DNA of 32,000 nt from Alkanindiges illinoisensis DSM 15370 (GCF_000619845.1 NZ_JHUX01000003.1:1720064-1752063); one strand, 5' to 3'; shown: positions 1 through 32,000, counted from the stretch's first letter. Numbers and translations are program-made. Notes: generated by a model not told the origin, from the sequence alone.

Positions 1-2016
1 TTTATCATTGGCAAAGTTTACGCTGGTGCCACCCGTACCTGCACCGACAGTAATTTCAGCAGTATTGCTGGCTTGCTGAACCAGACCAGCTTTACCTGAT
101 GTCAGGTCAGCAATGTCTGCGGTATTGGTAGTGGTGCGGCCATCGATGTTACCCAAGGCATCGCCTACATTGTTGTAAGTGGTTGTACTGCCATCATTGT
201 TGCCAGTGTCCAGTACATAATCTGGCGCGCTAACAGCACCTGTTGTCTTGTCATAAGCTGCACCACCGCCCAGATTGGTTGCAACGCTAACACCCAGAGC
301 ATCAGCGTTGCCTGCACCGGAAAGCGCATTATTCAACTGATCAAGGTTAACAGCATCTGTACCAGCAGTTGCTGCACCAACATTGGTTAAGCGATTGCCA
401 TTTAAGCTAGCGCCACCATTTAAGTTGGCAACACCTGTCGTGGTTAACGTACCACCGACGGTCGTAGCTCCAGTAACCGTTAAAGCACCACCGATGCTTG
501 CTGCACCAGTCGAAGTTACGGTAGTAAAGGTCGGGGTTGCTGAGGTGGCAACACTAATGGTATTACCAGTACGGGTAATATTGATGTTATTGCCATCAGC
601 AAAGGTAATTGTATCGTTTGCACCTACAGCAGTTGCAGTATCTTTATTGGCCTGAATTTTAAAGGTCTGATTTTGCAAAGTAGTAATGTTGCTGCTGTTT
701 GCCGTTGTGCGCGCATCAACATTGGAAATCGCCGCGCCTACATTACCTACTGTCGTACCGTCTACGCTGTAGCTAGGTGCAGTGATGCCACCAGTACTTG
801 CATCATACTTTGAACCACCGCCCAATGCTGCTGCGGTATCAACACCCTGTTGATTACTCAGATCATTCTGTTTTTGTAATTGCGCAACAGTAACGGCATC
901 ACTGGCTGCTGCACCATCAGCCAGATTGGTCAGGCGACGCTTTGTTGTTGTATTACCGAATGATACAGTACCCTGCGTTGTTGCAGCAGTATTGGTCAGG
1001 AAAGCTGAGCCGGTTTGTGCTGCGGCTACAGAATTCAGACCCAAGGCCGCACTGTTTATACCAGTTACCTGCGCATTTAAGCCCAGTGCAACCCCGCCTG
1101 CCACGTTAGTGTTGGCACCTTCACCAATAACTACCGCATTGGCAGCAGTTGCTGTTGCACCTGTACCAATGGCAACTGATTTTTCAGCAGTAGCCTGTGA
1201 AAAGGCACCAATTGAAAGCGCATTATTTGCAGTGGCCTGTGCACCACCACCAAATGCTATAGAATCCTGGGCAGTTGCTTTCGTTTGACCGGTAGTTTGA
1301 TAATTTGTTCCTGACTGTCCACTACCACTGCTGCCAGCATTTTCAATATCAGGTGAACCAATGGCAATTGCGCGGTAACCAGTTGCTGTTGCAGAATGAC
1401 CTACTGCCAGCGAACCTTTACCTGTGGCAGCAGATACGTTACCAATCGCTTGCGCATAATCAGCCGTTGCAGTGGACTGACGTCCAATCGCCAATGAGGT
1501 ATTACCAGTAGATGCAGCCGCAACACCAATGGCGACAGCCGCGGTATTGGTTGCTTTGGCATAAGTACCCAAGGCAGTGGCCAAGCCAGCAGCCTCAGCG
1601 CCAGTCCCAATGGCTGTACTGCCACCGGTATAACCATTATCAGTACTCCACTTGATATTGTTGGTATTGGCAGTAGTACTATTGTTATATGGATTTTGGC
1701 GATCCAGAATACCCGAATCACTACCGGCTGTGGTATTACAGCCAATTGCAACCGCATTACCGCCTGAGGCTGTTGCCTGCTTGGTTGCACCTGTGGTTCC
1801 TGTACAACTGGAAATTGCTGTGCCAGTACCAGTGCCACCACCCGTTCCAGTTTCAGCAAAAGCCTGCGGTGCAAAACCGAGTACTAAACTGGCCAAGCCA
1901 GTTGTCACAACGCCGGCTTTTTTTGAACGACTTTTTGTTTTGCTTTTTGCAGTTTCTGAAACAGCCACCCAAGCGCCTGTTGAAGCATTCCAGACAACTC
2001 TATAAATCTTATTCAT
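1..2016 (-). CDS. Trimeric autotransporter adhesin (YadA/Ata-like), N-terminal 672 codons; the gene continues past the window start
   Basis: Absent from the ORF track because it is open at the window edge. Hand translation of the minus strand from ATG 2016..2014 stays open for exactly 672 codons down to nt 1. The N-terminus MNKIYRVVWNASTGAWVAVSETAKSKTKSRSKKAGVVTTGLASLVLGFAPQAFA is the extended signal peptide region (ESPR) typical of type V autotransporters. It is followed by YadA-head-like repeats (ALGTYAKATNTAAVAIGVAAASTGNTSLAIGRQSTATADYAQAIGNVSAATGKGSLAVGHSATATG) and neck or stalk motifs (DAVTVAQLQ..., ALGGGSKYDASTGGITAPSYSV..., DAVNLDQLN..., NLGGGAAYDKTTGAVSAPDYVL...). Confidence 0.85.
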   Translation of the reverse strand, partial: MNKIYRVVWNASTGAWVAVSETAKSKTKSRSKKAGVVTTGLASLVLGFAPQAFAETGTGGGTGTGTAISSCTGTTGATKQATASGGNAVAIGCNTTAGSDSGILDRQNPYNNSTTANTNNIKWSTDNGYTGGSTAIGTGAEAAGLATALGTYAKATNTAAVAIGVAAASTGNTSLAIGRQSTATADYAQAIGNVSAATGKGSLAVGHSATATGYRAIAIGSPDIENAGSSGSGQSGTNYQTTGQTKATAQDSIAFGGGAQATANNALSIGAFSQATAEKSVAIGTGATATAANAVVIGEGANTNVAGGVALGLNAQVTGINSAALGLNSVAAAQTGSAFLTNTAATTQGTVSFGNTTTKRRLTNLADGAAASDAVTVAQLQKQNDLSNQQGVDTAAALGGGSKYDASTGGITAPSYSVDGTTVGNVGAAISNVDARTTANSSNITTLQNQTFKIQANKDTATAVGANDTITFADGNNINITRTGNTISVATSATPTFTTVTSTGAASIGGALTVTGATTVGGTLTTTGVANLNGGASLNGNRLTNVGAATAGTDAVNLDQLNNALSGAGNADALGVSVATNLGGGAAYDKTTGAVSAPDYVLDTGNNDGSTTTYNNVGDALGNIDGRTTTNTADIADLTSGKAGLVQQASNTAEITVGAGTGGTSVNFANDK

Positions 2017-2276
2017 ACTTGTACCCTTACAAATGGTTTGCATCTCTAATCGTGAAGAGAATGTAGGTGTAGCAAGGGCATTCTAATGAAAATATGTGCA
2101 AATTGAACATTTTTATTGGATAAATGTTAAATTCTCTGTATGCTTTTTGTACTTAATGATAATTATTCTTATCTTTAGCTGCACCATCGGGACATGCGAT
2201 GGCTCTTTCTTAGAGTAGCCTTAAAACCATGATTGAATTGCTGTGAAGTTATTATCATTAGATAATAACTTCTCTA

Positions 2277-3005
2277 TCACTCTGCCACAACGCTAAACCG
2301 ATAAATCATCGGTAAACATGAATTCAGATTACTTTGAGTGGCTTTATTTGAGTAGCTGCTTTCATAAGATAAGTACCACTGTGCAGTGTGCGTTGGTACA
2401 GCAAACTCATAGCGTGATACCTTGCATTCGGAAGGCTGATAAACAACTAAGCTTTCACCTGATGAGCACGTAAAATTGGCCTGAGCTGGCATTACATCAC
2501 CCTTAAAATCCAATAATTTAACTGGACTAGTACATGAGCTTACATGCTCAAATCTTGCTTCTGGCATTACATTGCACACAGACATGCGCACCGCCATATT
2601 GTTAGAATTTGTATTAGGCTGCGGTAAAACTGCCTTCTTCACATTTTCTTCCAGCAACTCACCTGTCTCAATACTCTCAAACTGAATCGAACGCTCAATA
2701 CCTTCACAACGCTGCTTTACTACCCCAGGATTAACAAATTTAAGTTTGGAAACAATAGGTGGTGGCGGAGGCGGCGCTGGTGCCGGAGCAACAGGTGGCG
2801 TTGGCTCAAGGGGTGGTTCATTCGGCGATGAAGGTTCAATAGGTGGCGATGGGTTTGGCACAGTTGGAATATCTATGGGAGGCTGCGGTTGAGGATAACC
2901 TGTACCAGAACCTCCCAGACTTACACCCGCAGTCGAATTCTCGTCGCCACAGCCCGATAAAAATAATACACTACAAACTAGGAAATAAAACTTTGTGGCC
3001 TGCAT
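2277..3005 (-). CDS. Proline-rich lipoprotein, unknown function
   Basis: The ORF track gives 2277..3017 with a TTG start. The ATG at 3005 gives MQATKFYFLVCSVLFLSGC, a signal peptide with a lipobox (LSG|C). Next comes a Pro-rich linker (PQPQPPIDIPTVPNPSPPIEPSSPNEPPLEPTPPVAPAPAPPPPPP), then a Cys-containing globular C-terminal domain. It lies directly upstream of the adhesin on the same strand. Confidence 0.6.
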   Translation of the reverse strand: MQATKFYFLVCSVLFLSGCGDENSTAGVSLGGSGTGYPQPQPPIDIPTVPNPSPPIEPSSPNEPPLEPTPPVAPAPAPPPPPPIVSKLKFVNPGVVKQRCEGIERSIQFESIETGELLEENVKKAVLPQPNTNSNNMAVRMSVCNVMPEARFEHVSSCTSPVKLLDFKGDVMPAQANFTCSSGESLVVYQPSECKVSRYEFAVPTHTAQWYLSYESSYSNKATQSNLNSCLPMIYRFSVVAE

Positions 3006-3187
3006 CACTTTTCCCAACTATACATTCGATTAATGTAAAATTAATGACAATTAATCAGCTACCTGAACAATCAGACCCAGCGCATTAATCAAACATCGCT
3101 TGTCTGGCTTGCCTTTTCTTCGGCCATTAAAAGCGGCATGCTTATAATGGAAGCAGTTTTTATCATAAATATGGAATCAATAACCGC

Positions 3188-4039
3188 TTATTCATCACTA
3201 TTATCATATTGAAAAATACCTAAGCGGAAATTAAGAACAGCATCCTGCTTACCTTCATCTTGCCTACAGTACTCAATGGCTTCTGCCAGAATCTGCCTGG
3301 ACATCTCATTCCATAATTTAATGCTGGTTTCTTTGAGCTGCTCAATTGATTTCAGGGTTAATTCATCTGCAAAAATCGCTTGCTCTAAAAACTTATTTTC
3401 CTTTTCGACCACATTATGAATCCCTGCTGCCAGATGATCAGTGATATTGGCCGCAAATAGCTGCTTTAACTCATCTTTTTCTGGAGACGGTGTAAAGCTA
3501 TTGGTCTGCAATATAACCCTGTCGTTTTCCTCTTTGACTATTCCGATGCGTTTTAGTTCCAGTAAAATTGAACGGGGATGCTTTTCTGTAGATACTTTTT
3601 TTACCAGACTTTCAAAACTCATCTCACGGCCAGACAAGGGAATACTTTCAGGTAAGCCATCATTGATCCATAAGCCAACCACCCTGGCAGGAACACTAAT
3701 CGCCCAGGCAGGCTCGGTAAAATGCTGAATGAGCTGGTGCACCTCATTATTATTATGTCGTAATGTGCTGACATCCCGTCTATTCAGTCCAGAAAGCAGG
3801 CTAATTGATGAATCTGTCTTTTTCTGGTTGAGTCTTTCAATTTCCCGAATAGCTTCATTATAAAAAACAGGTTTTAGCACTGCAGAGAACTCTGTATATC
3901 CTATCCCGGACTTAATCAACCAGCGTGCCAGCTCCTGCATGATGATCACGGCATGCTCTAAAGTGTTTTCTGCTTCATGTGATAACCCGTGTAATAGGCT
4001 ATCTTCTTTAACTAAAATGCTTTTCAATAGTTTTCTCAT
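3188..4039 (-). CDS. Hypothetical protein (283 aa), cytoplasmic, helical-looking; possible regulator
   Basis: Long clean ORF with an ATG start; the overlapping opposite-strand ORF (3441..3728) is far less protein-like. I cannot name a motif with confidence. Confidence 0.6.
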   Translation of the reverse strand: MRKLLKSILVKEDSLLHGLSHEAENTLEHAVIIMQELARWLIKSGIGYTEFSAVLKPVFYNEAIREIERLNQKKTDSSISLLSGLNRRDVSTLRHNNNEVHQLIQHFTEPAWAISVPARVVGLWINDGLPESIPLSGREMSFESLVKKVSTEKHPRSILLELKRIGIVKEENDRVILQTNSFTPSPEKDELKQLFAANITDHLAAGIHNVVEKENKFLEQAIFADELTLKSIEQLKETSIKLWNEMSRQILAEAIEYCRQDEGKQDAVLNFRLGIFQYDNSDE

Positions 4040-4605
4040 AAGCTGCTATGAAGATTAAATTAAGCTACAGAATAGACATGCTAAAAATTAGATCCATAAA
4101 CAATTAAATTGCTCAAAACAATAGCATAGTATAATTTTCACTCTGGGAACATGACATAAGACAACATAATTCCCAAAACCAAATTAACTTATATTTTACA
4201 ATGCAGTATAATAGTGTAGATAAAATACATTATAAACTCATTTGTAGGCCCAATCGTCTAAGTAATCCATAAAAATGGATACCAGTCTGAAATAAAAGCT
4301 ATCCTCTTATTTATTACAAACACGATCAAACTTATACATGGAAAGATAAGCTCAGTATTAACGATCCTATTTAATAGCCTAGCGTCGGCTCGGCACGTTA
4401 CTGACTGCTATAGTTCTGGTTTGCACGAACTGCATGAAACCCTTGCCTGTTTTAGTTAAGCTCTTTCACTACTTATTATAGCCCTGTACCTTAACAAGAA
4501 TTATTCATTCCCTTACTTGCATAAGCTGTTTTTTAAGCAACTCACACTGAGTAGCCAACCTCAGCATGATAAAAACAGGATGGATTTTAAAAAAGGTTAA
4601 GCTTC

Positions 4606-5469
4606 ATGCGTATTCACTACCTGAACAGTATTTCAACCTGTCCACTGGGCGGGGCACTCATGGATGGTTTTTCCTACGGGCATTTACGTGGTCGCTTAAC
4701 CTGTACCTGTGTATTAATAGAAACTGCCAACAGTCTGGTGCTGGTAGATACCGGCTTTGGTTTAAAGGATATTGCCTCTCCGCGCACCCGCCTTGGCTGG
4801 TTTTTTCGTTTTCTGGTTAAGCCTGAATTTCGGGAAGAAATGACAGCAATCCGGCAAATCGAACGGTTGGGCTATGATCCCCGTGATGTCAGGCACATTG
4901 TGTTATCCCATCTGGACTTTGATCATGCCGGGGGTCTTGATGACTTCCCACATGCCACGGTGCACATGATGCGAGATGAGCGTGACTATGCCCTTGCCCA
5001 AAAAACCTGGCTGGATCGACAGCGCTTCCGGCCACAGCAGTGGCACTATCAGAACAAATGGCGTGTTTATGATCAAGGGGTTGGCGAGAACTGGTATGGG
5101 TTTGAAACAGTCCGTGATTTAGAGGGCCTACCACCGGAAATCTTATTTGTACCTTTACGCGGCCATACCTTTGGCCATGCCGGGATTGCCATTCAATCCG
5201 AAGATAAATGGCTGCTCAATGCTGCCGATGCTTATTTTTATCACGATGAGATCAACCCGGTAAAACCCTGCTGTACCCCAGGCTTGCGCTTTTATCAAAC
5301 TATGCTGGAAAAAGACCGGCCAGCACGTCTGGGTAATCAGGATCGCTTGCGCCAGTTACGCGCCTCACACAGTCAGGAAATTGATATTTTTTGCTCACAC
5401 GATGTGCATGACTTTGAGCGTCTGGCCAAACGCCCAGCCATAGAACCTGCGTTTTTCTCAGCCGTTTAA
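4606..5469 (+). CDS. MBL-fold metallo-hydrolase
   Basis: Contains the metallo-beta-lactamase-fold zinc motif HxHxDH as VLSHLDFDHAGG, plus downstream His residues (RGHTFGHAG, CSHDVHD). Confidence 0.85.
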   Translation: MRIHYLNSISTCPLGGALMDGFSYGHLRGRLTCTCVLIETANSLVLVDTGFGLKDIASPRTRLGWFFRFLVKPEFREEMTAIRQIERLGYDPRDVRHIVLSHLDFDHAGGLDDFPHATVHMMRDERDYALAQKTWLDRQRFRPQQWHYQNKWRVYDQGVGENWYGFETVRDLEGLPPEILFVPLRGHTFGHAGIAIQSEDKWLLNAADAYFYHDEINPVKPCCTPGLRFYQTMLEKDRPARLGNQDRLRQLRASHSQEIDIFCSHDVHDFERLAKRPAIEPAFFSAV

Positions 5470-5548
5470 TTGATAATGGCAAGCTACGGGTGATTAAGTT
5501 TGAGTCGTTCGGGCCTGATAGTCGTTTCGCTGTAAAGAGGTAATCATA

Positions 5549-5788
5549 ATGACATTGGAAAGCAAAAATGCTTCGGCAACCACCATGCAAACAACTCAGC
5601 ACCCAGAACATTCGCATATTTTTAGTACGGTGATTAGCGGCGAATTAATTTATATCAATTGTGATCTGGTGCCAAAGTCCGGTGATCAGGTTTTAGTACT
5701 GGAAATCAATGGAGCCAGTTTAGTGGAAGATTATGATGGACAGCCCCTAGCGCGAATCTATGGCGTGGTAGTGGCAAAGCCTAGCTAA
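5549..5788 (+). CDS. Small hypothetical protein (79 aa)
   Basis: Strong SD (AAAGAGG) 7 nt upstream of the ATG, 79 nt downstream of the MBL gene. The C-terminal half (VPKSGDQVLVLEINGASLVEDYDGQPLARIYGVVVA) is faintly reminiscent of S24/LexA-type beta strands, but that is unverified. Confidence 0.45.
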   Translation: MTLESKNASATTMQTTQHPEHSHIFSTVISGELIYINCDLVPKSGDQVLVLEINGASLVEDYDGQPLARIYGVVVAKPS

Positions 5789-5881
5789 GATAAGTTCATT
5801 GGAAGACTTAAGTATCTTGCATAGGGTTCATTACTTTAATTAAAACTATTGAGCCTCCATTAGGTGTTTAGGCATTGATTT

Positions 5882-5940
5882 AAAAGTAAGAAAAGTAAGA
5901 AAAGTAAGAAAAGTAAGAAAAGTAAGAAAAGTAAGAAAAA
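5882..5940. repeat. 9-bp perfect tandem repeat (AAAAGTAAG) x6 plus a partial copy
   Basis: Read directly: six exact copies of aaaagtaag at 5882-5935, followed by aaaaa. It sits in a convergent intergenic region. Confidence 0.95.
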
Positions 5941-5979
5941 ATAGTAACCGCTGCTGAGCTGGCCTAATCAATTATTGGT

Positions 5980-6024
5980 TTGATCAATTGTTATTTTGAT
6001 CAATTGTTGGTTTGTTCAATTGCT
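5980..6024. repeat. Three direct repeats of TTGATCAATTGTT phased every 16 bp (third copy degenerate: TTGTTCAATTGCT)
   Basis: Copies at 5980-5992, 5996-6008 and 6012-6024. Each carries overlapping palindromes TTGATCAA and CAATTG, including a GATC site. Confidence 0.75.
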
Positions 6025-6108
6025 AGTATGATCCATTATGGACACTCACCTTATTTAATAAGGCGGTGCGTTCCAAATCAAGTATTGCCAGCTCAGCCAT
6101 TCGCATTT

Positions 6109-6408
6109 CTAAGGCAAATGGCGGCCAACCGGGCTGGGCTGAACCTTATCTTCACTTTCCGCTGGTTGCTGGTTAGGCTGCTGACTGAGCACAGGTGTAA
6201 TCGGAATAATGTCCTGTTCTTGCTCTAATGGCTGTGCGTCCTCCTCTGGTGCATCGTCTAGCGCGCGTGGCGCTTCTATTTCCTCAATATGGGCGGGCTT
6301 TTCCTCAGGTTGTACTGGAATTTCATTTTGCTGTTGTTGCTGTTGCTGGTGAAGCAATGCCTGCTTGCGCAGTAAGTCATCATCTTTGTTCATGTTGGAC
6401 TCATCCAT
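6109..6408 (-). CDS. Acidic, Q/E/P-rich low-complexity protein (about 94-99 aa), hypothetical
   Basis: ORF with a poly-Q run (HQQQQQQQNE) and an acidic tail. An alternative ATG at 6393 is preceded by GGATGAG. The overlapping plus-strand ORFs look less plausible. Low-complexity content limits confidence. Confidence 0.4.
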   Translation of the reverse strand: MDESNMNKDDDLLRKQALLHQQQQQQQNEIPVQPEEKPAHIEEIEAPRALDDAPEEDAQPLEQEQDIIPITPVLSQQPNQQPAESEDKVQPSPVGRHLP

Positions 6409-6449
6409 TGATTGTAAATTAAGGGAAATGCGAGCTGTAAGTTAAAAAC

Positions 6450-6755
6450 TTAATCAGTAGTAGACTTAGCCTGCGTGGGAACAGGTGTAAGGATTCCCAG
6501 GGATTTTTCTGGTGTGGGGAGGTCTTGTAGTCTTTGTTGCAGGGAAGGCTGATTCCGGGTTAAACACTCCTGCTTGCCACTAGTGAGTCTGGACGCGCAC
6601 CTTGTGCCCAGCTTGCCCTGTTTGACGCAATTGGCAATTACTATATCGCTGAATAAATGGCAGTGTTTCTCCGGAGCTAATGGCGACCCATTTGCTGTCA
6701 GGGGGAAAAATACAATAATGCTGATTATTAAAAATAAGCGGACTTTAGTAGGCAT
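6450..6755 (-). CDS. Small secreted protein (101 aa) with four cysteines
   Basis: N-terminal signal peptide MPTKVRLFLIISIIVFFPLTANG. GGGAG SD about 10 nt upstream of the ATG. Four Cys in the mature part and a Pro/Thr-rich tail. Confidence 0.55.
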   Translation of the reverse strand: MPTKVRLFLIISIIVFFPLTANGSPLAPEKHCHLFSDIVIANCVKQGKLGTRCASRLTSGKQECLTRNQPSLQQRLQDLPTPEKSLGILTPVPTQAKSTTD

Positions 6756-6880
6756 GCTCTAGCACTCCCTATAATGATTATTATGGGAAACATGAGTGCT
6801 AGATAGAGATTGGAAGCATAACCACCTGTCAGGATGGCTATGCTACAAAAAAGAATAAAGTACTGATGTTAAATGAGTAA

Positions 6881-7357
6881 TTAACGGTTTTGCTTGCTGG
6901 TGAACTGGCCATCCTCGTCGCGAGGCTGGTTGGCATTATTGCCCCCACGGCCACCTTGCTGGTTACCACTATTACTATTACTATTGCTCTGGCTTTGCTG
7001 GTTACTACCGCCCTGGCCGCCCTGCTGGCCACCACTGCTATTGCTTTGGGTTTGCTGACCACCCTGGTTGCCATCATTTTTATGGCTCTGGCTGCCGGCT
7101 TCACGGGCTTCTTCAGCGCTAAACTCATGGGCATTGCCACTGGCATGAGCTGCACGTCCGCCTTCGCTGGCTATTTCACGCTGACGATCTGGGTCCATAC
7201 TGGCAAAGCCGCGGTTGGAGGTATCACCGTTACTACCAGATTGTTGCTGACCTTGACCGCCTTGCTGCTGATGCTGATTGCCCTGGCGGTTGTCATCATT
7301 TTTACTATTCTGGTTGCTACCACGATTATTACCTTGATTATTGGATTGATTAGCCAC
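6881..7357 (-). CDS. KGG-repeat general stress protein (YciG/GsiB-like), Q/N/G-rich hydrophilin-like
   Basis: The core GFASMDPDRQREIASEGGRAAHASGNAHEFSAEEAREAGSQSH matches the stress-induced KGG repeat pattern (GFAxMDxxxxREIAxKGGxxxH ... EFxxEEAREAGxKGG). It is flanked by long N/Q/G/S-rich disordered segments. Confidence 0.8.
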   Translation of the reverse strand: MANQSNNQGNNRGSNQNSKNDDNRQGNQHQQQGGQGQQQSGSNGDTSNRGFASMDPDRQREIASEGGRAAHASGNAHEFSAEEAREAGSQSHKNDGNQGGQQTQSNSSGGQQGGQGGSNQQSQSNSNSNSGNQQGGRGGNNANQPRDEDGQFTSKQNR

Positions 7358-7730
7358 ATTACACCTACCTTAGTTTGTTTAAGTTTTTAACCAGCTACTC
7401 TGGTCTTTCCAAGGTACGCTCCTTGCCCACTTACACTGTTGTTCAAATAAGACCTTATACCTGTTTTGGCAATGTCTGGGTAAAGAAGGTAAGCAGGCTT
7501 ATCTTGTTACAATCTAAATAGGCAGAAGGTTTAGTTAGTTAAGCTGTTTTATCACAGGGCAATAATTTGCGCTGCCTTACATTAAATACAAATACGGCCC
7601 AAAGCATTACACGAAGGCACTAAGAAAGTTTGAAAAATCCCTCAAACCTGGCTTCTGCTTTTACGTTGTTCTAGCTATTTGTGCTGGTTATTTATATTGG
7701 CTATTTGCAGGATTCATTACTATTAAACCC

Positions 7731-7763
7731 ACAAAACGGGTATCTCTATAAATCAAGATACCC
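7731..7763 (-). terminator. Rho-independent terminator after the BLUF-like gene
   Basis: 8-bp perfect stem gggtatct (7738-7745) / agataccc (7756-7763) with a 10-nt loop. On the minus strand it is followed by GTTTTGTGGGTTT. It starts 8 nt after the stop codon. Confidence 0.55.
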
Positions 7764-7770
7764 TGTTAAT

Positions 7771-8379
7771 TTAAGACATGGGTTTTACACTCTGGCCATT
7801 AAAGACGCCACAATGATAAAAGATGAAGCAAAGCAGGAAGAGCAGCACAATAAATGCAATAAACGCCAAGGCATGATAATAGGTTTCCAGCTGTTGTTTT
7901 GCGCTGGCCTCTTTATCCTGACTCTGTCTATCGAAATGCTGAAGATGATTGCCGGGTATCATTTTCCCATACTCTCTAAGCAAGGCATGACACTCATCAA
8001 GTAAAGCGCCTTCCAGGCGATAAGGGTTAAACTCTGAAAGCTGATATTTTAAAAACAGTTGTTTTAACCGTTCTTCTTTTAAAAAATATTTAACCTCCCA
8101 ATGGCTAAACCAGCGCTCATCAATAAGCTCGCGTTTTAATAATTTAACTTCCTTAAAAAAAGATCCCTGGATTGCATCTTCATAAATCTTGTCAATACAG
8201 GAAGCCGGCGCCTCAATGCAGTGAAAGAAATAATCATTGCCATATATTAATATTCCCGCCATTTCTCCACTGGCGGTATGTTTCTCAGCATCTTTTGTAA
8301 GGGTAATCAAATGCTCTCTGATCATGGAAGGTAAAGCTGTGGAGGTGCTCGCATACGATAGTCTCGTATAATGCGGCAT
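7771..8379 (-). CDS. BLUF-like domain protein with a C-terminal transmembrane anchor (degenerate flavin-site residues)
   Basis: The ORF track extends to a TTG at 8478. The ATG at 8379 has an AAGGA SD 5 nt upstream and gives MPHYTRLSYAS..., matching how short BLUF proteins begin. BLUF-like blocks: RLSYAS, GILIYGNDYFFHCIEA, IDERWFSHWEVKY (compare my recollection of BlsA: RLCYAS, GVLYYADNAFFQCLEG, FQRWSMKY). The C-terminus YYHALAFIAFIVLLFLLCFIFYH is a TM helix. Confidence 0.55.
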   Translation of the reverse strand: MPHYTRLSYASTSTALPSMIREHLITLTKDAEKHTASGEMAGILIYGNDYFFHCIEAPASCIDKIYEDAIQGSFFKEVKLLKRELIDERWFSHWEVKYFLKEERLKQLFLKYQLSEFNPYRLEGALLDECHALLREYGKMIPGNHLQHFDRQSQDKEASAKQQLETYYHALAFIAFIVLLFLLCFIFYHCGVFNGQSVKPMS

Positions 8380-8523
8380 TAGAATCCTTGAAGGTATGAG
8401 GATAAAATTATCCTGCTTTGTATTATACAGCACCTCTTTAGTATATTGATTATTTTTTATACTAAAATCACGACTCAAGTATCAGTTTTACGAATTACAA
8501 TGTCATTTCCACTATTGTTTGCA

Positions 8524-10707
8524 TTACACATTTTCTGTATTGCATAAGGCTAAAGGAACCATAAGATGCACTTCGGTTCCCTGTCCCGCTTTAGCAGCCT
8601 GAAACTCCAGTTGACCTTTTAATAAGATAATCCGTTGCCGCAGGTTAGCCAAACCATTGCCCGCTTGTTGTCCTGTTCCATTTACCGTTTCAGGGTTAAA
8701 ACCAGCACCATTATCCGCCAGACAAGTGTAAAGCTTGCCCTGCTTGTAAGTAATCTGGATGGACACCGCAGTTGCTTCTGCATATTTGATCAGATTGGTG
8801 ATCAACTCACGCAATATCGAACTGTAGTTTTTATAGACCTGATAATTGAGCTGAATCAATCCATCTTCAATATCAGTATGCCACTGTAGCGTCATCTGGC
8901 TTTCCTGCAAGCGCTGGCTAATCTCCTGCTGCAGCGCATTTACCACTGTTTCAAGCGCCAGACCTGCACCCGTCATGCCACTAATAATGGTACGCATATC
9001 TGCAATGGACTGCCGGATAATGTGTTTGGTCTGTTTAATATCCTGTTGATACAGTCCTGATAACAGTCTTGAGCCAATATCATCATGCAGGTCACGGGCA
9101 ATCCGGCTGCGCTCTTCACTGGCCCCCAGATCATAGGCATCCCGGGCTTGTAGCGCATAGTGCAGCATATGATATAGCTCATTTGCCAAGGCAAGATCAC
9201 TAGCAGCAAACAGGCGTCTGCCCGCTGCGGCATAATGCAATTGTGTTTGTGGCAAATAGCCAATTGCAGCAATACACAGTGTTATTCCTTCATTTTTAAT
9301 TTGCACCTGCGGCATATCGGCTGGTGATACGTTTTGTTCACTCTCAACATGCAGGGCATTAAACAGGTTTTTCAGCAATTGCTGCCAGGCACTAACAGTC
9401 TGATTATCGGCAGGGCTTAAAGAAAGGCTGACCACCTGCTGAAACAGCTTTTCCCGGTCTATCGAGCGACGGCGGGAAAATCGCCGTGCCAGCATATCGC
9501 GTAGTGGCAGGTAAATCAGGGCAACCAGTAACAAAGAAATTGCAAATGCAGGCGTCTGATCAATGGCCGTCACTACAATCAGCAGGGCATCCAGTGTCAC
9601 CAGCAAGAAAGCGCCCAACAGGTAAAACAGGATACGAAATACCCAGCCTTCCAGTTCAAACAGCTTATAACGTGCTACTCCCTGCACTACCCCGACATAA
9701 ATCAGCAGAAAAAACAGGAAAGCATAGCCCTGTGACATTGCTGCCTGCATTCCCAGCAGGCTTGGCATACTCATCAGCAGCACAGGAACACCTGCGCCAA
9801 GCGCAATCGCCAAAGCAAACCAGCGCAAGGCCGCCTGAGTAACCGGATCATATCTTGCCTTGCGGTATTGCAGCCAGCTCAAAAGCAGCATCAGGCTCAT
9901 GCCAATGAGCATTGGCATAAAGGCACCTACTGGAGGCCCTGAAAAAACCATCTTAAACATATCGCATAGCCACCAGCAGAATGCGCTGGCCGCAAACAAA
10001 ATTTGCAAGCCAGCAGGCAACAGGCGGGCGCTAGGATAGTTGGAAAACAGCAACACCAGTGCAATACTAAACAGTACGGCACCGGTATGGTTAGCGTTGG
10101 ATAACAGTTCAAATAAAGGCGCTGGTAAGGCAAGTACCCTACTGCTATAAATGGCTGCTGAAAATGCAGCGACCATAATGCAGCAACCAGCAATAAACAG
10201 GATGAGCGTGGTATAGCGCTTGGGCGTCATGCCCCATACCCAGCCGCCAATTAAAAAACTGCAAAGTCCCACCAGCATTTGCACCCAAAATACAGCAGCC
10301 AAACTTGTTAATGGCCGACTGGGTTCTACATTCAGCAGCATACGGCTACCATCGGCAAATTGCATAGTGATGTGCGATTGGCGTAGCAGGCTTGCGATGT
10401 GATGCTGACGGACAAAAAACTGCCTTCCTTGCGTATAGGTTTCCAGCTGGTCAGGGTCTTCTATCACATCCTGTCTGGTCAGTATTATCCTGTTCTGGCC
10501 ATCTGCGGCGGCAATGGACTGGATGACTTGCCCACGCTGTACACCCACCAGTGGTTTATTGATACGATCCACCACCACATGCTGCTGATCCAGCGTTAAC
10601 GTAAAACCAAACCAGGGCTGATTTAAGGCGATGTTAACCACAAATAATGTCATTGCTATGCCGGCAAGCAGAATACTCCACATGACAATAAAAGGCGTTT
10701 TGTTCAT
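8524..10707 (-). CDS. Multi-pass membrane sensor histidine kinase, HisKA_3 (NarX/LiaS-type) + HATPase_c
   Basis: N-terminal TM helix, an extracytoplasmic segment of about 110 aa, then about 8 hydrophobic helices. H-box EERSRIARDLHDDIGSRLL (HisKA_3), N-box LRELITNLIKYA, G1 DNGAGF, G2 GNGLANLRQR. Confidence 0.9.
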   Translation of the reverse strand: MNKTPFIVMWSILLAGIAMTLFVVNIALNQPWFGFTLTLDQQHVVVDRINKPLVGVQRGQVIQSIAAADGQNRIILTRQDVIEDPDQLETYTQGRQFFVRQHHIASLLRQSHITMQFADGSRMLLNVEPSRPLTSLAAVFWVQMLVGLCSFLIGGWVWGMTPKRYTTLILFIAGCCIMVAAFSAAIYSSRVLALPAPLFELLSNANHTGAVLFSIALVLLFSNYPSARLLPAGLQILFAASAFCWWLCDMFKMVFSGPPVGAFMPMLIGMSLMLLLSWLQYRKARYDPVTQAALRWFALAIALGAGVPVLLMSMPSLLGMQAAMSQGYAFLFFLLIYVGVVQGVARYKLFELEGWVFRILFYLLGAFLLVTLDALLIVVTAIDQTPAFAISLLLVALIYLPLRDMLARRFSRRRSIDREKLFQQVVSLSLSPADNQTVSAWQQLLKNLFNALHVESEQNVSPADMPQVQIKNEGITLCIAAIGYLPQTQLHYAAAGRRLFAASDLALANELYHMLHYALQARDAYDLGASEERSRIARDLHDDIGSRLLSGLYQQDIKQTKHIIRQSIADMRTIISGMTGAGLALETVVNALQQEISQRLQESQMTLQWHTDIEDGLIQLNYQVYKNYSSILRELITNLIKYAEATAVSIQITYKQGKLYTCLADNGAGFNPETVNGTGQQAGNGLANLRQRIILLKGQLEFQAAKAGQGTEVHLMVPLALCNTENV

Positions 10708-11239
10708 TGTATGGTATGCCCCACTTACCTTGTATAAAATAAATAATGAATAAAACAGATAGCATTTCTATCAATCTGGATAAAACTGTTTTATTTATTA
10801 AACATAAAATCGTTATGATAATGGATGAGTTGATTAATGGAAGCGCCTGTCAGTATGAAAGCCAACGACATCATGTTTCATTGCCTGCTGGGGCTTATAT
10901 TCATGCTGGTTATTTACGGGGGTTTGTTCAATGGTCAAGCCCAGCTGATGTCATTGCTTAAGCCTTATTAAACAATGGCTGAGGTAAGTTTTAAGCTATA
11001 ACACCCCTGCGCCTATCAGTGAATTACTGTCTACTACTGACCAGTGACTTGTCAAAAGCGGCTTCTGCCGTCTTTCGCCAGTTGCGGCAATACCAAAAAA
11101 TTAATCTATGTTGAGATTTATTGAGGCTGAATGAGACAGCAAAAAAGTTCTAATTAAGATCCCGATACCATTACGATTTTATTGAAACGCTTTAACAGCA
11201 AGGGTTTTGATCCTATTTGAGACGGCTTAAAACAGGCAT

Positions 11240-11266
11240 AAAAAAAGGTCACTCGGGTGAGTGACC
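11240..11266 (-). terminator. Rho-independent terminator downstream of tRNA-Met
   Basis: On the minus strand: GGTCACTC-ACCC-GAGTGACC followed by TTTTTTT, beginning 8 nt after the tRNA 3' end. Confidence 0.75.
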
Positions 11267-11273
11267 TATAAAA

Positions 11274-11350
11274 TGGTGGCTATGGCGAGACTCGAACTTG
11301 CGACCCCAGCATTATGAGTGCTGTGCTCTAACCAACTGAGCTACATAGCC
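11274..11350 (-). tRNA. tRNA-Met (anticodon CAU), elongator type, CCA encoded
   Basis: The reverse complement is GGCTATGTAGCTCAGTTGGTTAGAGCACAGCACTCATAATGCTGGGGTCGCAAGTTCGAGTCTCGCCATAGCCACCA. It has a fully paired acceptor stem and anticodon loop CTCATAA. It closely resembles E. coli elongator tRNA-Met rather than the initiator or tRNA-Ile2. Confidence 0.95.
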
Positions 11351-11363
11351 TTAAACTGTGCGC

Positions 11364-11392
11364 ATTATCATTATTTCTTCGACTGCCGTCAA
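11364..11392 (-). promoter_or_regulatory. Candidate sigma70 promoter for tRNA-Met
   Basis: Minus strand: TTGACG (11392-11387), a 17-nt spacer, then GATAAT (11369-11364). The -10 element ends 13 nt upstream of the mature tRNA 5' end. Confidence 0.55.
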
Positions 11393-11459
11393 GCCTATTT
11401 TCAGCGTGCGCGCATAAAAAGCAGGCAAATAAACCAAATTGTTTTCAGTAATCAGGCTT

Positions 11460-11819
<360 letters not shown>

Positions 11820-11876
11820 AAGGCGCGCATGGTAACAAAAAAAACAGCCTTGCGCTGTTACTTTTCAAAGGTTTTT

Positions 11877-12152
<276 letters not shown>

Positions 12153-12188
12153 TTATCCCGGGTTTATCAGTAAAACTACTTGCCTTTT

Positions 12189-12683
<495 letters not shown>

Positions 12684-12829
12684 TTATGCTCGGTTGCCGA
12701 TAAATTTGCCCTAGTTTAGCAAAAACTTGTTTTTAACGCGAAGCCAGCATGATTGATTAATGCTATAACCAAAATTAACTAAAGCCAGCCGCCAAAATTA
12801 GGTAAACTAGTGTTCTTATTGGATTCTTG

Positions 12830-13315
12830 ATGAATATGAATAAAGCCACTGTTAAAAAACTGCATCAGGGCGGTACGATTGCCCAGAACCGTCGTGCCCG
12901 TCACGACTATTTTATTGAAGAAAAATTTGAAGCTGGTATGTCGCTACTGGGCTGGGAAGTTAAATCCCTACGTGCCGGCAAAATGAACCTGTCCGAAAGT
13001 TATGTCATTTTTAAAAATGGCGAGGCATTTTTGTTCGGCAGCCAGATCATGCCACTGTTGTCTGCCTCAACCCATGTAGTTCCTGAAGCCAATCGCACCC
13101 GCAAGCTTTTATTGTCGCGCCGTGAAATCGAAAAACTGATAGGTGCGGTCAACCAAAAGGGCTATTCCTGTGTACCACTGGCGTGCTACTGGAAAGGTGC
13201 TTTGGTTAAGTGTGAAATTGCGCTGGTAAAAGGCAAGCAATTGCATGATAAACGTGCAACCGAAAAAGATCGGGACTGGTCGCGTGAAAAACAGCGTGTG
13301 TTTAGGACTGCCTAA
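12830..13315 (+). CDS. smpB: SsrA-binding protein SmpB
   Basis: [35 protein letters not shown] is the SmpB signature region. Start is ambiguous: TTG 12827, ATG 12830 or ATG 12836. Confidence 0.95.
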
Positions 13316-13622
13316 GCACCGCTTTTATTGGATCAGCCTTACTATTACACTCATGGTTTTAACCTTCAACTGACTATCTACTTCTTTTATTTCCTGAAAC
13401 CTTTATTTTTAAATTTCTCTGGCTAGACGAATTTCAAAATGATCTCTAAGTTCTCTGACCCCTATTATTCTAACCAAAATTAATCAATACCCGCGCATTT
13501 AGCAGTTTTATCAATATCACTTATCAGCCTATCTGAGTCTGATTCCTGTAAAAGCCGCCATAGCCCAAGACAAAACGTGTTACAATACTGCGTTTAAAAT
13601 TTAGTCCTTGCTGGGTAAATAA

Positions 13623-14531
13623 ATGACTGAGGAAAGACTCACACATCTGAAACAGCTTGAAGCTGAAAGCATTCACATCATTCGTGAAGTTGCAGCCGAA
13701 TTTGATAATCCGGTGATGCTGTATTCCATTGGCAAGGATTCTGCGGTCATGCTGCATCTGGCCATGAAAGCATTTTACCCGGCCAAACTCCCGTTTCCAC
13801 TATTGCATGTAGATACCGGCTGGAAATTCAGGGACATGATTACCTTCCGTGATCAAATGGCCAGCAAAATGGGGCTTGAGCTGATTGTTCACCAGAACAA
13901 GGAAGGTCGTGAAGCGGGCATCAACCCTTTTACCCACGGCAGCTCCAAATATACCGATATCATGAAAACGCAGGCACTCAAGCAGGCACTGGACAAATAC
14001 CAGTTTGATGCTGCTTTTGGTGGTGCACGTCGTGATGAAGAAAAATCCCGTGCCAAGGAGCGCGTGTATTCCTTCCGCGATTCCAAGCATCGCTGGGACC
14101 CCAAAAATCAGCGTCCTGAGTTGTGGAATATCTATAACGGCAAAGTGAACAAGGGCGAAAGTATTCGCGTGTTCCCACTGTCTAACTGGACTGAGCTGGA
14201 CATCTGGCAATATATCTACCTTGAACAAATTCCGCTGGTTCCATTGTATTATGCAGCCGAGCGTCCGGTGGTTGAGCGTAACGGCACCCTGATTATGGTG
14301 GACGATGAGCGCATGCCACTTCGCGAGGGTGAAGTGCCTCAAATGAAATCGGTGCGCTTTCGTACGCTGGGCTGCTATCCATTAACGGGTGCGGTTGAAT
14401 CTAACGCAGATACGCTACCTGAAATTATTCAGGAAATGCTGCTGACCACCAGTTCAGAGCGCCAGGGCCGCATGATTGACCATGATGAAGCCGGCTCAAT
14501 GGAAAAGAAAAAGCAGGAAGGCTATTTCTAA
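13623..14531 (+). CDS. cysD: Sulfate adenylyltransferase subunit 2
   Basis: [38 protein letters not shown] (PAPS-reductase-fold SxGxDS motif), 302 aa, typical CysD. Confidence 0.95.
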
Positions 14532-14653
14532 TGAAAATTGCCTAATGAAAAACACTGGTGCTGGCATCACATGGAATGCCACGCTACTGTTTTTCTGATT
14601 GCCGTATAGCCATTGTGTAGAAGCCACCGTATAGAATTTTTGGAGTTACTTGA

Positions 14654-16267
14654 ATGTCTCATCAGTCCGAGCTGATTAGCCAGGATATTTTGGCCTATTT
14701 AAAGCAGCATGAACAAAAAGACCTGCTCCGCTTTTTAACCTGCGGTAATGTGGATGATGGTAAAAGCACCCTCATTGGCCGCCTGCTGTATGATTCAAAG
14801 CTGATCTATGAAGATCACCTGCAAGCCGTTACCCGTGACAGTAAAAAAGTGGGTACTACTGGTGATGCTCCTGACTTGGCGCTGCTGGTTGATGGCCTGC
14901 AAGCTGAGCGCGAGCAAGGTATTACCATTGATGTGGCCTACCGTTATTTCTCCACTGAAAAACGCAAGTTCATCATTGCTGACACGCCGGGACATGAACA
15001 ATACACCCGCAACATGGCCACTGGTGCTTCTACCTGTGACCTTGCCATTATTCTGATTGATGCGCGATATGGGGTACAAACCCAGACCCGCCGTCACAGC
15101 TATATTGCTGGCCTGCTGGGCATTAAGCACATTATTGTGGCAATCAATAAAATGGACTTGCTGGAGTATTCCCAGACTCGTTTTGATGAAATTAAACAGG
15201 ATTACCTGAATTTTGTTGACCAGTTAGGCAACCGCAAGCCCAGTGAAATTCACTTCGTGCCGATGTCTGCATTGAAGGGCGATAACGTGGTTAACCCATC
15301 AGAACATACGCCATGGTATACCGGCCAGACCCTGATGCAGATTCTGGAAACTGTGCAGATCAACCGGGATACGGCCAAGCGTGATTTCCGCTTCCCCGTA
15401 CAGTACGTGAATCGTCCAAATCTGGATTTCCGCGGTTTTGCGGGTACTGTCGCCTTGGGCTCGGTGCGCGTGGGTGATGAAATTGTAGCGCTGCCATCAA
15501 ACAAGCGCAGCACTGTTAAGGAAATTGTGACCTATGATGGTAACCTGCAACAGGCCTTTGCCGGGCAAGCTGTTACGCTGACTTTGAATGATGAAATTGA
15601 CATTAGCCGTGGCAACATGCTTACCCATGCCGAGAGTGCACCGCTGATTTCACGTGCGGTACGGGCCACTGTAGTGTGGATGACTGAACAGCCACTGGTT
15701 AAAGGCAAGCTGTATAATATTAAGGTTGGTACTCAAAGCGTACCAGCCATTGTCAGCCAGATTAACTACCGCGTTGATGTGAACACGCTGGCACAAAATG
15801 CTGCCGAGCAGGTTGAACTCAATGGTATTGCCGATGTAGTGGTGGAGTTTGACGCGCCCATTGCTTTTGATCGCTATGCCGATAGCCGTTATACCGGCGC
15901 GTTTATCTTTATTGATCGCCTGAGCAACGTCACTATTGGCGCAGGCATGATTGAAGATTCAGTGCAACTGTCTGATCAACAGCGTCCAGTCAGCGCTGAA
16001 GAGCGTGCAGCCCGTCTGGGTCAAAAACCCGCAGTTTTAGCATTGCCATCTAACTTGCTTGGTCAAACTGAAGCTTTAGAGCGACAGTTATTGCAGCGCG
16101 GTATTGTTTCTATTGCTACTGCTAAATTGAATGATCATGAAGCTGCTTTACTGCGCAATACAGGCATCACCGTATTAATAAGTGAGCAAGCTCAGGCTGA
16201 CTCCACAGTGACAGCAACAGTGCTTGAAGAAGCAGTTGAGCAAATTGTTGAATTTGTCAGGCTATAA
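14654..16267 (+). CDS. cysN: Sulfate adenylyltransferase subunit 1 (GTPase) with a C-terminal extension of about 100 aa
   Basis: GTPase motifs GNVDDGKST (G1), DTPGH (G3) and NKMD (G4), plus EF-Tu-like domains II and III. The extra tail is discussed in the findings. Confidence 0.95.
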
Positions 16268-16280
16268 ACCTGAAGGTAGT

Positions 16281-16306
16281 AAAAAAGCGGCTTAGGCCGC
16301 TTTTTT
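16281..16306. terminator. Bidirectional rho-independent terminator shared by convergent cysN and the paralog-F pseudogene
   Basis: AAAAAAGCGGC-TTAG-GCCGCTTTTTT: a GC stem flanked by an A-tract and a T-tract. Confidence 0.8.
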
Positions 16307-16321
16307 ATTAAAATGAAATAA

Positions 16322-17650
16322 TTAGCAGAAAGTACGACCACCATAGCAGTTTGGAGCAAAATCTTGTTTCACTAACTGTAAATTATTTAACGGCATAGAA
16401 GCATGCTGAGCATTTATTAAATCGACTGTACCCACTGGAATGGCACTGCCCAGAAGGCAGCTTGTAGCAGCTAATTTTCCACACTGCACGGGATTATCAT
16501 CCAGATAGTTACTTACTTGTCTAAAAGCTTCATTTAAAGTGGCCTTTGGAATATCAACTGTCTCTACAGGATCAATTTTACCTATCTCAACCGGATTAGA
16601 GAATTCCAGCCACCAACCTCGCTGCGCCACAGATTTTGCTCCTGGCCATTTAATATCTTGCGATTGCAATGATAACGAGGCAGGAGTGCCATTTAAATCA
16701 ATCTTGTGAAACAGACCTAAATTTTCATTAATAGTTGCATCTACTTTTAAATTTTTAATAAGTCCTGTTGTTGTCTTATCATTTAGGCCGATGAATCCTG
16801 CAGCTTGTGCACTAAGAGTACCACTTAAGTCAATATCTCGCACCGTAGCAGTTGCATATAAAGTAGCACTATTTATTCGTCTTCCAGTAATGGCTTGCTG
16901 AGGTAAATCTAAATCACCTTTTAAGATATTACTACCTGTAGCTTTGTCACGAAGATTCAAATTATAAGCAGTTGTTTTAAAGTTTAGAGGGATGAAGAGC
17001 GCACAGCAAGCTTTACCAGTAATTGCATCATACCCATCAGATTGCTTTAACTGACCTCTAGCCGCTTCCCCCGCTACCATACTATCACCAAAGCCATTCA
17101 CCAATGCCGTCCCTGTAGTTTGCGCGACTTCCAGGTAACCACTTAGCCGATTAATACCATTCAGCTGATTAGAATTCTCTGTACCAAAAGTTAACATGCC
17201 AATGATTTTCTCAGCGCTTAACCTAATGCCCGCTAACTCTCTAGTAGATGCACTTGTAGGGTTTTTAATCGCTAATTGAATAAATGGGTTGGTGAGAACG
17301 GCTGAAGAACTAGCTCGGCCATCACTCGTTTCAGAAACCCCACTTAAGCTTAAATTATCGATATCAATGTCACAGGCGCCTGCTCCGTTAACTCCTCCAC
17401 AACCCAACTGTAGTTTCTTTATATTTGCATTTAATTCTACTTCTGCCTCTAATCCTAACTTATAAAGACCAATTCCTGAGTTAGAATTTCCAGTCTGGCC
17501 AGGTGCCTAATAAGACAAATTGAATAAAGCTTGACCTGATTGAGCGGCAAGTTCTTCATCATTGAGAGGATGCAAAGTAGTAGTTGCATAAGCTACTCCC
17601 AGACTATTTATAAGCATGAGAGCACTCAGCCCTGTCCGTTTTAGAATCAT
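16322..17650 (-). pseudogene. Third paralog (F) of the secreted CYGGxTFC-terminal family, interrupted by an in-frame TAG at codon 48
   Basis: The track ORF 16322..17407 starts at an internal TTG. In the same frame, upstream sequence back to ATG 17650 reads MILKRTGLSALMLINSLGVAYATTTLHPLNDEELAAQSGQALFNLSY*APGQTGNSNSGIGLYKLGLEAEVELNANIKKLQLGCGG. This is colinear with paralog E (…LFNLSYLAPGQAGNP…). The stop is TAG at 17509..17507, where E has TTA. Confidence 0.8.
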
Positions 17651-17782
17651 TTTATCTACCATTCCGTTTGGGATAGTGGGTTATTATTTATACAATAGCA
17701 AATTTTGATTTTTATCAAATTGGCATAAGAAGACTCTTTTTATATTTAATCTATAATTTTTGCCTATATGATTACAAAAAGT

Positions 17783-17808
17783 AAAAAAGCGGCTAATGCC
17801 GCTTTTTT
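17783..17808 (-). terminator. Rho-independent terminator after paralog E
   Basis: AAAAAAGCGGC-TAAT-GCCGCTTTTTT, 8 nt after the stop codon. It is nearly identical to the terminator at 16281-16306. Confidence 0.8.
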
Positions 17809-17815
17809 ACTATAA

Positions 17816-19333
17816 CTAACAATAGGTTATTCCGCCATAGCAAGTACGATAAGCAGGTTCCAAGCCCACAATGTTCCCATCACGAGCATTACTACTTTGC
17901 AATATATTATTAATTAAACCTTGTTGAGTGATAGTACCAGCTGAATTATATTGAGTAGCCACAGGACTATTAATATTTAAAGTAAATGCATCTGGCATAT
18001 ACATCGACCAACCTCTAGCTACAGCTGCTGCATAACCGGGATACTGGATACTTCGTTGCTGTAAAGATAACCCAAATAGAGGTGAATCAACATTTGCCTG
18101 ATGGAGATTTGATACATTATAAGGAAGAATATAACTATTCAAATCAGCATGAATTTGTTCATCTGATTTTCCATTAATAGTAGTCTGATTGCTTGTCGAA
18201 TTTGAATTATAAATTAATAAACCTTGAGCTAGCTGTCGTTTAATTTGATCAGCGATACCTCCACGTAATAAAGGCAATAATGTAGGTCCAAAAGCTCCAA
18301 CTAAAGCTCCTGCATCAGAGTCACTTAATTCTAGGGGACTTGCTCCTACTGTCGTACTTCCATCAGTATTTCCATACACGATACTATTTACAACACCAGC
18401 TAAATTAATACCTGCTAACTGAGCTTGGGTTTGACGGTTACCGTTTAATAATACTCCAATGCCAGTACGATTAACCGTTTGATAACTAACCAATGCTTCT
18501 TGATAGCGGATATGAGCTAATCCAATATCCAAAATCATATCATCCCCCAAACCTAAATATCCTCCAGAAGGCGTGCCTTTTCCGCCTCGAACACCTGTAA
18601 AAATATTTCCTGTTTGAGGAGCACCCCAACTGCTTGCTCCATTATTACGAATTCCAGAAGTATTAGCGCCTGGAGCTATACAACTTGCTGGATAACGACA
18701 TGTAACAGCAACATTATCACCACCAATCATTGAAAGATTAGCGGTCACTGTTAAATATCCGCTGAAACTATTGATTTGACCAAAACTCATGGGGCCTTTA
18801 ACATTAGAAGCACCTATTCTAATTCCTACCACTTCCCGAGTAGATGCAGTATCAGGATCTTTAATAGCAAATTGAAAGAAAGGATTTGTTAAAACAAAAT
18901 CTTTCATCTGTGACTGATTGGCTATTGAATTATCAGTTACTGCGCCATCAATTTGATTTCCTGTCTTAGGAAGAGAAATACATGTACCAGCACTATTAGC
19001 AATGCATCCTAGTGAAAAATTATCAATATCTAAATCACATCCATTGGCACCATTTATACCACCACAACCTGCTTGGAGCTTTTTAATGTTAGCATTTATG
19101 CTTAATTCAGCTTCCATACCTAGAGTATAAAATCCTATTCCTGACCCACTAGTCATAGGATTACCAGCTTGTCCAGGCGCTAAATAAGACAAGTTGAATA
19201 AAGCTTGCCCAGTTTCAGCTGCAAGAGCCTCGTCATCTAAAGCTTGCAAAGTAGAATCTGCATAGACTGTATTACTAATGCTTAATATAGTAAAACTAAT
19301 ATAGACTATTAAGTTAATTATTGTTTGCCACAT
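17816..19333 (-). CDS. Secreted G/N/S/T-rich protein, paralog E (505 aa from ATG 19333); possibly FilE/F-like
   Basis: The track ORF starts at GTG 19366. The ATG at 19333 has an AAGGA SD 8 nt upstream and gives the signal peptide MWQTIINLIVYISFTILSISNTVYA|DSTLQALDDEALAAETGQALF. Four closely spaced Cys pairs. Ends in TCYGGITYC-COOH. Confidence 0.85.
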   Translation of the reverse strand: MWQTIINLIVYISFTILSISNTVYADSTLQALDDEALAAETGQALFNLSYLAPGQAGNPMTSGSGIGFYTLGMEAELSINANIKKLQAGCGGINGANGCDLDIDNFSLGCIANSAGTCISLPKTGNQIDGAVTDNSIANQSQMKDFVLTNPFFQFAIKDPDTASTREVVGIRIGASNVKGPMSFGQINSFSGYLTVTANLSMIGGDNVAVTCRYPASCIAPGANTSGIRNNGASSWGAPQTGNIFTGVRGGKGTPSGGYLGLGDDMILDIGLAHIRYQEALVSYQTVNRTGIGVLLNGNRQTQAQLAGINLAGVVNSIVYGNTDGSTTVGASPLELSDSDAGALVGAFGPTLLPLLRGGIADQIKRQLAQGLLIYNSNSTSNQTTINGKSDEQIHADLNSYILPYNVSNLHQANVDSPLFGLSLQQRSIQYPGYAAAVARGWSMYMPDAFTLNINSPVATQYNSAGTITQQGLINNILQSSNARDGNIVGLEPAYRTCYGGITYC

Positions 19334-19507
19334 ATTCTTTATCCTTGAATATGGAGATAGGATCACAATAACTTAACAAATTTTGACCAAAATAGGAATA
19401 AGAATACGATAGATGATATGTTTTTTTACATATCATAACCTGTATTATTAAAAATAAGACTTGGTTCTTATGTTCTAATAAATAAAGTCTATAGTATTAT
19501 ATATACT

Positions 19508-20608
19508 CTAACAAAATGTTAGGCCTCCATAGCAGTTGTCCACTGGAGTTTGTCCTAAATCTACTGCATCTAGATTTACTGGAATACCTAATGCACCGCT
19601 GCCCGCTTCAATCAAGCCTAATTGGACTTCCTGAGTAATCGTTAAATTACTAACCTGAGTTTCAGGAATAGATAACCACCAACCCTTCTGTGCTGCTGTG
19701 GTATTCCAAGTGCCATCCCCCACCTTTTGCCAATTTATAGCTTGACTCTGTAATGATAAATACGCATTGCTAGTCGCTGTACCATCAGCATTAGCTACAA
19801 TCAACTGGTGTACAGTACTATAAGGAATGTTATTCATGTTTACATTGGATAATGTTAAACCTAATAAGCTTGAAGAAGCTTTCGCACTCATGCCAGTCAA
19901 ATTAAAGCTAGAACTACGATTGGCTAACAATGTGGTTGCATAATTTGCTACAGTTGCAGAACCACTTAAAGCCAGCTGACACCCTCCAAAAAGCTGGAAA
20001 GTACAAGCTTTTACATTATTTAATACAGCATTTGTTACTGTGACACCAATATCACCACTTAAGCTATTAATACCTGTATCATCACTTAATGATGCTGTAT
20101 TGGCATTACTACCGAAACTCATCTTGCCTAATGCTGATAAAGCGCCTAAACGCAGGCCTACCATTTCACGTGTAGATGCAGAATCAGGATTTTTAATGGC
20201 AAATTCAATAAAAGGATTATTTAATAAAAAGTCAGTGCCTGGCCCAGAATCAGTATCACTTGTTGCATCAACCCCGGTAAGACGTACCTGGTCAATGTCA
20301 ATATCACAGCCAACGCCTTTGGAGCCACCACAGCCTAACTGTAACTTATTAACGTTGGCATTTAGTGCAATTTCACCTTCAACGCCCAATCGATAAAATC
20401 CTATATCTGTATTAGGATTACTTGACTGATTTGGTGCAATATAATTTAAATTTAGTAATCCCTGACCTGTTTCTTGGGAAAGCTCATCATCATTTAATAG
20501 TTTTAAGTTTGATGCTGCGTAACACTCTACTGCAAGCATACTTAAGCTCAAAGTGATACTACTCATTATTATTGTACGACTTAACATTACTGACTTAATA
20601 CCAGACAT
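19508..20608 (-). CDS. Secreted G/N/S/T-rich protein, paralog D (366 aa from ATG 20608); possibly FilD-like
   Basis: The track ORF starts at TTG 20623. The ATG at 20608 is preceded by GAAGGAAAC. Signal peptide MSGIKSVMLSRTIIMSSITLSLSMLAVECYA|ASNLKLLNDDELSQETGQGLL. Shares NPFIEFAIKNPDSASTREMVGLRLG and GWWL blocks with E and F. Ends in NCYGGLTFC-COOH. Confidence 0.85.
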   Translation of the reverse strand: MSGIKSVMLSRTIIMSSITLSLSMLAVECYAASNLKLLNDDELSQETGQGLLNLNYIAPNQSSNPNTDIGFYRLGVEGEIALNANVNKLQLGCGGSKGVGCDIDIDQVRLTGVDATSDTDSGPGTDFLLNNPFIEFAIKNPDSASTREMVGLRLGALSALGKMSFGSNANTASLSDDTGINSLSGDIGVTVTNAVLNNVKACTFQLFGGCQLALSGSATVANYATTLLANRSSSFNLTGMSAKASSSLLGLTLSNVNMNNIPYSTVHQLIVANADGTATSNAYLSLQSQAINWQKVGDGTWNTTAAQKGWWLSIPETQVSNLTITQEVQLGLIEAGSGALGIPVNLDAVDLGQTPVDNCYGGLTFC

Positions 20609-20805
20609 GTTTCCTTCATCCAATGTTCCATCTGACGAGTGATATTAGGGCAGGAACTTGTACTAAAGGTGGACTCATGCTGCCGTATTGTTTAGCTTAA
20701 GTAAAATTTATCCATTTATGATTCATATTTCCTAAATTAAGCAGATTTATTGAAAAAATATTCATTCTAATGAGTAAATAATATTATAGAAATTAATTAT
20801 ATAAC

Positions 20806-20841
20806 TGTTAAAAATAAAGCCGAATCTTTATAGATCCGGCT
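20806..20841 (-). terminator. Rho-independent terminator after the 772-aa gene
   Basis: Minus-strand RNA: AGCCGGAUC-UAUAAA-GAUUCGGCU, a 9-bp stem with one G-U pair, followed by UUAUUUUUAAC. It lies 25 nt after the stop codon. Confidence 0.6.
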
Positions 20842-20865
20842 CATATAAAATTAGAAATCTAGAAT

Positions 20866-23184
20866 TTAATTACGCGGAACAATTGTCATATTGGCATTTA
20901 ATCTACCGCCAGTAATGACCATCTCGCCTAAACGCTGAGCATTTCCACCGGAAGGATACATATTAATATCTTTTACACGGAAAACTTCTGTAGCTAGTTT
21001 ATTTGGATTAAAATTAAGACCAAAATTAAAGCCAACATTATCCTTGTTAACTACAATGGCATTATCAAAACCAATTCTACCTGATAGGTTATCCAATCCC
21101 AGAATCGAACCGTCAACTGGTTCTACAATCTGTATTGCACCACTATCTACCAAATAGGAACCAACAAATCCTAAACGGTTAGCTCCATCTTGTGGGCCTG
21201 AAAGAGAACCTGCTTCACTAGGAACCAAAGCAAAATTCATATCTCCATTTAGTTTAATTTTCAAACCAAACAGTACATCAGTTTTCTGAAGGAAATTATT
21301 AATTGGCGAATAATAGTTCGTACCCACTGTTTTAGATTTTGCGCCTGGTAAATAACCTGCAGCAATCTCTGCCGACATCGCCATCAATAAATTGGGTAAT
21401 TTTACGTTCAATTTGCCATTTTCTACGCCAATACTACCGTATCCTTTGAGATACATATCAATATTACGCAACCCAAAATAATAATCGGTTGGATTATTAC
21501 CATCATTGGCATTTGGCCCACCATCAATCAAAAAGATAGATGTGGTTTTACTTCCGGCAATTGCACCATTGGCATCCAAACCAGTACTACCTACTTCCTT
21601 ATTGACACCTTGTGTACTCAATGCAGCTGCAAAACCCAAGCGCTCAGAATTTGTAACACTTGTGCCATCTGGCAACAAACCAGTATAGGTTGTTCCATAG
21701 GTAGCAATATTGGCATTTAAATTATAGATTGGTAAGCCAATACCCCACTGCCCTACAGTGGTGGTTGGTATATTTGCAGCACCAGTAATATCATTACTTG
21801 CAATAAAACGTGCTTGCCGTGCTAACGCCTGGAACTCAAGACCACGGACACCTATAACCACGCTATATGGATTAGTAGCATCACCATGTATTTGCTGGGT
21901 ATAGTCAGTTGTTTTTGTTAAGTAATCACTATTACCAATTTTGGATGTATTTAGGACATCGTTGGCAGGCATGTTCAAAGTTTTTGTATTTGCAAGATTA
22001 ATATACACATCGCCACTGTCAAAATATGCACGACCTGTATTTAACCCACCATTAACTGCTGTACGTGTTAAGAGCGGTGTTAATTTACCAAATTCCACAC
22101 CATACGCATTCTTACCTGCACCGCCCAACTCTAATGTAGTAGGTGATCCGCCCCCTGCATCTGCAGCATCCCGTGTAAATTCACCTTTCATTCTTATTGC
22201 AATACCAGTACTGCCAATAATACTGGCATTGGTACCACTGGTCGGGCTAGTTGCATTATTAGATGCAAACCCTAGAGCAGGATTTGCTACATCTCGTGCA
22301 TCAGTACCACGAACAACTAAATAAGCATTTTTCATGCGGCCACTAGCACCCGCACGAATAATTCCTTTGGCATTATCTGTATTATAAGTACCAGCAGTTA
22401 CATTGGACTTATGCATAAACTCAAGATTTAAACCAGAGTTCGTTCCTCCAAAAGTACCACCTGTATATTGAGGATCATTAACCCGAGTAAAATCAACATA
22501 CCCGGTTGAACCTGTTTGTAAGCGTAAACCTCCAGAATCGCTAACAAACATATTACCTTTACCATAGAAATTAAAATTAAAATTTCTCATAATCAACTGA
22601 TTGGTAACACTTGCGCTTTGTTTCTGACCCAAGTAAATATTGATATTTCTTAGGCCCAAGGTTAATTCAGCCTGGCCAGCTTCACTAAATAAACCATTTT
22701 GGCTATTTAAATGAAACTGTACGGGTGTGCTGGACTGGATTGCCATGCTACCAATACTGGGGCCACAGTTCCCACCTGATCCATTACAGATCTGAAAACT
22801 ATCAGCAGCTACAGTACCTAAGGTTGAATTTACATCCAGATCTATACCAGCTGTAGTCCCGTTACTACCCGTATTAATCTTAATTTCTGTTCCGATTTTT
22901 TGTCCTGCAACAGCCGGCGTAATAGAAATGCCATTGGCATAACCGCGCAAGGTTTCTTCAGTATTTCCGGCAGTACCGGTTTTATCTTCCCAATACACCT
23001 TATCAACATCAATTCGGTCATATTCAGTGCCAATATAGATGCCATCCTGACCATCTATTTTGCGCATATCCTGTTCATTCATTTCCTGTAACGCGTACGC
23101 AGGCAGCTGCATTATCATTAAACTGCTGGCTAAAGTAGATAATGCAAATTTGCGAGAAGTTACATTTTTAAATGTCATGGCCAT
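20866..23184 (-). CDS. Large secreted/outer-surface protein C (772 aa), unknown function; possibly FilC-like
   Basis: Signal peptide MAMTFKNVTSRKFALSTLASSLMIMQLPAYA|LQEMNEQDMRKIDGQDGIY. G/N/T/S-rich with alternating beta-like patterns. Only two Cys, in ICNGSGGNC. Starts 20 nt after gene B. Confidence 0.85.
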   Translation of the reverse strand: MAMTFKNVTSRKFALSTLASSLMIMQLPAYALQEMNEQDMRKIDGQDGIYIGTEYDRIDVDKVYWEDKTGTAGNTEETLRGYANGISITPAVAGQKIGTEIKINTGSNGTTAGIDLDVNSTLGTVAADSFQICNGSGGNCGPSIGSMAIQSSTPVQFHLNSQNGLFSEAGQAELTLGLRNINIYLGQKQSASVTNQLIMRNFNFNFYGKGNMFVSDSGGLRLQTGSTGYVDFTRVNDPQYTGGTFGGTNSGLNLEFMHKSNVTAGTYNTDNAKGIIRAGASGRMKNAYLVVRGTDARDVANPALGFASNNATSPTSGTNASIIGSTGIAIRMKGEFTRDAADAGGGSPTTLELGGAGKNAYGVEFGKLTPLLTRTAVNGGLNTGRAYFDSGDVYINLANTKTLNMPANDVLNTSKIGNSDYLTKTTDYTQQIHGDATNPYSVVIGVRGLEFQALARQARFIASNDITGAANIPTTTVGQWGIGLPIYNLNANIATYGTTYTGLLPDGTSVTNSERLGFAAALSTQGVNKEVGSTGLDANGAIAGSKTTSIFLIDGGPNANDGNNPTDYYFGLRNIDMYLKGYGSIGVENGKLNVKLPNLLMAMSAEIAAGYLPGAKSKTVGTNYYSPINNFLQKTDVLFGLKIKLNGDMNFALVPSEAGSLSGPQDGANRLGFVGSYLVDSGAIQIVEPVDGSILGLDNLSGRIGFDNAIVVNKDNVGFNFGLNFNPNKLATEVFRVKDINMYPSGGNAQRLGEMVITGGRLNANMTIVPRN

Positions 23185-23204
23185 AATCCCTGAACCAATA
23201 TTTA

Positions 23205-23801
23205 TTAACAGCGTGGATGAGAACTGTCACAACTGAATATTTTGATAGTACCTGCTACTGAAAGATTGCCGTTAATCATCAGGCCGGTAAAACCCTTTTC
23301 GCGATTGGCATCAAATCCTGCAGTTGTATATGTCCCTGTGGCCAAATAGCCAGGAATATTACCTGCCCCTTCATTCGCAACGGTATCTGTTTCAATAGAC
23401 ACTGAATTAAAGCCAACATTACGGAACTGAATCGGTTTTAATGGATTAAAACTTAACTGGATAGCAGGTTTAACGGTCGAACCGTAAATAAGGTCAACAC
23501 CATCCAGTGCAACTTGTTGAATATTAATCGTCCCCTGAATCCCTTTAAACACTAGCCAAAGCTTTTTTCCATCAGTCGTAGAACGATTATTTAATGCAAT
23601 ACCCAGACGACAGAATTTTAGGTCACTACATAACGTGGTATCAAAAACGCCAGGACTAGACTGGTTCAAGGATAAATTCAAACTGATATCTGCACCTGCC
23701 TGCCCTTCAACTTGCTGCAAGTCGGTATTATTCAGTGGCTCAAGTGCAGCATTCACTGAAGCTGACAGCAATAAAGAAGATAATAAAATTACGGTTTTCA
23801 T
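23205..23801 (-). CDS. Small secreted protein B (198 aa), unknown function; possibly FilB-like
   Basis: Signal peptide MKTVILLSSLLLSASVNA|ALEPLNNTDLQQVEGQAGADI. AAGGA SD 7 nt upstream. Cys pairs LCSDLKFC and terminal SCDSSHPRC-COOH. Starts 9 nt after gene A. Confidence 0.85.
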   Translation of the reverse strand: MKTVILLSSLLLSASVNAALEPLNNTDLQQVEGQAGADISLNLSLNQSSPGVFDTTLCSDLKFCRLGIALNNRSTTDGKKLWLVFKGIQGTINIQQVALDGVDLIYGSTVKPAIQLSFNPLKPIQFRNVGFNSVSIETDTVANEGAGNIPGYLATGTYTTAGFDANREKGFTGLMINGNLSVAGTIKIFSCDSSHPRC

Positions 23802-23810
23802 CTTATATCC

Positions 23811-25202
23811 TTATAAGCCTTTAGTCGTAAACTTCAGATGCTGAATCAACAAGCCATCAATGACTGCTGAACCTAAATTGGTAGTTGTGCCTGTACCATT
23901 ACTAAAGGTAATTCCTTTTGCATCGGCAGCGGTGCTGGCAGTGATTGTCCGACTGGTATTGTTATAAACCACATCACCCATGGTAATACTACTATGAGTA
24001 GCATTATTGCCCTGGTAGGTTGCATTAGCCACACCATCAACCTTACTGCCACAGTAAAACTGACTACAGGTTGAACCTAAGTAAGTAGTATCTGCAGGGT
24101 TGGCATAATTGGTATAAATCTGATTATAAATACTTGCCTTATTTGGAATTCTGGCAATTTCCAAAGTAATATTTTGCCCATCAGTGCCTAGTACCAGTGG
24201 CTGATATAAACTACCCAGTACTAAGTTAATATTGGGTTTATAAATATAAATACCTTCCTTGTCATTAAAGGTTGGTGCAACGCCGCCATTAATAGCTGGT
24301 GTATCCAATAAACCTGAATTACTTGAAGTAGCTGTTTCCTGGGTACTCAAACGTAAAACGCCAGCATCATTACTATTAAAGCGTAATAAACCTGATAAGC
24401 CTAAGGTATTGTTATAAAATGTACTCATTCCACCAGTGTTAGTTGCTCCACCAAGCGTTTGGAACATTTTTATATTGCTGCCATTAATACTTAATCCGTC
24501 CCAGATCGCCTGTAACCGGAGACGGTTGGCACGGCCAGCTCCACCAAGATTAAATTGTGTGCCTGTTGCGCTCATATTTTCAACAACGCTGGGATCTCGC
24601 ACAAATGCATCAGCCCAAAAACCCAGTTTCAGGTTATAGGCACTTTTTTCAGCATCCGAAAGGCCAGCAATATTGGCATGGTATAGTGGTGCTTCCAGAT
24701 TTAAATAACTTACGCTATAGGTGCCACTGTCTGTTGTGGAAAAATTAGGAATACCACTATCTGTAGTTACTTTCAAAAGCCATGGGTTGATGGCACTTCC
24801 CCATGAATCAATTGTTCTGGAAAATCTGGAGTTTGTATCGGTACTATCTCGTGCTGCATTATAGGCTTTGTTAGACTGAGAAATTGCCAAACCATACATA
24901 AAGACATCGGCTTTACCCGCACCACTGGCAGCAGCGGTAGCGGTTAAAGGACCTACAGGAATCAGGCGAATATAACCAGTATCATAAGTGCCAGCGCCAC
25001 TATTATTTGTATCAGCACCATTTAAACGTATTGAGGCATTTTCTGGCAAAAAAGCAATCCCTTCACCTGTAGAATCGGCCAGACTATCATCATCCAGTGC
25101 TTCAAGTGCAAAACCACGAGACGACATTAAAGAAAGGCCGATGGATAGTGCCAACGCACTGAGTCTAAAACCAGATTTAACGCGTAAACGTAGATGAGAC
25201 AT
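23811..25202 (-). CDS. Secreted protein A (463 aa), unknown function; possibly FilA-like
   Basis: Signal peptide MSHLRLRVKSGFRLSALALSIGLSLMSSRGFA|LEALDDDSLADSTGEGIAF. GAAGGAAGG SD upstream. N/G/S/T-rich with a single Cys pair, TCSQFYC. Confidence 0.85.
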   Translation of the reverse strand: MSHLRLRVKSGFRLSALALSIGLSLMSSRGFALEALDDDSLADSTGEGIAFLPENASIRLNGADTNNSGAGTYDTGYIRLIPVGPLTATAAASGAGKADVFMYGLAISQSNKAYNAARDSTDTNSRFSRTIDSWGSAINPWLLKVTTDSGIPNFSTTDSGTYSVSYLNLEAPLYHANIAGLSDAEKSAYNLKLGFWADAFVRDPSVVENMSATGTQFNLGGAGRANRLRLQAIWDGLSINGSNIKMFQTLGGATNTGGMSTFYNNTLGLSGLLRFNSNDAGVLRLSTQETATSSNSGLLDTPAINGGVAPTFNDKEGIYIYKPNINLVLGSLYQPLVLGTDGQNITLEIARIPNKASIYNQIYTNYANPADTTYLGSTCSQFYCGSKVDGVANATYQGNNATHSSITMGDVVYNNTSRTITASTAADAKGITFSNGTGTTTNLGSAVIDGLLIQHLKFTTKGL

Positions 25203-25520
25203 GCTACCTAGCCTTCCTTCTTAATTGCCATACTGCATTAAAGCAGTTCAATCCTCTTGGTCCTCATACATCAAAGGTATTATTATTGTTCCTTTTGATG
25301 TCTATAGTACGGTATACAGTACTACACTTTATATTATGAGGCTTATTTGGCAAAATGCAAAAATGTTTTGCTGATCGCTTTAATTTAAGCAGTCTTTTGT
25401 TTTTACTTTCAAAATTAATTTCATTAAAAACAATATCTTAATTAACATAACCGCTCGTCGGGTTATTTTTCCATCTATCCTTGAAGCTAATATAGAAAGA
25501 GTTTTCTTAAAACTCCCTTA

Positions 25521-25555
25521 AAATAAGGGGGTGAATGTATGGTATCACCACCCTT
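25521..25555 (-). terminator. Possible weak terminator hairpin after dcd
   Basis: Minus strand: AAGGGTGGTGA...TCACCCCCTT (one bulge) followed by ATTTTAAGG. The stem is imperfect and the U-tract is short. Confidence 0.4.
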
Positions 25556-25582
25556 ACTTCTTATCACTACACTGGTCAAGGA

Positions 25583-26152
25583 TCAGGCTTTAGGTAAAGT
25601 TACCCCAATCTGCCCCTGATACTTGCCGCCACGGTCTTTATAGCTGGTTTCACAAACTTCATCACTTTCGAAAAACAGCATTTGTGCCACGCCTTCACCT
25701 GCATAAATACGTGCTGGCAGGTTGGTGGTATTGGAAAACTCCAGTGTGACATGGCCTTCCCACTCTGGCTCTAGTGGTGTGACATTTACAATAATACCGC
25801 AGCGCGCATAGGTAGACTTGCCAAGACAAATGGTGAGTACATTACGTGGAATGCGGAAGTATTCAACGGTACGTGCCAAGGCAAAAGAGTTAGGTGGAAT
25901 GATACAAACATCGGATTCAATATCAATAAAGCTTTTTTCGTCAAAATTCTTGGGATCGACAATGGCTGAATGTACATTGGTGAAGACTTTAAACTCACGC
26001 GCACAGCGCACATCGTAGCCATAACTGGACACACCATAAGAAATCAGCTTTTGTCCATTGCCATCCAGACGCACCTGATTGTCGGCATAGGGTTCAATCA
26101 TGCCATGTTTTTCGCTCATTTCACGAATCCAGCGATCCGATTTAATGCTCAT
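25583..26152 (-). CDS. dcd: dCTP deaminase
   Basis: 189 aa. [22 protein letters not shown]...[17 protein letters not shown]...[33 protein letters not shown] is full-length Dcd and very close to my recollection of Acinetobacter Dcd. Confidence 0.95.
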
Positions 26153-26251
26153 TGATTTTCCCAGATATGGTTTAAAAAATTGCGGCTACTTTACCTTAAA
26201 AAGCAGCCTGCAAAAAAGTGGTGGGTTAAAAATTCCTGCCCAAGCGATTCA

Positions 26252-27529
26252 TTAAAAAATGCGGTTACTATCTCGCTCGCGACTGGGAATTTTAGCTAGT
26301 TGCACCAGCATGGCCAGCGCAATGTCTTTATAGTGACTGGCAACGTTATCATTGGCACTGTCTTTTGCAATCACGCTGGGCGTGCCCCGATCTGCATTCT
26401 GGCGAATACTGGCGTTAAGCGGCAAACGACCCAATAAGGGCACCTGATAGGCAGCACTTAATTTATCACCGCCGCCTGTACCAAAGATTTCATCAGTATG
26501 GCCACAATTGGAACACACATGCGTGGACATATTTTCCACCACGCCCAGCACTGGAATATTGACTTTATTAAATAGTTCAATCCCTTTTTGCGCATCCATT
26601 AACGCCACATGCTGCGGTGTGGTGACAATTACAGCACCCGTTACTGGAATACGTTGCGCCAGTGTGAGTTGAATGTCACCTGTGCCCGGTGGCATATCAA
26701 TCAGCAGGTAATCCAGATCAGGCCATGCTGTCTGGTTAAACAGTTGCATTAGTGCGCCTGTTGCTTTGGGGCCGCGCCAAACAACAGGAGTGTTGTCGTC
26801 ACCCGTTAAGTTGCCAATGGACAACACCGCCATGCCAAACGCTTCTAATGGAATAAACTGCTCGTTTTCTATCAGCGGGGTTTTGCCTGCTGTGCCCAGC
26901 ATGGTTGGGACGCTTGGGCCATAAATATCAGCATCCAGCACGCCGACTTTGGCACCCGTTTGCTGCAAGGCTAATGCCAGGTTCACCGTCGTGGTGGACT
27001 TGCCTACACCGCCTTTACCTGACGCCACCACAATCACGTGTTTAATGCGTGGATGGGCTTGTAGCTGGCTTTGGGTGGGTGGTGCCGGACGCTTTGCGGT
27101 GAGTTGATCTTCTCGCTGTACGGCTTCACTGCGGCCTGCTTCAGCGTGTGCTGTTTGACGTTGAACAGCAGATTGGGCTTGTGCATTAGTCACTGGGGGT
27201 AAATTAACCTGGCTTTGCTGTTGTTGACTTCCACTGGCCTTTTGCGTCACAAAATGCAGGTTAAGCTCGCGAATGCCAGCTTTTTCCAGATCACTTGCCA
27301 GACTGTTATGTAACTGTTCAAAGTCAGCTTCTGAGGTGACCTGATAACCCGCTGGCAGCTTAAGCGTTAAGCCCAGCACATCATTTTGCTGCTGGCGCTG
27401 GGTAACTAGCGATAGAACAGTATGCTGGGTATTCGGTAAGTAATGGTTTTTGAGGATTTCATCAATCTGCGGATTTCCGAACTCAGCAAATGGCGCAAAT
27501 TCCATTTTAAAAGGTTTAAACCACGACAT
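26252..27529 (-). CDS. apbC: Fe-S cluster carrier ATPase ApbC/Mrp (425 aa from ATG 27529)
   Basis: Deviant Walker A VASGKGGVGKST, CxxC (CSNCGH), ParA/MinD fold. The track start TTG 27562 is less likely than ATG 27529, which has GGAG 8 nt upstream. Confidence 0.9.
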   Translation of the reverse strand: MSWFKPFKMEFAPFAEFGNPQIDEILKNHYLPNTQHTVLSLVTQRQQQNDVLGLTLKLPAGYQVTSEADFEQLHNSLASDLEKAGIRELNLHFVTQKASGSQQQQSQVNLPPVTNAQAQSAVQRQTAHAEAGRSEAVQREDQLTAKRPAPPTQSQLQAHPRIKHVIVVASGKGGVGKSTTTVNLALALQQTGAKVGVLDADIYGPSVPTMLGTAGKTPLIENEQFIPLEAFGMAVLSIGNLTGDDNTPVVWRGPKATGALMQLFNQTAWPDLDYLLIDMPPGTGDIQLTLAQRIPVTGAVIVTTPQHVALMDAQKGIELFNKVNIPVLGVVENMSTHVCSNCGHTDEIFGTGGGDKLSAAYQVPLLGRLPLNASIRQNADRGTPSVIAKDSANDNVASHYKDIALAMLVQLAKIPSRERDSNRIF

Positions 27530-27624
27530 AACGACAACTCCAAACAGGTCAACAGCGGGCAATTTTAGCGGTGAAGCATGTTATATTAACCGCTATCATA
27601 AGACTACCAAGAGAGTATAAGCCC

Positions 27625-29721
27625 GTGCCATATTCTGTACGTCGCATTTTAGTCACGAATGCGCTTCCCTATGCCAATGGTCCCATCCATTTAGGCCATT
27701 TATTAGGCTATATTCAGGCTGATATCTGGGTACGTGCAATGCGCGCCATGGGCCATCAGGTAACTTATGTCTGTGCGGATGATGCCCATGGCACTGCAAT
27801 TATGCTTAAAGCCGAGGCCAATGGCGTGACGCCAGAGCAGCAAATTGCACAGGTACAGCGTGAACACGAACGGGATTTTGCTGGCTTTGATATCAGTTTT
27901 GATCACTATCATTCCACGCACAGTGAAGAAAACCGCCAGCGCTCACAGGAAATTTATATTAAAAACCGTGATGCGGGTCATATCAGCACCCGTCCGGTCA
28001 AGCAACTGTTTGACCCGGAAAAAGGCTTATTTCTGGCTGATCGTTTTATTAAGGGTGAATGCCCCAAATGTAGTGCGCCGGATCAATATGGTGATTCCTG
28101 TGAAGTGTGTGGTACCACCTATAATGCCACCGAGCTTAAAAACCCCTATTCCACGTTGAGTGGCGCCACACCAATTGAAAAAGAATCGATTCATTACTTT
28201 TTTAAACTGCCCGATTTTGAGCAGTATTTGCAGGACTGGACCCGCACGCCAAATCGCTTGCCAGTAAGTATTGCCAACAAGCTGAATGAGTGGTTTGAAG
28301 CCGGTTTAAATGATTGGGATATCTCGCGCGATGCGCCATATTTTGGCTTTGAAATTCCGGATGCGCCAGGCAAGTATTTTTATGTCTGGGTGGATGCGCC
28401 AATTGGCTATATGTCCAGCTTTGAGAACTATGTCAGCACGCATGCCGGGAAACAGGCTGGCCTGACCTTTATGGATTACTGGGGCAAGGATAGTACGGCT
28501 GAGCTGTATCACTTTATCGGCAAAGATATTGTGTATTTTCATGCCCTGTTCTGGCCAGCCATGCTGGAAGGTGCTGGCTATCGCACACCAACGGGTATTT
28601 TTGTGAATGGCTTTTTGACGGTAAACGGCCAGAAGATGAGCAAGTCACGCGGTACATTTATCAAGGCTGAAACCTACCTGGAGCATTTGAACCCAGAATA
28701 CCTGCGCTATTATTTTGCCAACAAGCTGTCGGATAAAGTGGAAGACAGCGACCTGAACCTTGATGACTTTATTTTAAAGGTAAACAGTGATCTGGTGGGT
28801 AAAGTGGTGAACATTGCCAGCCGCTGTGCCAAGTTTATTAACACCAAATACAACAATAAAATGTCCGCACTGTGCAGTGAACCTGAGCTGGTGCAAAGCT
28901 TTATTGATGCCGGTGAATCAATTGGCAAGGCTTATGAAGCACGCGAATTCAGCACGGCTATTCGTGACATTATGAGTCTTGCTGACAAAGCCAACCAGTA
29001 CATTGACGAGAAAAAACCCTGGGCACTGGCCAAAATGGATGGCATGTACACTGAAGTACAGGATGTCTGTTCCGTCGGCCTTAACCTGTTCCGCCAGCTG
29101 GTGGTCTATCTGGCACCAGTCTTGCCTACTCTTGCCAAACAGGTGCAACTGTTCTTTAAACTGGACAGCATGGATTTTGCCTCGCGTCAGCAGGTTTTGC
29201 TGGATCATGAGGTGTATACCTTCCAGCCGCTGATGCAACGGGTAGATAAAGCCAAAGTAGAGCTGATGGTGGAAGCATCCAAAGAATCATTAACCAGCAC
29301 AGCTGCACCAGTTACACCGCCTAAAGCTGCCAAACCAGCATCTACCAAGCAAGACGGTAAAACGACTACCAACAAACCTGATACAGCGGCCAGTGACAGT
29401 ATCAAGATTGATGACTTTTTAAAGGTAGACTTGCGGGTTGCCAAAATCCTCAATGCGCAAACGGTAGAAGGTTCGGACAAACTATTGCAACTGACGCTGG
29501 ATGTCGGTGAAGCAGAACCACGCAATGTATTTAGTGGAATTCGCGGCGCGTATGAAGCAGAAAGCCTTGTGGGCCGTTTAACCGTGTTGGTGGCTAATCT
29601 GGCCCCGCGTAAAATGCGTTTTGGGATTTCCAATGGCATGGTGCTGGCCGCAGGCAATGGCGAAGGCATTTTCCTCTTATCACCGGATTCTGGTGCCAAG
29701 CCGGGTGACAAGGTCAGTTAA
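27625..29721 (+). CDS. metG: Methionine--tRNA ligase with a C-terminal tRNA-binding (EMAP/Trbp111-like) domain
   Basis: HIGH motif (PIHLGH), KMSKS, zinc knuckle [18 protein letters not shown], and a C-terminal [11 protein letters not shown]...[13 protein letters not shown] domain. The GTG at 27625 (AAGAGAG SD) gives six residues before [13 protein letters not shown], similar to E. coli MetG. The track start at 27571 is probably too long. Confidence 0.95.
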
Positions 29722-29746
29722 TGCCTGAATAAATCGCTAATTAAAA

Positions 29747-29772
29747 GGGCTGAATTCATCAGCCCTTTTTTA
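29747..29772 (+). terminator. Rho-independent terminator after metG
   Basis: GGGCTGA-ATTCA-TCAGCCC followed by TTTTTTAT. Confidence 0.8.
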
Positions 29773-29813
29773 TAAATCAGGCTGACATCAACCTATTAGA
29801 ATGGCAGTTATTT

Positions 29814-30485
29814 TCATACACTTAATTCCTGACTCCACGCTGAACGGGGTTGCTGATAAATGTGCCAGCAGGTTTGTGCAATGGCTTGTGCAGTTTGCCT
29901 GTTTTCAGTGCTCCAGCCTGATAATGTGACATAGCAACACTGGATTCCCTGCGGCTGAAACTCCCGGGCCAGTGATTGCAGTAAAGCCCGGTTACCGGCG
30001 TGCACTGCGCCATCTGCCAGCCAGCCTGAGTCTGGTGCACTGGCATGCATTGAACCGAGTATAATAAATTTTCCCCGCTGACGCGGCAGCATGGGTTTAA
30101 TGGCATGTTGCGCAATATTAATGGCACTTAAACCCGTGTGCTGCCAGCGTTGTTGCATGTCTTCCGAAGTTAGATCAGTGCTTGCCATTTCAAGAGGTGG
30201 CGCAGGCTGGAATACCACCAGCTCAACCACATGGCCAGCCTGTTTAATTTTTTTAAATAAATGTGCCACGGCTTTAGAATCAATCAAGTTAGCTTTCACA
30301 TCGGTGAGTTGATCTAGCGCCTCAAATTGCAGCGTATTGTCTTGCTGACTATGACGCACCTGATACAGTGCCAATTTTTGACTTTGTGCCTGCAGCAGCA
30401 ATGCCTGAGATAAGGCCTCGACACCACTACCGATAACCACGATACAACCCTGTTGTGATGATTTTTTTCTTTTGAAAATATTCAT
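29814..30485 (-). CDS. SDR-fold-like protein (223 aa) lacking obvious catalytic motifs
   Basis: Rossmann-like start CIVVIGSGVEALSQAL and an SDR-like C-terminal half (GSMHAS...AVHAGNRALLQSLAREF). Its start codon overlaps the stop of the upstream SDR gene (TAATG). Confidence 0.6.
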   Translation of the reverse strand: MNIFKRKKSSQQGCIVVIGSGVEALSQALLLQAQSQKLALYQVRHSQQDNTLQFEALDQLTDVKANLIDSKAVAHLFKKIKQAGHVVELVVFQPAPPLEMASTDLTSEDMQQRWQHTGLSAINIAQHAIKPMLPRQRGKFIILGSMHASAPDSGWLADGAVHAGNRALLQSLAREFQPQGIQCCYVTLSGWSTENRQTAQAIAQTCWHIYQQPRSAWSQELSV

Positions 30486-31258
30486 TAAAACTTCTCACTA
30501 TAAGGCCGTAAATCCAGCTCATGCGTCCATAAAGGTTTAGCCTGCTGATGTAGCATCCAGTAGTTTTCTGCAATGGCTTCAATATCTAAGCCGCCAGAGC
30601 CTCGCGTTTTACGCAGTATGCGCCCCAGACCAAACACAGCTTTATTAATACGTTCTCCATCCACCATGCCATCAACCACCACATGCGCAATATGAATATT
30701 TTGCGGATTTAATTCCTTTGCCAGACCTTGGGCATAGGCTCTTAATGCAGCCTTGCCTGTAGTAAATGCTGCAAAATAAGGCTTGCCACGAACTGAAGCA
30801 CTGGCACCGGTAAAAATAATGGTTCCGTATCCCTGCTGTTGCATGGTTTTAACCGCTTGCTGACCCACCAGAAAGCCTGATAAAAATGTCAAACGCCACA
30901 TGCTGTCAAAAAAGCGCAGGCTACTTTTTAAAAACCGCGATGGCATATTACTGCCCACATTGTGGACTACCAGATCAATAGCCTGCTGGCGTGCGTTAAT
31001 ATGGCTAAATAATGCTTCTACCTGACTGGCCTTGGTAGCATCCAGAATATAACTTTCTGCCTGTCCACCAGCCTGCTGAATTTCAGCAACCACCCTGTCC
31101 AGTTTTTCCAGTGTACGCCCTACTACATACACCAGCAGACCTTCGCGGCCTATACGACGGCAGACTGCCGCACCAATTCCCTGAGATGCGCCTACACCAA
31201 TGACCACCGCACAACGCTGGCGAATCACTGGTGATGTTAAATCTTTAGTATTCATCAC
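30485..31258 (-). CDS. SDR family oxidoreductase (257 aa)
   Basis: Glycine motif VIGVGASQGIGAAV, HNVG (an NNAG variant), GASAS and FTTGKAALRAYAQGLAKEL. The active-site position reads FxxxK rather than YxxxK. Confidence 0.8.
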   Translation of the reverse strand: MMNTKDLTSPVIRQRCAVVIGVGASQGIGAAVCRRIGREGLLVYVVGRTLEKLDRVVAEIQQAGGQAESYILDATKASQVEALFSHINARQQAIDLVVHNVGSNMPSRFLKSSLRFFDSMWRLTFLSGFLVGQQAVKTMQQQGYGTIIFTGASASVRGKPYFAAFTTGKAALRAYAQGLAKELNPQNIHIAHVVVDGMVDGERINKAVFGLGRILRKTRGSGGLDIEAIAENYWMLHQQAKPLWTHELDLRPYSEKF

Positions 31259-31560
31259 TTATTTATCCATACTGCCACGTCTGACCGGCTTAAACATTTC
31301 TGCTGTACAGCTTTAATGCTCTCAACAAGGCTATAAATAAAACAAATCTGTTTATTAATGCATTGGTTCCAAAAAGGAACTTATAGCAGAATTTTTTAAT
31401 AAAGAACATTTATTGTTGCCAGACCTTGGTTAATTTGTCTGATCAACGCAGATAAAACGATGTTGGTGGAAAAACTAACTTTTAGGCATACGCGATTAAA
31501 CTTGATATTCAAAAAGCGACGCGTTATATCTTTCTTGATAGCAAATACTTTGGTTCCAAT

Positions 31561-32000
31561 ATGACAACAGGCACACAAGCTCCCATCCAGCTTTTTTATT
31601 TTCCTACTCCGAATGGCCATAAAATCACCATTGCACTGGAAGAAATGCAGCTTCCATACGACATTCAACTGGTGGATATTCGCAAGGGTGATCAGTTTAA
31701 GCCAGCGTTCTTGGACATTTCGCCCAACAACCGCATGCCCGCCATTATTGATCCCAATGGCCCGGATGGCCAGCCAGTTTCAATTTTTGAATCCGGCGCA
31801 ATCTTGCAGTATCTGGGACGTAAAACGGGTTTATTTTATCCGCAGGATGAACGTCAGCGGATTGAAGTTGAACAATGGCTGATGTGGCAAATGGGTGGCT
31901 TTGGCCCGATGCTGGGACAAAACCATCACTTTAACCGATTTGCGCCGGAAAAAATTCCCTATGCCATTAATCGTTATGTGGATGAAACCAAACGGCTGTA
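31561..32000 (+). CDS. yfcG: Nu-class glutathione S-transferase (YfcG-like), N-terminal 146 codons; continues past the window end
   Basis: Absent from the track because it is open at the window end. From ATG 31561: MTTGTQAPIQLFYFPTPNGHKITIALEEMQLPYD...ISPNNRMPAIIDPNGPDGQPVSIFESGAILQYLGRKTGLF...GGFGPMLGQNHHFNRFAPEKIPYAINRYVDETKRL. It is nearly colinear with my recollection of E. coli YfcG. Confidence 0.85.
   Translation, partial: MTTGTQAPIQLFYFPTPNGHKITIALEEMQLPYDIQLVDIRKGDQFKPAFLDISPNNRMPAIIDPNGPDGQPVSIFESGAILQYLGRKTGLFYPQDERQRIEVEQWLMWQMGGFGPMLGQNHHFNRFAPEKIPYAINRYVDETKRL

Follow-up and report, generated by a model that had tools for sequence, protein, structure and literature searches.

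Between dcd and cysN of Alkanindiges illinoisensis DSM 15370, six consecutive genes on the minus strand (A to F) encode Sec-exported, G/N/S/T-rich proteins with paired cysteines, and the question that this locus raises is whether they form a surface system of their own or serve one that is encoded elsewhere. An earlier note on this DNA, made from the sequence alone, had favored the former and read a motif shared by all six proteins as a recognition, docking, or strand-exchange element of a self-contained fiber or secretion system. We followed it up in a window of 32,000 nucleotides, i.e., the whole stretch of DNA analyzed (NZ_JHUX01000003.1:1720064-1752063), and in related genomes. Our results suggest that the block probably encodes cell-surface cargo of a surface-fiber pathway encoded elsewhere rather than a self-contained system.

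Layout and composition of the block

The six open reading frames have the boundaries that the earlier note had given (Table 1). Gene F, described there as encoding about 441 amino acids, is present as an ORF of 442 codons, but its reading frame is broken at codon 48 by a TAG (17507-17509), where E has a leucine. Because an independent assembly of SRR3313971 shows no difference over 14.6 kb and has F called as two ORFs of 47 and 361 amino acids, we regard this stop codon as real in the reads. The G+C content is 0.34-0.41 throughout the A-F block vs. 0.46-0.50 in the flanks, i.e., the low G+C previously noticed by eye for the D-F part is genuine but extends over the whole block. We also observed that protein B resembles the N-terminal half of D/F-type proteins.

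Table 1. Features of the dcd-cysN interval (positions counted from the first letter of the window).
Feature	Position	Strand	Description
Flank dcd	25583-26152		
Gene A	23811-25202	-	463 aa; Sec signal peptide, followed by leader LEALDDDSLADSTGE at aa 33-47; Cys 379/384 as single pair; ends in conserved ...LIQHLKFTTKGL; opens conserved A-B-C operon
Leader-coding segment of A	25062-25106	-	Positions -15 to -1
Gene B	23205-23801	-	198 aa; DUF6160 protein; leader LEPLNNTDLQQVEGQ (aa 20-34); two Cys pairs; terminal Cx6C
Leader-coding segment of B	23700-23744	-	
Gene C	20866-23184	-	772 aa; leader LQEMNEQDMRKIDGQ (aa 32-46); FilA-like N-terminal domain (~aa 47-232), then ~540 aa all-beta, fold without known match
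Leader-coding segment of C	23047-23091	-	
Intrinsic-terminator-like hairpin	20817-20842	-	11-bp stem and T-run directly after C; closes A-B-C unit
Promoter-like site	20783-20811	-	Upstream of D; 11/12 matches; such sites not more frequent across the region than in shuffled sequence
Gene D	19508-20608	-	366 aa; D/E/F-type paralog; leader LKLLNDDELSQETGQ (aa 35-49); three Cys pairs; C-terminal NCYGGLTFC
Leader-coding segment of D	20462-20506	-	
Gene E	17816-19333	-	505 aa; D/E/F-type paralog; leader LQALDDEALAAETGQ (aa 29-43); four Cys pairs; C-terminal TCYGGITYC
Leader-coding segment of E	19205-19249	-	
Intrinsic-terminator-like hairpin	17780-17811	-	14-bp stem and T-run directly after E; closes D-E unit
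Gene F	16322-17650	-	442 codons; D/E/F-type paralog; leader LHPLNDEELAAQSGQ; inactivated by in-frame TAG
Leader-coding segment of F	17531-17575	-	
Flank cysN	14654-16267		

A conserved leader follows the signal peptides

All six proteins have a Sec-type signal peptide ending in an AxA-like site, which is followed after 0-4 residues by the 15-residue motif Phi-x-x-Phi-[DNST]-[DE]-x-x-[LM]-x-x-x-x-G-[QE], so that the shared post-signal motif described previously is found in 6/6 of them. Elsewhere in the window, the regular expression matches only twice among 14,118 ORF residues, both times inside cytoplasmic proteins. Cleavage by signal peptidase is predicted to leave a 15-19-residue acidic amphipathic segment as the new N-terminus. 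Orthologs from 80 related loci have largely kept the motif (75/77 A, 71/77 B, 70/81 C, and 111/113 D/E/F-type proteins), as have 54/56 FilA-like proteins; FilA, named after the fil "putative pilus system" of Acinetobacter, bears the same leader (MQSMDDAALSAATGQ). When the C and D families were compared as profiles, the alignment was confined to signal peptide and leader, which bears out the view that the motif is all that these otherwise different proteins have in common. Tags that target or process unrelated cargo typically show such a pattern.

The leader pattern can be written as L/M(-15), L/M(-12), S/D/T(-11), D(-10), E/D(-8), L/M(-7), T/V/I(-4), G(-2), Q/E(-1). In our position table of 313 non-redundant leaders, about half of the positions are constrained by the selection pattern, with -15, -12, -7, and -2 partly imposed, and the free positions show Ala at -16, an acidic residue at -8, Ser at -6, and T/V/I at -4. 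Gly at -2 is near-invariant (at least 90%) also in a leader collection gathered by a looser pattern. The published recognition rule of C39 peptidases is Leu-12-X3-Glu-8-Leu-7, with a two-turn helix that sets -4, -7, and -12 in a groove (PMC6363468). Our leaders agree with the double-glycine rule Leu(-12)-X3-Glu(-8)-Leu(-7), hydrophobic -4/-15, and Gly -2, some of these positions being imposed by the collection pattern. Position -1, which is Gly, Ala, or Ser in double-glycine leaders, is instead Q in 81%, E in 18%, and G in 1% of the 313 leaders; one Alcanivorax B-type protein has the canonical form ...ELQSVSGG/D.

Profile searches with 150 leader peptides point in the same direction. Besides FilA, the top NCBIfam family was TIGR01847 bacteriocin_sig (8 peptides at E<=1, best E 0.017), followed by two type-2 lantibiotic families (2 peptides each), lactococcin G-beta (1), and a RiPP precursor family (1), and reversed peptides gave zero matches to these bacteriocin, lantibiotic, and RiPP leader families. 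Pfam returned Mersacidin (5), Bacteriocin_IIc (1), and ComC (1), and 100/150 isolated leader peptides matched DUF6160. The leader-HMM matches in NCBIfam and Pfam were all under the curated cutoffs, e.g., 13.7 bits for protein B against TIGR01847 with a cutoff of 15.7. In its sequence pattern, the segment resembles the double-glycine leaders read by C39 peptidases, with weak support from HMMs.

The block is related to the fil operon but distinct from it

Pfam and NCBIfam scans at E<=0.1 covered A-E in full and, of F, the 361-aa C-terminal ORF, and returned only DUF6160 and weak FilA matches, respectively, with nothing from well-characterized systems. The block proteins contain no chaperone, usher, ATPase, sortase, or secretion-system domains, no PapD-like chaperone or CsgG/E/F homologs (Pfam), no Peptidase_C39 or Toluene_X domains (Pfam), and no immunity gene or toxin domain (Pfam/NCBIfam); window proteins gave zero matches to Fap families (Pfam, NCBIfam), and the window has no ABC transporter. 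Searches of the neighborhood for such machinery were empty as well, in agreement with the earlier observation that no machinery lies in or beside the block. The DUF6160 (PF19657) gathering threshold of 27 bits was passed by B (30.0) and C (32.0), and A (13.5), D (18.0), and E (13.5 bits) have a sub-threshold match over the same N-terminal region. Relatives are named either "hypothetical" or "DUF6160 family protein" in databases, and the description of these proteins as uncharacterized stands.

It had been suggested that the block might be the Acinetobacter filA-F locus or a relative and that this locus adjoins dcd. Only the kinship survives: residues 11-232 of C align with residues 2-224 of FilA, i.e., nearly all of it (29% identity, E 9e-13). 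The block as filA-F itself was rejected, since the Fil cutoffs are missed, FilB-F are absent, and the genomic location differs. On the NCBIfam FilA model (cutoff 220 bits), true FilA scores 332 bits, C 45, A and B 14, and D/E/F nothing, and tblastn with the five proteins FilB-F found no homologs in the window or within 10 kb of 80 dcd-type loci. A. nosocomialis GNU001 has both loci, with the fil operon ca. 100 kb from the dcd block and next to a Chorismate_bind-family gene that is presumably pabB. The premise that Fil lacks machinery is wrong because the operon encodes a FapD-like C39 peptidase (FilB), a FapF-like outer-membrane barrel (FilC), and a FadL-like barrel (FilD).

FilB, in which QAYDYSCGSAAL and FKHFVVY are conserved motifs, matches Pfam Peptidase_C39, and outside its own family it matches FapD (108 bits, E 3e-31) and the double-Gly protease LahT150 (PDB 6mpz, E 9e-6) best; FilC matches the FapF transporter (57 bits, E 1e-15). 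Both scores are below the Fap equivalog cutoffs (108 vs. 330 bits for FapD, 57 vs. 700 bits for FapF). Since the N-terminus of FilB has only a short, uncharged hydrophobic segment, its periplasmic location is extrapolated from FapD, a periplasmic C39 peptidase that is essential for Fap secretion and whose substrate is unknown (PMC5557850). The gene order FilA-B-C-D-E-F was found in 80/80 metagenomic fil loci, with FilA preceding FilB in 65 and the other 15 contigs beginning at FilB, and in one unclassified MAG, FilB-F come after three copies of FilA. The Fil system is known from annotation, pellicle/biofilm proteomics, and vaccine work alone.

Disulfide pairs and predicted structures

Each cysteine of mature A-F has a partner 1-9 residues away, and the paired arrangement reported previously holds in ca. 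390 orthologs, in which a partner lies within 12 residues for 87-100% of cysteines compared with 7-33% at shuffled positions and the number of cysteines is even in ca. 100% of proteins. From these close pairs we infer oxidation in the periplasm. AlphaFold models of C (pLDDT 87.6) and D (pLDDT 86.1) show the leader as a short helix over -10 to -5 (aa 37-42 in C) with low pLDDT, which is therefore predicted not to be packed into the fold. This does not support the strand-exchange role proposed earlier, and the sequence pattern is that of a peptidase-recognized leader. Searches of the PDB with both models found nothing matching. For C, which had been considered a possible divergent usher, they found no usher (best E-value 0.019, TM <=0.13) and only non-significant, non-superposable matches to TonB-dependent receptors and LptD; C also has the same leader as the other five proteins. 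An outer-membrane barrel or pore was likewise rejected for C, as judged from its model, given the lack of a barrel match at this TM and of a C-terminal aromatic beta-signal (the protein ends in ...TIVPRN).

Large, folded beta domains with disulfides behind Sec signal peptides, with no dedicated machinery adjacent, would suit adhesins or matrix proteins leaving through a general export route, e.g., the type II secretion system (T2SS), which would accommodate folded, oxidized proteins better than a narrow FapF-like pore; the motif would then be a pro-segment or chaperone handle unrelated to C39. To our knowledge, T2SS substrates have no conserved linear N-terminal signal as seen here, and this route leaves the strict register of the motif, its invariant G at -2, and the linkage of FilA with FilB unexplained, so that we consider it quite unlikely.

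A DUF6160 module in distant hosts

The dcd-cysN block represents a conserved "DUF6160 module" that consists of the A-B-C operon and a variable number of D/E/F-type paralogs; copies of it were found at 80 loci in Moraxellaceae and also in Alcanivorax. As a compact, stand-alone cluster of four protein types (A, B, C, and D/E/F), it recurs among housekeeping genes of very distant hosts, i.e., at dcd in Moraxellaceae, near oriC in Alcanivorax, and on other metagenomic contigs, with the four-protein architecture kept across orders. A FilA paralog follows C in 56/80 loci (most Acinetobacter dcd modules contain one), and 0/80 carry FilB-F; neither C39 peptidase nor barrel genes were found in the window, within 10 kb of the 80 dcd-type loci, or next to the module of Alcanivorax. 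When two strains of A. illinoisensis are compared, the cluster has 65-72% nucleotide identity vs. 91-94% in the flanks, and paralogs have been gained or lost. Such low identity together with lower G+C is the usual signature of exposed surface structures.

These features argue against proteins that are never exported beyond the periplasm or outer membrane, e.g., an envelope scaffold with the motif as retention or assembly tag. The sequence directly implies periplasmic export only, and FilF was found in outer-membrane fractions, not fibers (PMC3203104, PMC4751259), but the low identity of the cluster, the turnover of its paralogs, its G+C below that of the flanks, and the FilA-like domain in C make this reading very unlikely. 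The hypervariability of the locus and the likeness of its leaders to those of bacteriocins would also be expected of a polymorphic toxin or large-bacteriocin locus using double-glycine leaders. With immunity gene, ABC transporter, and toxin domain all absent, the leaders placed behind Sec signal peptides, and the same four-protein architecture conserved across orders, such a locus is extremely improbable.

The compact module among housekeeping genes of distant hosts, never adjacent to machinery, could instead encode a self-contained surface fiber or layer in which A, B, C, and D/E/F assemble with Sec, Dsb, and BAM only and the uncleaved N-terminal amphipathic segment docks into a neighboring subunit or into C or A. 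The C-terminal ...FYLYGF or ...FLYGF of distant B-type proteins resembles an outer-membrane beta-signal, so that one of the members could serve as membrane anchor or pore. Homologous strand-exchanging subunits, however, usually share the acceptor fold too, whereas C-type and D-type proteins share the leader region alone. The segment is modeled as helical and is acidic, i.e., no beta donor strand, it matches peptidase-leader HMMs, C has no barrel-like structural match, and FilA with the same segment adjoins the C39 peptidase gene wherever the contig allows. We therefore consider self-contained assembly unlikely.

A model for the export of the block proteins

We favor, with a probability of roughly 45%, the reading that a Fil/Fap-like pathway, the genes of which are putative in Alkanindiges, has A-F as its cargo and that their leader is of a periplasmic GG type. 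FilB, as a FapD-like C39 peptidase of the periplasm, would read the leader and probably cut it off after G-Q/E, and processing would be coupled to passage via the FapF-like and FadL-like outer-membrane barrels FilC and FilD of a separate fil operon. At the surface, the proteins may build or decorate a FilA-type fiber or layer, which C would join by its FilA-like N-terminal domain and to which the fast-evolving D/E/F paralogs would supply variable exposed parts. Several points speak against this cargo reading, i.e., Q/E at -1, the sub-cutoff leader-HMM scores, machinery that is never adjacent, and FilF homologs (154 clusters) that are almost only from Acinetobacter, with one Moraxellaceae MAG among the matches listed, a range narrower than that of the module.

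A broader and more tentative idea is that the DUF6160 N-terminal segment may be a new class of secretion/processing signal, namely a double-glycine-type leader behind a Sec signal peptide that is read in the periplasm by stand-alone FapD/FilB-type C39 peptidases and sends a dispersed regulon of large, folded proteins with disulfide bonds and a novel fold (FilA and the A, B, C, and D/E/F types) to the surface by way of FapF-like or FadL-like barrels. If true, the long-sought substrate signal of periplasmic C39 peptidases would be identified, and a two-locus organization of cargo and machine would be defined in Moraxellaceae and Alcanivorax.

Comparison with known systems

Chaperone-usher pili and curli similarly have clustered, Sec-dependent surface-fiber subunits with N-terminal targeting segments (Nte and the N22 of CsgA, respectively), but the block lacks a PapD-like chaperone, usher, and CsgG/E/F, and its motif is no donor strand. 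Double-glycine leaders of class II bacteriocins, lanthipeptides, and quorum-sensing peptides, which are read by the C39 domains of PCAT/AMS transporters, share the register (hydrophobic -15/-12/-7/-4, acidic -8, Ser -11, Gly -2), a short helix over -11 to -4, and the attachment to unrelated cargo. They differ in that -1 is Gln/Glu here, the cargo is a protein of 200-800 aa and not a peptide, and there is no ABC transporter; the usual precursor is cytoplasmic and exported by a peptidase-containing ABC transporter, whereas here the leader comes after a Sec signal peptide, which would place its recognition in the periplasm.

The Fap system of Pseudomonas (FapA-F) also has secreted, beta-rich surface proteins, and the proposed route is alike, i.e., Sec, a periplasmic C39 peptidase (FapD, resembling FilB), and an outer-membrane barrel (FapF, resembling FilC). 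Fap substrates, however, have no canonical C39 site (PMC5557850) and are N/Q-repeat amyloid subunits, whereas the cargo here has an explicit GG-like leader, consists of large cysteine-stapled proteins predicted to fold confidently, and is encoded apart from the machinery genes; the fil operon further adds a FadL-type barrel, FilE, and the lipoprotein FilF. Compared with the Acinetobacter fil operon itself (A1S_0690-0695; NCBIfam NF050077-NF050081 and NF033645), the window lacks FilB (C39), FilC, FilD, FilE, and FilF, the genomic location differs, and A, B, and D/E/F have no counterpart there. Yet FilA has the same signal peptide and leader (DUF6160) and aligns with the N-terminal 220 aa of C, and both loci occur in one genome.

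Six exported proteins with a shared motif and paired cysteines

The block lies between cysN and dcd (see the table of features), and its G+C content is 0.34-0.41 over the entire six genes compared with 0.46-0.50 in the flanks. All six proteins, A to F, carry Sec-type signal peptides, and in all six a 15-residue motif follows 0-4 residues past the AxA-like cleavage site; elsewhere in the window, the motif pattern has two matches in 14,118 ORF residues, both inside cytoplasmic proteins. Each cysteine of the mature block proteins sits in a close pair. In a set of ~390 orthologues, 87-100% of cysteines are at most 12 residues from a partner (7-33% for shuffled positions), the cysteine count is even in about 100%, and a C-terminal Cx5-9C loop is present in 75/76 B and 108/111 D/E/F-type proteins. 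ORF, motif and cysteine analyses thus confirmed the earlier note's observation of six Sec-exported, motif-bearing proteins with paired cysteines. The motif is also kept in orthologues of A (75/77), B (71/77), C (70/81) and D/E/F (111/113) and in FilA-like proteins (54/56), which answers the question of its conservation raised there.

Proteins D, E and F are paralogous to one another (E 1e-43 to 1e-55), and B is similar to the N-terminal half of these proteins. Profile-profile comparison of the C and D families found only the signal peptide and the motif in common, and we therefore rejected the idea of six homologous pilins. Pfam and NCBIfam searches with the six proteins returned DUF6160 and weak FilA matches only. 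The sequences thus show Sec signal peptides, close cysteine pairs and a conserved and modular double-glycine (GG)-like leader on candidate cargo proteins that are unrelated beyond this kinship.

Strong terminator-like hairpins follow C and E, a promoter-like site lies upstream of D, and the genes are probably transcribed as three units, A-B-C, D-E and F. An NCBI protein from Alkanindiges illinoisensis matches C with 100% identity, and an independent assembly of SRR3313971 is identical to the window over 14.6 kb. Gene F contains an in-frame TAG where its paralogue E has Leu (NLSY*APGQ vs NLSYLAPGQ), and the 361-aa ORF downstream of this stop has no signal peptide. Since the TAG is also present in the SRR3313971 assembly, F is a nonsense allele or pseudogene rather than an assembly error.

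Features of the window and of comparison loci (each locus in its own coordinates)
Feature	Sequence	Position	Strand	Remark
A	window	23811-25202	-	463 aa
B	window	23205-23801	-	198 aa
C	window	20866-23184	-	772 aa
Terminator-like hairpin	window	20817-20842		strong, after C
D	window	19508-20608	-	366 aa
E	window	17816-19333	-	505 aa
Terminator-like hairpin	window	17780-17811		strong, after E
F	window	16322-17650	-	442 codons
In-frame TAG	window	17507-17509		in F
cysN	window	14654-16267	+	one flank of the block
dcd	window	25583-26152	-	other flank of the block
Large protein, N-terminal part	window	1-2082	-	continues past left edge
Lipoprotein	window	2277-3017	-	246 aa
YciG/KGG-like protein	window	6881-7357	-	158 aa
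tRNA gene	window	11277-11350	-	
RNase P RNA	window	11456-11819	-	class A, 335 bits
Distant B-type gene	L083	2348-3100		
Distant B-type gene	L086	97-741		
Distant B-type gene	L087	3390-4055		
Alcanivorax module	L087 / L173	6394-12118		CP051253.1
FilE gene	L081	8684-9982		A. nosocomialis GNU001
fil operon	L089	7894-17638		unclassified MAG GCA_029945725.1

Predicted structures of C and D

AlphaFold models of C and D, built from alignments of 62 and 66 sequences, are all-beta and confident (pLDDT 87.6 and pTM 0.85 for C; 86.1 and 0.79 for D), and in both the motif forms a short helix of low pLDDT that is unpacked against the fold. Foldseek found no match at E<=0.001 for either model in the PDB or for C in the BFVD viral library (best E 0.019 and TM-scores <=0.13 over the structure searches of both models), and the family profiles of C and D had zero matches among all PDB sequences even at E<=10. 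The C terminus of C lacks an aromatic beta-signal. The suggestion that C could be a divergent usher or barrel was rejected on its model and the Foldseek results, as a protein with no significant structural match is not a recognisable usher or barrel.

The motif resembles a double-glycine leader

Double-glycine leaders follow the rule Leu-12-X3-Glu-8-Leu-7, with -4, -7 and -12 sharing one face of a two-turn helix seated in the groove of the C39 peptidase (PMC6363468). By sequence, the block motif fits this rule, with about half of the positions having been restricted beforehand by the pattern used for collection.

Residues in 313 non-redundant leaders, numbered backwards with -1 just behind the conserved Gly
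Position	Residues	Collection pattern
-16	Ala 57%; signal-peptidase -1 residue	free
-15	L/M	restricted
-12	L/M	restricted
-11	S/D/T	restricted
-10	D 83%	restricted
-8	acidic 49%	free
-7	L/M	restricted
-6		free
-4	T/V/I	free
-2	G 94%	restricted
-1	Q 81%, E 18%	restricted

Independent HMM libraries weakly agree with this reading. Among 150 isolated leader peptides, the NCBIfam model TIGR01847 (bacteriocin_sig) was matched by 8, besides FilA, and there were further matches to two type-2 lantibiotic families (2 each), lactococcin G-beta (1) and a RiPP precursor family (1); the same peptides reversed gave zero matches to bacteriocin_sig, lantibiotic, lactococcin or RiPP families. In Pfam, leader peptides matched Mersacidin (5), Bacteriocin_IIc (1) and ComC (1). 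Window protein B scores 13.7 bits against TIGR01847, below the cut-off of 15.7, and a B-type protein of Alcanivorax CP051253.1 has a fully canonical double-glycine leader (...ELQSVSGG|D).

The fil operon encodes a Fap-like machine

The earlier note had suggested that the block may be the filA-F locus, a "putative pilus system" of Acinetobacter, or a relative of it. That the block is the fil operon was rejected on Fil-model scores, tblastn and the gene content of the true operon: all window proteins score below the NCBIfam Fil cut-offs (best is C with 45 bits vs 220), and tblastn found no FilB-F homologues in the window or within 10 kb of the module, i.e., the A-B-C operon with its variable D/E/F-type paralogues, at 80 loci. 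In A. nosocomialis GNU001, the fil operon lies about 100 kb from the dcd module.

The fil operon of A. baumannii, as listed in Supplementary Table S3 of PMC4751259, encodes FilA (289 aa), a C39 peptidase (second gene, 279 aa), a "pilus assembly" outer-membrane protein (third, 398 aa), an outer-membrane transporter (fourth, 556 aa), FilE (430 aa) and the lipoprotein FilF (641 aa). In the A. nosocomialis GNU001 operon, FilB is a Peptidase_C39 protein with the conserved motifs QAYDYSCGSAAL, which contains the predicted active-site Cys, and FKHFVVY, which contains the predicted His; its best outside matches are FapD of the Pseudomonas functional-amyloid (Fap) system (108 bits, E 3e-31) and the double-Gly protease LahT150 (PDB 6mpz); FilC matches the amyloid transporter FapF (E 1e-15), and FilD is a FadL/TodX-type barrel. 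The premise of a Fil system without machinery was therefore wrong. FilA of A. nosocomialis itself belongs to DUF6160 and shares the leader of the block proteins, and residues 11-232 of C align to FilA 2-224 (29% identity, E 9e-13), which makes C a FilA-like domain extended by 540 aa.

FilA precedes FilB in 65/80 metagenomic fil loci, the other 15 contigs beginning at FilB, and FapF-like and FadL-like barrels accompany FilA and the FapD-like C39 peptidase in every fil locus examined. The metagenome scan with FilB returned only close (67-97% identical) Acinetobacter-like operons and did not extend the taxonomic reach. One unclassified MAG encodes three tandem FilA, then FilB (C39), FilC, FilD, a FilE with Pfam FilE_C and a FilF-like protein; a Chorismate_bind-family gene (probably pabB) lies upstream of this operon, as in A. 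nosocomialis. The FilE of the latter has ~17 Thr-Ala-Pro repeats (TAPTAPTAP...) between signal peptide and C-terminal domain. A literature search, partly swamped by unrelated words, turned up no mechanistic work on Fil or on DUF6160.

A variable module without linked machinery

A genome scan found 80 module loci, all in Moraxellaceae (Acinetobacter, Alkanindiges, Agitococcus and others) or unclassified MAGs, with the kept order dcd, 0-4 D/E/F-type genes, A, B, C and 0-1 D/E/F-type gene; most Acinetobacter loci have a FilA-like gene (~320 aa) next, which is absent from the window. The C profile has only 266 relatives among 1.84 billion representative proteins, and distant ones occupy the same four-type module. 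In Alcanivorax CP051253.1, mnmE and cho flank it close to oriC, and its products are A (531 aa), a D/E/F-type protein (444 aa), B (221 aa) and C (705 aa); further distant modules come from metagenomic contigs with 46-55% G+C.

Compared with A. illinoisensis NFYY 23406, the flanks of the window are 91-94% identical in nucleotides and the cluster only 65-72%; this strain has a single D/E/F-type gene in place of three, with D/E missing. Such a divergent cluster between conserved flanks is typical of exposed surface structures. Confident predicted cargo structures without PDB analogue, together with this hypervariability, suggest surface structures yet to be explored, possibly antigens, adhesins or phage receptors. 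Many bacteria that carry the module degrade hydrocarbons or lipids (Alkanindiges, Alcanivorax, Acinetobacter venetianus and baylyi, a diesel-enrichment Moraxellaceae isolate, Agitococcus), and the fil operon also holds FadL/TodX-type and "Phenol_MetA_deg"-type barrels; purely as speculation, the module could act where cells touch hydrophobic substrates.

No machinery was found in the rest of the window, which holds an autotransporter N-terminus, a histidine kinase, coaD, smpB, RNase P RNA, cysD/N, dcd, mrp and metG. Within 10 kb on either side of the Alcanivorax module, the Pfam annotation of the genes includes neither a C39 peptidase nor an outer-membrane barrel. The large protein at the left window edge has an extended signal peptide of the ESPR type, which is typical of adhesins of the autotransporter or trimeric autotransporter class, and the RNase P RNA and tRNA genes lie between the histidine-kinase gene and coaD. 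Unrelated to the cluster are the Gly/Asn/Gln-rich protein with a YciG/KGG-like stress-protein core (GFASMDPDRQREIASEGG) and the lipoprotein, which has a proline-rich linker and several cysteines.

Proposed export pathway and comparison with known systems

Our preferred reading, at a probability of roughly 45%, is that the block proteins are cargo with a periplasmic GG-type leader for a Fil/Fap-like pathway. After Sec export and oxidation, FilB would read the leader in the periplasm and probably cut after G-Q/E, processing would be coupled to export via FilC and FilD, and on the surface the block proteins would build or decorate a FilA-type structure.

Alternatively, the block proteins could form a self-contained system by docking onto each other. 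The proposal that the shared motif is a docking strand was not borne out, as its pattern, the leader-HMM matches and the helical models make it look like a peptidase leader. A lead favouring self-containment comes from distant B-type proteins, whose C-termini (...FYLYGF, ...FISGF or ...FLYGF) resemble an outer-membrane beta-signal, unlike the Cx6-7C loop at the end of Moraxellaceae B proteins; B could be a membrane anchor or a small barrel. We consider the self-contained alternative unlikely, and it keeps real weight because the FilF homologues found were almost exclusively from Acinetobacter, the module is unlinked to machinery at every locus looked at (80 loci and Alcanivorax), folded, disulfide-bonded proteins may be a misfit for a FapF-like pore, and the periplasmic location of FilB is itself inferred. 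What stands of the earlier interpretation is a block that is uncharacterised, Fil-related and in machinery-free surroundings, while the fil identity, a machinery-free Fil and the docking strand do not.

The Fil system has been a source of A. baumannii vaccine candidates and of pellicle or biofilm markers; on the cargo reading, Fil would become a secretion machine of the Fap type whose candidate cargo extends far beyond FilA. Fap amyloid secretion requires FapD, a periplasmic C39 peptidase with no known substrate or recognition sequence, and a canonical C39 site is missing from the Fap proteins (PMC5557850). A Sec-exported family with an explicit conserved GG-type leader makes the question of periplasmic C39 substrates directly testable in tractable Acinetobacter strains by means of peptides and mutants. 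Compared with classical double-glycine leaders, the block leader has Gln or Glu at -1, sits behind a Sec signal peptide and precedes large cargo.
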